From Longimicrobiales bacterium (GTDB lineage Bacteria > Gemmatimonadota > Gemmatimonadetes > Longimicrobiales > Gaopeijiaceae), in contig CBDANQ010000051.1 in the NCBI GenBank assembly GCA_965197725.1, positions 15,150 to 79,149 of the forward strand: a DNA stretch of 64,000 bases, in the 5' to 3' direction. This document shows positions 1-64,000 of the stretch, in pieces. The notes beneath the pieces are model-generated. The model made no database searches and was not told the DNA's origin. It saw only the letters and a program-made list of their open reading frames with translations. The translations under genes and the position numbers were made by a program. Numbering within the stretch: position 1 is the first letter of the stretch; the number at the start of each line of letters is the position of its first letter.

Positions 1-126
1 TAGCTCCGGATCACATCGTCCATGCCACAAGATAAGCTGCTTACGTTACTTCGGCAACAATGACCGTACGTTCCCGCCGGTGGATCAGGACTAGAAGACC
101 TCGCTGTCGATCACCAACGAGTGACG

Positions 127-1449
127 TCAGCCCACACCGTTCGCCGCCATCCATCGGGCGAAGTCGGCTTTGGTCGCCCTCAGAATGCCCAGCGTGGCGG
201 CCCGGTCCGTGTCCGACAGGTGGTCGAATGCCTCGCTTCGATCCTTGTTGGCGAGCACCTCCCACACGCGGCGGTACACGCACTCTTTGACGGGCCGTGG
301 AAGTGCGTCGAACGCCGCCGAGTAGATCACGTAGCTGAGCGGGTACCGGAACAATCGCTTGGTTAGATCGAGCCGGCGCAGCGAACGTCCTCGATGGTCC
401 CAGGGTCCCCTGTTCTCGAAGTGAGACCGGAAGCCGGACGTGCCAAAAATCGGGCCGCTGAGCGCGGCCTCGTCCACGAAGAGCATGGCGCGCACGAGGG
501 GCTCGGCCAGCTCCCCGACGCGGGGCGAAACCGGGTCGGCGTCCAGCGCGCCACGAGCCTCCCAACCGGCTCGTGTGATCAGGTTCTGCACGCTCATCTG
601 ATGCTCGGCGACCATCAGCGCCGCGATGTCACTGTGCGCACCGAGGTACGGTCCGGTGTCGAGCAAGTCGCCCAGATCCGTGAGGTTGCCGTTGCCCGTG
701 AGGTCGTGTCCTGCCACGTCGGCCGGGTCGCGTATGATCACGTTGCCCATGTGTTCCTGCGTGCCGTGCGTGCCCGTCACGTACCAGCCGCCCCATCGCT
801 TTCGGATCGGGGTCCGGTCGGTGGTCAACTGCCAGCTCCCGTGTGCGGCCGATCCACCGAGCGCGTTGGTCGGACCCGACCCGATCAGGAAGCGGGGCAC
901 CCCACCGCCCGTGAGGCCGTAAGTGTCGTGACACGCGAGACAGAGGCCCTCGCGACGCTGGAAGTGGGGCGTGTCGGCGCGCTGCTGCTCGAGAGTGTAG
1001 AAGACCGGCCCCAGATTCGGATCCAGGGTGGCGATCTCCAGAAGGTCACCCCCCCGCAGCCAGGCGACGTAGGCGTCGTCCGTGAAGTAGATGGCACGCG
1101 GGGTCTCCGGAGAGATTAAGTGCTCCTGAAAGCTCGTCTTCGAGAAGACGAGCATCTGTGAGGCACGGGAGATCCCGAGCTGACCAAGGACCGACGCGAG
1201 GTATCCGCTCTTGGCGTCGAAACTCAGCTCGACTTCGCCTCGCTCGATCGCGCTCTCGAGCTCTGCGATCCGATCGGTGGGAGCGCTCGTCGAGTACCCC
1301 ACCGTCGGATACTCCGCATCGTATGGGAGTTGCTGGGCCGGCAGGCCCGTAACGGAGACAAGCAGGATCAGCAGGGCGATAAGGCGTGGCACGGGCCGGC
1401 TCGGCGCAGAGGATGTCTTTCGTCTGGTCCCTTCATGGGCCTTGGTCAT
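127..1449 (-). CDS. Exported hypothetical protein with one CXXCH motif (possible c-type cytochrome domain)
   Basis: 440-aa ORF; hydrophobic N-terminal stretch LIALLILLVSVTGLPAQ; CLACH motif; blocks VFSKTSFQ, TPRAIYF, RWGGWYVTG recalled from an uncharacterised family of Planctomycetes/Acidobacteria. Confidence 0.7.
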   Translation of the reverse strand: MTKAHEGTRRKTSSAPSRPVPRLIALLILLVSVTGLPAQQLPYDAEYPTVGYSTSAPTDRIAELESAIERGEVELSFDAKSGYLASVLGQLGISRASQMLVFSKTSFQEHLISPETPRAIYFTDDAYVAWLRGGDLLEIATLDPNLGPVFYTLEQQRADTPHFQRREGLCLACHDTYGLTGGGVPRFLIGSGPTNALGGSAAHGSWQLTTDRTPIRKRWGGWYVTGTHGTQEHMGNVIIRDPADVAGHDLTGNGNLTDLGDLLDTGPYLGAHSDIAALMVAEHQMSVQNLITRAGWEARGALDADPVSPRVGELAEPLVRAMLFVDEAALSGPIFGTSGFRSHFENRGPWDHRGRSLRRLDLTKRLFRYPLSYVIYSAAFDALPRPVKECVYRRVWEVLANKDRSEAFDHLSDTDRAATLGILRATKADFARWMAANGVG

Positions 1450-1557
1450 GCCAACGCGCTCCCAACCCCCCTTAATTAGGCCAATGCCGGGTCCACTAGG
1501 GTAAGGTAGAGATGCCTAGGACGAGCGGGAAGAGGGGCGCGAAGGCCACGCCCCGAC

Positions 1558-2586
1558 CTACCGTGCCTCCCGCGTCGATAGAGTAATCGGAGCGCCGATC
1601 CCTTCGTGGTGACACGCCACGAAATGCACCTCTTGTAATCCCTCGATGACTGGCACGACGGGCTCACATGTATGGTCTTTCAGGGCGTGCGGGCAGCGCG
1701 TATGGAAAGCGCACCCAGGGGGTGGAGCGCTCGGGCTGGGTACATCCCCCGCGAGGACGATACGCTCACGATTTTCACGTCCCACCGGGTCAGGCCGGGG
1801 CACTGCGGACAGCAACGCGCGCGTGTACGGATGGCTCGGACTTCGGTAGAGATCCGCCGCCAAGGCAACCTCCACGATCTTCCCGAGATACATGACAGCG
1901 ACGCGATCACTCACGTGCTCCACGAGCGACAGATCGTGCGCAATGAATAGGTAGGTCAGCCCCAGATCGCGCTGCAGATCTGCAAGGAGATTGATGACCT
2001 GTGCCTGGACCGAAACGTCCAGCGCACTCACCGGTTCATCGAGAATGAGGAAGTCCGGCTCGACGGACAGCGCTCGTGCGATTCCGAGCCGCTGTCTTTG
2101 GCCCCCGCTGAACTCGTGCGGATATCGGTCGATGTGTTCCGAGCGCAGCCCCACGCGTTCTAAGAGCTCCACCGCGCGACCTCTGCGATTCGGGCCGCCG
2201 AGTCCGTGCACCATGAGCGCCTCCTCGAGCATGGCGCCAACCGACATCCTGGGGTTCAGAGACCCGTATGGGTCTTGAAAGACGAACTGCGCCCGGCGTC
2301 GGAGCGCCCGTAGCCCTTCCCGATCGAGCGGCCGTACGTCCTGGCCGTCGAAGTGAACCTCGCCTGCGGTCGGCTCGATTAGCCGCATGACGGCGCGGCC
2401 GGTCGTCGACTTTCCGCACCCCGACTCGCCGACCAGCCCCAGAGTCTCTCCAGGCCAGAGATCGAAGCTCACGCCATCGACCGCCTTGACCTGGCCCACG
2501 GCACGCCCCAACGTCCCGCGCCGAATGGGAAAGTACTTCTTGAGGTCACGAACGCTCAGTAGCGGAGGCCCTGATCGGTCGATCAT
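1558..2586 (-). CDS. oppF: Oligopeptide/dipeptide ABC transporter ATP-binding subunit (OppF/DppF)
   Basis: Walker [10 protein letters not shown], signature FSGGQRQR, Walker B LILDEP, C-terminal HPYT and [11 protein letters not shown] at 2586 overlaps the oppD stop (ATGA). Confidence 0.92.
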
Positions 2587-3557
2587 GTCCGCGCCCTCCA
2601 GCAGCGAGCGAAGCGGCCATCTCCTCCAGCAGACTCCAGCTCTTGGGCAACGCCGCAGCGATCGGCAGCAACGGAACACCGCTCCTGAAAGCGACAGCCG
2701 ACCGGCCAGTCGGTCGGGTTCGGGACCGTGCCTCGAATCGAAGTAAGCCTCAGGCCCGGGTTGTCCACTGAGGGCAAGGAGTCGAGGAGGCCTTTCGTAT
2801 AGGGGTGTTTCGGATCGGCGAAGATCTCATACACGTCGCCCGTTTCCACGGCTTGTCCCGCGTACATGACGACGACCCGATCGCAGACCTCAGCCACGAC
2901 TCCGAGGTCGTGTGTAATGAGCAGAACCGCCATTCCGTGCCGACGGCGGAGGTCCCCGAGAAGCTCGATAATCTGCGCCTGGATCGTTACGTCCAGCGCT
3001 GTCGTCGGTTCGTCGGCGATCAGCAGCTTCGGCTCACATGATAGGGCCATCGCGATCATGACCCGCTGGCGCATACCTCCCGACAGTTGATGCGGGTACT
3101 CGTCGACACGCCGCTCAGGCTCCGGAATGCCGACCTCGGCGAGCAGTCGGATCGTTTCGGTGCGGGCCCCCTTGCGGCGCATTCCTCGATGCAGGCGCAG
3201 AGCCTCCGAGATCTGACTGCCCACGGAGTACACCGGGTTGAGCGAGCTCATCGGTTCCTGGAAAATCATCGAGATCTCGTTGCCACGGAGCGCACGCATG
3301 CGGCGTACACTGGATCCGATCAGCTCCTGATCCGCGAAGCGGATGGAGCTGCCGTCCTCGATCTTCGCCGGTGGCTGCGGCAGCAGCCCGAGAATCGAGA
3401 GCGAGGTGACCGTCTTCCCACACCCCGACTCACCCACGATCCCCAACGTCTCACCGGCGCGGACGTCGAACGACACTCCGTCCACCGCCTTGGCGATCCC
3501 CTGGTCCGTATAAAACCACGTCCGTAAATCTCGGACCGACAGTAGCGGCACGCTCAC
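2583..3557 (-). CDS. oppD: Oligopeptide/dipeptide ABC transporter ATP-binding subunit (OppD/DppD)
   Basis: [47 protein letters not shown]. Confidence 0.93.
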
Positions 3558-4454
3558 GTTCTCAGCCTCGGATCGAGGGCGTCCCGTAAGCCATCACCCA
3601 CGAGGTTGAAAGAGAGCACCGTGAAGACGATGGCGAGGCCCGGAAACGTCGAGAGCCACCATGCGTCGAGAAGATAGGCACGACCATCAGCAACCATCGT
3701 ACCCCACGAAGGTGTCGGCGGCTGGACACCCAGTCCAAGAAAGGATAGCCCCGCCTCGAGCACGATCGTATTCCCGATCCCGAGCGTGGCGGCAACGCAC
3801 GGGTGTCAACACGTTCGGGATCAGGTGTCGGAGAATGATCCGACGCTTCGGATAGCCCAACGCCTGAGCTGCCTGCACGAACTCTCGCTCCCTCAGGCTC
3901 AACACTTCACCCCGCACGATACGAGCGGTGCTGGGCCACAGCGTAAGGCCGAGTACCGCCACGATCAGAAAAATCGAAGGCTCGAAGATCGCAACGATCG
4001 TGATCAGCAAGACCAGTCGAGGAAACGAGATCACCATGTCTACGAAGCGCATGATGACGCCGTCCACGATCCCGCCCATGAAGCCCGCGATCGCCCCTAG
4101 TAGTGTCCCGATCGTCACGCTGATCCCGACCGCCAAGAATCCGATCGTCAAGGAGATGCGAGCGCCGAAGAGCAGGCGAGAGAAAACGTCGCGGGCGAAC
4201 TGATCGGTTCCCAGCGGATGAGTCGCCGACATGCCCACGAGCCGCATACTGACGAGATCGTACTGGACACCGGGGTCGTGCGGCGCAATAAGCGGGGTCA
4301 TGAGCGCAATCATGTACAGTGCGACAATCAAGATCAGCCCCGCTACCGCGGTCCGGTTCTTCGAGAACGCGCGCACCGCCAAATCCCACTTGGCTGACTC
4401 CCACGACCTTCAACTCCTGCGAGCGTCCCACGTCACGCCACGACCACACCCAAC
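3554..4454 (-). pseudogene. oppC: Duplicated, 5'-truncated and frameshifted copy of oppC
   Basis: Same permease sequence and same frameshifts as 4785-5685; lacks the N-terminal part encoded at 5686-5908. Confidence 0.85.
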
Positions 4455-4788
4455 CGGAGTACACCGGGTTGAGCGAGCTCATCGGTTCCTGGAAAATCAT
4501 CGAGATCTCGTTGCCACGGAGCGCACGTATGCGGCGTACACTGGATCCGATCAGCTCCTGATCCGCGAAGCGGATGGAGCTGCCGTCCTCGATCTTCGCC
4601 GGTGGCTGCGGCAGCAGCCCGAGAATCGAGAGCGAGGTGACCGTCTTCCCACACCCCGACTCACCCACGATCCCCAACGTCTCACCGGCGCGGACGTCGA
4701 ACGACACTCCGTCCACCGCCTTGGCGATCCCCTGGTCCGTATAAAACCACGTCCGTAAATCTCGGACCGACAGTAGCGGCACGCTCAC
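4455..4788 (-). pseudogene. oppD: Duplicated 5' third of oppD, fused to oppC sequence at the repeat junction
   Basis: [11 protein letters not shown]...SLNPVYS matches 3224-3557 except one M/I change, then switches to oppC sequence (WVWSWRD) at 4454. Confidence 0.88.
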
Positions 4789-5908
4789 GTTCTCAGCCTC
4801 GGATCGAGGGCGTCCCGTAAGCCATCACCCACGAGGTTGAAAGAGAGCACCGTGAAGACGATGGCGAGGCCCGGAAACGTCGAGAGCCACCATGCGTCGA
4901 GAAGATAGGCACGACCATCAGCAACCATCGTACCCCACGAAGGTGTCGGCGGCTGGACACCCAGTCCAAGAAAGGATAGCCCCGCCTCGAGCACGATCGT
5001 ATTCCCGATCCCGAGCGTGGCGGCAACGCACGGGTGTCAACACGTTCGGGATCAGGTGTCGGAGAATGATCCGACGCTTCGGATAGCCCAACGCCTGAGC
5101 TGCCTGCACGAACTCTCGCTCCCTCAGGCTCAACACTTCACCCCGCACGATACGAGCGGTGCTGGGCCACAGCGTAAGGCCGAGTACCGCCACGATCAGA
5201 AAAATCGAAGGCTCGAAGATCGCAACGATCGTGATCAGCAAGACCAGTCGAGGAAACGAGATCACCATGTCTACGAAGCGCATGATGACGCCGTCCACGA
5301 TCCCGCCCATGAAGCCCGCGATCGCCCCTAGTAGTGTCCCGATCGTCACGCTGATCCCGACCGCCAAGAATCCGATCGTCAAGGAGATGCGAGCGCCGAA
5401 GAGCAGGCGAGAAAAAACGTCGCGGGCGAACTGATCGGTTCCCAGCGGATGAGTCGCCGACATGCCCACGAGCCGCATACTGACGAGATCGTACTGGACA
5501 CCGGGGTCGTGCGGCGCAATAAGCGGGGTCATGAGCGCAATCATGTACAGTGCGACAATCAAGATCAGCCCCGCTACCGCGGTCCGGTTCTTCGAGAACG
5601 CGCGCACCGCCAAATCCCACTTGGCTGACTCCCACGACCTTCAACTCCTGCGAGCGTCCCACGTCACGCCACGACCACACCCAACTCGCCAACAGCCCCG
5701 ATGCCCCCGTGGCGACCGCCAACTGTTCGTCCCACGCCCCCACGGTGGCGGCCAGAAGTTCGCCGAAGCGGGTGACGGCGATCCACAGCATGCCGATCCA
5801 TGTGAGCAGCGCCATGGTGCCGACACCCCATCGCCCATCGAGGAGCTGAGGCCCTCCGGGTAGCACTGCGGAGAGTGCGCGCCCACGCACCGATCGCGTC
5901 TCACTCAT
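4785..5908 (-). CDS. oppC: Peptide ABC transporter permease OppC/DppC with an N-terminal TM extension; two frameshifts (about 5621 and 5030)
   Basis: [27 protein letters not shown]-like loop [10 protein letters not shown], and [10 protein letters not shown]...WG...[10 protein letters not shown] lie in three successive frames. Confidence 0.85.
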
Positions 5909-6887
5909 AACGTATGCGCGGATCGATGACGGCGTAAAGAACGTCGGCTACCAGATTCGCGAAAACGACGATCGTGGCAAAAAAGAACGTGCCCGCCATC
6001 ACGAGCGGATAGTCCCGTGCGAAGATCGCGTCGACCAGTATACGACCCATGCCCGGCCATGCGAAAACGACCTCGATGAACACCGTGCCGCTGAAGAGCA
6101 CCGGGATGTACAAACCGATGAGCGTGATGATCGGGATCACCGCATTTCGGAGCGCGTGCTTGAAGACGACGACACGCTCAGGGAGGCCCTTCGCGTGCGC
6201 GGTCCGCACGAAGTCCTGGCGAACGACCTCGAGCATACTACCCCGCATGTAGCGTGCGATGCCCGCCATGAGCACGAGAGCTAGCGACAGCGTGGGAAGA
6301 ACGAGGTGCATCAAGCGGTCCTTGAAACGCGCCCCTGCCGAAAGAAAATCGTAGTCCACCCCCATCATGCCCGACGCCGGAAACCAGATCGGAAGATCCC
6401 ACACGTTGCGCGCGAAAACGCTCATGGAGAGAATCAGCATGAGCGCGAGCCAAAACGACGGCATCGAGTAAAAGAAGAGGAGCACAACGCTCAGCCCCGC
6501 ATCGGTCAAAGAGTACTGTCGGACCGCCTGAACAGTCCCCAGCACGACCCCCCCGGCGAACGCGACGAGCAGTGCAGACAGAGACAGAAGCAGCGTATTC
6601 GGGAAGAAATCCATGAGCACGGCGAGGACCGGCCGCGAGTGCGAAAACGAATACCCGAAGTCTCCGGTGAGCATGGCGCCGAGCCATTTTGCATAGCGAA
6701 TGTGGATCGGCTGATCTAGTCCGAAATTCACCCGCATTTGCTCGACGACTTCCTGCGACATGCCAGGGGACAACAACAACAGTGTGGGATCGCCCGGCGC
6801 GAGGTTCACCAGGAAGAAGATGATCGTCGAGATCCCCAGAACGAGCGGGACCGCACCGACCAAGCGGCGAATAAGGTACTTCGTCAC
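5901..6887 (-). CDS. oppB: Peptide ABC transporter permease OppB/DppB
   Basis: YLIRRL, LAPGDP, GDFGYS, DFVRTAHAKGL, FAWPGMG, RDYP, DPRIRY. GTG start at 6887 inferred. Confidence 0.92.
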   Translation of the reverse strand: MTKYLIRRLVGAVPLVLGISTIIFFLVNLAPGDPTLLLLSPGMSQEVVEQMRVNFGLDQPIHIRYAKWLGAMLTGDFGYSFSHSRPVLAVLMDFFPNTLLLSLSALLVAFAGGVVLGTVQAVRQYSLTDAGLSVVLLFFYSMPSFWLALMLILSMSVFARNVWDLPIWFPASGMMGVDYDFLSAGARFKDRLMHLVLPTLSLALVLMAGIARYMRGSMLEVVRQDFVRTAHAKGLPERVVVFKHALRNAVIPIITLIGLYIPVLFSGTVFIEVVFAWPGMGRILVDAIFARDYPLVMAGTFFFATIVVFANLVADVLYAVIDPRIRYE

Positions 6888-6913
6888 GCCGGTAGCTCTT
6901 TGGTCTCCGTTGC

Positions 6914-8621
6914 TCAGCGGCTCGCTGGGTCGATGTACCACGAGCGGATGTTCAACCAGTCCCCACGCGCGTCCATCTTCACGTTCTTCACCCGGCGGTT
7001 CACGCCGTCGAGTCGGTCGGGAAAGTAGAAGAACGTGTACGGCTGCTCCTCCATCAGCACCTGCTGATATTCGGCCCACAGGGCGATCGCTTCATCCCGG
7101 TCGACCACCAGGCTGAGCGCTTCGAGGAGACGATCGATTTCGGGGTTCCTCGTCCCCGACCACGCGAACGGCTGATCGATGCGCTCAGAGTGGAAGAGAT
7201 CCATGTCGTCCAGCTTGAACTCGACGACCCATCCCATGACGACGCCGTCGAAGTCGCGCAGCTCCGGGGTGTTGATCTGCTGTAGGAGGGTCGCCCACTC
7301 GACCACCTGCGGCTGTACCGCAATCCCTATATCCGCGAGCTGCGCCTGCATGATCTCCGCGATATCCTGACGCGCCTGGTTCCCCGTGTTGTACTTCACG
7401 GAGAAGGACAGCGGTAGACCGTCCACGTTCTCGCGGACGCCATCGCCGTCACGGTCCGTCCATCCCGCTTCCTCGAGAAGAGCCTTCGCGCCCTCGGGAT
7501 CGTAATCGATGGACTTCGCGACATCCGCGTCGTACGCCCAATGGAAGGGCGGCACACTGGAGTTCGCCACGATTCCGTAACCCTGCTGGATCGCCTGTAC
7601 GATGCCTTCTCGATCCGTTCCCATTGTGATCGCCCGCCGTACCCGCGCATCGGCAAGCTGTGGCCTTCGCGCATTCCAACCCACGAGGACGTAGTTGCGG
7701 AAGGAATACCGCCTCAGCGCGAGATCCGGGGCATCGATGATCCGTCCGGCCTGATCGGGCCGAGGTCCGATGTAGATATCGACGCTCTCGGTTAGCAGAT
7801 CAGCGAGCAGCGTCGTCTGCTCTGGGATGACCCGGAAGATGTATCGATCCAGAAACGGACGGCCGCCCAGCCCCGCTGGAAACGCCGGATTCGACTCGAA
7901 CACCCATCGGTCCTGCGCGTTGTGCGAGGCGAATACGAAAGGCCCATTCCCGACCGGGCACTGACTCCCATACGGGTGCTGCTTGAGCCGCTCCGGAGGC
8001 ACGTCGCCGAGAAGGTGCTCCGGCAAGATTCCGAGCGACCGGAACGGATCGAGGAGCTCGGCGTGCGGCTCCATCCGGATGCGTACGGTGAAGTCGTCGA
8101 TGACCTTCGATACCCGCGGGTCCCTTCACGTAGTGATCCCAAAACACCGCATTCGGGAAGGCCGTGAGTGGATTCGTAACCGTGACGTACGTGAACGCCA
8201 CGTCGTGCGCGTCGGTCTGCTCACCATCGTGCCAGCGGACGTCACGGCGAATGTGAAAGGTGACCGAAGTGTTGTCTTCGTCGATGTCCCACGACTCGGC
8301 GAGGTAGGGGCGCGGAGTTCCAGCCTCGTCGTAGTCGAGGAGCGTCATCAGGTTCACGAATTGATGATGCTGGGCCGACGTGTACCCCGACGAGACAGCC
8401 GAATTCATTCCGTCGGCCAGCTCGCCGATTCCGCCGACGACCACCGTGCCGCCGTAACGTGGATCATCAGGGGTGGCGTTCTCCGAGCGTGCCCGGGCCA
8501 TGCAGGCATCGACCGCCGGTATCACCGCCTGGCAAAACGGGTCGTTCGACACGACCGCTCCGTCCCCGCCACCGCACGCCGCCAGTACCGCTAGCGCCCC
8601 GAATGCCAAGAGCCTTCTCAT
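6914..8621 (-). CDS. oppA: Peptide ABC transporter substrate-binding lipoprotein (family 5); one +1 frameshift near 8106
   Basis: Lipobox LAAC; PYLAESW and VRWHDG in one frame, then VIDDFTV, PVGNGPF, DARVRRAI, LLEEAGW in the next. Removing one base from GAAGGTC restores the frame. Confidence 0.88.
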
Positions 8622-8837
8622 CGATTTCCCCCCTGTGTGTACGCCTTTCGTCACCAGGTCCATGGATCCTGCTGCGTAATGACCGTGGGACCCACTCTGT
8701 AGTTCCGCCAGGCGCGGCTGATCTCCCGTGAGAAGAATCGACCCGTGTCGCAACAGCGCCCCAGCGACGCGAGCCTGGGCAGCGCCCCGTCACGGATCAC
8801 ACGCTACGACAACGTCAAACCCAGAACTCGTACGTGG

Positions 8838-8936
8838 AGTGTCGCCTGCGTGACGGAAGCGCTGCCCACCGTTGAGGTCGATGAGAAATCCCGCCGGCAA
8901 CGTCGTAAAGGACTCCGCGCCCGGAAGCTCGACCAT
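8838..8936 (-). pseudogene. Short remnant resembling an MBL-fold metal-dependent hydrolase
   Basis: Manual translation gives PAGFLIDLNGGQRFRHAGDT, resembling the PxGF...YHAGDT block; the rest of the gene is absent. Confidence 0.5.
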
Positions 8937-9289
8937 GCCCCCAAGCGGGGCCGGCGTCCTCTTCACGCACCCGAACGGATCGTGAACGCCACAGCGGAAT
9001 CAGATCCGCGACGTGGTCATGGCAGATGAGTACCCCCAGTCACGGAATACCGGTCCGCCGCTATCTCCTCCGCCGCTGGCGTAGTCCGCCGGGGCCGGAC
9101 CCCTCCTGGAGGGGATCCGGCGGCTGACGGGGTTTTCGGCACCCACAGGCGATGCGCGAGGACGGAGGGCCGGGGACAACCCTCATCGAAGCTGCGCGCC
9201 CAGGCCCGAGCCCCTACTTTATGGGTTCGCCGTAACCGAAGAGCCACGGGGTGAGCGTGGCCCACACTCTTTTAGAGGGGGGGGTAGCG

Positions 9290-10408
9290 ATGTCGATCAA
9301 GAAGACCTTCAACCTGGTGGCGGTCGGGCTCGTGGCTGGTGGACTCGTGGCCGGCACCGGCGACGTGGAGCGTACGCTGGTCTCCACGCTGACGGATGTC
9401 TCGCCAACGCCCGCATCGGTGGGCGCCCTGGCCTTCGGCCCAGAGAACATCCTCTTCGTGGGTGATACCAAGGGAGGCGCGATCTACGCCATGGACGTGG
9501 CCGACATGGCGCACGGCGACGGGGGAGCGGTCGAGCTCGACGGCCTCGACCGGAAAATCGCCAGCATGCTCGGGATCGCCGTGGAAGATCTCCTTATCTC
9601 CGACATGGCCGTGCATCCGAACGCGCAGACCGCCTACCTGTCCGTGATGCGAGGACGAGGGGAGGGTGCGACGCCCGTTCTCATGCGGGTCTCCGGAGAC
9701 GGTACCATTCAGGAGGTGTCCTTCGACGGCATGCGCTATTCGGCCATGGAGCTAGATAACGCGCCCGGCCCGGATCAACGCTACGGCCAAGGCGCCTCCG
9801 CGCTGACGTACTCCATCACGGATCTGGCTTTCGTCGATGGTGAGGTCTTTGTCGCGGGACTGTCGAACGAGGAGTTCGCGTCCAACGTGCGCCGTCTTCC
9901 GTTCCCGTTCACGGGTGAGCATCTGTCCACCAGCCTAGAGATCTATCACGTCTCCCACGGCCAGAACGAGACCCACGCTCCGGTCATGACATTCATGGCA
10001 AGGGAGATCGAGAGCCGTACGCACATCCTGGCAGCGTACACATGCACGCCCCTGGTGCAGTTCTCCGCCGATAACCTGTCGGACGGCGAACACGTGATCG
10101 GAAAGACCATCGCCGAGCTGGGCGCCGGGAACCGGCCTCTGGACATGATCTCCTACGCGGTGAACGGGCAGGAGCGCATCCTGATCTCCAACAGCCGCCA
10201 CCCGCTCATAAAGATCGATCCGGGCCACATTCCCGTCGCGACGAGCCTGGTAGATCCCACTCAGGAGACGGGCATTGGCTTCGAGACCATTCACGAGCCG
10301 GGTATCCGCCAGATGGACAACCTGAACGAGGACTACGTGCTCATTCTCCAGCAGGAAGGCCAGGACGGGCCCATGAACCTCAGGTCCTTGAACAAGGCCG
10401 CTCTCTAG
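9290..10408 (+). CDS. Exported hypothetical protein (possibly beta-propeller-like)
   Basis: ATG at 9290 after a G-rich RBS; signal-like N-terminus; blocks ALAFGPENILFVGD, VAGLSNEEF, EIYHVSHG, AAYTCTPLV, ELGAGNRPLDM. Confidence 0.75.
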   Translation: MSIKKTFNLVAVGLVAGGLVAGTGDVERTLVSTLTDVSPTPASVGALAFGPENILFVGDTKGGAIYAMDVADMAHGDGGAVELDGLDRKIASMLGIAVEDLLISDMAVHPNAQTAYLSVMRGRGEGATPVLMRVSGDGTIQEVSFDGMRYSAMELDNAPGPDQRYGQGASALTYSITDLAFVDGEVFVAGLSNEEFASNVRRLPFPFTGEHLSTSLEIYHVSHGQNETHAPVMTFMAREIESRTHILAAYTCTPLVQFSADNLSDGEHVIGKTIAELGAGNRPLDMISYAVNGQERILISNSRHPLIKIDPGHIPVATSLVDPTQETGIGFETIHEPGIRQMDNLNEDYVLILQQEGQDGPMNLRSLNKAAL

Positions 10409-10424
10409 ACGAGAGATCGGCCCG

Positions 10425-11642
10425 ATGGGGTCCTGGAAGAGCAGGCGGTGGGCCGGGGCGCTGCTCGCCCTGGCCGTCGCCTTCTTCGTATGGCGCGGCA
10501 TCGGCGTCCTAGTGCCCAGCCTCGACCGGAGCCGGGTCGACGGCAGCGATGACGCAGGGCCGCCACGAATCGAGCTCGGGGAGGAGGGCGCCGCCGTGGT
10601 CGTTCTCGGGTTGGAATCGACCCTGATCGACGCCCTGAACCGCTCGGCCCCTTCGAGTGAGGGCTGGCAGTCGCTTTTTCCCATCCGGATCGCATCAGAC
10701 GCCGACAGCGATCTTCCGATGATGCTCGGGGAGTACGCGGTGGAGGAAGACCGGGTGGTTTTCCGCCCTCGCTTCGCGCTGGCCCCCGGCACGCCGTACA
10801 CGGCACGCTTCGATCCCGGCGACCTTCTAGGAGCCGCGAGCTTCGCAGAGCTGGAGGCGGAACTCTCGGTTCCAATGGACGCCTCGGCACCGCCCACACG
10901 CGTCGTGCAGATCTACCCCACGGCGTCCATGGTGCCCATGAACCTGCTCAAGATGTACGTGCACTTTTCGGCACCGATGCGCTTCGGCGAGGCGTACCAG
11001 CACATCCACCTCCGTACCTCCGCTGGCGAGGTGGTCCCCGACGCCATCCTGGAGGTGCTGGAAGAGCTGTGGGACCCGGAGCGGCGCAGGCTGACGCTCC
11101 TGTTCGACCCAGGCCGTATCAAGCGGGACCTGGAACCCAACCTCACGCTCGGGCTCCCGCTAAGGGACGGCGAGAGCTACGTGCTGGAGATCGACGAGGG
11201 GTGGCGGGACGGATCAGGGAGGCCGCTTGCCGAGGGATTCTCCAAGGCGTTCTCCGTGGGAGCGGCAGACCGTGCGTCTCCGGACACCGACACGTGGACG
11301 GTCGGCGCACCGGCAGCCGGCTCGCGGGACCCGCTCGAGATCGTCTTTCCGGAGCCGATGGACCGCGCCCTGCTCGATCGTCTCATCACGGTGTTGACGG
11401 ACCGGGGAGAGCGAGTCGAGGGCCGTATCGAGGTGACGGACCACGAGACCGTCTGGCGGCTCACCCTCGACCGCCCATGGGACGCTGGGAGCTACGTCAT
11501 CGACGTCCACGCCGACCTGGAGGACCTGGCCGGAAACAACCTGGCTCACCTCTTCGACGTGGACTTGAGCCGGGACGTGCGTCTCAGCGAGGTCGAAGCC
11601 CGCGCGCGCCTTCCGTTCGAGGTGAGACGGGCTGAACGCTGA
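10425..11642 (+). CDS. Membrane-anchored hypothetical protein with Ig-like (Big_5-type) segments
   Basis: N-terminal TM; FRPRFALAPGTPY, PMNLLKMYVHFSAPM, LFDPGRIKR, FPEPMDRALL, LEDLAGN; starts 16 bp after the previous stop. Confidence 0.72.
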   Translation: MGSWKSRRWAGALLALAVAFFVWRGIGVLVPSLDRSRVDGSDDAGPPRIELGEEGAAVVVLGLESTLIDALNRSAPSSEGWQSLFPIRIASDADSDLPMMLGEYAVEEDRVVFRPRFALAPGTPYTARFDPGDLLGAASFAELEAELSVPMDASAPPTRVVQIYPTASMVPMNLLKMYVHFSAPMRFGEAYQHIHLRTSAGEVVPDAILEVLEELWDPERRRLTLLFDPGRIKRDLEPNLTLGLPLRDGESYVLEIDEGWRDGSGRPLAEGFSKAFSVGAADRASPDTDTWTVGAPAAGSRDPLEIVFPEPMDRALLDRLITVLTDRGERVEGRIEVTDHETVWRLTLDRPWDAGSYVIDVHADLEDLAGNNLAHLFDVDLSRDVRLSEVEARARLPFEVRRAER

Positions 11643-11814
11643 GCACCGGCGGTCTCGCCCGAGTCCGGCCGCGTCTGTCGGCTGCCCAAGCCGGCGCCGG
11701 ACGGCCGCACGAAACTCCTGCTCTCTGCGCTTCAGCTCCTCCACATGATCAGCCGTGGGAACGGTCCACCCGGTTCGTCGATTGGAAGTAAAAGCTCCTT
11801 AACCCAAAGATGCC

Positions 11815-12951
11815 ATGCGTCGGGTCTCTCACGACAGCTTCTTGTTCGCCGTCTCCGTCGCCACCGTCGTCGGGGCATGCTCCGCTCAGGCCGACGCCCT
11901 GGGGCAGGAGAGCTGGAAGACCGATTTCTCGAAGCTCACGGTAGACTTCGCGGAGATCGTCTCTGGCGGGCCGCCGAAGGACGGCATTCCCGCGATCGAC
12001 GATCCGCGTTTCGTGAGCATCGGTGACGCGAACCGCTTCCTCGATGGGAACGAGCCCGTGGCGGTCGTGCGCAGGAACGGAGAGACGAAGGTCTATCCGC
12101 TTCAGATCCTGATCTGGCATGAGATCGTCAACGACTACGTGGGTGGGGACCCCGTGACCGTCACGTTCTGCCCGCTCTGCAACACCACGCTCGCGTTCGA
12201 GCGGCGCTTCGAGGGTCTCCTGCTGGATTTCGGCACCACGGGCCGCCTCCGTTTCTCGGACCTGGTGATGTACGACCGGCAGACCGAGACGTGGTGGCAG
12301 CAGGCGACGGGTGAGGGCATCGTCGGAGAGCACGCGGGCAAGCAGCTCGCTTTCGTGCCGTCTCCCGTCATGCGATGGAGCGATGTGAAGGAGCAGCTCC
12401 CCGCCGCCAAGGTTCTGTCACGCGACACCGGGTTCCCCAGCTACCGCGCGCGGTACGGGATCAACCCGTATCAGGGCTACGACACTCGAAGCGGCCCGAT
12501 GGAGTGGACCTTCAGCGGTGACACACCGCCCCAGCTACCGCGCATGGAACGGATCGTGGCCCTCCACGAAGGTGGGGAGAGCTGGGCGGTTCCGTTCAGC
12601 GCGCTGAAGGAGGAGAAGGTCGTGCAGCTCGAGGTGGGGGGACGGGACGTCGTCGTCTTCTTCACGCCCGAGACGGTGAGCGCGCTGGATGCGAAGCGCA
12701 TTTCGAGCAGCCGGTCGGTCGGCTCCTCCGCGGTTTACGAGCGAGCGGCCAGGGGCCAGACACTGACCTTCGAGCCGACAGGCGACGACGGCGCGTACCG
12801 CGACCGTGAGACGGGCTCGCTGTGGAGCTTCTCCGGGAGGGCCACCAGAGGGGAGCTCGCCGGCACACAGCTCACGGAGGTCCCGCACGGAAACCACTTC
12901 TGGTTCGCCTGGGCGGTGTTCAGGCCCGAGACGAAGGTGTGGAGGCGGTAA
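11815..12951 (+). CDS. DUF3179 domain-containing exported protein
   Basis: SGGPPKDGIPAIDDP, WHEIVND, TFCPLCN, LVMYDRQTETWWQQ, FWFAW; possible lipobox VGAC. Confidence 0.88.
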   Translation: MRRVSHDSFLFAVSVATVVGACSAQADALGQESWKTDFSKLTVDFAEIVSGGPPKDGIPAIDDPRFVSIGDANRFLDGNEPVAVVRRNGETKVYPLQILIWHEIVNDYVGGDPVTVTFCPLCNTTLAFERRFEGLLLDFGTTGRLRFSDLVMYDRQTETWWQQATGEGIVGEHAGKQLAFVPSPVMRWSDVKEQLPAAKVLSRDTGFPSYRARYGINPYQGYDTRSGPMEWTFSGDTPPQLPRMERIVALHEGGESWAVPFSALKEEKVVQLEVGGRDVVVFFTPETVSALDAKRISSSRSVGSSAVYERAARGQTLTFEPTGDDGAYRDRETGSLWSFSGRATRGELAGTQLTEVPHGNHFWFAWAVFRPETKVWRR

Positions 12952-13137
12952 GCGCCGGCCGCTAGCCGACGCTGAGGTCGGTCGCCCATTGGTCCACATA
13001 TGTGAGGTACCCGTGGGGGTCGTCGTTCTGTCCCCTCACCGTCTCCAAGAAGTGCTTAACCCGGCTTGCGAGTCGCTGCCGTGCGGACAAGGTTACACGC
13101 GCCGAAGCAAATCGAGTTCCCCGGTTGAGGGCGGTCC

Positions 13138-13620
13138 TTGGCACTCAAGCAATGTCCCGTCTGCGACCGCACGTTCCAGGAGCATCGGGCGCGCTGCCCC
13201 AACTGTGGTGCCGAGAACAGCCCGGACGCCGTCGCAGACGGAAAGGCCGGCGACGGTCTAGGCGGGTCGAGGGCGCGCTCCCTAGGAGTGCTTCTCCTGT
13301 TGGTTGTGCTCGCGGCGTTGAACGTCTGGCAGGCGAGGACCACCCCGAGCGGTCCGGATCCGGAAGAGGAGGCCCTGCACTCGTCGGAGGAGGCGCTTCA
13401 GAAGTGTCGAACGGCCCTCGAGGCGCAACTCTCGGGGCGGAGCTTCGAGATCGTGAGCCCGTTCGACGTGGAGTACCTTCAGGGAGGGGAGTACGAAGTC
13501 ACGGCAACACTGGATGTCGAGGACGGGGCCCGACGAGGCCGACGAGAGGTCCTGTGCGAACTCCAGTTCACGGCAGGGGCCGGATGGATCACGGAGCAGG
13601 TCCTGATCGATGGGCGCTGA
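13138..13620 (+). CDS. Zinc-ribbon plus TM hypothetical protein
   Basis: CPVC-x10-CPNC at the N-terminus, one TM segment, two further Cys in the C-terminal domain; TTG start. Confidence 0.6.
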   Translation: MALKQCPVCDRTFQEHRARCPNCGAENSPDAVADGKAGDGLGGSRARSLGVLLLLVVLAALNVWQARTTPSGPDPEEEALHSSEEALQKCRTALEAQLSGRSFEIVSPFDVEYLQGGEYEVTATLDVEDGARRGRREVLCELQFTAGAGWITEQVLIDGR

Positions 13621-13631
13621 CGCGCCGTAGG

Positions 13632-14078
13632 CTACTTCCAGCGCATCTCGGGCAGACCCGCGTATCCCTCCGGATACTCGTAGTGGTAATAGTGCGGCGA
13701 CCCCGCATGCGCGATATGCATGTGAACGCGGGCCAGGTCGGGGTTCGCGCCGTCACGTAGGCCGAACTTGAGGAACGAGATGCCCTCGCTGAGGGCGAAG
13801 CCTTCGTTGAAGAGGTCGTCTTCGTCGTCCGGGTACTCGAAGTGCTCGTTGAAGTACCGCTCGATCTCGTCGAAGGCGTTGTGGAGCTCCGCGAGCGCGG
13901 CACTCTCGTAGGCTCGCTCGCGCACGGTATCGAGTCGCACGAGGCCGAAACCCGCGAGGAGCCCGACGATCACCGTCACCATCAAGAGCTCGATAAGGGT
14001 GAACCCGCGGGTCGCACGGCCTTCGACTCCGCGAGCCCTTCCCTTCGGGGAGCCTCCAGATGAGACGTGTCGCTTCAT
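13632..14078 (-). CDS. Type IV pilin-like / pseudopilin protein
   Basis: Prepilin cleavage/methylation motif RG|FTLIELLMVTVIVGLLA with E at +5. Confidence 0.85.
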   Translation of the reverse strand: MKRHVSSGGSPKGRARGVEGRATRGFTLIELLMVTVIVGLLAGFGLVRLDTVRERAYESAALAELHNAFDEIERYFNEHFEYPDDEDDLFNEGFALSEGISFLKFGLRDGANPDLARVHMHIAHAGSPHYYHYEYPEGYAGLPEMRWK

Positions 14079-14336
14079 GGTAGTCAAGTGCTTAACATAA
14101 TGGAGCCCGGCAGCGGCATGCGCTTGAGGAGACGCTATCCGAGGCCGTGTCGGCTGGCAAGAACGAGCGCTCCGCGCGCCAAGAGGGAGGTCCGCCGCCA
14201 AAGAGGATCGCTCCGCCCGCCTGAACCAGACACGGGAGGGGACGCCGTAGCGTCCCGACTTCCCACGAACATATCCCCAAGACTATTGTGGGCGCTCGCG
14301 AATTTCGAGGACCGGACCAGACGTCGAGGAAGAGCG

Positions 14337-15048
14337 ATGAGAGGGAACGCAACGCGAGCGGGGCGGGTGGCTTCGGCCCTCGGGCTCATGCTTCTGTTCG
14401 CTTGCGGCGGCGACACTGGCATAGGTGTGGAAGATGCAGGCGGCATTGTGGGGACCCCGGATCCGTCCAACCCGCTGACGAATCCCGCTGCGTTCGACGA
14501 GCCCGCGCCGGAAGTGTTCCGCGCTCGCTTCGAGACCAGCAAGGGCAACCTCGTCATCGAGGTGCATCGGGATTGGGCCCCGATAGGGGCCGACCGGTTT
14601 TTCAACCTCGTGAAGAACGGCTACTACGACGACGTGCGCTTCTTCAGGGTCCTCGCCGGGTTTGTGGCCCAATTCGGCATGCACGGTGATCCCTTCGTCA
14701 ACCAGGCCTGGGAGAACCATCCGATCCCCGACGACCCGGTCACACGAAGCAATCTCCGATCTCCGGGGCTTCGTGACCTTCGCGACGAGCAGTGCCCCGG
14801 ACTCCAGGACGACACAGGTCTTCATTAACTTCGTCGACAACTCCCACCTGGACGACGCGGGATTCGCCCCCTTCGGGCAGGTCGAGGAGGGGATGGACGT
14901 CGTCGATCAGCTCTTTTCGGGCTACGGAGACACTCCGGTTCAGCAGAACATCGCGACCCAGGGCAACGCGTACCTGACGAAGGACTTCCCTAACCTCGAC
15001 CACGTGGAACGAGCCAGCATCGTCTTGCCCGCCATGGGGGGCCTATAA
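14337..15048 (+). pseudogene. Cyclophilin-type peptidyl-prolyl isomerase lipoprotein, frameshifted by a 7-bp duplication
   Basis: Lipobox LFAC; FETSKG, WAPIGADRF, RFFRV, FVAQFG, then RTTQVFIN, GFAPFG in another frame; ATCTCCG repeated at 14752-14758 and 14759-14765. Confidence 0.85.
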
Positions 15049-15121
15049 CGAGCCATCCCTGAGAGGCCTCATCCCCGTACTCAACCTATCGGATGACCGC
15101 TAAACTCCGCTCCCCCGCCCC

Positions 15122-15245
15122 CAAGGAGACGGCATTTCCATCGCCATCCACGACCGAGTGGTGCGTGGTCTCGGGGCTCTCGATCGGGGGTGGCTCGCCC
15201 GTACCGGGAGTGATCTCACTTGTGGCAGCCGCCTGATCCAACAAG
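15122..15245 (-). pseudogene. Gamma-glutamyltransferase remnant (autocleavage-site region only)
   Basis: Translation ESPETTHHSVVDGDGNAVS matches the GGT small-subunit N-terminus TTHxSVVDxxGNAVS. Confidence 0.7.
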
Positions 15246-15271
15246 GCGGGACCGCTACGGGTCAATTGGGC

Positions 15272-17618
15272 ATGATGAACCCCCGCGAGTCGTCTGTGCC
15301 CTGGACCGCGGTCGTTGCCCTGTTCGCGGCAACGGTGATACCCACGTGCACCCGCGGGCTGGTTGCCCAGACGCTGACCGGCACGGGGAGCGAACAGCTC
15401 CAGGTCGAAGGCCCCACCCCACCCCGGGCGCCCGAGGTCATCAACCGCGACAGCCTGGGCAACGCCACGGTCCGGGCGATTCGGCTGACTCAGCCATTCC
15501 ACCTCGATGGCGAACTGGACGAACCTTTCTACGAGGCGACCCCCTCGTTCTCGGATTTCATCCAGAGCGTACCGGATGAGGGAGCGCCCGCGACCGAGCG
15601 CACGGAGGCATGGATTTGGTTCGACGACGAAAACGTGTATGTGTCCGCGCGCGTGTGGGACTCCGCGCCCGAGAGCGAGTGGGTGGCGAACGAATTGCGG
15701 CGCGACGGCGCTCAGGTCCGGTCGAACGACCACTTCGGCGTGATCTTCGACACCTTTTACGATCGTCGCAACGGGGTGTTTTTCTACACCAATCCCCTCG
15801 GTGCGCTGACCGACCTCGCGATCGCGAACGAGCGAGATGCGAACCGCGACTGGAACCCGGTCTGGGACGTGAGAACAGGTCGCTTCGAGGGCGGATGGAC
15901 AGTGGAGATGCGGATCCCCTTCAAGTCGCTCCGGTACCGACCCGGCCTTCAGCAGGTATGGGGCGTGCAAATGAGACGGAACGTCGCTCGCAAGAACGAG
16001 ACGAGCCATCTCACGTTCATCCCCAGGTCGGTGGCCAGCGGAGCTATGCGGATCTCGATGGGGGGCACGCTGGTCGGGCTAAGAGGCGCCGCGCACGAGC
16101 CGGGTGTTCGAAGTCAAGCCGTATGGCATTTCCGGTCTCGACACCAACCTCACGGCCGATCCCCCAGTCCGGAACCATCTCGACGCTGACGCGGGGGTGG
16201 ACCTCAAGATCGGCATCACCAACAATCTGACGGCAGATTTCACGCTCAACACCGAGTTCGCACAGGTCGAGGCGGACGAGCAGCAGGTCAACCTCACGCG
16301 GTTCAGCCTCTTCTTCCCCGAGAAGAGGGAGTTCTTTCTCGAAGGGCGAGGAATCTTCGGCTTCGCGGAACCCGCCACCGGCGGTGGCCGTCGCCGAGGC
16401 CGAGGCCGAGGCACCCCAGCCGCCGGAGTGAGCGCGCCCACGCTTTTCTTCAGCCGGCAAATCGGCTTCCAGGCAGGAGAGCCGGTGCCGATCCTCGGCG
16501 GCGGTCGAGTGACCGGGAAGGTGGGGTCCTTCGATGTCGGCGCGATGAGCATCCAAACGGACGACCTCCCAAGCACAGGCGCCGAATCCACGAATTTCTC
16601 GGTGCTACGGCTCCGTCGGGACATCCTCCGGAGGAGCAGCATCGGGGTCGTGTTGGAGAACCGATCGGAATCCACGCTCGCGCCGGGATCCAATCAGGTG
16701 TACGGAGTGGACGCCACGTTCTCGTTCTTCGACAACGTGAACTTGCTCACGTACTACGCCAAGACGGAAACCGAGGGGCTGACGGGCCCGGACCAGAGCT
16801 ACCGGGGCCGCTTCAGCTACGGCGGGGACGTATGGGGGCTTCAGGTCGATCATCTTCTGGTAGGAGAGGACTTCAACCCGGAGCTCGGCTTCGTGCCGCG
16901 GAAGGGATTCCGACAGAGCTTCCTCTCCGGTCGGTACAGCCCGCGGCCGGCATCCATTGAGTGGATCCGACAGGTGACCCTCCAGGCGCACATCAACTAC
17001 GTGGAGAACGCCGAGGCGGGGTTCGTCGAGACCCGGGAGCGACAGGGAAGTTTCCGAACCGAATTCGAGAACAGCGACTTGTTCAACGCGGATTTCACCG
17101 ACAGCTACGAGAACCTGACCGAGCCCTTCTCGATCGCGTCCGGCGTGACGATCCCCGTGGGCCGATACACCTTCCGTGACGTGCACCTGAGGTACGACTT
17201 CGGTGTCCAGCGCCCGTACTCGGGGAATCTCTCGGTGCGAAGAGGCAGCTTCTTCGGGGGCAACCGAACCTCGGTTGGGTTTCAGCAGGCCAGGATCGAA
17301 ATCCTGCCTCAACTCTCCGTCGAGCCGAACGTCTCGTTCAACTGGGTCAACCTGCCCCAGGGCGACTTTACTCAGCATGTCGTCGCGACGCGCGTCAGCT
17401 ACAGCTTCTCGCCCCGCGTGTTTCTGAGCGGACTTATCCAGTACAGTACCAGTAGCGACAGCTTCAGCTCGAATCTGCGCCTGCGCTGGGAGTACGCCCC
17501 CGGCAGCGAGATCTTCGTCGTGTACACGGAAGAGCGCGATACGGACGTGTTCGACCGGTTCTCCGAGCTGTCCAACCGGGGGCTCGTGATCAAGGTGAAC
17601 CGATTATTCCGCCTCTGA
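15272..17618 (+). CDS. CBM9-like / DUF5916 outer-membrane protein; +1 frameshift near 16081
   Basis: LDGELDE, DTFYDRRNG, WTVEMRIPFKSLRY, then FAQVEAD, FFPEKREFFLEG, LFFSRQIG and a beta-barrel-like end KVNRLFRL. CTAAGAG read as CTAGAG restores the frame. Confidence 0.82.
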
Positions 17619-17838
17619 CGAAGAGCGCGCGGGAGACACGGTGATCCGCTGCCACGCAGGCGGGGGCGACGCAAGACGTTTCTGAGCGCCCAAGCTGCGG
17701 TGGTGCGAACCATTTCCCGAAGCACCCCGAACGAGCGGTTTATCGAGCGTGTGACCCCGATCGGTGCGCTGCGACCAGCTCGACCGCCTCGTCGCGGGCT
17801 GGGCGGGGACGACGGTCGCGTCGTGAGGAGCCTGGAGT

Positions 17839-17861
17839 CCCCGGGGATTAGCTCCCCGGGG
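17839..17861. repeat. Perfect GC-rich hairpin (REP-like element or bidirectional terminator)
   Basis: CCCCGGGGA-TTAGC-TCCCCGGGG between convergent genes. Confidence 0.5.
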
Positions 17862-17896
17862 TGGCTTCATCTGGTTCTACCGAGCCCCGACAGCGG

Positions 17897-18682
17897 CTAC
17901 CGCGAGAAGACAGACATGTCCAGCTCGGGGTTGAACTCGAAGTCGTGCGTGTAGAGCACCTTGGTCAGCATGCCGTCGACGTTGAAGTGCACCCGGCGGC
18001 CGACGAAGATGTAGCCGTCGACGGTGCGGATGTCCTCGAAGCGGAGGTGACTGAAGTTCGTCCGGCCCTCCTCGCGGTACGCGAGCTCGACCGGCCACGT
18101 CGTGCCGTCCTCGAACCAGTAACGCCACGTGTCGCCGTCGTGGAGCCCGACGCCCTCCCCGAAGGTCACGGATACGAGATGGCGCCCGTCTTCCTGGACG
18201 CCCTGGTCGTGCAGGTTCACTCCGGGATCGCGGAGCTTGAACGGAAGGCTGATCCAGTAGTTGACGTCGCCCGAGACGTACTGAACCTGATCGTAGTCCA
18301 TGTCCCCCCCGGACAGAAACTCGCCGTTCATCGTGGCCCACGCGGTCGTCCCGTCCCAACCCTGGACGATGAAGTCGTTTCCTTCCCAGCGCTCGATGCG
18401 CGTGAGCTCACCGGCGTCGGTCCGCGCGATTGTTACATACCGCGGCCGTGTACGTCGGAGACGTCCACTCTCGGTGTCGTAGATCTCGGTCGTCAGTGCG
18501 TAGCGCGCGCTCTTGAGCGGCCCATACGCCTCGAGCCCTCCAAGCGCGGCGATCCAGTTGTCGACCAGCGAGTCGGCGTTCGCTTCGTCGAGCTCGGGCG
18601 CGGCCGCAGCCGGCGGCGGAGTTGGCAGCGACGTCCAAGCTACGACGGTCAACGCCAGTATGACGAAAACGGTCCGCTTCAT
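17897..18682 (-). CDS. Exported hypothetical protein (LolA/outer-membrane sorting-like fold possible)
   Basis: Signal peptide; IAALGGLEAY, GWDGTTAW, YWISLPFKLRDPGV. Confidence 0.7.
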   Translation of the reverse strand: MKRTVFVILALTVVAWTSLPTPPPAAAAPELDEANADSLVDNWIAALGGLEAYGPLKSARYALTTEIYDTESGRLRRTRPRYVTIARTDAGELTRIERWEGNDFIVQGWDGTTAWATMNGEFLSGGDMDYDQVQYVSGDVNYWISLPFKLRDPGVNLHDQGVQEDGRHLVSVTFGEGVGLHDGDTWRYWFEDGTTWPVELAYREEGRTNFSHLRFEDIRTVDGYIFVGRRVHFNVDGMLTKVLYTHDFEFNPELDMSVFSR

Positions 18683-19282
18683 CGTGGGCCCCCTGGGATT
18701 CGGTACTCAGACTATCAGACTCCAGGGATACGTCTTCTTGCTCCTTCGCGCTACTCCGCATTGTCAGCGGGTCCCGCTCAGGCGCGCGGTGACCTTGTCG
18801 GACGAGCGGCCCGACAGCTCGACGCGATCCGCCGGCCGCCGGACATGTGGCGTGGCATCCTCTTGGGAGGGAAGCGCGATCCTCGCGTACGGAGGGTTGG
18901 GCGTCGATCTCGACGTCGCGGTCGGCGTCTCGATCCTCCAGCACTGTTGAAGGGCTCGAGAGGGAAGTCGACGTCGAGTATCATGCGCATAGTGGATCGC
19001 TCCGGTTCGACGGTTCGTGGGGCGCGCAGAGTAGGGTCCGGCGCCGTCTGCGGCCAGCGAGGCCGACGATGCGACCCATCCCTCTGGTGATTCGCCCCCA
19101 GATGAGAACCGATGCAGCGAACGGGCAAGAACGGGTACCTGACGTCCTTGCCAACAGCCTGAAGGTCGCGGCTCCTGAGCCAGGGAGTGGCGTTGTGGCA
19201 TGCCTTTCCGAATCCCGGCGCCTCGGGATACGTTGCACGGCTGCTTTCATTTGCTCCTTCCCTCTGCTCCACGGCAATGCCC

Positions 19283-20887
19283 ATGAACCAGTGTCCGCGT
19301 CCTGCGATTCGTCGCTGGCTCCGAACCCTCTCGTTCACCGTGCCGTTACTCGCCGCTGCTTTCCCCGGGCGCTCGTTCGCCCAGACCTTCCGTACGGACG
19401 ATCCGGTCATCCGGCGAATATGGGATCTGGGGATGAACGCTTCGCAGACGGAAGAACTGGCGCACCGCTTGATCGACTCCATCGGCCCTCGTCTGGCTGG
19501 ATCTCCGGAGCTGTTAGCCGCTCAGGACTGGCTGATGTCGACATACCAGTCCTGGGGCGTCGAGGCCCGCAAGGAGGAATACGGGGAGTGGCGCGGATGG
19601 CGGCAGGGCACGCTGCACGTCGATCTGGTGGCACCCCGCGTTCAGACGCTGGACGCGGAGATGCTGGCCTGGAGTCCGGCCACGAACGGCCCGGTCGACG
19701 GCACGGTGGTTATGCCCCCGATGGGCCTGACCCCGGCGAATCTGCCCGCGTGGCTGGAGAGCGTGCGGGGACGGTTCGTGATGATCTCCGCGCCCGAGCC
19801 GATGTGCCGGGCGCCACAGGAGCTAACGGCCAACGCGCGCCCCGAGACCGTCGCTGGCATAGGGACGCAGCGCGCGGAGCTACGGCGGTCCTGGGCTCAG
19901 AGAGTGGGCCCTCTCGGGCCCACGCAGGACGATCGCGAGATCCTGCTGGACGAGGCAGGCGCGGCGGGGATCCTCTCCTCACGCTGGTCCAACGGCTGGG
20001 GGGTGAACAAGGTGTTTGACACGGCGGCCCGGCGCGCGGTCTCTCTCGACCTCTCCTGCGAGGACTATGGCCTCCTGTATCGCATGGCCATCCGGGGGCA
20101 GGAGCCTGTCATCCGCGTCGACGCGGATTCAGAGGAGCTGGGGATGAACCCCCTCTTCAACGTGATCGCCGAGCTCCCAGGCACCGAGCTGCCGGACGAG
20201 TATGTGTTGCTCTCCGCGCACCTCGATTCCTGGCACGCAGCGACCGGCGCGACCGACAACGGAACGGGCTCGATCATGATGCTAGAGGCCATGCGGATCC
20301 TCAAGGACGCGTATCCGAACCCCCGCCGCACCATCCTGGTTGGCCACTGGGGCCCCGAGGAAGTAGGCCTGACGGGGTCCCGATCGTTCACGGAGGACCA
20401 CCCGGAGGTGCTCGAAGGGCTCCAGGTGATGTTCAATCAGGACAACGGGACGTGGCGCGTCGAACGCATCGAGGGGCAGGGGTACCTCCATTCGGGCCAG
20501 AGCATCGGCCGCTGGATCACGCAGGTGCCGCCCGAGATCAGCGACCACATTACGCTCGAGTTCCCCGGAGCCCAGAACAACTCGGGCAGCGACCACACGT
20601 CGTTTGTGTGCCACGGCGTGCCGGCGTTCCGGTTCCAGTCGGCGTATGACGAGTACCGGCAATATACGTGGCATACCAACCGTGACACCTACGACAAGAT
20701 CGTCTTCGACGACCTGAAGGAGAACGCAACGCTGGCCGCGATGATGACCTACGCCGCGTCGGAGGATTCTGAGCGGGTGTCGAGGGAGGTCAGTGTTCTG
20801 CCGCCGAATCCGCGGACCGGTCAGCCCCGTGCGTGGCCCACGTGCCGGCCGGCCCGACGGAGTTCAACGCCGAGCCTGCGACGGTGA
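19283..20887 (+). CDS. M28-family metallopeptidase (carboxypeptidase Q-like), exported
   Basis: DSIGPRLAGS, SAHLDSW, GATDNGTG, WGPEEVGL, NQDNG, WHTNRDT. Start could be 19277 or 19283. Confidence 0.88.
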   Translation: MNQCPRPAIRRWLRTLSFTVPLLAAAFPGRSFAQTFRTDDPVIRRIWDLGMNASQTEELAHRLIDSIGPRLAGSPELLAAQDWLMSTYQSWGVEARKEEYGEWRGWRQGTLHVDLVAPRVQTLDAEMLAWSPATNGPVDGTVVMPPMGLTPANLPAWLESVRGRFVMISAPEPMCRAPQELTANARPETVAGIGTQRAELRRSWAQRVGPLGPTQDDREILLDEAGAAGILSSRWSNGWGVNKVFDTAARRAVSLDLSCEDYGLLYRMAIRGQEPVIRVDADSEELGMNPLFNVIAELPGTELPDEYVLLSAHLDSWHAATGATDNGTGSIMMLEAMRILKDAYPNPRRTILVGHWGPEEVGLTGSRSFTEDHPEVLEGLQVMFNQDNGTWRVERIEGQGYLHSGQSIGRWITQVPPEISDHITLEFPGAQNNSGSDHTSFVCHGVPAFRFQSAYDEYRQYTWHTNRDTYDKIVFDDLKENATLAAMMTYAASEDSERVSREVSVLPPNPRTGQPRAWPTCRPARRSSTPSLRR

Positions 20888-21086
20888 AGACGGACGAACG
20901 GTAGCGATCGCGGACTACGTACGTCCAGCCTCGGCTTCGCACTCGGGGCTGCCGCCCAAGTTGGAAGCGGCACCAGCCGCGGCGGATTGAGGCGCGCCCG
21001 CCGTCGCCCTATCTTCCGGCCCCACGGGAGGGGTGTACCGACCCGGTCACCCCCCGTGAACGTGCTCGAAGCCCTCCGAGGAGGCA

Positions 21087-22082
21087 TTGTTGACTCCAGA
21101 TTCCGGCACCCCGCTGCGCGTGCTCTTCATCGAGGACGCATTCGACCATGCCCTCCTGGTGAAGGCGTTTCTGTCGGGGGCGGGCGGGTACGAGGTCACC
21201 CACTCCCAAGACGGCGACCAAGCAGTCCGGTTGATCCAAGATCAGGAATGGGATCTGGTGGTCACGGACCTGAACCTCCCAGGTACGGACGGCTTCGAGG
21301 TCATTCGCGTGGCGCGCGCCAAGGACCCCGATCTCCCGATCCTCGCGACCACGGGCTATACCGAGCAGGTCTACCACGATCGGGCTATGAGCGCGGGCGC
21401 CGCGAAGGTGCTCACGAAGCCGCTCGACAGGGACGGATTCCTCGAGGCCGTGAGCGGCCTCCTGGGAGCGGACGTCGAGCCAAGCCCAACGAGCGGCGCG
21501 ATCTTGGCCGTGGGGGGTCTCGCGGGCGATGTCGAGATGGGGTGTGGCGGCACGCTCATGCAGGCCGCCGCCGAAGGCCACACCGTCGTGGTAGTGCCCT
21601 TGTGCCGTGACGAGATGGACCCCGCCGACGCCGCACTGGAGGCCTCCAAGGCCGCATGCCGCGTGCTGGGGATTCATATCGTGGTTGACGAAGCGGCGCT
21701 CGACGACACGAAGCGTCGCGTCACCGTCATGCGAAAGGCTGTAGCGGATTTGCGGCCGGGCGTGGTTTACGTCCCGTCGATGGACGACAGCCACCCGGCC
21801 CGCATGGACGCGTTCCGGGTCGCAACGGGCGCCACCGCCGATGTGGCGACCGTGCTCGCCTATCAAACCGCGACGACCCGAATGGAGTACCACCCCAAGC
21901 ACTTCATCGACGTCACCGACCAGATGGCCACCAAGTTGGAGGCACTCTCGCACTTCCAGTCAGCGAGCAGGGGTAGGGTGGACCTGCGCCCGGAGATCGC
22001 GCGCGCCTATGCGCACTACTGGGGTCGGCACAGGCGCTTCAGGCAGGTCGAGGCGTTCGAGGTGATCCAGGGGAGTGTCTAG
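21087..22082 (+). CDS. Response-regulator receiver domain fused to a degenerate PIG-L/LmbE deacetylase domain
   Basis: REC motifs IED, VTDLNLPGTDG, TTG, TKP. PIG-L-like GDVEMGCGGTL, LRPGVVY, FIDVTD, KLEALSHFQS, EAFEV. RBS GAGGAGG before TTG. Confidence 0.8.
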   Translation: MLTPDSGTPLRVLFIEDAFDHALLVKAFLSGAGGYEVTHSQDGDQAVRLIQDQEWDLVVTDLNLPGTDGFEVIRVARAKDPDLPILATTGYTEQVYHDRAMSAGAAKVLTKPLDRDGFLEAVSGLLGADVEPSPTSGAILAVGGLAGDVEMGCGGTLMQAAAEGHTVVVVPLCRDEMDPADAALEASKAACRVLGIHIVVDEAALDDTKRRVTVMRKAVADLRPGVVYVPSMDDSHPARMDAFRVATGATADVATVLAYQTATTRMEYHPKHFIDVTDQMATKLEALSHFQSASRGRVDLRPEIARAYAHYWGRHRRFRQVEAFEVIQGSV

Positions 22083-23037
22083 CGCCATGCACCTAGAGTT
22101 CGAGCGCGACATCATGGAAGTCCAGGCCCAGATCGACAGACTGCTCGATCTGGCCGACCGAAGGGGCATCGACGTCACCGATGAGGTGGAGCTCCTGAGA
22201 GCCAAGCTCAGGGAGCTCAGAGGGCAGACTTACGAAAACCTGCGACCCATCGAGCAGGTTCAGGTCGCTCGTCATCCCCAGCGTCCGTATACGCTCGACT
22301 ACATCGAACGGATCTTCACGGATTGGCTCGAGCTCCACGGAGACCGTGCGTTTCGTGACGACGAAGCGATCGTGGGCGGTTGGGCCCGGCTGTGCGGGAC
22401 GTCCGTCATGGTCATCGGCCACCAGAAAGGCCGGGACATGAAGGACAACCTGCGCCGCAACTTCGGAATGCCGCACCCGGAAGGGTACCGGAAGGCGCTC
22501 CGTCTCATGAAGCAGGCGGAAAAATTCGGGAGGCCCGTGATCACCCTGATCGACACGCCTGGGGCGTATCCCGGCATTGGCGCCGAAGAGCGTGGACAGG
22601 CCGAAGCGATCGCGAGCAATCTGCGCGAGATGGCCCGTCTGCGGAGCCCGCTCATCAGCGTCGTGGTCGGCGAGGGTGGATCGGGCGGGGCTCTGGCGCT
22701 CGGGGTCACCGACCGCATCTTGATGCTTGAGCACTCGGTCTACTCGGTCATCTCCCCTGAGGGGTGCGCGTCGATCCTATGGCGTTCCGCCGAGCATCGC
22801 GAAAGGGCTGCGACGGCGCTGCGGCTCACGTCCAAGGACCTGGTGGAGTTGGGCATTTGCGACGAGGTCATTGACGAGCCCCTGGGCGGTGCGCATGCCG
22901 ACTGGGACGTCACCGCCGAACGGGTCGGGGACGCGCTGGAGCGTCACCTGAACCACCTGAGTGCGCTGTCCCCCGAGGCCCTGCTCGAGAGCCGGTGGGC
23001 CAAGTACGCGGCCATCGGCGCGTGGTACGAGGCCTAG
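22075..23037 (+). CDS. accA: Acetyl-CoA carboxylase carboxyltransferase alpha subunit
   Basis: ARHPQRP, ELHGDR, GHQKG, PEGYRKALR, IDTPGAYPG, AEERGQ, GEGGSGGAL. Start may be ATG at 22087. Confidence 0.96.
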   Translation: MSSAMHLEFERDIMEVQAQIDRLLDLADRRGIDVTDEVELLRAKLRELRGQTYENLRPIEQVQVARHPQRPYTLDYIERIFTDWLELHGDRAFRDDEAIVGGWARLCGTSVMVIGHQKGRDMKDNLRRNFGMPHPEGYRKALRLMKQAEKFGRPVITLIDTPGAYPGIGAEERGQAEAIASNLREMARLRSPLISVVVGEGGSGGALALGVTDRILMLEHSVYSVISPEGCASILWRSAEHRERAATALRLTSKDLVELGICDEVIDEPLGGAHADWDVTAERVGDALERHLNHLSALSPEALLESRWAKYAAIGAWYEA

Positions 23038-23045
23038 GAAACCAA

Positions 23046-23891
23046 GTGCCGGGCTTCGCTGAGATCAGCTTCAAGGGCACGCGCAAGGACTACTACGCGT
23101 ATCAGGGCCTCGACCTGCGTCCGGGTCAGCACGTGATCGTCGAGGCCGATCGTGGTGAGGACATGGGTGAAGTGTCCGCGGTTGGGGCAATCGCCGAGAG
23201 GAAGTGCTCATCGTCGAGCGGCGGCTGCGCCACCCCGGCCCCCGAACGCCGAGTGCTCCGCTTCGCACGCGCGGACGAAGCCTCGCGGGCGCAAACGCTT
23301 CGCACGGACGAGGATCGAGTGCGTTCGCAAGCACGAACCCTCGTCGCGAAGCACGAGCTCAAGATGAAGGTCACCGAGGCCGAGTGGCAGTTCGATCGCA
23401 ACAAGCTGATCATCTACTTCACGGCAGAGAAACGAGTCGACTTCCGGCAGCTCGTGCGCGACCTGGCCCGCACCTTCCGGACGCGCATCGAACTCAAGCA
23501 GATCGGCGCGCGCGACGAGGCCGCGCTGCTCGGCGGTGTTGGACGTTGCGGCCGGGAGCTGTGCTCCTCGACCTGGCTACCCGAACTCAAGCCGGTTTCC
23601 CTCCAGCTCGCCAAGGACCAGCACCTCTCACTGAATCCCGCGCAGATCAGTGGCTGCTGCGGACGCCTCATGTGCTGCCTGATGTACGAGCACCGTACGT
23701 ACGTCGAGGCCAGACGGCGGTTCCCCAGGGAGGGACAAAGGATCCGCACCGCGATGGGGCACGAGCGAGTAGCCGCCGTGGACATCTGGAACGACACGGT
23801 CTCGCTCAAGAACGACGAGGGCGAGCGGCGCACGATCTCGCTGGACGAACTGAAGGGCGAGGTCAGCCAGCCACCGGGGGAGTCACCTTGA
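23046..23891 (+). CDS. ricT: PSP1-domain / RicT (YaaT) family Fe-S protein
   Basis: YFTAEKRVDFRQLV, RIELKQIGARDEA, CGRELCS, ISGCCGRLMCCL; directly upstream of metG. Confidence 0.88.
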   Translation: MPGFAEISFKGTRKDYYAYQGLDLRPGQHVIVEADRGEDMGEVSAVGAIAERKCSSSSGGCATPAPERRVLRFARADEASRAQTLRTDEDRVRSQARTLVAKHELKMKVTEAEWQFDRNKLIIYFTAEKRVDFRQLVRDLARTFRTRIELKQIGARDEAALLGGVGRCGRELCSSTWLPELKPVSLQLAKDQHLSLNPAQISGCCGRLMCCLMYEHRTYVEARRRFPREGQRIRTAMGHERVAAVDIWNDTVSLKNDEGERRTISLDELKGEVSQPPGESP

Positions 23892-25432
23892 CGGAGCCAC
23901 GGCGGAGGTACATCACCACGCCGATCTATTATGCGTCTGGCGACCCCCACATCGGGCATGGCTACACGACGATCCTCTCAGATATACTCGCGCGCTTCGA
24001 GCGGCAGAACGGTACTGACGTCTTGTTCCTCACGGGCACGGACGAGCACGGCCCCAAGATCCAGGACGAAGCCGAACGCCGAGGGATGCAGCCGTTGGAG
24101 CTGTGCGACCTCATGGCCGAACGCTTCTCAGCCGCATGGACGACGCTCGGCATCTCTCACGACCGTTTCATCCGGACGACCGAAGCCGAGCACAAGTCGA
24201 TCGTCACCGCGTTCCTGCAGCGCCTCTGGGACCGCGGCCAGATCTATCAGGCTCCCTATTCCGGATGGTACTGCATCTACGAGGAGCGGTTCTGGACCGA
24301 TAAGGACCTGGGTCCGGACAATACGTGCCCCGACTGCGGTCGGGCCGTCAATCATCTGGAAGAGACGAACTATTTCTTCAAGATGGGCGAGTACCAAGCG
24401 ACGCTGATCGCACACATCGAACAGAACCCCGACTGGATCGTGCCGGAGGAGCGGAAGCACGAGGTTTTGGGCTTCCTCCAGAACCCGCTCGGAGACCTCT
24501 CGCTCTCGAGACCAAAGTCGCGTGTCAATTGGGGCATCACCCTACCGTTCGACGAAGACCACACGGTATACGTGTGGGTCGACGCGCTGATTAACTACCT
24601 CACCGCCTCCGGCGCGATCGATCCGACTCGGCCCGTCGGTGAGCAGGGCTTCGAAGACGTGTCCGGCTCCTGGTGGCCCTGCGACTTGCACCTGGTCGGC
24701 AAGGATATCATCACCACGCACGCCGTGTACTGGCCGACGCTTCTGATGGGCGTTGGCCTGCCGCTGCCTGAGCAGATCCTGGCTCACGGTTGGTGGTTGG
24801 TCGGTGATACTAAGATGTCGAAGTCGTTCGGGAATGTGATCGACCCGCTCGCGCTGAGCGACGAATTCGGTACCGACGCGGTACGCTGGTACCTCCTCCG
24901 AGAGATGCCCACCGGCGCCGACGCCTCATACACGGCCGAGCGCTTCATGACCCGATACGAAGAGCTAGCGAACGTGCTTGGAAACCTCGTGAGTCGAGTT
25001 ATCTCCATGGTTGGCAAGTATCGCGACGGGGTCGTCCCGGATGCGCGCGGGACGGGGCTCGACGAGCAGATCAAGGCCACGTTCGCGACCGCACGTCACG
25101 CGATGGCGCGCTACAAGGTGCACGAGGCGCTCGCGGCCGCGATGGACTTGGCGCGGACAGCCAACGGATACGTCGAAGATCGTCAACCGTGGTCGCAAGC
25201 CAAAGACCCAGCGGCAGCTTCGGAGTTGGACGAGACGCTCGCGAGCCTGTGTCGGGTTCTCGCAGCTCTGTGTGCGCTCTTCGAGCCCGTGGCGCCTCAT
25301 AAGATGGCCGAGCTGTCCGCACGGCTGGGGCTGGGCGCAGTCCCGACGCTGGATGAAGCGCGAGCCGTCTCCCTGGCAGGCCAAACCGTCTCGAAGGGGA
25401 GCCCCCTCTTCCCCCGCGTAGACCCTGCTTGA
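23888..25432 (+). CDS. metG: Methionine--tRNA ligase (short form, no C-terminal tRNA-binding appendix)
   Basis: YITTPIYY, HIGH, GTDEHG, YVWVDALINY, KMSKS; TTG start overlaps the ricT stop. Confidence 0.95.
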   Translation: MTEPRRRYITTPIYYASGDPHIGHGYTTILSDILARFERQNGTDVLFLTGTDEHGPKIQDEAERRGMQPLELCDLMAERFSAAWTTLGISHDRFIRTTEAEHKSIVTAFLQRLWDRGQIYQAPYSGWYCIYEERFWTDKDLGPDNTCPDCGRAVNHLEETNYFFKMGEYQATLIAHIEQNPDWIVPEERKHEVLGFLQNPLGDLSLSRPKSRVNWGITLPFDEDHTVYVWVDALINYLTASGAIDPTRPVGEQGFEDVSGSWWPCDLHLVGKDIITTHAVYWPTLLMGVGLPLPEQILAHGWWLVGDTKMSKSFGNVIDPLALSDEFGTDAVRWYLLREMPTGADASYTAERFMTRYEELANVLGNLVSRVISMVGKYRDGVVPDARGTGLDEQIKATFATARHAMARYKVHEALAAAMDLARTANGYVEDRQPWSQAKDPAAASELDETLASLCRVLAALCALFEPVAPHKMAELSARLGLGAVPTLDEARAVSLAGQTVSKGSPLFPRVDPA

Positions 25433-25521
25433 CCCTTCGCCCCGGCTTGACGAGGAGCGAACGCGGCCTTCTTTTCCGTGCTGCGGGTGCCCCATTACGT
25501 GAATCGCTACAAAGGCGCCGA

Positions 25522-26457
25522 ATGCCCGGTGATCGGTGGACCTTCCTCGTTGTCCGTGGCGAGGACAGCCCGGTCAGGCAGTACTCGTTCTCCTCTCGCT
25601 TCCTACGCGGCGCGCTGGGAGGGGTCGCCACCCTCGCGCTACTGCTCGTGGGGTATGCGCTGGCCGTCGGCATCGACGGCTATTCGCGCGTCCGCGCCAG
25701 CCGCCTCGAGGCCCGAAACGAAGCGCTTCGCATAGAGTTTGAGCAGTTCCAACGCCGGATCGATCTTCTCGAGGGCACTCTCGACGAGGTCGCGGCTAAC
25801 GATGCCCGGTTCCGTGGCATCGCCGGACTCGAATCGATCGATCCCGAAGTCCTGCAGGCAGGTGTCGGCGGCCCGGGGCTCGGTTCCCCCGAAAGCTACG
25901 CGCTCTGGTCCGTAGACCCGGTCGCCTCGAGGACCGCCTTCGCGGTCTCGTACGATCTCAACGAGCTCGAACGCCGGGCGCGGCTGCTCTCGGCGAGCCT
26001 CGCCGAAGCGACGGACTCGGTGCTCGCGCATCGCGACCTGCTCGAGTCGACCCCGTCGATCCTTCCCACCGCGGGTTGGAGGAGTAGCTCGTTCTCGAAG
26101 TCCCGCATGCACCCCATCCACAACCGCCCACTTCCGCACCCCGGCATCGACATCTCGGCGATCAAGGGCACGTCGATTTTCGCGGCAGCCAAAGGCCGAG
26201 TGGTCCGCTCCGGCTGGGTCGTCGGGTACGGGCTCACCATCGAGATCGATCACGGCTTCGGATACACGACTCTCTATGGTCACGCCGCCAAGATCATCGC
26301 CCAGCGAGGCAAACAAGTGAAGCGTGGGGACGTGATCGCGCAGGTAGGAAGCACCGGGATCGCGACCTCCGCGCACCTGCACTATGAGGTGCGCGTGAAC
26401 GGTGTGGCTCAGAACCCCGAGAACTTCATCCTACCCGAACAGGTAATACGATACTGA
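25522..26457 (+). CDS. M23-family metallopeptidase with N-terminal TM and coiled coil
   Basis: HPGIDI, YGH, HLHYEV motifs. Confidence 0.92.
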   Translation: MPGDRWTFLVVRGEDSPVRQYSFSSRFLRGALGGVATLALLLVGYALAVGIDGYSRVRASRLEARNEALRIEFEQFQRRIDLLEGTLDEVAANDARFRGIAGLESIDPEVLQAGVGGPGLGSPESYALWSVDPVASRTAFAVSYDLNELERRARLLSASLAEATDSVLAHRDLLESTPSILPTAGWRSSSFSKSRMHPIHNRPLPHPGIDISAIKGTSIFAAAKGRVVRSGWVVGYGLTIEIDHGFGYTTLYGHAAKIIAQRGKQVKRGDVIAQVGSTGIATSAHLHYEVRVNGVAQNPENFILPEQVIRY

Positions 26458-26482
26458 GCCGCTCGAGAGGTCCGAAGTTCCC

Positions 26483-26506
26483 AGGGCGCCCTCGGGCGCC
26501 CTTTCT
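26483..26506 (+). terminator. Probable intrinsic terminator
   Basis: AGGGCGCCC-TC-GGGCGCCCT followed by TTCT, 25 bp after the M23 stop; short U tail. Confidence 0.55.
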
Positions 26507-26527
26507 GCTGTCATTAGAGGACTGTTC

Positions 26528-27727
26528 ATGCGGGTTGTTCCGAGCCTACTACTGCTTCTAGCACCTCCCGTCTCCCTACACGCGCAGGCAAGTGACGCGG
26601 CCTTTGCCCCGGACACGATCGTGCAGATGCCGGGCGGCCCGCGCGTCGTCCTGCTACGCGCCGAGGCCGGGGGGGGCGCCGCGCTCAGACTCTCCGTACC
26701 GTTCATCGAGAGTGCTGCGGAGGCGGGCGCCGGCCGGATGCTGGCCGCGCTGGCGGAGCACCGCATGCTGGGACCGGCCCGCCAGCTTGGCGCCCGCGTC
26801 TCCGCCAGCCGGACGCCGTGGGGCCTGGCGTATTCGGTGGAAGGCGCCGAAGTCGATCTCGACTACCTGACGTACTTGCTCCGGCTCGCAACCGCAGAGC
26901 CTCGTCCGGAAAGCGGCCTGCTGGAGGCCATCCGGGCTGAGCTCATCGGGGATCTGGAGCGTCAGGCCGAGTCCCCGGGCGATCGCCTGCTCGCGGACCT
27001 TCGCGGCGCGGCGGCGCCGGAGCTCACACCGTTGGCGGGATCGCGCGGCTCGGTTCGTCTCCTCAACGAAGCTCGGCTACGGGCGGTATGGCGGAGGACC
27101 CATCGTGGTATGTCGATGTCGCTCGTGGCGATGACGTCCGCGAGTCCAGCGGCGCTTCTCGCGATGCTCGAAGCGATCGGTCTCCCAGCAGGCCAAGTGG
27201 CGGCTCCGCTGAACGCTCCAGGCCCGCGAGGGGGGAGCATCGATCCGCTTCCTCTGCGAAGCTGGTACGGGGAGGCCCGAGTCGACCACGCGGTGGCGGA
27301 TCCGCACGCGACGGTCGCCGCGCACCTCATCTCACAAAGCGTCACAGACGTGGGTCCAGGGGTTGAAGTCGGCGTGCGCATCTGGCAGCTCCGTGACAGG
27401 ACCTTGCTCGTGGTCGCGGGCGCGGCCGGGAGCCGGCGAGCCGCCGCTTCCCTCAGAGAGGCAGTGCAGGCGGCGTTCGGTGACGTTGCGGCTTCGCTCG
27501 ACGCACGAGAGGTCGAGGACGCAGTCGATCGTGTGGGCCGCGAGTATCGGACTCGCGCTCGCACACCCGGGGGTCTCGTCGAGCAGGTAGGCCGCATGGC
27601 CGATAGCACGGGCGGCCCGTCGGACGCGTCGCGGTATCTCGCCAGGTTGGCCCGCGTGACCGCCGCAAGTCTCGCCGCCTACCTCGACGGCCTGGGGATG
27701 TCCGTCGTGGTGGAGCTTCTGCCATGA
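26528..27727 (+). CDS. Exported M16 (insulinase)-like protein lacking HXXEH
   Basis: Signal peptide; insulinase-like layout (GPRVVLLR, LGARVSAS, MSLVA, LARVTAASL); no HXXEH. Confidence 0.62.
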   Translation: MRVVPSLLLLLAPPVSLHAQASDAAFAPDTIVQMPGGPRVVLLRAEAGGGAALRLSVPFIESAAEAGAGRMLAALAEHRMLGPARQLGARVSASRTPWGLAYSVEGAEVDLDYLTYLLRLATAEPRPESGLLEAIRAELIGDLERQAESPGDRLLADLRGAAAPELTPLAGSRGSVRLLNEARLRAVWRRTHRGMSMSLVAMTSASPAALLAMLEAIGLPAGQVAAPLNAPGPRGGSIDPLPLRSWYGEARVDHAVADPHATVAAHLISQSVTDVGPGVEVGVRIWQLRDRTLLVVAGAAGSRRAAASLREAVQAAFGDVAASLDAREVEDAVDRVGREYRTRARTPGGLVEQVGRMADSTGGPSDASRYLARLARVTAASLAAYLDGLGMSVVVELLP

Positions 27728-28944
27728 AGACATGTCGCTCGTCCGCCGTAACAGGAGGGTTGCTCGCCGCGTTGATCGGCGCCTGCGTTTCGCCCCTTCC
27801 AGGCCAATCCACCGCCTACGCCGCGGTGAGCGTCGACGACGGAAACCGGGCCCCGCTGGTCGTCATTGGCACCCGCCTGCCGATCGGTTCGCGGCACGAT
27901 GCAGCGGGCCTCGAAGGAACCGCGTGGCTGCTCGGCAAGACCCTGGCCACCCACGCGAACGCGGCGCTGGGTCCGGAGGCTGAGGTCACGGTCGATGTCG
28001 GGAGGTCGTCGACGCTGTTCATCCTGTCCGTGCTGCCCGGCGCGTGGCCGGTCGCGTGGGCGACCTTCGAGCAGACTCTCTTCGAAGCGTCGCTCGACTC
28101 GGCCGCGTTCGAGCGGGAGCGGTCTACGCTGTCCACACGGGTGCTTTTCCAGAGAGGATCCCCGGCGCTGGATTCCGAACGGAGGACGGTGCAGCTCGTT
28201 GCGTCGGCCTCCAGCCCATGGGCCCGGCCCGCGCGCGGCACGCACGAGTCTCTCGAGGCGCTGACGATTCGCGACGCGCAACTTCTCCGCCGTACCGAAT
28301 ACTCGGCCGCATCCTCCGTGGTCGCGGCGGTGGGCCTTGGCGACAACCCGGTCTTGCGTGATCACCCACCCCGGCTCGTGACCTCTCCGCCCGAGGGACC
28401 AGCATGGACCGTCGGCACGCTGCTCAATGTCACCCAGGAAGTCACTAGCAGTTGGATCTCGGTTGCGTACCCGGTGGAGGGCCCGCTGCCTCGAACCGCG
28501 TTGGAGTTCGTCGCACACCTCATCCGCTGGCGACTGGACCCGCTCCCGGCGGACCCGAGCCGATATGGAATCGAAGTGAGCTTGGTAGACGCGCCCCTCG
28601 GTGCGGTGATCGCGGTGGAGGCCGCCGTGACTCCGGAGGCGTCGGAGCGGTTCGAGCAAGAAATCCTGCAGGTCGTGTCCAGCCTGGCGGAGGAGCCACC
28701 TGAAGGTGACTTCTTCACATGGGACCGTCGGCGCTTTCGCGCCGCCCGGCTCCTCACCGAGGCAGCTCCCGAGCGCGCCGTGGCCAGGATCACATCGGAT
28801 CTGATGCGCGACGGCCAGAGCCGCGACGTGGCCGAGGACATTTGGGAGATCACGCCCGAGGCGGTGGCGCGCGCGCTGCGTGCGCTCGGCGATCCGCGAG
28901 TCTTGAGGCTGGGTCCGGACCTCGGAGCTCGCAGTTCACGCTGA
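27724..28944 (+). CDS. Exported M16 (insulinase)-like protein lacking HXXEH
   Basis: GSRHDAAGLEGTAWLLGK aligns with GSxxDPxGxEGxAHxxEH; PWARPARGTHESL; ITPEAV; ATGA-coupled to the previous gene. Confidence 0.7.
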   Translation: MKTCRSSAVTGGLLAALIGACVSPLPGQSTAYAAVSVDDGNRAPLVVIGTRLPIGSRHDAAGLEGTAWLLGKTLATHANAALGPEAEVTVDVGRSSTLFILSVLPGAWPVAWATFEQTLFEASLDSAAFERERSTLSTRVLFQRGSPALDSERRTVQLVASASSPWARPARGTHESLEALTIRDAQLLRRTEYSAASSVVAAVGLGDNPVLRDHPPRLVTSPPEGPAWTVGTLLNVTQEVTSSWISVAYPVEGPLPRTALEFVAHLIRWRLDPLPADPSRYGIEVSLVDAPLGAVIAVEAAVTPEASERFEQEILQVVSSLAEEPPEGDFFTWDRRRFRAARLLTEAAPERAVARITSDLMRDGQSRDVAEDIWEITPEAVARALRALGDPRVLRLGPDLGARSSR

Positions 28945-29087
28945 AGTCAGCCATGCGTACGCTCGAAGCCGGCGACGCCAAGGGGAGGATTGTCTGGGGG
29001 TTCTTGTCCCGCGAAAGCTTGATGCATGTTTTCCCGCGCTGTACCTTCGGGCGCTTGTTCCCCGAGTAAACTAGACGGAGTTTGTCT

Positions 29088-29870
29088 ATGAGGCGTAGCG
29101 CCCTCCCGTTTGCCATGAGCCTGCTTCTCGCCGCCGCAGCGTGCGGGCCGGCGGAGGTAGTGGTGACGATAGAGATCGATGTCGACGACCCCGACGGGGA
29201 CGGCACCATCACGCGTGCCCTCTCCGAAGTCGAGGTTCGGCTTGTTCCGTATGATCGCGATGCGGTCTTCGACTCGATGACCGCCGCGTTCGGTACGCCA
29301 GAGCCCCCGGTCCCCGAAGATTTGGTCGCGGCCCGTGACGAGGTTCGCATGGCGCAGGAGGCATGGCAGCAGGCGCAGACTCGCTGGAATACGATCAGAG
29401 ACACACTCCAGAAGCTGAACACCGCCCTTGAGGGGTACAGTCGAGGTGAGGCCCGGTACACCGCCCTTTTCCGCGAGTGGAATGACTTCGACGCGGAGCT
29501 CGGCGGCGTTGATCGGCAGATGACCCAATCGTTCGACAGCTTCACTGAGTTGCAACAGGGTACCATACGCGCTTCGGACTCGGTTCGCATCCTCCGGGAA
29601 AACTGGGGAGACGAAGCCTTCGCCGGGGTGGGTGAGATCTTCCTCGCCAAGAGCCGGGCGTCCGGCCTCCAGGAAGCGACGGACACCACCGACGCCATGG
29701 GTGTCGCGCGCACGCACCTCCAGGTAGCACCCGGCCAATACTGGGTACATGCCCGCTACGAGCTCGCGTACACGGAGCTGTACTGGAACGTCATGATCAC
29801 AGTCGAGAGAGGCGAGCCCATCCAGGTTCGGCTTAGTGGAGAGAATGCCGACGAGCGCATCAAGCTCTAG
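29088..29870 (+). CDS. Hypothetical lipoprotein with a central coiled coil
   Basis: Lipobox AAAC; helical centre; beta-rich end PGQYWVHARY...WNV. Confidence 0.7.
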   Translation: MRRSALPFAMSLLLAAAACGPAEVVVTIEIDVDDPDGDGTITRALSEVEVRLVPYDRDAVFDSMTAAFGTPEPPVPEDLVAARDEVRMAQEAWQQAQTRWNTIRDTLQKLNTALEGYSRGEARYTALFREWNDFDAELGGVDRQMTQSFDSFTELQQGTIRASDSVRILRENWGDEAFAGVGEIFLAKSRASGLQEATDTTDAMGVARTHLQVAPGQYWVHARYELAYTELYWNVMITVERGEPIQVRLSGENADERIKL

Positions 29871-29934
29871 AAGGTGGCAGCCCGCTGTACTTGTTCAACA
29901 GTCTTCTAGAAGGGTCGCTAGCGGCGAGAAGTCC

Positions 29935-32112
29935 TTGAGCGTAGCGACGAAAACCAGCGTCTCACCGACGTTCGAGATCGACTCCGACGGCATCGGATGG
30001 ATCACGTTCGACGATCCTGAGCGCAGCCTGAACGTTCTGGCAGAGCCTGTAATGCGGCGCTTCGCAGAGACGCTCGGCAGTGCCCGGGCGGCCGGTCGAG
30101 AGGGCCAGGTCAAGGTGGTCGTGATCCGTAGCGGTAAGTCCGGCTCGTTCATCGCCGGGGCCGACGTTGATCAGATCGCCCAACTCGAGGATCCCTCAGA
30201 CGCCGAGCAGAAGATCCGGCTGGGTCAGGCGATCTTCATGGACGTCGAGACGCTCCCGGTTCCGACCGTCGCGGCGATCCATGGGGTCTGCTTGGGCGGC
30301 GGCGTCGAGGTGGCGCTGGCGTGCACGCATCGCGTTCTGTCCGATTCGAAGAAGACAAAGATCGGGCTGCCCGAGGTCATGCTCGGCATTCTGCCCGCCT
30401 GGGGCGGCACGACCCGCCTGCCCCGCCTCGTCGGCCTGCAGGCCGCCCTCGACTTGCTGCTCACAGGAAAGCAGATCGACAGCCGAAAGGCGCGGCGGAT
30501 CGGCTTCGCCGGAGAGGTGTATCCCGAGCACATCTTCGACAAGATGGTCCGCGACTTCGTGCTGAAGGCACGTCGGCAGCCGCGTACCGGGTCCCGGCGC
30601 GAGGCCAAGCTGGTTACGCGCGTCCTCGACGGCACCACGTTGGGGCGCAAGCTCGTGCTACGGACTGCCCGCAAGAAGGTCGTGTCGAGCACGGGTGGGC
30701 ACTATCCGGCACCGCTACGCATCCTGGACATCCTCGACGAATACCAGACTGGGCCCCTCGAGGCGAGCCTGTCGGCGGAGGCGCGCCTCGCGGCGGAGTT
30801 GGTCGTATCTACGGTCAGCAAGAACCTCGTGCACGTCTTTCGCATGCGCGAAGCGGCCCGGAGGGGGACCGGCGTGACGAGTGGCGATGCAGCGCCCAGA
30901 GAGGTGAGAAACCTCGGCGTGCTCGGGGCCGGCATCATGGGGGGCGGCATTGCGCAGTTGGCCGCGTACAACGACGTGCGTGTCTACATGAAGGACATCC
31001 GCCACCACGCGGTGACCGGAGGTCTCCAGCACGCCCGCGATCTCTTCGACAAGGCGGTCAAGCGGCGCAAGCTCTCGACGCGTGAGGCGCGTCAGCGCAT
31101 GGAGATGGTCACTGGCGGTCTCGAGTACCACGGTCTTTCCACCGCGGAATTCGTCGTGGAGGCCGTAGTCGAGCGCATGGACGTGAAGCATGCTGTGCTT
31201 CGAGAAACCGAGCAGAATGTGGACGAGGCCTGCGTGCTCGCGACGAACACGTCGTCGCTCTCCGTGGATGAGATGGCGGGCGCGCTCGAACGTCCCGAGC
31301 GGTTCTGCGGCCTGCACTTCTTCAACCCGGTGCACCGGATGCCACTCGTGGAGGTCATCCGAGGATCCGCGTCGGACGCCGTCACGATCGCGACCGTATA
31401 CGCCTTCGCGCTCGAGCTCGGCAAGGTCCCGGTCGTGGTCGGTGACGGGCCGGGTTTCCTTGTGAATCGCATCCTGGGCCCCTACCTGAACGAGGCTGGC
31501 TTCCTGCTGGGAGACGGGGCGAGCATCCGACAGATCGACGCCCAGGCGAGGCATTTCGGCATGCCGATGGGCCCGCTCCGTCTCATCGACGAAGTGGGCA
31601 TCGACGTCTCGGCCCACGCGGGCGCCGCTCTTCACAAGGGTCTCGGAGAGCGCCTGGCTCCTTCCCCCGTGCTCGTAGCGCTCGGCAGGACCGAGCGCCT
31701 TGGCAGGAAAGGAGGCCGGGGCTTCTACCTGTACGAGAAGGGACGCCAGAAGCAGGTCGACGAATCGGTGTATGCGGAACTCGGAGCGTCGGTGCCCACC
31801 GAGCGACGCAAGCTTCGCGATCGGGACATGCGTGCCCGGCTCGTCGTACAGATGATCAATGAAGCCGCGCGGGCGCTCGACCAGGGTATCGTAAGCACCG
31901 CGGCAGACCTCGACCTCGCGATGATCATGGGCACGGGCTTTCCACCGTTCCGCGGCGGATTACTTCGTTTCGCCGACTCGCTACACCCGAAAGGTGTGCT
32001 CGACCGCGCACGCGAGCTCGAGCAGGCGCATGGAGACCGGTTCGCGCCAGCGGACCTTCTGGTCGAATTGGCGAACAGTGATCGCACGTTCTACGAGGCC
32101 TTCAGTACGTGA
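29935..32112 (+). CDS. fadJ: Fatty-acid oxidation multifunctional enzyme alpha subunit (enoyl-CoA hydratase + 3-hydroxyacyl-CoA dehydrogenase)
   Basis: FIAGAD, CLGGGVE, GLPEVMLG, GAGIMGGGIA, NTSSL, HFFNPVHRMPLVE, GFLVNR, GTGFPPFRGG. Start uncertain; FadJ versus FadB not resolved. Confidence 0.9.
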   Translation: MSVATKTSVSPTFEIDSDGIGWITFDDPERSLNVLAEPVMRRFAETLGSARAAGREGQVKVVVIRSGKSGSFIAGADVDQIAQLEDPSDAEQKIRLGQAIFMDVETLPVPTVAAIHGVCLGGGVEVALACTHRVLSDSKKTKIGLPEVMLGILPAWGGTTRLPRLVGLQAALDLLLTGKQIDSRKARRIGFAGEVYPEHIFDKMVRDFVLKARRQPRTGSRREAKLVTRVLDGTTLGRKLVLRTARKKVVSSTGGHYPAPLRILDILDEYQTGPLEASLSAEARLAAELVVSTVSKNLVHVFRMREAARRGTGVTSGDAAPREVRNLGVLGAGIMGGGIAQLAAYNDVRVYMKDIRHHAVTGGLQHARDLFDKAVKRRKLSTREARQRMEMVTGGLEYHGLSTAEFVVEAVVERMDVKHAVLRETEQNVDEACVLATNTSSLSVDEMAGALERPERFCGLHFFNPVHRMPLVEVIRGSASDAVTIATVYAFALELGKVPVVVGDGPGFLVNRILGPYLNEAGFLLGDGASIRQIDAQARHFGMPMGPLRLIDEVGIDVSAHAGAALHKGLGERLAPSPVLVALGRTERLGRKGGRGFYLYEKGRQKQVDESVYAELGASVPTERRKLRDRDMRARLVVQMINEAARALDQGIVSTAADLDLAMIMGTGFPPFRGGLLRFADSLHPKGVLDRARELEQAHGDRFAPADLLVELANSDRTFYEAFST

Positions 32113-32702
32113 TCGGGGGCATCGTGCCCTGCGCGGGAGCCTCCGCTCGCATGGGCATGCCGAAGGCACTGCTCTCGATCCACGGCAGAACCTTCGTACA
32201 AGCCGTCGTCGATGCCTTGAGCGCCGGCGGCTGCGAGCCCGTGTTATCGGTCGTGCCGGATGACCCGGTGATCGCGGAAGCCGCACGCGCCACGGGGGCG
32301 CGCGTGCTCACGAACCCACACCCCGGTGAGGGGCCCATCACTTCGATGCGGCTCGCGCTGGCGGAATTGGAAGACTCCGTGGAGGGAGTAATCTACCTCG
32401 CTGTCGACCATCCATGCGTTCGTGCCGAGACCGTTGCGACGCTTCTGGACGCTGCGCGATCGACGGACGCGCCGCTCGTGATTCCCACGTACGAGGGCGA
32501 GCGAGGCCATCCGAGCTTCTTCCGCGAGAGCCTGTTCGGCGAACTAATTGATCCCACGTTGGACGGCGGGGCACGGACGGTCGTGCACAGACACCTGGAC
32601 CACGCCGAACTGGTCGCGGTGAACGACCCAGGGATCCGCTTGGACATCGACACACCGGCGGACTACGAGCCAATGCTCGCGGCCGGTGCTCACGCGCAGT
32701 GA
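32109..32702 (+). CDS. MocA/MobA-like nucleotidyltransferase (NTP_transf_3)
   Basis: CAGASARMGMPKALL, VDHP, GHP, DGGARTV, LDIDTPADY. Confidence 0.85.
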   Translation: MIGGIVPCAGASARMGMPKALLSIHGRTFVQAVVDALSAGGCEPVLSVVPDDPVIAEAARATGARVLTNPHPGEGPITSMRLALAELEDSVEGVIYLAVDHPCVRAETVATLLDAARSTDAPLVIPTYEGERGHPSFFRESLFGELIDPTLDGGARTVVHRHLDHAELVAVNDPGIRLDIDTPADYEPMLAAGAHAQ

Positions 32703-33538
32703 CACTGCACGCCACGGACGCCGCGACGCTGTTGGTCGAGACGGCGGAGGAGGGCGGCAGCGCGGTGGTCGCGGTCCTCGTCGGCGGGACCTCCGACGCC
32801 CCAGACGCGGCCCGGGTCGCATGGATCGAGTGCGCGGGCGCTGAGCCCCAGGTCCGCGGCTCGCTAGGCGCCGCTCGGCTCGATGACGCGGCGATATCCC
32901 TGATGAAGGAGGTCCTCGCGAAGCCGAGGGGCTCCGACGGGCTGCACGAACTGACGGTCGACGGCGCCGTGCTCGAGCTCTACTTGGAAGTGCGCAGGCC
33001 GGTCCAGGAGCTGATCATCGTTGGAGCCGGACACATCGCCCAGCCCCTGTCCCATATGGGCGCGTTGCTCGGTTTCCGAGTCTCGGTATTGGATGACCGG
33101 CCCGACTTCGCGACCGGCGAACGATTTCCGGACGCCGAGCGCGTGTTTCAGGCAGACTTCGATGATCCGTTCAGAGACGCCAGGCTGCACGAGCGCTCGC
33201 ACATCCTGCTGGTCACGCGCGGCCACAAGTACGACTATGCGTGCCTCGTGCGCGCGCTACGCGTGGATCCGCCTCCCGCGTATATCGGTATGATCGGGAG
33301 TCGGCGGCGTGTTCGCGCGACGTACGTGCAGCTGCTCGACGAGGGGTTCAACCGTGAACAACTGGATCGAATCCACGCCCCCGTCGGTCTCGACATCGGC
33401 GCGGAAACGCCCGAAGAGATCGCAGTGTCGGTTGCGGCTGAACTGGTGAAGGTACGGAGGGGAGGCACGGGAGCCTCGCTCCAGGAGGTGGAGCGGGTAG
33501 CAGAGCGCTTCTTCTCTGACGGAGATGAAGAAAAATGA
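32699..33538 (+). CDS. XdhC-family molybdenum-cofactor chaperone (Rossmann C-terminal domain)
   Basis: IVGAGHIA, DDRPDFA, VTRGHKYD, YIGMIGSRRR, APVGLDIGAETPEEIAVS. Confidence 0.9.
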   Translation: MTLHATDAATLLVETAEEGGSAVVAVLVGGTSDAPDAARVAWIECAGAEPQVRGSLGAARLDDAAISLMKEVLAKPRGSDGLHELTVDGAVLELYLEVRRPVQELIIVGAGHIAQPLSHMGALLGFRVSVLDDRPDFATGERFPDAERVFQADFDDPFRDARLHERSHILLVTRGHKYDYACLVRALRVDPPPAYIGMIGSRRRVRATYVQLLDEGFNREQLDRIHAPVGLDIGAETPEEIAVSVAAELVKVRRGGTGASLQEVERVAERFFSDGDEEK

Positions 33539-33882
33539 CGCACGACGACGACAGGTCGCTGACCGAAGCGCTGCAGACGGCTCGTGAAGCGGGCCGACGG
33601 TGCGCGCTCGCCACGATCGTGGGCACGAAGGGCTCCACACCTCGCAAGGTCGGTGCGCGCATGCTCGTCGACCCTGAGACCGGTTTGGTCGGGACCGTCG
33701 GCGGCGGCTGTGGTGAGGCAGAAGTGATCGAGGCGGCGCACGAGGTCCTGGAGACGGGTATCCCCCGTCGCGTCAGGGTCGACCTCACGGACGACTTCGT
33801 CTCATGGAGTCCCGCGGTGTGTGGCGGCGTCATGGATATTTTTCTCGAGGCGGTGGACGGCCGCGCCTCGAGCAGCCCCTAG
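33535..33882 (+). CDS. Stand-alone XdhC/CoxI N-terminal domain protein
   Basis: LATIVGTKGSTPRKVGARMLV, GTVGGGCGE, VCGGVMDIFLE. Confidence 0.88.
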   Translation: MTHDDDRSLTEALQTAREAGRRCALATIVGTKGSTPRKVGARMLVDPETGLVGTVGGGCGEAEVIEAAHEVLETGIPRRVRVDLTDDFVSWSPAVCGGVMDIFLEAVDGRASSSP

Positions 33883-33902
33883 CAGCCCCTGGCAGCCCCC
33901 GG

Positions 33903-34472
33903 GTGACGGAGCGTCCCCACGTCCGTATTCATTACCGGCGCCCGCCGGATCGAGAGATCTTCGATCAAACCGTGGTGCTGGAGCGCGACGACGTCATCGT
34001 GACCCTTTCGGAAGCGATGGAGTTCGATGCTCCCATGCGCATCGACGGTGACATCGCGCTTGAGACGGGCTCCTCTGTCGTTTGGTTCACCTTCCCCGGT
34101 GCGTGGCACGACGTCGGCAGCTTCCACCTCGCCGACGGCAGTTTCACCGGCTTCTACGCGAACGTGCTCACACCGCCGGAGATCGACGGGCGAGTTTGGC
34201 ACACTACGGATCTGTACCTCGACGTCTGGGTCTCGGCTGACGGGACTGTCCACCTTCTCGACGAGGATGAATTCGACGAAGCAGTGGGACGCGGTCTCGT
34301 GGACAAAGACACCGCGCGTCGGGCGCGGGAGGAGGCGGACCGGCTACTGGCTCAGGCGCGAGACGGTTCGTGGCCACCCGCCGTGGTACGTGAGTGGTCG
34401 TTGGAGCGGGCGGCTAGGCGTCGATTCGGTACGCCGCACACAGCCGAGCCACATCGACATGAACTCGCTTGA
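33903..34472 (+). CDS. DUF402 domain protein (Ntdp/FomD-like nucleotide hydrolase family)
   Basis: GFYANVLTP, TDLYLDVWV, LLDEDEFDEA. Confidence 0.82.
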   Translation: MTERPHVRIHYRRPPDREIFDQTVVLERDDVIVTLSEAMEFDAPMRIDGDIALETGSSVVWFTFPGAWHDVGSFHLADGSFTGFYANVLTPPEIDGRVWHTTDLYLDVWVSADGTVHLLDEDEFDEAVGRGLVDKDTARRAREEADRLLAQARDGSWPPAVVREWSLERAARRRFGTPHTAEPHRHELA

Positions 34473-34617
34473 GCACCGCCGGGTCTTCACGCAAGCAGTC
34501 GATCAGCCGGTCGTAGCCTTCGAGAGACGCGGACGGGATCTCGATCTCCTCGTGGTGATAGGAGCCCTCGTCGACCAGCACCAGCCGCACCCTCGACGTA
34601 CCCGCGCGCTTGCTCAC
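34414..34617 (-). CDS. Small hypothetical protein translationally coupled to VKOR
   Basis: 67 aa; GTG overlaps the VKOR stop; YDRLIDCLREDP. Confidence 0.55.
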   Translation of the reverse strand: MSKRAGTSRVRLVLVDEGSYHHEEIEIPSASLEGYDRLIDCLREDPAVLKRVHVDVARLCAAYRIDA

Positions 34618-35093
34618 GAGCTACCCTCTCTGAATCGCGCCACTTCCGGAACTGATGCGAAGAAGATCAACGTGATGATGATCGCGGAGACCACGCAGTA
34701 CTGACACCATGCTTCGATGACGAACGCCTCCAGGTACGTCAGGTAGGCGGAGAAGAGGCCGCCCACCAACGAACCCGCCAGCAGGAGTCCACCGATCATG
34801 CGCGATTCACGGTGGTTCGGTCGTAGACCCACGAAGGAAAGCGCGAGAAGCACGACGTAGCCCAAAACCCCGATGAAGGAGACGGGGACTGGCCCGAGCG
34901 TGGCGTACTGGCTGGACTGCACAGTTGCACAGTCGCCCACACCACACACGATGGGGCCGCCCAGCCCCAGGTTGTGGGCGAAGAGGTAGAGCGACACGAA
35001 GAAGCCCCCCAACGCCAGCACCGCCACCACCATGCGGTTCGTGGGCGGCGCGGCCACCGCCGCGCCGCCCACGTTCCGTGCTTCGTCGCCCAC
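34614..35093 (-). CDS. Vitamin K epoxide reductase family protein (DsbB analogue)
   Basis: Loop cysteines CGVGDC, SQYA, active-site WCQYC, four TM segments. Confidence 0.92.
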   Translation of the reverse strand: MGDEARNVGGAAVAAPPTNRMVVAVLALGGFFVSLYLFAHNLGLGGPIVCGVGDCATVQSSQYATLGPVPVSFIGVLGYVVLLALSFVGLRPNHRESRMIGGLLLAGSLVGGLFSAYLTYLEAFVIEAWCQYCVVSAIIITLIFFASVPEVARFREGSS

Positions 35094-35109
35094 GCTTGCT
35101 CCGGGCGTG

Positions 35110-35862
35110 TCAGTCGGCCCCGCCGGGGTCCCCGGAGCCCGCGATCTGGTCCACAGCGGCTTGGATGCCCTGAAAGGTGACAGGAACCTGTAAGGATTGG
35201 CCGTTCCCGTACACCATGACCGTCGGTGTCGAACTGACGCGGAGCTCGTACCCGAGACGCATGTTGGCCGAGACTAGGTCGGCGTGGCGGTCGCTCTTTA
35301 CGCACGCTTCGAAGTCGTCACTGTTCAGGCCCACGTCCTCTCCGAAACTCAGAAACTGTGCCATGGGACTCGTCTGGAGCCGCCACGATGTCTGGTTGCG
35401 GAAGAGCGCGTCGTGGTACTCCCAGAACTTGTCCTGATCCTGGGCGCAACGCGCGGAGCGCGCAGCGAGGAACGCGGTCGGGTGAACCGTCGTGAGCGGG
35501 AAGTCGTAAAAGATGAACTTAGCCTTCCCGGTCTCGAGCAGCAGCAGCTCGATCTGAGGCTTCACGCTCATCGCGAAACCTCCGCAGCCCGGACACGCGT
35601 AGTCACCGAACTCGACGATCGTGATCGGCGCGTCTTCATCACCCATGGTGACGCCCTGAGCCATTTCGGCCAGCAGCGTCATATCGTCCAGCCCCTCGAC
35701 CTCGATCGGCTCCATCGCCGCCGCGCCGAGCGCCGAGCTGCCGAGGGAATACGCAACGGCGCCGATCCCGACGACCGCGACGACACCCAGGATCACATAG
35801 AACTTCGTCATGTCGGAGCCGCCCTGCTCACGGGCCTTTCTCCGTTCTTCGCTTCTAGACAC
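35110..35862 (-). CDS. DsbA-family thiol-disulfide oxidoreductase, membrane-anchored
   Basis: EFGDYACPGC, DFPL, KFWEYHDALF, cis-Pro loop SSTPT. Confidence 0.9.
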   Translation of the reverse strand: MSRSEERRKAREQGGSDMTKFYVILGVVAVVGIGAVAYSLGSSALGAAAMEPIEVEGLDDMTLLAEMAQGVTMGDEDAPITIVEFGDYACPGCGGFAMSVKPQIELLLLETGKAKFIFYDFPLTTVHPTAFLAARSARCAQDQDKFWEYHDALFRNQTSWRLQTSPMAQFLSFGEDVGLNSDDFEACVKSDRHADLVSANMRLGYELRVSSTPTVMVYGNGQSLQVPVTFQGIQAAVDQIAGSGDPGGAD

Positions 35863-36014
35863 AGCCTACTCCCCTGCGGAGCGCCCGCGCGGTGGCGGGC
35901 TTGGTATCATGTGCGGCGAGCCCGCTAGGCGGGCCTCATACGATATGATGCGTTTGCGCCTTCAAGATGTTTCCGCAGCAGAGCGGGATCAAGCGATTGG
36001 GGTGACGGTCAGGC

Positions 36015-36698
36015 TCAGGTAGTCAGCAAGGCGAGTACCTCATCCGTGGCGGAAAGGTCCTCGAGCACGTGGTCCGCGCCCGTTTCCGCGAGCTGACGGA
36101 GGCTGAAGTGACCTGTCGCGACCGCGAGTGTACGCGTGCCCTCACGCTTCCCGCAGAAAACGTCCCGAGGGGTGTCGCCGACGACGATCGCATCGCTCGG
36201 CTCGATGGTCTCGCGCCAGGCGCGCCGGGCACGCTCGAGCGCGATGGCGGGAAGTTCGTTTCTGTCCTCGTGGTCGGAGCCATAACTTCCGAGTTCGAAG
36301 TGGCCCCATAATGCGGCCGACCTGAGCTTGAGCTCGGCGCCCCCCACGATGTTACCGGTGAGCAACCCGACGCCGATGTCCCCCATCTCGCTGAGCGCCG
36401 CCAGCAGCTCCGCGACGCCGGGGAGCACGTCCACCGGACGGTCGACCAACTGGACCTCGAGCTTCTCGAGGTAACGACGGAACAGGTCTGGCAGGCACGA
36501 CTCGACTCGGGCGCGGGCGCAGCCGACGCCAGCCAAGAGCTCCCGCACGATCCGCGGATCGGTCTTGCCCGCGAAGCTCACGCCCTCGACGTCTCCGATC
36601 GTCCCGAACGTCTCGAGCATCGCCTCGCAAAACGCATCCTTCGCCGGCCCGCCCGAGATGAGCGTACCATCGATGTCGAAAAGAACGACCCGGCGCAT
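36015..36698 (-). CDS. HAD-superfamily hydrolase
   Basis: LFDIDGTL, LTGN, VGDTPRD. Confidence 0.9.
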   Translation of the reverse strand: MRRVVLFDIDGTLISGGPAKDAFCEAMLETFGTIGDVEGVSFAGKTDPRIVRELLAGVGCARARVESCLPDLFRRYLEKLEVQLVDRPVDVLPGVAELLAALSEMGDIGVGLLTGNIVGGAELKLRSAALWGHFELGSYGSDHEDRNELPAIALERARRAWRETIEPSDAIVVGDTPRDVFCGKREGTRTLAVATGHFSLRQLAETGADHVLEDLSATDEVLALLTT

Positions 36699-36701
36699 CG
36701 C

Positions 36702-37676
36702 TCAGGCCAAACTGGCCAGTACGCTCGGATCCAAGTTGCCGCCGCTGACCACCACCGCGACCGCCCGGCCCTCTACGTCGATTGCCTTGGAGAGTAGCGC
36801 CGCGGTCGTCGCCGCCCCGGAGTACTCGACGACTAGTTTTCGGCGGCTCACGAGCCACGCTGTAGCTTCCCGAATCGCATCGTCGTCGACCGTGATGACA
36901 TCGTCCATCAAGTCTCGCACATGCTCGTAGGTCAGCTCGCCGGCGATCACGGGAGCCAGGCCGTCCGCAATCGTGTCGATCTCCTCGAGTATCGCGGGAT
37001 GACCCTCGTCGAGTGCTTTGCGCATCGAAGCAGCTCCGTTGGGCTCCACCCCGATGACCTGGGCGCCCGGTAGCAGCCTCTTCACCGATGCCGCGATCCC
37101 GCTCGCGAGTCCTCCTCCCCCGATGGGCGCCAACACCAAATCGACATCGGGCCACTCCCGCGCGATCTCGAGGCCGACCGTTCCCTGTCCGGAAATGATG
37201 TGCCGGTGATCGAAGGGTGGGACGATGACCAACCCTCGCTCCTCGGCGATCGCTTGCGCGCGCGCCAGTCGCTCGACGGAGGTCGTGCCCTCGTACTCAA
37301 TCTCGGCCCCTAGCCGCTCAACGCCGTCTCGCTTGACCGTGGGCGCGGTCGTGGGCATGACCACGACGACGTGCACGCCCCGAAGCTTGCCCGCGAGCGC
37401 CACGGCCTGGGCATGGTTGCCCGAGGAGTACGCGATAATGCCCGACGAGACCTGATCGTCAGAGAGTTGCGACACGAAGTTGTGGGCGCCTCGGATCTTG
37501 AACGATCCCGCACGTTGCAGGTTCTCACACTTGAGGCGCACCTGGGCGCCGGTTGCGTCGGAGAGCGCGTCCGCCGGCAGCAGAGGGGTCGACACCGCGA
37601 CGCCGGCAAGACGCCGCGCCGCGGCCTCGATCTCAGTCAGGCCGACGAGCCCCTCGCCCTGCACCACGTCGCTCAC
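36702..37676 (-). CDS. PLP-dependent threonine/serine dehydratase (no ACT domain)
   Basis: [35 protein letters not shown]. Confidence 0.92.
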
Positions 37677-40162
37677 TCCTCGTTCTCGCCGTTCTCGCCG
37701 TTCTCCTCGTCCTCAATGACGACACGCGCGACATCGACCACGATATCGCCCTCGTCTAGGTTCACGAGCTTCACGCCCTGTGTCGCCCGGCCGATGAGTG
37801 AAATCTCGGCGACCCGCTGTCGGTTCACGACACCGGCTTTCGTGATCACCATGAGCTGCTCGTCCTCTTGGACCGCCATGATCGCTACGACCTGCCCCGT
37901 CCTTTGTGACGTCTTGAGGTTGATGACCCCCTTGCCGCCACGCTTGTGCAGGCGGTACGCGTCTACGTTCGTCCTCTTCCCCATGCCGTTCTCGGAGACA
38001 ACCAGAAGTGTCGAATCGGGACGGACCACGACCATTCCCTTGACCACGTCGTCACCGCGGAGATTGAGCCCGCGCACGCCGGCGGTTGCGCGCCCCATCT
38101 GACGCGCGTCGCGCTCGTTGAATCGGATCGCCTTGCCGCCGCGACTCGCGAGAATGATCTCGTCGTCACCCGACGTGATCTGAACGTCGATCAGCTCGTC
38201 GCCTTCGCGGATGTTGATCGCGTTGAGGCCCACCGCACGGACGTTCCCGTACGCGGATAGCGCGCTCTTCTTCACCATGCCCAGGCGGGTGGAGAACAGG
38301 AGGTTCTTCTCCTCCGAAAACTCCCGCACCGGCACTACGGATGCGATCGCCTCGTCGTCGGCGAGGTCGAGCAGGTTGACGATGGGCTTTCCGCGCGCGG
38401 TCCGGCCGCCGACCGGTATCTCCCACACCTTGATCCAGTAGCACTGGCCGCGGCGCGTGAAGATCATGACGTAGTCGTGCGTGGACGCCACGAAGAGGTG
38501 TTCAACCCAGTCCTCGTCCTTGGTATCCATGCCGCGCAAGCCTCGGCCGCCACGGCGCTGGGCCCGGTACGTGTCGAGTGCGAGACGCTTCACGTAGCCC
38601 TGATGGGAGACCGTGAGGACCATGTCCTCCTCGACGATGAGGTCCTCGACGTCGAACGAGCCGACCGCTTCGGTAATCTCGGTCCGACGGTCGTCGCCGA
38701 ATTTGCCTGAAACCGTGCGCAGCTCCTCTTTGAGGATCTCCATGCGCCGAGCTTCGGACTCCAAGATCTCGCGCAGGTCCTTGATGACGATGCGTACCTC
38801 GCCGAGCTCCTCATCGAGCTTGTCGATCTCAAGCCCGGTGAGCCGCGCGAGTCGCATGTCCAGGATCGCCTTCACCTGCCGCTCCGACAGCTCGAACGCC
38901 TCCCGCAACTGCTCGGAGGCCGCCACTATGTCCTTCGAGCCGCGGATGATCTTGATCACCTGGTCGATATGGTCGACCGCGATCTTCAGACCCTCGAGGA
39001 TGTGCTCGCGCTCGAGCGCCTTGGCGAGGTCGAACTCGCTCCGGCGCATGATGACCTCGTGGCGGTGGTCCAAGAAGTGCCGCAGCATCTCGCGGAGCGG
39101 CATGACCTTCGGCTGACCATCGACCAGCGCGAGCATGATCGTCCCGAACGTCGACTGCATCTGCGTGTGCCTATACAGCCGGTTGAGAACCACCTGGGGT
39201 ACGGCATCCCTCTTCAGCTCGATCACGATGCGCATGCCGTCGCGATCGGACTCGTCCCGCATGTCGCGGATGTCGGGCAGCTTCTTGTCTCGAACCAACT
39301 GCGCGATTTGCTCTACGAGCCGCGCCTTGTTGATCATGAACGGGAGCTCGGTGACGACGATCCGTTCGTTGTTCGCGTCGATCGGCTCGATCTCGGCCCG
39401 CGCGCGCATGACGATCCTGCCCCGACCCGTGCGATACGCGTCTCGGATGCCCTCTCGCCCGCAAACGAAACCGGCCGTCGGGAAGTCCGGGCCCTGGATG
39501 ATCCGCTCGAGTTCCTCTTGTGGAAGATCGGGGTCGTCGATCAGCGCGATGGACGCTTCCACGACCTCACGCAGGTTGTGCGGAGGGATGTTGGTCGCCA
39601 TACCGACCGCGATCCCAGACGAGCCATTTATGAGCAAGTTCGGGATTCGCGCCGGAAGGACGGTAGGCTCGTTCTTGCTGTCGTCGAAATTCGGCTTGTA
39701 GTCGACGGTTTCCTTGTCGATGTCGGCGAGGAGCTCCATCGCCAGATGAGTGAGGCGCGCCTCGGTGTACCGGTATGCCGCCGCGGAGTCGCCATCCACC
39801 GAACCGAAGTTACCCTGACCGTCGACGAGTGGGTAACGCAAGGAGAAATCCTGAACCATGCGCACCATCGAGTCGTAGACAGACGAGTCACCGTGCGGGT
39901 GATACTTACCCAAGACGTCACCGACGACCGTTGCACTCTTCTTGTACGCGCGCCCGGGACTCAGGCCGATCTCGCCCATGGCGTAGAGGATGCGGCGATG
40001 AACCGGCTTGAGACCGTCCCTCACATCTGGGAGTGCGCGCTGCACGATCACGCTCATCGAGTAGTCGATGAACGATTCGCGCATCTCGTCCTCGAGCAGG
40101 CGTGATAGTACGGTCCCTCCGCCCCCGCCGTCTCCGCCTACGAGCCCGAGCTCGTCACTCAT
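37673..40162 (-). CDS. gyrA: DNA gyrase subunit A
   Basis: [32 protein letters not shown], GyrA box QRRGGRG, C-terminal propeller repeats. Confidence 0.97.
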
Positions 40163-40216
40163 GCGTCCGTCCTTCCTCGGGTTCAATCCGCCGGCTCGAA
40201 CCGACCCGGGACCGAG

Positions 40217-40606
40217 TCAGTACCGCACCGAGAGGCCGGTCCATTTGCACGCCGTGCAGCGGCGCCTGGTGAGCCTCCGCCCCATGAACGTCGACAGCAT
40301 TCGATGCACGCTTTTCCTCTTCAGCCGCTCCGTGTCCTCGCCACACACCGGGCATGTGCCTCCCACAGCGCTCACCCTTCCCTCCGCACGCTCGAGAATC
40401 AGGTGCACGAGACCCACGACGAGGCCGACCGCGAGCAGCGACACGCCGACAACGAAGCGGGTGGGGGAAACGAATGACTCGAATCCGTCGACGACCGCCC
40501 GAAAGCCAGACGACAGCCGGAGTGCCGTAAGCGAGGCCACCTTCGTCGATAGCTCCAGACCCAGCACCACGAGCCCGGCCGCGAGCATTGGCGTCGTCCG
40601 CCGCAC
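40217..40606 (-). CDS. Small membrane protein with a C-terminal zinc ribbon
   Basis: Hydrophobic segments, then CPVC...CTAC. Confidence 0.6.
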   Translation of the reverse strand: MRRTTPMLAAGLVVLGLELSTKVASLTALRLSSGFRAVVDGFESFVSPTRFVVGVSLLAVGLVVGLVHLILERAEGRVSAVGGTCPVCGEDTERLKRKSVHRMLSTFMGRRLTRRRCTACKWTGLSVRY

Positions 40607-40756
40607 TAGCGGTCGGGCCCTATGGTCGCGGGGGGCTCAGAGAGGTAAAGAACGTGGGGCAAGCGCTCGCTCCTGTGAGGCTCTAGGATGTCTCCTGAGG
40701 GCGCTCGGGGCGCTTCCTCCCGAGACCGTGAAAAATAACGCTTTTTCCCGCCCGAA

Positions 40757-41770
40757 TCACGCCATTACGACGAAAGATTTCAGCTCTTCCAGCCCGCCCT
40801 CGGACAGCAGGCTTCGCAGCTGCTCTCGCGCGCCTTTCTGGCCGACGGCACCCAGGTGCAAAACACCCCGTTCGGCCAGTGCGCGCGCGGTATCCAGGAC
40901 TGGGACATCGTGTATTATCTGGCCGATTTTCCGCGGGTCCACTTCGGCGAACGCGGAGAGCTTTACGCCTCGTTTCACGAGCTCTTTGGCGAGCGCCTTG
41001 CCCACCGGTCCGGCACCCCAGATCAAGGCACCCTCGATAACCCCGGGGAAAGCCTCGAGCAGGTAGTGCACCTTGCAGCGCCGGAAGGCGTCCGGAGAGT
41101 ATGTGGGATCTGTCCGGGACAGCCGACTCTTCCCCTCACGCCAGCTCAAGAGCTTCTCCGGAACTACGCCCAGCCCCCCTCCAGCGCGCCACAGCCGGAA
41201 GACGAGGTCATAGTCCTCGGGCCACCCCCGGTCCCGATACCCTCCGACCGCCGCGACCACCTCAGCGCGCATGAAGAACGTCGGGTGCGCGATCGGGCAC
41301 TCGACGAAGATCTCACGGGCCACCTCCTCCCGCGTCGTGATCGAGTTTATCCATGCTTCGTACCAGAGCGCTCCTTCGTCGACGTGCTCACGAGGGAAGT
41401 ACTCTACCCGGCATCCGCAGAGCGAGAGCTTGGGTTCGGACTCCATGCGCTCGTATTGACGAGCGAACCGCGTCCGCGCCGACACGTCGTCGGCGTCCAT
41501 GCGAACGAGGTATCGTCCCCGCGCAACCCCACGGCCGGCCTCGAGGGCGGCGACGATGCCCTGAGGGGCCTGCTGAATCACGGTCACGCGCGCATCGCGT
41601 GAAGCCCATGCCCGCAACTTCTGGTAGGTATCGTCCAGGGAGCCGTCATCGACGGCGACAACCTCGAATTCGATGAAGGACTGCTCTTCGATCGATTCGA
41701 TCGCCTCGTCGAGATGAGCGGCGCCGTCCCGGACCGGGAGCAGCACGGAGACGAGTGGAGGAGCTGTCAT
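40757..41770 (-). CDS. Family 2 glycosyltransferase with a C-terminal Rossmann-like domain
   Basis: VSVLLPV, VDDGS, RMDADD, EDYDL, IWGAGPVGK. Confidence 0.9.
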   Translation of the reverse strand: MTAPPLVSVLLPVRDGAAHLDEAIESIEEQSFIEFEVVAVDDGSLDDTYQKLRAWASRDARVTVIQQAPQGIVAALEAGRGVARGRYLVRMDADDVSARTRFARQYERMESEPKLSLCGCRVEYFPREHVDEGALWYEAWINSITTREEVAREIFVECPIAHPTFFMRAEVVAAVGGYRDRGWPEDYDLVFRLWRAGGGLGVVPEKLLSWREGKSRLSRTDPTYSPDAFRRCKVHYLLEAFPGVIEGALIWGAGPVGKALAKELVKRGVKLSAFAEVDPRKIGQIIHDVPVLDTARALAERGVLHLGAVGQKGAREQLRSLLSEGGLEELKSFVVMA

Positions 41771-41945
41771 GGGCGACGATTCGGTCCCTTCCAGAGGATG
41801 CGGAAGCGACCCACCTCGGCGAACCACCGGAAGCGGGCCTCGAGGCTGTCGAGCAGTGGACCTTCGACCGGTGGCGAGAACAGCCGCCGCCGGTTCAAGA
41901 CCACGACCTTAAGACCGGTGTCATCTATGAGAGACAGAATCCGGC
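41767..41945 (-). pseudogene. 3' remnant of a gene formerly coupled to the GT2 gene (possibly a membrane glycosyltransferase C-terminus)
   Basis: LKVVVLNRRRLFSPPVEGPLLDSLEARFRWFAEVGRFRILWK ends in a TGA overlapping the GT2 ATG; upstream it runs into an opposite-strand remnant. Confidence 0.5.
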
Positions 41946-41947
41946 GG

Positions 41948-42328
41948 GTCCGGCCTTCCGGGTCTGCACGACGACAACGTACATCATCTTCGACGCTATC
42001 GGCGAGACGAGTTGCGTAGCCGCATCTCCGCGGCAGGATGGCGGATCGAGCAACTGAGCTATGTGAACACCCTCCTCTTCCCACCGATCGCGGTGCTGCG
42101 CGCGCTGGAACGCCTCATGCCCAAGAGGGCGCCCGACGAAGCGCGGGCATGACCGGTTTCGGACTTCCACCCGGGCCCGTGAATCGGCTCCTCGCGGGTC
42201 TCCTCTCCTTCGAGGGCTCGCTCATGCGGTACATCAACCTTCCGATGGGCGTCGGCTTCATCTGCCGGGCACGCCGCGACGGCACGAGCGAAACGGACTC
42301 CGTGGTCCCTCCCGCCCAGCGTCGCTGA
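41948..42328 (+). pseudogene. 3' remnant of a class I SAM-dependent methyltransferase
   Basis: PAF / GLHDDNVHHLRRY...AGWRIEQLSYVNTLLFPPIAVLR / PPGPVNRLL...LPMGVGFICRARR across frameshifts; the SAM-binding N-terminus is missing. Confidence 0.7.
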
Positions 42329-42430
42329 TGGCTCGCGGCACAGAACGAATCGTCGGTGAGCTGCCCCCACATGTCGTCGTGAGCGCGCGGAGACCGAAGT
42401 AACCGCTGCGCCTCCCGCTCGCAGAAGTCC

Positions 42431-45247
<2,817 letters not shown>

Positions 45248-45322
45248 GCCGAACGATATCACCGACGTCCACACCGAACAGGCCTTGACGGCCGCTCGCG
45301 CCCCGGACAGCTTTTCCGGACT

Positions 45323-45400
45323 ATGAAGAACATGATCCACGTCGCGCACCATCATCATCACGGGGCCCCACTGGGCTGCGGAGGATTGGTGCGTACCTAG
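45323..45400 (+). CDS. hisL: his operon leader peptide MKNMIHVAHHHHHGAPLGCGGLVRT
   Basis: 25-aa ORF with six His codons, five consecutive, directly upstream of a terminator and hisG. Confidence 0.88.
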   Translation: MKNMIHVAHHHHHGAPLGCGGLVRT

Positions 45401-45426
45401 GACGTAGATCCAGGAAGCAACAAGCC

Positions 45427-45462
45427 ACCGCGGCCCGTCTCGGACGGGCTGCGGTTTTTTTT
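45427..45462 (+). terminator. Attenuator terminator of the his operon
   Basis: ACCGCGGCCCGTC-TCG-GACGGGCTGCGGT stem followed by a T8 run, 11 bp before the hisG start. Confidence 0.9.
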
Positions 45463-45473
45463 GGAGACGAACC

Positions 45474-46361
45474 GTGGCTCTACCTCAAACAGATCAACGC
45501 ATCCGCATCGCGCTGCCGAACAAAGGGCGCCTCTCCGAGCGCGCGCTTCAACTCTTCGAGCAAGCTGGCCTCAAACCCGCGTTCAGGGTGGACCGGGCGC
45601 TCGTGGCGTCACTGGGCGATGACTTCCAGGCGATCTTCGTGCGCGCTGCGGATGTGCCGGAGTACCTCGCCGATGGAGCCGCCGACCTCGGAGTGACGGG
45701 CCTCGACCTCGTAGAGGAGAGCGGCCGGAACGTCGAGCAAGTGCTCGATCTCGGCTTCGGCCGTTGCCGGCTGGTCGTAGCCGTACGCGACGAGTCGATC
45801 GCGACCAGCGCGACGGACTTGCCCGCCGGCACGCGGGTCGCCACGTCGTTCCCGCGCGTGGCGTCTCGGTACTTCGAGGCGCTCGGCATCCCGATCGAGA
45901 TCGCGCCGGTCTCGGGTTCAACCGAGATCGCCCCACACTTGGGCGTAGCGGACGTCATCGTGGATCTGACCTCCACCGGCTCGACGTTGCGCGTGAACGG
46001 GCTCAGGGAGATCGACACGATCCTCGACTCCTCCGCTCACTTGATCGCTCGACAGGGCTCGCTCACCGACCCCTCGAAACGGAGCGCGATCCACGACCTG
46101 GCCACGGCGATCGAGTCGGTGCTGCGTGCGCAGGAGAAGCGATACCTGATGGCCAACGTGCCGCGTGCCAAGCTCGACGAAGTGCGTCAGATCATCCCCG
46201 GACTTTCGGGCCCCACGATCGTCGAGGTTCTCGACTCGGGATCCTGGGTCGCCGCGCACGCGGTGGTGGACGCCGGAGCGGTCTACCAAACGATCGCACG
46301 CCTCAAGGAACTGGGCGCCGAGGGAATCCTGGTCACTCGCATCGAGAGGTTGATGCCGTGA
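45474..46361 (+). CDS. hisG: ATP phosphoribosyltransferase, long form
   Basis: IALPNKGRL, DLGVTGLD, VATSFP, GSTEIAP, DLTSTGSTL, C-terminal regulatory domain. Confidence 0.96.
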   Translation: MALPQTDQRIRIALPNKGRLSERALQLFEQAGLKPAFRVDRALVASLGDDFQAIFVRAADVPEYLADGAADLGVTGLDLVEESGRNVEQVLDLGFGRCRLVVAVRDESIATSATDLPAGTRVATSFPRVASRYFEALGIPIEIAPVSGSTEIAPHLGVADVIVDLTSTGSTLRVNGLREIDTILDSSAHLIARQGSLTDPSKRSAIHDLATAIESVLRAQEKRYLMANVPRAKLDEVRQIIPGLSGPTIVEVLDSGSWVAAHAVVDAGAVYQTIARLKELGAEGILVTRIERLMP

Positions 46362-47671
46362 GCGACGCCGTGAGTGACATGGTGCTCTTCGCAGAAGGAC
46401 CACTCGGCGACCTGGACCCTGCGATACTCGAGCGGCTACTCGAGCGCAGCCCACGGGATGCCTCCGACGTATCGACCACCGTGAGGCGCCTGATCGCCGA
46501 CGTGCGGGGGCGGGGGGACGCCGCGTTGGTGGAGATGGCGAAGCGCTTCGACGGCGTCGAAGTCACTGGTATCGAGGTGCCCCGGGACCGCTGGGACGAG
46601 GCCCTCGGGGTGCTGCCCGTGGAGGTCCGGCAGGCCCTTCTGCGTGCGGCTGGCAACATCCGGAACTTTCATGCAGCCCAAATTCCGAGAGACGTCGTGC
46701 TCGATGTCGAAGCGGGTGTGCGCATCACGCGCACGGTGGTCCCACTCGAGAGGGTCGGGGTGTACGCGCCCGGGGGAAGGGCCGCATACCCCAGCTCCGT
46801 GCTCATGGGCGTCGTGCCCGCGAGAGCCGCGGGCGTGGGCGAGGTGGTCGTATGCTCCCCTCCGGGGCCCGAGCTTGTCCCACCCATGGAAGTTCTGGCC
46901 GCCTGCGCCGTCGCCGGCGCTGACAGGCTGTTCGCGATCGGCGGCGCGGGAGCGATCGCCGCTCTGGCGTTCGGGACCGAAACGGTGTCCGCAGTCGACG
47001 CGATCGTCGGCCCGGGGAACCGCTGGGTAAGCGAGGCGAAGCGGCAGGTTGCGGGCCGCGTGGTGATCGACTGCCCGGCAGGCCCCTCCGAAGTGCTCGT
47101 GGTGGCGGACGACTCGGCGGACGCGACCTGGGCAGCGCACGAATTGCTGGCCCAAGCCGAACACGACCCGGACGCGGCGTGTGTGCTCGTGACGACCTCC
47201 GAGCGCGTGGCTCGAGAGAGTCGTGAAGCACTCGGCCGGCTACTGGCGGACGCTCCGCGAGCGGGGGTCACTCGAGCGGCGCTCGCGAGCGCGGGCGCGA
47301 TCCTGATCGCGAGCTCAGACGCCGATGCTTTCGACTTCGCGCAGCGGTACGCGCCCGAGCACCTCTCGATCATGACCGCTCCCGGCGCGGAGGACGCCCG
47401 CCGAGTCAGCACGGCCGGGACCACCTTCGTGGGGGGTCATGCGTCGGTGGCGTTCGGCGACTACCTCACCGGCGCGAACCATGTGCTGCCCACAGGAGGT
47501 CGGGCGCGCAGCTTCTCCGGCCTCTCCGTGCAGCACTTCCTGCGGTCGTACACGATCCAAGAGGTAACCCGGGAGGGAGCGGCGGGGATGGCGGACGACG
47601 TCGCGACGCTCGCCACGGCCGAAGGGCTGCCGGCACATGCGGCGGCGGCTCTCGCGAGGTCAGGCGTATGA
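46358..47671 (+). CDS. hisD: Histidinol dehydrogenase
   Basis: YAPGGRAAYPSS, GPGNRWV, PAGPSE, AQAEHD, APEHL, GANHVLPT; GTG start overlaps the hisG stop. Confidence 0.95.
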   Translation: MSDAVSDMVLFAEGPLGDLDPAILERLLERSPRDASDVSTTVRRLIADVRGRGDAALVEMAKRFDGVEVTGIEVPRDRWDEALGVLPVEVRQALLRAAGNIRNFHAAQIPRDVVLDVEAGVRITRTVVPLERVGVYAPGGRAAYPSSVLMGVVPARAAGVGEVVVCSPPGPELVPPMEVLAACAVAGADRLFAIGGAGAIAALAFGTETVSAVDAIVGPGNRWVSEAKRQVAGRVVIDCPAGPSEVLVVADDSADATWAAHELLAQAEHDPDAACVLVTTSERVARESREALGRLLADAPRAGVTRAALASAGAILIASSDADAFDFAQRYAPEHLSIMTAPGAEDARRVSTAGTTFVGGHASVAFGDYLTGANHVLPTGGRARSFSGLSVQHFLRSYTIQEVTREGAAGMADDVATLATAEGLPAHAAAALARSGV

Positions 47672-48765
47672 GCCCGTTCCCTCGCGTGGACTACGGTGGC
47701 CTCACTCCGTACGCACCCGACCGGCGCCCGGTCGATGTCGACCTGAGCGACAACACCAATCTCTGGGGCACGCACCCGGCCGCGCTCGCACGTATCCAGG
47801 CCACCACCAGCGACGACCTGGCCCGCTACCCAGAGCTCTACGCCGACCGGCTACGCGCAGCAGTGGCGCAGCGATTCGACATACAGGTCGACTGCGTGAC
47901 CACCGGCGCGGGCTCCGACGACGTTCTGGATTCGGCCTTCCGCGCCGCGTTCGGAAGGGGCGCCACCGTGCGCTACCCGAGTCCGACCTTTTCCATGGTC
48001 GAGCCGTTTGCGCGCATGAACGGCATCGGTGCCAGGGCGGTGCCGTGGTCCGAGGCTGCCTGGGACCCTCGGCTGCTCCTGGAAGAAGATCCCGACCTGG
48101 TCTACGTGTGCCGCCCCAACAACCCGACGGGAGAGCTGCTTCCCGAAGAGTGGATCGAGCGGCTGCTCTGGTACCGCAGTGACGAGGGACCGTTAATTAT
48201 TCTCGATGAGGCGTACGCCGACTTCGCGGAAGAGACGATGATTTCCTGGGCGGTGCGGACCCCACGCTTGCTCGTTGCCCGCACCGCCTCCAAGGCGTTC
48301 GGCCTCGCGGGCCTTCGCTGCGGCTTCGGCGTCGCCCAACCGGAGACAACGCTGGAGATCGAGAAGTCTCGGGGCCCGTACAAGGTCTCGGGACTCGCCG
48401 CGGAAGCGGCCGCCGCCGCGCTGCTCGACGAAGACGGTTGGATGGCCGGCACAGTAGCGGAGTGCCTCGCGAATCGCGCGCGACTCACCGACGCTCTTCG
48501 GACCCGTGGTCTCGAGCCACTCGAGTCGCGTACCAACTTCGTCCTGTTCGCCTCACCCAGCGGGTCCGCGTCCGATGACGCGCTGGCGCTGAGGGAGCGA
48601 GGCATCGCGGTGCGCCCGTTCGCCGGAATCGAAGCCATCGGCGAGAGTCTGCGCGTGACCGTCGGCCCTTGGCCTCTGATGGAGCGGTTTCTGGACGCGC
48701 TCGACGCGACCACGTGGGCCACAGAGCCAAAGGGAGCCGACCCGCCACGAGGAGGAGCCGCATGA
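47668..48765 (+). CDS. hisC: Histidinol-phosphate aminotransferase
   Basis: PNNPTG, DEAY, RTASKAFGLAGLR. Confidence 0.93.
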   Translation: MSPFPRVDYGGLTPYAPDRRPVDVDLSDNTNLWGTHPAALARIQATTSDDLARYPELYADRLRAAVAQRFDIQVDCVTTGAGSDDVLDSAFRAAFGRGATVRYPSPTFSMVEPFARMNGIGARAVPWSEAAWDPRLLLEEDPDLVYVCRPNNPTGELLPEEWIERLLWYRSDEGPLIILDEAYADFAEETMISWAVRTPRLLVARTASKAFGLAGLRCGFGVAQPETTLEIEKSRGPYKVSGLAAEAAAAALLDEDGWMAGTVAECLANRARLTDALRTRGLEPLESRTNFVLFASPSGSASDDALALRERGIAVRPFAGIEAIGESLRVTVGPWPLMERFLDALDATTWATEPKGADPPRGGAA

Positions 48766-49364
48766 AGCTCGCGCTCTTCGACTACGGCGCCGGGAACCTG
48801 CACTCTCTGGGCAAGGCACTCGAGGGCTCCGGAGCGAACGTGGTCGTGACTGCGGATTGGGCAGAGGCGCTCTCCTTGGACGGCATCGTGCTTCCGGGCG
48901 TCGGGGCCTTCGGGCACGCCGCACGGGCGCTTCCCGCTGATCGAAGCCGGATCCGAGAGGCGCTGGAAGCAGGACTCCCATGCCTGGGCATCTGCCTGGG
49001 CATGCAGCTTCTCTTCGACGAGAGCGACGAGTCCGCCGGAGACGGCATCGGGCTCGTTCCCGGGCGAGTGTCGCGCGTGCGCGCCGCGATCGTACCGCAG
49101 ATGGGGTGGAACGACGTAGAAATCACGTCCGACCCGATCTTCGCCGGCATCCAGGGGCTGGTGAGCTACTACGCGAACTCCTTCGTCTGCGAACCCACCC
49201 AGGAGTCCGACGCCATCGCGTGGTCGGAGTACGCGGGTGTTCGCTTCACCGCCGCGGTACGCCGCGCCAACACGTGGGGCCTGCAGTTCCACCCTGAAAA
49301 GAGCTCGACGGCGGGCCGCCGGATCGTAACGAACTTCGTCGAGCTGGCTCGGGGCGCCCGATGA
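48762..49364 (+). CDS. hisH: Imidazole glycerol phosphate synthase glutaminase subunit
   Basis: DYGAGN, PGVGAF, GICLGMQ, QFHPEKS. Confidence 0.95.
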   Translation: MKLALFDYGAGNLHSLGKALEGSGANVVVTADWAEALSLDGIVLPGVGAFGHAARALPADRSRIREALEAGLPCLGICLGMQLLFDESDESAGDGIGLVPGRVSRVRAAIVPQMGWNDVEITSDPIFAGIQGLVSYYANSFVCEPTQESDAIAWSEYAGVRFTAAVRRANTWGLQFHPEKSSTAGRRIVTNFVELARGAR

Positions 49365-50086
49365 TCGCCGCACCCGCCGTCGACGTACGCGAAGGACGTT
49401 GCGTCCAACTCGTGGGTGGGCGCCCCGAAGCCGAGGCGGTCTCTCTAAGCGATCCGGTAGCGGTCGCTGAGCGTTGGTGGCAATCGGGCTTCGGCACGCT
49501 GCACTTGGTCGATCTCGACGCGGCGCTCGGCAACGCGGACAACTTCGCCCTGCTCAAAGAGCTGCTCACGGCGACGAAGGCGGAGACACAGGTCGGGGGA
49601 GGAATCCGCGACGACGACCGGGCCGACGCGCTGGTCGCCGCCGGGGCGGACCGCATCATCGTGGGGACCCGCGCGCTCGACGATCCCGCCTGGCTGACCC
49701 AGCTCACCCTTCGCCACCCCGCACGCGTGATGGTCGCGCTCGACACCAGGGAGGGGCTCGTGCTGCGAAAGGGATGGCGGGAGACGACCGGCCTCGAGAT
49801 CGGCGCACTGCTCCGTGAGCTGGCGGATCTGCCGCTCGCGGGGATCCTGTCAACGGATGTGGGCCGCGAGGGGCGGCTGGAAGGCATCGACCGGGCGGTC
49901 GCCCGGAGTACCGTGTCGGCCAGCCCTCACCCGATGTGGATATCCGGTGGCATCACCACGGTCGACGAGCTCGCCCACCTCGACGCGCTTGGCGCGGCGG
50001 GCGCGGTGCTCGGCATGGCTTTGTATACGAACACACTGGACGTGGACGACGTGGCGCTCCGTTGGGGAAATACGCAAACACGGTAG
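49361..50086 (+). CDS. hisA: ProFAR isomerase
   Basis: PAVDVREGRCVQL, HLVDLDAA, QVGGGIR, SGG. Confidence 0.93.
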   Translation: MIAAPAVDVREGRCVQLVGGRPEAEAVSLSDPVAVAERWWQSGFGTLHLVDLDAALGNADNFALLKELLTATKAETQVGGGIRDDDRADALVAAGADRIIVGTRALDDPAWLTQLTLRHPARVMVALDTREGLVLRKGWRETTGLEIGALLRELADLPLAGILSTDVGREGRLEGIDRAVARSTVSASPHPMWISGGITTVDELAHLDALGAAGAVLGMALYTNTLDVDDVALRWGNTQTR

Positions 50087-50093
50087 GGGAAGA

Positions 50094-50633
50094 ATGAGCA
50101 AGCTGAAGAGAGCAACGAACGAGACGCGGATCGTGGCGGACGTGCGGGTCGGCTCGGGGAACGCGAGCATCGACGTGGACGACCGCTTCCTAGCGCACAT
50201 GGTGGAGACGCTGGCGCGTTACTCCGGCCTCGACATCGAGCTCGAAGCCACTGGCGATCTCAAGCACCACCTCGTCGAAGATGTCGCGATCACGCTCGGG
50301 CTCGCGCTCGCCGACGAGGTGCCCACCAGCGCGGCCCGCTACGGCTGGTGCCGCATTCCCATGGACGAGGCGCTCGCCGAGGCGGCCATCGATCTGGGTG
50401 GGCGCCCCTATTACGTCGGCAAGCTTCCCTCGAAGCTCTACACGCATTTCCTACACTCTTTCGCGAGCAACCTCGGCGCGACGTTGCACGTGCGCGTGCT
50501 GCGTGGGCACGACCGGCACCACATGGTCGAGGCCGCGATCAAGGCGACGGGCATGGCGCTCAGGCAGGCACTCGTGGACGGTGGAGTGGTGTTCAGCACC
50601 AAAGGGTCGGTACGACTGGAGCGCCTCGACTGA
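50094..50633 (+). CDS. hisB: Imidazoleglycerol-phosphate dehydratase (monofunctional)
   Basis: RATNET, HHLVED, PMDEA, HHMVEA, STKG; no N-terminal phosphatase domain. Confidence 0.94.
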   Translation: MSKLKRATNETRIVADVRVGSGNASIDVDDRFLAHMVETLARYSGLDIELEATGDLKHHLVEDVAITLGLALADEVPTSAARYGWCRIPMDEALAEAAIDLGGRPYYVGKLPSKLYTHFLHSFASNLGATLHVRVLRGHDRHHMVEAAIKATGMALRQALVDGGVVFSTKGSVRLERLD

Positions 50634-51424
50634 TGCTGCGTCCACGAGTGATCGTCTGCCTCGACGTGAAGGACGGCCGTGTAGTGAAGGGCACCCAGTT
50701 CAAGAACCTCCGTGACGTCGGCGATCCGGTCGAGCTCGCGGCCCGATACGAGCAGGAAGGGGCTGACGAGATCGTCTTCCTGGACGTGTCGGCCTCTCGC
50801 GAAGGCCGCAGCACACTTCTCGACACAGTACGGCGTACCGCGGAAACGCTTTTCATCCCCCTAACGGTCGGCGGCGGCGTGCGCTCGGCGGACGATATCG
50901 GCCCGCTCCTGCGTGCGGGAGCGGACAAGATCAGCGTGAACACCGCAGCCGTGCGTGACCCCAGCATCCTCTCCATCGGAGCTGAACGCTTCGGGAGTCA
51001 GTGCGTGGTCGCCAGCGTCGACGCGGCTCGCGAAGGCGATGCTTGGCGCTGCTACACACACGGCGGCTCGGAGCCGACCGGTCTGGATGCGATCGAGTGG
51101 GCCGCCGCGTGCCGCGAGCGCGGCGCCGGTGAGATCCTGCTCACCTCGATCGATCAAGACGGCGCCCGCTCGGGATACTCGCTCGGGCTCACCCGTGCGG
51201 TCGCCGATACCGTTCCGATCCCCGTCATCGCCTCCGGCGGTGCGGGGCGAGCCGAGCACCTCCGTGACGCCTTCGTCGACGGCCACGCTTCGGCAGCGCT
51301 CGTGGCCGGCATCCTGCACGATGGCCTGACCACCGTCGACGCTCTGAAGTCGTCGCTGGCCGGCTGGAACGTGGACGTCCGGCTCGCCGAGGCGACGCTG
51401 TCCGACTCACCGAGCAGCCCGTGA
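50633..51424 (+). CDS. hisF: Imidazole glycerol phosphate synthase cyclase subunit
   Basis: CLDVKDGRVVKG, GADE, TVGGG, GAGEILLTSIDQDG, IASGGAG. Confidence 0.96.
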   Translation: MLRPRVIVCLDVKDGRVVKGTQFKNLRDVGDPVELAARYEQEGADEIVFLDVSASREGRSTLLDTVRRTAETLFIPLTVGGGVRSADDIGPLLRAGADKISVNTAAVRDPSILSIGAERFGSQCVVASVDAAREGDAWRCYTHGGSEPTGLDAIEWAAACRERGAGEILLTSIDQDGARSGYSLGLTRAVADTVPIPVIASGGAGRAEHLRDAFVDGHASAALVAGILHDGLTTVDALKSSLAGWNVDVRLAEATLSDSPSSP

Positions 51425-51447
51425 TGGGCACGCGACAGGATAGACCC

Positions 51448-52080
51448 ATGACCGATCGAACCATACGAAACGTCGCCGATCTGGACTCCCTCGATTTCGG
51501 CAGGTCGGATGGCCTAGTATCCGTCGTCGCGCAGGACGCCCACACGGGGGAGGCGCTGATACTGGCGTACGCGAACCGTGACGCTCTGGAGGCGTCACTC
51601 TCATCAGGCGAGATGCACTTCTGGTCTCGCAGCCGTGACGTGCTTTGGAGGAAAGGCGAGACGAGCGGGAATACGTTGCAGGTGTGCTCGCTTCACGCCG
51701 ACTGCGACGAAGACTCCGTGCTCGCGCTCGTCGTGCCGAGGGGACCCGCGTGTCACACCGGCGAGGCCACATGCTTCGGAGCGAGTTCCGCGCCCGAAAA
51801 GAAGGAGGACGCCCTCACCCGCCTAGCCGCCACGATCGAGGCACGCGCTGCCAACCGCCCGGAGGGCAGCTACACGACCCGCCTGCTCGAAGACCGTAAC
51901 CTGCGCCTCAAGAAGCTCGGTGAGGAGAGCGCCGAGCTGATCGCGGCACTCGCCACGAGTAGCGTCGAAGAAGCCGTCGAAGAGGCCGCGGACCTCGTAT
52001 ACCACATGCTGGTCGCACTGAGAGCCGAGGGCGCAACGTTGGCGGACGTGGCCGCGGAGTTAGCGCGCCGAGCGAAGTAG
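51448..52080 (+). CDS. hisIE: Bifunctional PR-AMP cyclohydrolase / PR-ATP pyrophosphohydrolase
   Basis: FWSRSR, WRKGETSG, DCDED, ACHTG, SYT, KKLGEE, ADLVYH. Confidence 0.95.
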   Translation: MTDRTIRNVADLDSLDFGRSDGLVSVVAQDAHTGEALILAYANRDALEASLSSGEMHFWSRSRDVLWRKGETSGNTLQVCSLHADCDEDSVLALVVPRGPACHTGEATCFGASSAPEKKEDALTRLAATIEARAANRPEGSYTTRLLEDRNLRLKKLGEESAELIAALATSSVEEAVEEAADLVYHMLVALRAEGATLADVAAELARRAK

Positions 52081-52082
52081 CG

Positions 52083-52199
52083 CGCCGGAAACCCTCTCCC
52101 GAGCCTCGGGTACGGACCCGGTCCCTCCCCGCTCCCGGCGCTCAGCACCATGGCCCAAGTCCGATCCTCGTGCTGACGCTCGCGTCGGCGACCCAGGTC
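52083..52199 (+). repeat. Degenerate direct copy of the upstream region and 5' end of the ABC gene at 56460-56679
   Basis: 52083-52161 matches 56460-56538 (76/79) and 52162-52199 matches 56642-56679 (35/38); 103 bp are missing in between. Confidence 0.92.
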
Positions 52200-52226
52200 T
52201 GGGGCGACCGGCGCTACCTCGATCTC

Positions 52227-53687
52227 TCACTCCTCCAGGCACAGGAGGTCGCCCAGGCAGCCTAGCAGTCCGTGGAAGAAATAGGTTCCCAGCGGATGAT
52301 GGGTGGGAGAGAAGGCAGACACGCGGGCGGGGGCTGTGTTGTTGTGCAAGAAGCGGGTTTTGGGGTCTGACGAGGCGATATTCGGCCCAAGGAAGGCGAA
52401 ATAGCGCCGAATACGGCGGAAAAAGCGCGAGACGCGGGTTGTAACCTGAGTTGCGAGCGCAGCTTGTACGGTAGCGAGGCCCTGTAACGCACGGGGGGTT
52501 CCAACCCCGAACCGCTTGCGCATGAGAAGGCCGAGGTTGAAGGCCGCCGCGTGGATCAACATCCGTTTTCGAATCTCCTCCTGGCCCCGTATGTGGACGC
52601 GACGCAGCCCTCCGGTCACAAGCAAGTGCGCAAACCCCCGCTCCACCTTCTCGCCGCGCTGGCGCAGCAGCCGCATCCCCCGGTTGCCGCGGATCCGGCG
52701 GCGGTTGTCGTAGGTCGGCTTCTGCGCGTCCCGGTTGTTCTTCCATTTCCGGCGCCCGCGGTTGGGCTCGCTCACATAGCTGCGCAGCTCCCGCTCCTTC
52801 ACGCCCGTCATGGTCTTGTTCGAGTGGTAGCCTTTGTCGGCCACCACTTCCTCGGGCTCTACCTGCACTACTTCCAGCTGCCGCTCTGCCTCGTCCAGCG
52901 TGTTGGGCAGCGACGCCACATCTCCCCCGTCCATCGTCTGCACCGTCACCGCCACAAGCGCACCGGTCTCCATGTCGACCGCCTGCTCCAACTTGTGCGC
53001 CAGGCGCGTCCTGCCGTCCTTCATCTTCGTGATCCGCGCCTCCGGGTCGTGCGGATGCACCCAGTCCTTGTTCGAGCCCTTCTTCGGACGCTTCCGGTCC
53101 AGCGTCGTCAGATCCTTGCGCGTCGGCGTCTCGATCCCCGACGCCCGGGCCACCTGCTGCAGCCATTCATCGTAGCCCAACCCGTCGTCGCGCCGCACGA
53201 TCGTGCGCATCGCCGCATTCGCCTCCAGCGTCGTCGAGTCGACGCCCAGCGTCTTGCCGCTCAGCAACCCCGACCCCTTCAGCAGCTCCAGCACCCGCCC
53301 GAACACCGCCGCGTGCGCTTCCACGCTCAGGCGCTTGCGCGTCTTCGACAGGGTCGAATGCTCCGGCGGGTTCTTCGCCCACCCGTATCCCAGAAACTCA
53401 CGCAACGACAACGAGTCCCCACACCGCCAGGCAATGCCCCGCTCCGAGCCGATCCCTTCCAGGTAGCCCACCATCATCATTCGGAAATACACCCCGGGAG
53501 CAATCCCCGGCCGACCCCGATTGTCCGCGTAGAACTCACGGCATGCCTCTTCCGCGAACTCGTCAAACCCGCTTTTCGCCAGAAGCTCGTTCAAGGCCCA
53601 GTAGAACGGGTTGTCCAAGGCCCGAATCTCGCTCGCCACCACGAACATCTCGCCCTGCCGAGCCTCGGGCCGCTTGCCTACCGCCAT
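52227..53687 (-). CDS. DDE transposase (DUF772 + DDE_Tnp_1 type)
   Basis: GRPGIAP, SLREFLG, HSTLSKTRKR, VDSTTLEANA, VADKGYH, ERGFAH; ATG at 53687 with upstream GAGGA; ORF reads through the IR. Confidence 0.9.
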   Translation of the reverse strand: MAVGKRPEARQGEMFVVASEIRALDNPFYWALNELLAKSGFDEFAEEACREFYADNRGRPGIAPGVYFRMMMVGYLEGIGSERGIAWRCGDSLSLREFLGYGWAKNPPEHSTLSKTRKRLSVEAHAAVFGRVLELLKGSGLLSGKTLGVDSTTLEANAAMRTIVRRDDGLGYDEWLQQVARASGIETPTRKDLTTLDRKRPKKGSNKDWVHPHDPEARITKMKDGRTRLAHKLEQAVDMETGALVAVTVQTMDGGDVASLPNTLDEAERQLEVVQVEPEEVVADKGYHSNKTMTGVKERELRSYVSEPNRGRRKWKNNRDAQKPTYDNRRRIRGNRGMRLLRQRGEKVERGFAHLLVTGGLRRVHIRGQEEIRKRMLIHAAAFNLGLLMRKRFGVGTPRALQGLATVQAALATQVTTRVSRFFRRIRRYFAFLGPNIASSDPKTRFLHNNTAPARVSAFSPTHHPLGTYFFHGLLGCLGDLLCLEE

Positions 53688-53768
53688 CGCCGTCCTCGCT
53701 GCAAAAACCCTCGTGTCCTCCTGATTTAACACAACAGCGATGACCGGACTTTATCCACGGTCTGCTAG
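52262..53768 (-). mobile_element. IS1182/IS5-like insertion sequence with CTAG target duplication
   Basis: CTAG at 52262-52265 and 53765-53768; imperfect terminal IRs CAGTCCGTGGAAGAAA / CAGACCGTGGATAAAG (12/16). Confidence 0.88.
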
Positions 53769-53850
53769 TCGAAGGCAAGGAGCTGCCCTCCGCTTTTACA
53801 CACAGACCGGGACTTGACCATCCCGCTCGGGGCACCCACCGCAGGTGGGT

Positions 53851-53923
53851 CGCTGGGCCGTGCTGCTCGCTCTCATCTACGAGGTGCTGCCGCGCTCTGC
53901 CCCGCTTGTAGTGGCCCATGAGG
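53851..53923 (+). mobile_element. Remnant resembling the C-terminal region of an IS91-like (Y2) transposase
   Basis: RWAVLLALIYEVLP followed by a frameshift-broken LCP-C-G-MR zinc-finger-like stretch. Confidence 0.6.
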
Positions 53924-53947
53924 ACGGTGGTTGACTAGGATTAGGAC

Positions 53948-54820
53948 TCAGTCGCCTCCGGCGAGCTGCGCGTATACGCCCGTCACGAACCGCTCAGGGT
54001 CTCCCCACTTCGCGTTGTACCGGGCGGTCGGGTCGGCGGCCGCGACCTGGTCGTACGAGAGACCCCGCTCGACCATCTCGGCGACCTGCGCCTTCACGTC
54101 CAGGATCATGTCCCGAAACTCGATCACGTCCTGACGCGTCGAAACCATCCCGTGCCCCGGGACGATCTTCGTGTCCGGTCCCGCGAGGCCGATGGCGGTA
54201 GCCAGCGCCTCTATGGTGCCGTCGAGCGTGCCGCCGTTCGCGAGGTCGATGTACGGGAAGCCGGTGGTTCTGAAGACATCCCCAGTGTGGAGCACGTCGG
54301 GGTCCTTGAAGTAGATGTAGCTGTCACCGTCGGTATGGGCCGGAGCCACCGAAAATACGTCAACCTCCTCTCCGTTCAGGTGAATCGTGATCGCGTCGCT
54401 GTACGTGAGGACCGGTAGTGCGTCCTCGGGTGCTGACTCCATCAGGCGGACTCGCACTTCGTCGCGCGCAAGGATCAGGATTCCCATCCTTCCAAGGTTC
54501 TCGTTGCCGCCCGTGTGGTCGCCATGCACGTGCGTGTTGACCACGAACCGGATCTCTCCGTTTGATAACCTGCGGATGGCCGCTAGGATCTTGTCTGTGA
54601 GGCCCGCGAACTGGTCGTCGATCATGACGACGCCGTCCTCGCCGACTGAAAGGCCGATATTCCCACCCGCACCCGCCAGGTAATAGACACTGCCTGCCAC
54701 GTGGTGCGCAGTGACCTCCACGTTGCTGAAGTCTCTCTGGGCGTTCGTGTCGGTCGGCAGTACTAAGAAGCCGACGGCGCCGACGGTGGCTAACTGCCCA
54801 AGGCGATTCGCCCTTTTCAT
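53948..54820 (-). CDS. Exported MBL-fold metallo-hydrolase (cyclase/glyoxylase-like)
   Basis: Signal peptide; GAGGNI, NTHVHGDHTGGN, AHTDGD, HTGD, PGHG. Confidence 0.9.
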   Translation of the reverse strand: MKRANRLGQLATVGAVGFLVLPTDTNAQRDFSNVEVTAHHVAGSVYYLAGAGGNIGLSVGEDGVVMIDDQFAGLTDKILAAIRRLSNGEIRFVVNTHVHGDHTGGNENLGRMGILILARDEVRVRLMESAPEDALPVLTYSDAITIHLNGEEVDVFSVAPAHTDGDSYIYFKDPDVLHTGDVFRTTGFPYIDLANGGTLDGTIEALATAIGLAGPDTKIVPGHGMVSTRQDVIEFRDMILDVKAQVAEMVERGLSYDQVAAADPTARYNAKWGDPERFVTGVYAQLAGGD

Positions 54821-54862
54821 TGGGAGTCTCCTTCGATCGGTGGGAGGGGACAAGGAACGTAG

Positions 54863-55007
54863 TGTTGTGCTTCAGGACGTTTCGGACAAGCGGGGCTTGG
54901 TTCGAAGTGAGACACGGCCTGGGTATCAGCCGGCCTCCTGAAATCGCTTTCCATGCAGGCGACGCGTGTTGTAGAACTCGATCCACCCGGCCGATGATCT
55001 GGCGGGC
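54863..55007 (-). mobile_element. 3' remnant of an IS3-family element
   Basis: ARQIIG(R)/WIEFYNTRRLH integrase-core C-terminal motif, followed by a possible right end finishing in CA at 54863. Confidence 0.6.
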
Positions 55008-55250
55008 ATTCGTGGGTCGGGCGCAGCGGTCGCCGCGCGCTACTGGGGCCTGTCCGTCGCGGACTACATGGAGCAGTCAGACATCTGGCGGTTGGACCCC
55101 AAGGGGAACCTGGTCCCCTGGTTCATCATCGAGAACCGGCTCGGCGTGGCCAACGTGCGCGAGATCGCGCGCGAGCTCAGTGCAAAGAACATCGGCGCCG
55201 TCTTGTGGGCCGGGAGCGGCGACCTGGGCGCCTCCTACAACAACGGCCAG
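55005..55250 (+). pseudogene. Internal fragment of an HpcH/HpaI aldolase-family gene
   Basis: GIRGSGAAVAARYWGLSVADYMEQSDIW.LDP.G...IIENRLGVANVREIA...AGSGDL; no start and no C-terminus. Confidence 0.68.
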
Positions 55251-55276
55251 GCGGGAGGCTGGGCGCTAGTTGCCGC

Positions 55277-55360
55277 GGGAGACCCCCCGGCTTTGCCGGG
55301 GCGGCCAGCAGAGCTTGACGTTTCCGGGAGTCACGTGAGGAACTCCTTCCCGTGAGCTGC
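55277..55360 (+). mobile_element. Left-end remnant of an IS200/IS605-type element
   Basis: Hairpin CCCCGGC-TTT-GCCGGGG (55285-55301), then GAGCTTGACGTTTCCGGGAGT...GAACTCC...GTGAGC, resembling tnpA leader regions from memory. Confidence 0.58.
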
Positions 55361-55419
55361 TCGCCGATCTCCTACGCACCAATCTCCTTCCTTCGGGCTG
55401 GGTGCCCGACCCCGAGACC
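55360..55419 (+). mobile_element. Fragment resembling an IS110-family transposase
   Basis: LADLLRTNLLPSGWVPDPET resembles the LAxLLRxxxLPxxWxP block after the KTD motif. Confidence 0.55.
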
Positions 55420-55460
55420 TGGACCACAACGCCAACTTCATGAGCGCCGCGCCGGTCCGA

Positions 55461-56105
55461 TTAACGCTCCGCCGGCCACCCCGTGTCGAGCGGAATCGTC
55501 GGGTCCGCCGTAATCTGCAGATCCGCGCAATGGTGATACGAGTATCCACCCGGATTGTTAAAAGCGTGCTCGGCCATGAACTGCACTACTTGCAGGACGC
55601 ACTTCTCGCAGCTGATGTTCGGGAGCCGTACATCCGCCTCAAAGACTTGCATCCGATCGGCCGGCCGCGTGGAATGGACGAACAGGCCGTCAGCGAGCAC
55701 GGGAATCTGCGGCGGGTCCTGAATGACAGCCGACACAGACCATGGCCCCCTGTCGCTATCCCTCGTAGTGACTTCCGGATCAGGCGGCAACTCGGTGGGC
55801 GAGTTCACCGCCAACGCTACCCGGTAGTGCCCCGGGTGGTAAATGGTCTCCTGAATCCTGAGATGCAGCATCTCCCCGCCTACGGCCTGGTTGATGACGT
55901 AGCTCGCTTCGCCCCAATCGCTATTGGAACCCCCGCAGGGTCCTGCTTTCTGCGGGTCCCCGCGGTCGCTTTCGATGAGCCAAGAGGTGGGTTCCAAAAG
56001 CTTGAAGTGGGGTGCGGCACTCGGAAGCTCGAAGCGGGCGGAGGCAGCCGGCGCGGCTATCGCTAGCGCGGCGACCAGTAAAGGAAACCCAATAGAGGAT
56101 CTCAT
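55461..56105 (-). CDS. SCE4755-like polysaccharide monooxygenase-like (His-brace) exported protein
   Basis: Signal peptide; HFKLLEP, QKAGPCGG, ETIYHPGHYRVAL, LPNISCEKCVLQVVQFM, YHHCADL. Confidence 0.8.
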   Translation of the reverse strand: MRSSIGFPLLVAALAIAAPAASARFELPSAAPHFKLLEPTSWLIESDRGDPQKAGPCGGSNSDWGEASYVINQAVGGEMLHLRIQETIYHPGHYRVALAVNSPTELPPDPEVTTRDSDRGPWSVSAVIQDPPQIPVLADGLFVHSTRPADRMQVFEADVRLPNISCEKCVLQVVQFMAEHAFNNPGGYSYHHCADLQITADPTIPLDTGWPAER

Positions 56106-56194
56106 CGAAATACTCCTTCGAAGGTGAAAGAGCCGCGGCGCGACGGCTCGCGTAACCCTATCGCTCCGCCGGCAATGGTTCAAGAGCCGCCGAC

Positions 56195-56299
56195 TTCCGA
56201 CGCCACGGCCTGCTCGACGAAGCCGACGCCCACGGCATGCTCTCCTGGCAAGGCGCCGGTGGGTTCAGCATCGACGCGTCCATCCGCATCCAGGGCAAG
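56195..56299 (+). mobile_element. Internal fragment resembling an IS91-like (Y2) transposase
   Basis: FRRHGLLDEADAHGMLSWQGAGGFSIDASIRIQG; GFSxDAxVRI normally precedes the LxRYxxRP motif. Confidence 0.65.
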
Positions 56300-56526
56300 G
56301 CCGCGCCCGTCGACTGGCAAGCGGGCCCGCTAACGCGAAGGCGCATCTGATCCGGTAGGGTTAGAACCCCCCGGCCAGAACCGACGGGTGGATCAGATGG
56401 AGGAGGCGGTAGGCTAGTCCGTCAGGGCGTCATCAGTTCTGGCTTCCACCCCGCCACCCCGCCGGAAACCCCCTCCTGAGCCTCGGGTACGGACCCAGTC
56501 CCTCCCCGCTCCCGGCGCTCAGCACC

Positions 56527-58332
56527 ATGGCCCAAGTCGACGCATTCCACGAAGAAGAGGCTCTGGGGAAGGCCTACGACGCGCGCCTTATGAGGCGCCT
56601 GGTCCGGTACCTCTCGCCGTACCGATGGCAGGTGGCGCTGGCGATCCTCGTGCTGATGCTCGCCTCGGCCACCCAGGTCGTCGGGCCTTGGCTCACGCAG
56701 CTCATTATCGATGAGGCGATTCCCCGAGGGGACAAGGAGTATCTCGCGCTCCTGGCGGTGGGCTTTATGGCGGCGATCCTGCTCGGGGTCGTGCTGCAAT
56801 ACGCGCAAGCGATCATCACGACCTGGCTCGGTCAGTCGGTGATGTACGACCTACGCGCCGAGATTTTCGAGAAGCTGCAGCGCATCGATCTGCGCTACCA
56901 CGACAAGAATCCGGTCGGCCGTCTCATGACTCGCATGACGAACGATGTTGAGACGCTCAACACCCTGTTCAGCTCGGGCCTGGTCACGGTATTCGGCGAC
57001 ATCTTCATGCTCACGTTCATCGTGATCGCGATGCTGAGGATGAATTGGCAGCTCGCGCTGGTGTCGTTCAGCGTGCTACCCCTCGTCTTCTTCGCGGCCT
57101 TTCTCTTTCGAGCCAAAATACGCCGGGCGTACCGGGACATCCGCGTGCGCATCGCGCGCATGAACGCGTTTCTGCACGAGCGCCTCACCGGCGTGAGGGT
57201 CGTGCAGCTCTTCAACCGTGAAGAGGCCGACGCGGCCAAGCACGCCACGTTGAACCGCGAGTACCTCGACGCACATCTCCGGTCCATCACCTACTATGCG
57301 CTCTTCTTCCCGGTCATCCAGTTCTTCACCGCGCTGGCGCTCGCGTCGATCATCTGGTATGGCGGCCTACGTACATTCGACGGCGTGCTGACGGTCGGTG
57401 TCGTAACCGCGTTCCTCCAGTACGCGCGCAGCTTCTTCCGCCCCATCCAGGACCTCTCCGAGAAGTACAATCTGCTTCAGGGCGCGATGGCTTCCTCGGA
57501 GCGTGTCTTTCAACTGCTGGACGAGAAGATCGTGATCGCGGACCCCTCCCGACCGATCGCGCTTCCCTCAGAGACGGCCGGCCGCATCGAGTTCCGGGAC
57601 GTGTGGTTCGCGTACGTGAACGACTCAGAGGGTCAACCGGACTGGGTGCTCAAGGGCGTGAGCTTCACGGTCGAGCCCGGAGAAAAGATCGCCATCGTCG
57701 GCCACACGGGCGCCGGCAAGACGACGATCATCAATCTGTTGATGCGTTTCTACCAAGTGAACCGGGGTCAGATCCTGCTGGACGACACACCGATCGACGC
57801 AACGCGGCTCGACGATCTGAGGAAGCGCATCGCTTTGGTGTTGCAGGACGTCTTCCTGTTCAGCCAGGACGTTGCATACAATATTCGGCTCGGTTCGCCG
57901 CACATCGACGACGCACGCATCCGCGCTGCCGCTGAACGCATCGGGGCAGCACCCTTCATCGCTCGGCTCGAGGACGGTTACGACCAGGCTCTGGGAGAGC
58001 GGGGCACGTCGCTCTCGGTGGGCGAGCGGCAGCTCGTCAGCTTCGCGCGGGCGCTTGCATTCGACCCGGAGATCCTGGTGCTCGACGAGGCGACCAGCTC
58101 GGTGGACTCGGAGATCGAGGCTCAGATCGAAGCCGCCACGGACGAGCTCCTGCGGGGCCGCACGTCGCTCGTGATCGCGCACCGACTCTCCACGGTGCAG
58201 AACGCCGACCGACTCATCGTGCTCCATCAAGGAGAGCTACGCGAAGAGGGCACGCACGAAGAACTGCTCGAGGCCGACGGCTTGTACGCGCGCCTGCACG
58301 AATTGCAGTTTGCGGCCGCTATAGGCGCATAG
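56527..58332 (+). CDS. ABC exporter, fused TMD + NBD (MsbA/MdlB-like)
   Basis: Six TM segments; GHTGAGKT, LSVGERQ, LVLDEATSSVD, IAHRLST. Confidence 0.94.
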   Translation: MAQVDAFHEEEALGKAYDARLMRRLVRYLSPYRWQVALAILVLMLASATQVVGPWLTQLIIDEAIPRGDKEYLALLAVGFMAAILLGVVLQYAQAIITTWLGQSVMYDLRAEIFEKLQRIDLRYHDKNPVGRLMTRMTNDVETLNTLFSSGLVTVFGDIFMLTFIVIAMLRMNWQLALVSFSVLPLVFFAAFLFRAKIRRAYRDIRVRIARMNAFLHERLTGVRVVQLFNREEADAAKHATLNREYLDAHLRSITYYALFFPVIQFFTALALASIIWYGGLRTFDGVLTVGVVTAFLQYARSFFRPIQDLSEKYNLLQGAMASSERVFQLLDEKIVIADPSRPIALPSETAGRIEFRDVWFAYVNDSEGQPDWVLKGVSFTVEPGEKIAIVGHTGAGKTTIINLLMRFYQVNRGQILLDDTPIDATRLDDLRKRIALVLQDVFLFSQDVAYNIRLGSPHIDDARIRAAAERIGAAPFIARLEDGYDQALGERGTSLSVGERQLVSFARALAFDPEILVLDEATSSVDSEIEAQIEAATDELLRGRTSLVIAHRLSTVQNADRLIVLHQGELREEGTHEELLEADGLYARLHELQFAAAIGA

Positions 58333-58372
58333 CCTCCGGGGACCACTGCACGAGTGGGCGCGCCGCGTTACG

Positions 58373-59731
58373 TTAACGAGTTCCTGCGCTGTCGAGCAGC
58401 TGGTACCGGCGCGACAGGGGGATGATCTCGTCGGCGACGCGCACCAGTGGCTCCGCGGTGAATCCCCCTTTGGGCTCCAGCGCGTCCTGCGTGTAAGAGC
58501 TGCCGGGATTCCAGAGGATCCACTCCTCGACACCGGCGTCGTACGTGGCCTGGATCTGCGCCCTCACTTCCGGCGCGCCGTACTTCGGCTCACCGAGAGA
58601 GAAATCCTGGAGCCACGGTCGCGTCGTGCCCGCCCCGTCCACCACGGCGGACCGCCGCAAAGCGTCGCGCAACGCCCCTCTTACGATCTCGTAGGGATGG
58701 GCGTTCGGCGAGTCGAAGCCGAAGGAGCCCGGCCAATAGTGGCTCGGGTACACCATGGGTAGCGCGACATCGACGACGTCGATGAACGACTCCCACACCT
58801 GACCGATGCCGACGCCCCTAAACGCCGATGTCGTGACGCCGAAGACGTCCGCGGTGACTTCGACGCCGAGATCGGCGAGCCCGTCACGGCTGTACTCGAA
58901 AAACGCGCGAATCGCGTCGGGCTTGGATCGGCCAGCAGCGCCCGGATAGGTCGCCCGCTCCCGGTCCGAGATCGGTGCGTCCGGGAAGCGCACATAGTCC
59001 CACTGGATCTCGGGGAACCCCAGCAGCGCAACCTCACGCGCGAGCGCCACGTTGTACTCCCAGACCTCTGTTTTGTACGGGTTGAGCCACACGATGCTCT
59101 TGCCGTCCACCCACACCCCGCCCGCCGTATCTTGCACCGCGAGTTCGGGCCGGGCCGAGGACAGCAAAGGATCCTTCACCACCACGATGCGCGCGATCGG
59201 GTAGATGCCCGCCGCCTCCAGCCGTGCGAGGACCCCGGGCAGATCACGGATCCGGATCTCTTCCGTCGCACCGATCTCGTGCGCGGCCGGGAGCTCGGTA
59301 TGGTGGCTGACGTACCCTGAGGCGTCCTTGATATCGATCACGAAGGTGTTGATCTCCGTGCGCGCGGCGAGCTCGAGCAGCCCTGCCAAGCGATTTCGGG
59401 AGCCAGCCGCCCACGCGTTCACGTATAGCCCACGCACCTTGGCCGGATGAGGGAAGCGCACGCCGTCCGTGGTCACGACCTTGCTCCCCTCGCCATCCCC
59501 CAGCGAAGCCGCGGAGTCGCCACTCGCGTCGGCAACCTCGGTCATCTCCACCTGTGCAGCGGTGGGGAGCTCGGGCAGCGTCGAGGCGTCCGCCGAGTCC
59601 GGTATCGTCTGCGAAACCGACGGATCCGCCCGCCGCCGGTCGAATGTTGGAGGACCGGCCTCGCACGCCGCACAAAAAGCCGCGCACAGCGCGAGAAGGG
59701 TGAACGAGATCCTACGCCGGGGGCTCGGCAC
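58373..59731 (-). CDS. Putative glycoside hydrolase (DUF4015-like), exported or lipoprotein
   Basis: VRGLY, VIDIKD, YPIARIVV.KD, EIQWDYVRFP, PMVYPSHY, RPWLQDF, WNP. Start inferred. Confidence 0.85.
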   Translation of the reverse strand: MPSPRRRISFTLLALCAAFCAACEAGPPTFDRRRADPSVSQTIPDSADASTLPELPTAAQVEMTEVADASGDSAASLGDGEGSKVVTTDGVRFPHPAKVRGLYVNAWAAGSRNRLAGLLELAARTEINTFVIDIKDASGYVSHHTELPAAHEIGATEEIRIRDLPGVLARLEAAGIYPIARIVVVKDPLLSSARPELAVQDTAGGVWVDGKSIVWLNPYKTEVWEYNVALAREVALLGFPEIQWDYVRFPDAPISDRERATYPGAAGRSKPDAIRAFFEYSRDGLADLGVEVTADVFGVTTSAFRGVGIGQVWESFIDVVDVALPMVYPSHYWPGSFGFDSPNAHPYEIVRGALRDALRRSAVVDGAGTTRPWLQDFSLGEPKYGAPEVRAQIQATYDAGVEEWILWNPGSSYTQDALEPKGGFTAEPLVRVADEIIPLSRRYQLLDSAGTR

Positions 59732-59739
59732 CGGGAGGA

Positions 59740-60078
59740 TCAGTATGACTGGAGCGTGGGGTCGACTTCCTCTCTCCACGCCAGCACGCCCCCACGCAAG
59801 TTCAGCACCCTCGAGAAGCCCGCCTCCAACAGCAGCTTCACCGCCCACCCACTCCGCTGACCACTTCTGCAGTAGAGCACGATCTCAGCCTCCGGATCGA
59901 GCTCGCTCATGCGGTCCACGAACTCACCCGTTGGAATCAGCACCTGGCCATGCTGCGGAAGGTCGGCGATCGCAGGCTCGTAGGGCTCGCGCACGTCGAC
60001 GAGCACGGGCAGGTCACCCGCGCCGAACCTCTGGTTCAGCTCGGTCGCTGTGATCTCGGGGACGTCGTCTTGGTTCAT
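59740..60078 (-). CDS. Rhodanese-like domain protein
   Basis: LVDVREPYE, YCRSGQRS, NLRGGVLAW, VDP. Confidence 0.9.
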   Translation of the reverse strand: MNQDDVPEITATELNQRFGAGDLPVLVDVREPYEPAIADLPQHGQVLIPTGEFVDRMSELDPEAEIVLYCRSGQRSGWAVKLLLEAGFSRVLNLRGGVLAWREEVDPTLQSY

Positions 60079-61383
60079 GCGCTCGGGGATCGTAAGAGCT
60101 CGTGGAGGACGGCGGCGGTGCGACTCGCGGCACCCAGATGGTCCTGAATATAGCCGAACGCACACTCCGCGGCGCGGTCGCGCAGGCCGTCGTCGGTGAG
60201 CCACGTGAGCAGAGCTTCCCCCAGCGTGTCGCGGCCCTCCACGGATCGAGCCGCGCCTGCGACGATCAGGTCCGCGGCCGCTCGCGAACCGTGGTGCCTC
60301 GGCCCGAACAGGACCGGCAGCCGGGCGGCGGCCGGCTCCAGCACCGAATGCAGCCCCGCTCCATGGAAGCCTCCGCCCACGTACGCAATCCGGCCTATGG
60401 TGTAGAGGTCGGCGAGTGCGCCCACTCGATCGACGACCACCGCGTCCACGCCGTGTACCGAGCCGGACTCCCGGACGGCGGACAGCGTCGCCGTGGACCA
60501 TCCGTCCACCGCCAGACTCTGGCAGATCACCCGCACGTGGCCCCAATCGGGCTCGTGGGGTGCGAGGATCAGCCGAAGGCCCGGCACCCGCTGCCGCGCC
60601 ACCTGGAGCGCCGGGATGAGCACATCCTCGTCCGACCTCCAGGTCGAGCCTGCCACGACGCTCGGGCGAGGGTCGGCGCGGAACGGCGCCAGGCACGGCG
60701 CGGCAGGGTCCGTGGCTCGGGCTCGCTCGGCGGCCGAGTCGATCCCAGGGTCTCCGGTTACGAAGAGCGCGTCCTCTCCCACGCCGAGCAACCGCAAACG
60801 CGTCGCATCCTCGTCGGCGACCGCGCACGCACTCCGTAAGGCGCGCCAGCTCCGAGCCAGGAGCGCACGTGCCGCCGGATACAACCTGCTCGAGCCCTCC
60901 ATCACCGTCCCCGCCACCAAGGCGACTTCGATACCCCGGCGCACAGACTCGTCCACCAGGACCGGCCACACCTCTGTCTTCGTGAATACGATCAGTTCAG
61001 GGAACATGGCGTCCAGCACCTGCCCGATCGGCCCTGGCAGGTCCCACGGAAGATACCCTGCGACATCCACTGACATTCGGCTCGCGAGCCGAGCCGCCGA
61101 GGGTGAAAAAATGCGTGAACGCGATCTGTACGCCGGGGTCACGCTCTCGCAAAGCCTCGATCACGGCGAGAGCTTGCAGGCCCTCGCCCACAGACGGCGC
61201 ATGGAACCAGACCGTAGGCCGCGCGGGATCTCGCTCCACCTTCCCCCAGTGGGCGAGCTTCGCGTGCGCGGACCTCCGGCCCGCCAGGCCTTGGGCGAGC
61301 TTGGAAGACCCGGGGCCCACGAGCGGGCTGGCCGCACGAGCCAAGCTCAGCACCACCTTGTATGTGGCGAGGGTTACGCTCAT
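60075..61383 (-). CDS. waaA: 3-deoxy-D-manno-octulosonic acid transferase; +1 frameshift in a T6 run near 61105-61111
   Basis: WFHAPSVGEG, then SPSA, YLPWD, AGSTW, APHEP, YVGGGF, HSVLEPA in the next frame. Confidence 0.88.
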
Positions 61384-61608
61384 GCTCGGAGGATAGATCG
61401 GCACGAGAAGCATCGGTAGATTAGCGCCCATGAACTTCCAGGTGACCGCGCGTCATGGGGGAAAGTACGAGCGCTACCACACCTTGTATGTGGCGAGGGT
61501 TACGCTCATGCTCGGAGGATAGATCGGCACGAGAAGCATCGGTAGATTAGCGCATGAACTTCCAGGTGACCGCGCGTCATGGGGGAAAGTACGAGCGCTA
61601 CCACACCT
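61354..61608. repeat. About 126-bp tandem duplication of the divergent waaA / small-gene start region
   Basis: 61354-61484 recurs at 61480-61608; shared CACCT at the junction; copies differ by GCGCCCATG versus GCGCATG. Confidence 0.93.
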
Positions 61609-61757
61609 ACGTCGTGGACGCGCCCGACGCCAAGGCCGCGCTGCAAGCGGCGGCCACCCAGCTCCCCGACGAGATCGCTCCGGGGACCGATCTCATCGAG
61701 ATCCGCGTGGCGGTCGATCCGGACAAGAGGACTTACGTGGACGAAGCTGGTGGGTAG
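61554..61757 (+). CDS. Small hypothetical protein
   Basis: 67-aa ORF MNFQVTARHG..., divergent from waaA, upstream of the SPFH gene. Confidence 0.6.
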   Translation: MNFQVTARHGGKYERYHTYVVDAPDAKAALQAAATQLPDEIAPGTDLIEIRVAVDPDKRTYVDEAGG

Positions 61758-61833
61758 AAGAAGCCCCGCCGACGTTAACGTATCGATAGAACAACATCCG
61801 CTCTACAGACGGCGAACGCCGTAGGAGTCAACC

Positions 61834-62733
61834 ATGAGCCTCATCATCCCCTCCGTATTCCTGATCGTGCTCGGTGCGGTCATCTTCGTGGTCGGCCCCA
61901 AAGCTGCCCAACCCGGCGCGGCCGGCTCGGCCAGGCTAGCAGGGATCGGCGCAATGGTCGGCGGCCTGGTCCTGATGCTGAGCGGTGGCGTTACGGTCAT
62001 CGGGGTGGGTGAAGTCGGTGTGAAGCACTTCCTCGGCAAGATCGACATCGTGCCCCTCGAGCAGGGCGTGCACGTCGTCAATCCGCTCGCAACAATCGAG
62101 AAGATGTCGGTGCGTGAGCAGGCGTATCCGCAGGACGGAAGCGTGGAGCGCATCGAAGCCCAGACCAGCGAACAGCTCAACGTCTCGCTCGAAATCTCGA
62201 TTCTCTTCCGTCTCGACCCAACCACCATTCCCGACCTCTTTCAGAGGCTCGGAACCGAGAACCAGATCAAGAGGAGCATAGTGCTGAACGCCGTGCGCAA
62301 CGGCGTGCGCGACGCGGTCGCCACGAAGTCGATCAACGCGATCTTCTCGCCGAATCGTCGCGAGGTCGCCACCGACATGAAGCGCGAGATCCAGGCCAAA
62401 GCAGGGGACCGAATCGAGGTTCTGGACGTTTTCGTGCGCGACGTGCAGGCGCCACCCACGGTCCGCCAGGCGATCGAGGACAAGCTTGCACGGGAACAGC
62501 AGGTCGCCTCTGAGGCGTTCCAGACCGCCATCATCCGGGAGCGAGCGCAGCAGGAGATCGCAGCGGCCAGGGGCGTCGCCGAAGCGCAGACGATCATCAC
62601 GCAGGGTCTTACGCCGGCGTACCTGACGTACCACTACATCGAGCAGCTTGCCAGCCTGCCCCCTGGCTCGGTCGTGTACGTACCGACCGAGGGCGGCATA
62701 CCGCTCATGCGGCAGTTGGGTGGCGGGAACTAG
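61834..62733 (+). CDS. SPFH / prohibitin-family membrane protein
   Basis: Two TM segments; GEVGV, VRDVQAP, AIEDKL, AARGVAEA; RBS AGGAG. Confidence 0.88.
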   Translation: MSLIIPSVFLIVLGAVIFVVGPKAAQPGAAGSARLAGIGAMVGGLVLMLSGGVTVIGVGEVGVKHFLGKIDIVPLEQGVHVVNPLATIEKMSVREQAYPQDGSVERIEAQTSEQLNVSLEISILFRLDPTTIPDLFQRLGTENQIKRSIVLNAVRNGVRDAVATKSINAIFSPNRREVATDMKREIQAKAGDRIEVLDVFVRDVQAPPTVRQAIEDKLAREQQVASEAFQTAIIRERAQQEIAAARGVAEAQTIITQGLTPAYLTYHYIEQLASLPPGSVVYVPTEGGIPLMRQLGGGN

Positions 62734-62755
62734 GGAATCCGCCCCGCTTCATAGC

Positions 62756-63874
62756 ATGGCGACCGAGAGCCCCGACGGCGTTTCTTCTTCGCCCGATAGG
62801 AAACGCCACCGCCGCGGACTCCTCCGTGCGGGCCTGGCCATCGCGCTGCTCGCGCTAGCCGCGAGTTGTTTGGCGTGCTCCCCGGTCTATGTGATCAAGG
62901 CGGGCATCGCGGAGATACGGATCCTGCGGGCCCGGCAGGACATCCCGGAGATGCTGAACGATCCGACCGTCGATCCCGTCACGAGGGGAAAGCTCTCCTT
63001 CGTGTTCGAGGCCCGGCGCTTCGCGGCGAACGAGCTCGGCGTACAGGTCGGTGATTCGTACACCATGTTCACCCAGCTCGAACGCGACACCCTCGCGTTC
63101 GTGGTCTCGGCCGCGCACAAGGACCGACTCGTTCCCAAGACGTGGTGGTTCCCCATCGTGGGCCGTGTGCCGTACAAGGGCTTCTTCTCCCTCGAGGACG
63201 CGCAGAAGCAACAGGCGGATCTCGAGGCCGAAGGCTACGACACCTACCTTCGCCCCACCGCGGCCTTCAGTACGCTCGGGTGGTTCAACGACCCGATTCT
63301 CTCGACCATGCTCCGCGCCGATGACGTGGAGGTGGTGGAGACCGTGCTGCACGAACTCTCCCATCGGTATCTTTTCGTCTCGGGGCACGTCGGCTTCAAC
63401 GAGAGCTTCGCGACCTTCGTGGGGCGCACGGGCACGGCTCAGTTCTTTTGCACGCGCGAAGGGGGCGGGCCCGACACGCTCAAGTGTCTGCGTGCTCAAG
63501 CTCGTTGGCGCGACTATCAGCGCTTCAGCGTCTTCATCGACGAGATGATGGAAGAGCTGAACGCGATCTACGACGATTCGGGACTCATCTACGAGCAGAA
63601 GGTATCACTACGAGGTGGGGTATTCGAGCGATCCCTCACGCGCTTCGATGCCGATGTGGCGCCGACCTTCGAGTCGGTCACGTTCGGCGGTTTCCGCAAC
63701 ACGCCGCTCAACAACGCCACGCTGCTCACGCGGGTGCGCTACTACCACAGGCTGCCCGACTTCGCGGCGCTCCTGGATGCCCGAGGCGGTGATCTTGCGG
63801 CGGTGCTGGAGGATCTGAAGAGGAACGCGGGCACGGTGGAGGACCCATTTGAGATGTTGCCGGCCGGCGGCTGA
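62756..63874 (+). CDS. Putative zinc-dependent aminopeptidase
   Basis: WWFPIVGRVPYKGFF, AFSTLGWFNDP, HELSH, FNESFATFV. Confidence 0.87.
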   Translation: MATESPDGVSSSPDRKRHRRGLLRAGLAIALLALAASCLACSPVYVIKAGIAEIRILRARQDIPEMLNDPTVDPVTRGKLSFVFEARRFAANELGVQVGDSYTMFTQLERDTLAFVVSAAHKDRLVPKTWWFPIVGRVPYKGFFSLEDAQKQQADLEAEGYDTYLRPTAAFSTLGWFNDPILSTMLRADDVEVVETVLHELSHRYLFVSGHVGFNESFATFVGRTGTAQFFCTREGGGPDTLKCLRAQARWRDYQRFSVFIDEMMEELNAIYDDSGLIYEQKVSLRGGVFERSLTRFDADVAPTFESVTFGGFRNTPLNNATLLTRVRYYHRLPDFAALLDARGGDLAAVLEDLKRNAGTVEDPFEMLPAGG

Positions 63875-63932
63875 CGGGTACGCCTCAGCCGTGGCCTGCC
63901 TGCGGGCCTCCCGCAACGGGGGCGCTCAAATC

Positions 63933-64000
63933 GAGTGCCAGGCAAGGCGGGCGAGCACGACGACCGAGGAGTAGCACAGCTACTTCGCAGGTCGACGCGA
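63933..64000. repeat. Possible structured repeat / MITE-like element truncated by the window edge
   Basis: GTGCCAGGCAAGGCGG lead-in, then nested stems CGACC..GAGTAGC-ACA-GCTACTT..GGTCG. Confidence 0.4.

Follow-up and report, generated by a model that had tools for sequence, protein, structure and literature searches.

The interval between hisIE and the ABC exporter gene

The window, a stretch of 64,000 nucleotides from a Longimicrobiales bacterium, contains two core genes, hisIE and a gene for an ABC exporter, which enclose an insert (Table 1; G numbers denote genomes). The intact exporter gene covers 56527-58332 and its leader starts at 56460. A copy of this leader and gene start, absent from the fragment list of the preliminary description, forms the left edge of the insert; it reproduces 56460-56538 (79 nt, 96%) and 56642-56679 (38 nt, 92%), with 103 nt deleted between the two copied parts. 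Six IS stubs from five families are packed into the 4.4 kb of the insert, whose pieces measure 51-252 nt. The mosaic of IS fragments first proposed from the letters alone is confirmed: the IS256 stub, both IS91 stubs, the IS3 stub, the IS200/IS605 left end, the IS110 stub and the HpcH piece each match an element or gene of the family named. The fragments are real, but they make up 1013 of the 1353 non-gene bases (75%, a tally that takes in the 117-nt copy of the ABC leader and start) rather than nearly all of them, as had been claimed. Standard profiles miss such debris: a Pfam scan of 22 short frames recognised none of the six IS stubs and returned only a weak HpcH match and one spurious match, so that close relatives were needed for the stub calls. 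None of the conclusions depends on the unpublished genome G025.

Table 1. Features of the insert and its core flanks, with positions in the window
Feature	Position	Strand	Remarks
hisIE, left core flank	51448-52080	+	NF002747 over cut-off; 91% aa identity to G002
Broken duplicate of ABC leader and first 51 codons	52083-52199	+	Left direct repeat of the insert
IS256 transposase 3' end	52191-52265	+	91% identity with the last part of a full IS256 gene (76 nt)
IS1182-like element, young, intact	52266-53764	-	1499 nt, with terminal inverted repeats and a 4-nt target duplication (CTAG)
IS256 right end, exact terminus	53769-53819	+	Continues 52191-52265 to the element's right end
IS91/ISCR-like stub near C-terminus	53822-53924	+	91% to G001 and G157 copies
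Hairpin micro-insertion, 22 nt	53830-53851	+	7-bp stem, GNA loop; inside IS91 stub
Metallo-beta-lactamase-fold hydrolase, intact	53948-54820	-	290 aa; PF00753
IS3-family 3' end with terminal repeat and internal deletion	54863-55007	-	Matches G028 element in two pieces
HpcH/HpaI aldolase-family gene, internal fragment	55005-55256	+	63% aa identity with a PF03328 protein (84 aa aligned)
IS200/IS605 left end, subterminal hairpin	about 55266-55358	+	Resembles DNA just upstream of tnpA
IS110 transposase stub, end of DEDD domain	55359-55426	+	76% identity to a full IS110 gene
SCE4755-family polysaccharide monooxygenase-like (LPMO-like) gene, intact	55461-56105	-	214 aa; NF043005 over cut-off; Atlas score 0.98
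IS91/ISCR-like stub, mid-gene	56193-56313	+	85-90% nt identity; 93% aa identity over 29 aa
Unassigned segment	56314-56459		146 nt; contains a 10-bp inverted repeat
ABC exporter leader and gene, right core flank	56460-58332	+	PF00664 and PF00005; 96% to G002

The IS1182-like element, the hydrolase and the LPMO-like gene, singled out earlier as the only near-intact features, are all intact, but the first of them scores under the cut-off of its model. The element contains DUF772 and DDE domains, and its best family match, NF033551, reaches 185.9 bits against a cut-off of 270; it is therefore called IS1182-like. It sits at the IS256 stop codon and belongs to a set of 31 full copies in this genome, about 99.5% identical, of which 23 carry a perfect CTAG duplication. 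Full copies matching the IS256 3' end are present in G055, G077 and G140, and the full parent passes NF033543 (314.6, cut-off 150). This 3' end meets the ABC duplicate across a 9-nt partial overlap, and three IS256 copies of other genomes end their match at the same base as the stub's right end.

The genes to which both IS91 stubs align carry Y2_Tnp and Zn_Tnp_IS91 domains; one parent was compared with the NCBIfam models and fell short of both cut-offs (IS91, 108.5 of 125; ISCR, 280.7 of 925), and the stubs are therefore named IS91/ISCR-like, with no subgroup. The IS3 parent exceeds the NF033516 cut-off (183.1, cut-off 160), and comparison of the stub with plasmids, at the DNA and the protein level, gave chance matches only. 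The IS200/IS605 left end matches Rhizobium and ISMex34 DNA directly upstream of annotated tnpA. Two of the three annotated parent regions inspected have an annotated tnpA downstream and the third has a tnpA-like start in the alignment, while each of the five aligned copies has a CTAR tetranucleotide before its left end; in the insert, the left end has no tnpA behind it. IS110 is the weakest family call (68 nt, E about 1e-6), its full parent passing NF033542 (266.2, cut-off 140).

The hydrolase is 78% identical in amino acids to a homologue in G011, and its best solved match is a hydrolytic dehalogenase; every beta-lactamase model scored far under its cut-off, and the protein is not assigned to a resistance family. 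The LPMO-like gene recurs at a different locus of G002 (90%), where a more decayed IS110 stub is likewise attached behind it. Its dN/dS against G002 is 0.41, compared with 0.16 and 0.21 for the flanking genes, and this one comparison points to modest purifying selection. In contigs of run X3 both cargo genes occur in other contexts, departing from the window at 53922, 54862 and 56194, and a contig of run X1, possibly the source sample, joins it at 55266, the IS200/IS605 edge. Most junctions are spanned by X1 contigs that differ little or not at all from the window, and those of IS256, IS91 and the hydrolase are also spanned, at about 94%, by a seawater run from another study; the insert is therefore not an assembly chimera.

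The unassigned segment gave just weak short matches in 200 genomes of the order and in plasmids (chance level only for 56296-56462 against plasmids), a fold z of -0.3 and no attC match. A further reading takes the insert for a decayed integron cassette cluster, with attC sites but no integrase and with the cargo genes as cassettes. This genome does encode an intact integron integrase and has attC sites in two tRNA islands, and the spacing of the segment's inverted repeat is loosely attC-like. However, a local attC model, narrow in being built from 13 related sites, found no match under E 0.1 in this insert or in those of G001 and G002, and we regard a cassette origin as exceedingly improbable.

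Turnover of the site and origin of the insert

Comparison of the hisIE-ABC interval across relatives bore out the insertion hotspot that had been suggested. Fourteen intervals were fetched, from those among 40 relatives that had both flanks on one contig in the matches listed; the flanks are conserved and the content is variable, the site being empty in four and filled in ten, whose contents fall into at least seven kinds. Four filled sites have one block in common, and the other six differ from each other and from this insert. Transposase stubs also occur at the site in G001 and G002, those of G002 including an IS91 stub, and the insert has no contents in common with same-genus loci. The single module common to the G001 and G002 inserts lies at opposite ends of the two. 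This genome has 20 PF00589 matches, none of which falls inside the insert, and no integrase was found in the G000 insert or among the genes scanned in the inserts of G001 and G002.

Hotspots of which under half encode an integrase and 56% contain IS have been described before (Oliveira et al., 2017; PMC5635113). As characterised in that study, they resemble this site as a variable interval between core genes with high turnover, no integrase or tRNA, and IS present; they differ in having been defined within species, whereas our comparison runs from genus to order with one genome per species. The ABC 5' end is duplicated here, which suggests that the DNA was added at the site and was not cleanly exchanged by way of the two flanks.

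The hisIE-ABC patch is foreign DNA that reflects ordinary genome turnover and carries the scars of nested IS insertion around two cargo genes. We consider it very likely that the site is an integrase-free gene-transfer hotspot, in which IS elements nested in a dispensable patch that was then eroded around the cargo genes by short-homology deletions. Entry duplicated the ABC leader and start, and the incoming DNA would have left the intact gene on the right, by a route that may have been homologous, site-specific or IS-driven recombination. IS elements would then have landed in the patch and in each other because the patch was dispensable: the IS1182-like element into the IS256 end, IS256 into an IS91 gene and IS3 upstream of the hydrolase (three junctions resolved to the base), and IS200/IS605 probably beside the aldolase. 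Repeated short-homology deletions would have stripped unselected DNA, so that element ends and gene slivers remained between the cargo genes. Some of these scars may have come in with the cargo instead of forming at this site, and the stubs would be functionless. The IS termini of the stubs are exact transposition junctions, while the inner edges bear short overlaps as expected of deletion junctions, and this combination in an IS-rich genome (8.4% in repeats, with 155 long and 61 short IS-like matches) argues for nested insertion followed by erosion. Of the initial interpretation, the eroded hotspot with two spared cargo genes is supported, with a variable site, exact IS ends, ragged inner edges and both cargo frames open; its second part, a trap or memory locus, finds no support. 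Read as ordinary decay, the insert provides a clear example of cargo genes reaching an uncultured lineage together with old IS scars.

Genomes subject to a deletion bias have been shown to hold vestigial and degenerate IS copies (Iranzo et al., 2014; PMC4072520). That work resembles our case in the co-occurrence of fragments of several IS families with bursts of near-identical young copies; the pattern there is genome-wide, whereas here the stubs are concentrated within a single insert.

The borders of the insert are open to a second explanation. The cargo could have travelled, along with part of the ABC 5' end, on one circular molecule, be it a small integrative element or the product of IS91/ISCR rolling-circle transfer, which recombined into the chromosome via that ABC part, with erosion afterwards. 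The two IS91 stubs would then be halves of one permuted gene, and the direct repeat would be explained as well. Indeed, a direct repeat of the target end stands at both borders with the ABC gene restored, a 46-nt version of the duplicate occupies the same place beside the G002 insert, which likewise includes an IS91 stub, and the IS91 stubs lie on the same strand in reversed order, the C-terminal one on the left and the middle one on the right, with single parents matching both (G157, G001:C61 and G000:C40). Yet two IS91 copies account for the order equally well, IS91 remnants being frequent in this genome (18 short matches). Moreover, the G000, G001 and G002 inserts yielded no integrase, G001 has no duplicate, and a deletion junction cuts off the duplicate of this insert, whose surviving length need not be the original one. 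We judge a circular intermediate to be unlikely.

Some integrative islands interrupt a gene on entry and make it whole again by supplying a copy of the end that they displace. The insert is similar in that both borders bear a gene end in direct repeat, one copy being damaged by deletion, and in that the target is intact; it differs in that the target is the leader and start of a protein gene, that no integrase was found and that G001 shows no repeat. Composite and rolling-circle transposons of the ISCR/IS91 type are also known. Here, too, IS91-type sequence flanks the cargo genes on both sides and on the same strand, but it amounts to about 100-120 nt of coding sequence per side, and neither oriIS nor terIS was identified.

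The short overlaps could alternatively mean that loose DNA fragments were captured at a break by Ku/LigD end joining and never carved from whole elements. Ku is encoded by three of five genomes, this one among them, several joins show short overlaps only, and one join has an extra base. Random capture would not, however, repeatedly preserve exact IS termini, and the boundaries of the cargo genes agree with their natural contexts in other samples, which makes end joining a very unlikely source of the mosaic when set against nested insertion and erosion.

Stub density and the proposed trap or memory locus

It had been argued that a lack of transcription and a similar fragment density in other intergenic regions would reduce the locus to ordinary decay. 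In density, the locus ties for first place with a library mostly free of parents fetched via the locus and ranks first with a library containing them; a second stretch of 4.5 kb in which five IS families meet was not found. The mostly independent library still includes the locus L341, which was reached via the hairpin described below and on which the matches of the window do not depend; for the strict library, one chimeric entry had produced a 66-nt artefact, responsible for 39 of 100 short matches, which was removed before the tally. A protein-level genome scan recovered one of the six stubs and was too insensitive as a density test, and neighbouring DNA was wrongly labelled when library entries included flanks of 150 nt. 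Three islands of this genome that are anchored at tRNA genes, searched less intensively than this locus, are likewise patchworks of abutting pieces, mainly fragments of kinase genes, attC sites and pieces adjacent to IS3.

High stub density is also what would be seen if the locus stored IS snippets and expressed them as guide or antisense RNA to counter incoming elements, in loose analogy to a piRNA cluster. A variant would be a selected landing pad, whose IS ends and gene slivers would be transcribed together with the cargo genes in antisense and would protect against IS lineages of the community with no need for Argonaute or Cas proteins. Five of the six stubs lie on one strand, antisense to that of the cargo genes (two-sided binomial p about 0.22). 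Furthermore, close copies of the IS256, IS3, IS110 and IS200 parents, which were to be sought elsewhere in the genome, were not found there; immunity would predict the same, namely that close parents of these four stubs are missing from an otherwise IS-rich genome. However, the IS256, IS3 and IS110 families are themselves abundant in this genome. The locus has no repeat-spacer layout and no uniform unit size, the terminal duplicate being its only repeat, and non-IS debris (HpcH and ABC) is intermixed. For seven of eight stub segments the longest exact match elsewhere in the genome is no longer than chance would give, and the 33-nt match of the eighth is to another dead IS91 remnant. A search for Argonaute or other RNA-guided systems had been proposed; Piwi, Cas1 and TnpB were each found in none of five genomes (completeness 89% for this genome and 97-99% for three relatives), although divergent short Argonautes could escape PF02171. 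No Rfam match was obtained, promoter-like sites are at chance level, and the contents differ from those of same-genus loci.

Similar to piRNA clusters and CRISPR arrays, the locus brings together many short pieces of different mobile elements; it differs from both in that no repeats, no effector or acquisition gene and no match to resident active elements were found. Our literature search, thin on subscription papers, returned no account of a bacterial piRNA-like trap. The locus would be of great importance only if its stubs were RNA guides, and we hold this to be highly improbable for the memory locus and give the landing pad just as little credence. The pieces listed from RNA run X23 differ by about 4-13% from the window and so come from other strains; the depth and gaps of that run have no bearing on transcription at this locus.

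A 22-nt hairpin within the IS91 stub

The hairpin replaces 5 nt of the left IS91 stub with no target duplication and is absent from the G002 copy of this stub. At least 118 stretches with the exact pattern, near-identical to each other, occur across many phyla, both between and within genes, including genes for DNA polymerase III alpha, and the hairpin recurs at five positions of IS91-type genes. It is not specific to IS91 across phyla, where only 13 of 82 matches fall in IS91. We know of no enzyme that mobilises it, and a literature search with thin coverage of subscription papers gave no account of hairpin insertions in IS91 genes.

REP families tagged by GTAG or CGTC, intragenic REPs included, have been reported (Di Nocera et al., 2013; PMC3733652). 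Like these, the hairpin is a short palindrome located between and inside genes, the DNA polymerase III alpha type being among those that the paper lists. It differs from them in having no GTAG or CGTC tag beside its stem in our flank tally, in its near-identity across phyla and in its recurrent IS91 positions, and its end tag has no match in the main text of that article. Tiny, distributed across phyla and recurring at set positions of IS91-type genes, the hairpin is a better lead than the stubs that surround it.

Composition and framing of the insert

The DNA between hisIE and the ABC exporter gene consists of one intact IS, two intact genes (an MBL-fold hydrolase and an LPMO-like gene, together the cargo) and the fragments listed in the preliminary description. 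Because Pfam detected none of the IS stubs in the insert, each was compared with related genomes and plasmids, and every listed IS and HpcH piece found a match in its named family. At 91% identity, the IS256 piece aligns with the 3' end of full IS256 genes; its second half terminates at precisely the position at which three IS256 copies of other genomes terminate. The two IS91 pieces show 85-91% identity to Y2_Tnp genes. The IS3 piece aligns in two parts to an IS3-family element of the relative G028 and starts with a terminal TG common to two other sites in the source genome (G000). The left-end piece corresponds to the DNA that immediately precedes annotated tnpA genes of IS200/IS605 elements. 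For the IS110 piece, the counterpart is the DEDD domain of full IS110 genes, seen in 2/150 family genomes, and the HpcH fragment shares 63% identity over 84 aa. Altogether, 1013 of the 1353 non-gene bases were assigned; the 146 nt preceding the ABC leader received no assignment after plasmid and related-genome searches. Contigs of metagenome run X1, possibly the source sample, span most junctions, and two are spanned at about 94% in a seawater run from another study. The mosaic of IS and gene fragments is real. Homologues of the IS200/IS605 left end reach a summed depth of about 1600-1900 in runs X1 and X3; tnpA was not found in the genus.

The preliminary description, correct as to the fragments, had missed a duplicate at the left edge. 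This stretch copies the leader and first 51 codons of the ABC gene, with 103 nt deleted, and the insert is therefore framed by a direct repeat, the right copy being followed by the intact gene. The relative G002 retains 46 nt of the repeat, flanking a 17.8-kb insert of catabolic genes, and G001 has no such repeat around its own insert.

Coordinates of features in the window, the source genome (G000) and fetched loci (L)
Feature	Location	Remark
hisIE stop	52080	left flank of insert
Copy of ABC leader and start	52083-52199	
IS1182-like element	52266-53764	
ABC exporter gene start	56527	right flank of insert
IS200/IS605 left-end homologues	55133-55339	
CTAG words	52262, 53765, 53935, 54583, 55266, 56063, 56414	
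Hairpin sites	window 53830-53851; G000:C40:47403 and 47733; L254-L333	
PadR-like genes at site	L023:785-1215; L024:1484-1921 and 3670-4162; L176	
G001 insert		3 kb; PadR genes, methylase fragment, RelB gene, integrase-core stub
Small tRNA-anchored islands	G000:C19:458-3108; C61:189498-192361; C53:38384-44716	
Integron integrase and attC islands	G000:C32:49714-61956 (L171, L382); C21:39321-47344 (L173)	
Duplicated gene stretches	G000:C51 19059-20789, 30238-32764; C58 100780-103042, 129667-134416; C60 38281-39852	

Entry, nesting and erosion

In the scenario that we consider probable, the entry event would have duplicated the ABC start at an integrase-free hotspot, nested IS insertions would have followed, and deletions would have eroded the insert while sparing two genes. 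Forty relatives were searched, and 14 with listed matches to both flanks on one contig were fetched. The site is empty in four of these (G006, G007, G016 and G028), four, all of one family, have one block in common, and six differ mutually in content; the cargo of the window was not found at the same site in any of the 14. PadR-like regulator genes recur there in G001 (two), G002 and G004, one of them common to G001 and G002 at opposite insert ends. In G002 the LPMO-like gene occupies another locus, where it is still accompanied by an IS110 stub in a more advanced state of decay. Both cargo genes also occur in run X3, in surroundings that differ from those here, the sequence departing from the window at 53922, 54862 and 56194. 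The cargo has therefore travelled in modular form, bringing at least one scar along.

Both ends of the IS1182-like element are exact, with a CTAG duplication that is present in 23 of its 31 full copies in G000; the IS256 right end and the IS3 end are likewise exact, and the IS200/IS605 end is located to within about 10 nt. Inner edges are ragged: the ABC copy and IS256 overlap partially by 9 nt, overlaps of 2-3 nt occur at the IS3/HpcH, left end/IS110 and LPMO/IS91 joins, and the ABC copy and the IS3 stub carry internal deletions. Given established IS biology, the exact ends would stem from transposition and the ragged edges from deletion. Since the elements are nested, their order can be read: the IS1182-like element entered IS256, itself earlier inserted in an IS91 gene. 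The insert has seven CTAG words within 4.46 kb, where the genome-wide frequency of 0.85 per kb predicts about 3.8. Three of the seven mark IS junctions, and the excess is not significant when the target duplication is scored as a single occurrence.

The LPMO-like gene has a dN/dS of 0.41 against G002, compared with 0.16 and 0.21 for flanking genes. A G011 protein shares 78% identity with the hydrolase, which retains its metal motif and scores far below the cut-off of every beta-lactamase model tried. The variable site, exact IS ends and ragged inner edges support the plain reading offered earlier, a deletion-eroded hotspot in which two genes were spared. Integration of a single circle through the ABC fragment, a more specific version of hotspot entry, would also account for the IS91 stubs standing in reversed order, but two IS91 copies do so equally, and we regard it as unlikely. 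Below both versions rank capture of fragments by end joining (Ku is present), which is improbable, a memory locus and, least credible of all, an attC cluster.

The systems compared with the locus include islands that rebuild the target gene they have split, transposition of ISCR elements, and piRNA clusters. The locus fits hotspots between core genes, most of which lack an integrase and 56% of which have IS (Oliveira et al., PMC5635113), degenerate IS copies as a hallmark of deletion bias (PMC4072520), and recombination in flanking regions as a frequent route of additive transfer (PMC11375855).

Stub density and the memory reading

G000 is IS-rich, with 8.4% in repeats. Recent bursts include the IS1182-like element (31 full copies at about 99.5%); there are 44 IS256 and 51 integrase-core matches, and G002 shows a similar burst (104 integrase-core matches). 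A library of 225 transposase stretches, mostly obtained independently of the window, gave 155 long and 61 short hits in G000. By this measure the window has three stubs of two families, a score equalled by one other stretch, and at least two stubs are present in 12 stretches of G000; when parents fetched through the window are included, the window ranks first. Three tRNA-anchored control islands of G000, chosen for also having direct repeats, are likewise patchworks (10 pieces, 49% of 2650 nt; 4 pieces, 45% of 2111 nt; 4 pieces, 57% of 1336 nt), mostly of kinase fragments, IS3-adjacent DNA and attC sites. No second five-family stretch was found in G000, with search effort greater at the window locus. 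A fair statement is that stub density lies at the top of the ordinary range, search effort being unequal between loci.

The same decay is visible at classical sites, in small tRNA-anchored islands composed of cargo together with slivers of kinase genes and stubs of IS or integrases. An intact integron integrase adjoins a tRNA-Lys island that contains two attC sites, and a tRNA-Thr island contains a third (the tRNA identities were assigned by eye). Outside IS families, G000 also has gene stretches duplicated almost identically, some of them in tandem and sharing a 126-nt leader.

The more speculative suggestion, a trap or memory locus of transposon snippets, found no support and is very improbable. 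In its favour, one strand carries five of the six stubs (p about 0.22), and G000 lacks close parents of the stubs. The insert showed no repeats between pieces, no Rfam match and no excess of promoter-like sites. Seven of the eight stub segments have a longest exact match of 13-16 nt in the rest of G000, as do reversed controls, and the eighth has a 33-nt match to a dead IS91 remnant. Piwi, Cas1, TnpB and Y1 transposase were not found in any of five genomes of the genus, with positive controls detected and G000 89% complete. G000 does encode IS110 transposases, enzymes guided by RNAs of their own, but nothing linked them to the locus. Contigs of the single RNA run belong to other strains.

A hairpin within IS91 remnants

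The IS91 C-terminal stub contains a 22-nt hairpin (7-bp stem, GNA loop) that replaces 5 nt of the stub; the G002 copy is without it. All three hairpin copies in G000, and all three of a sister motif, are located within IS91 remnants or next to them, compared with one and zero matches, respectively, in the reversed genome. A scan of a species-level genome collection for the exact pattern gave at least 118 stretches from many phyla, with record labels including Gemmatimonadota, NC10, Eisenbacteria, Spirochaetia and Chloroflexia. Among 82 matches examined, in 80 listed loci of these stretches, 13 fall within genes of IS91 type, where they occupy five positions by our reading and, in 12 cases, the coding strand; the others are intergenic, self-nested or in frame in ordinary genes, e.g. 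DNA polymerase III alpha. Our literature search found no published description of such an insertion. The hairpin behaves like the intragenic REP of PMC3733652, whose supplementary lists could hold this family, but it differs from GTAG/CGTC REP in being without these tags.
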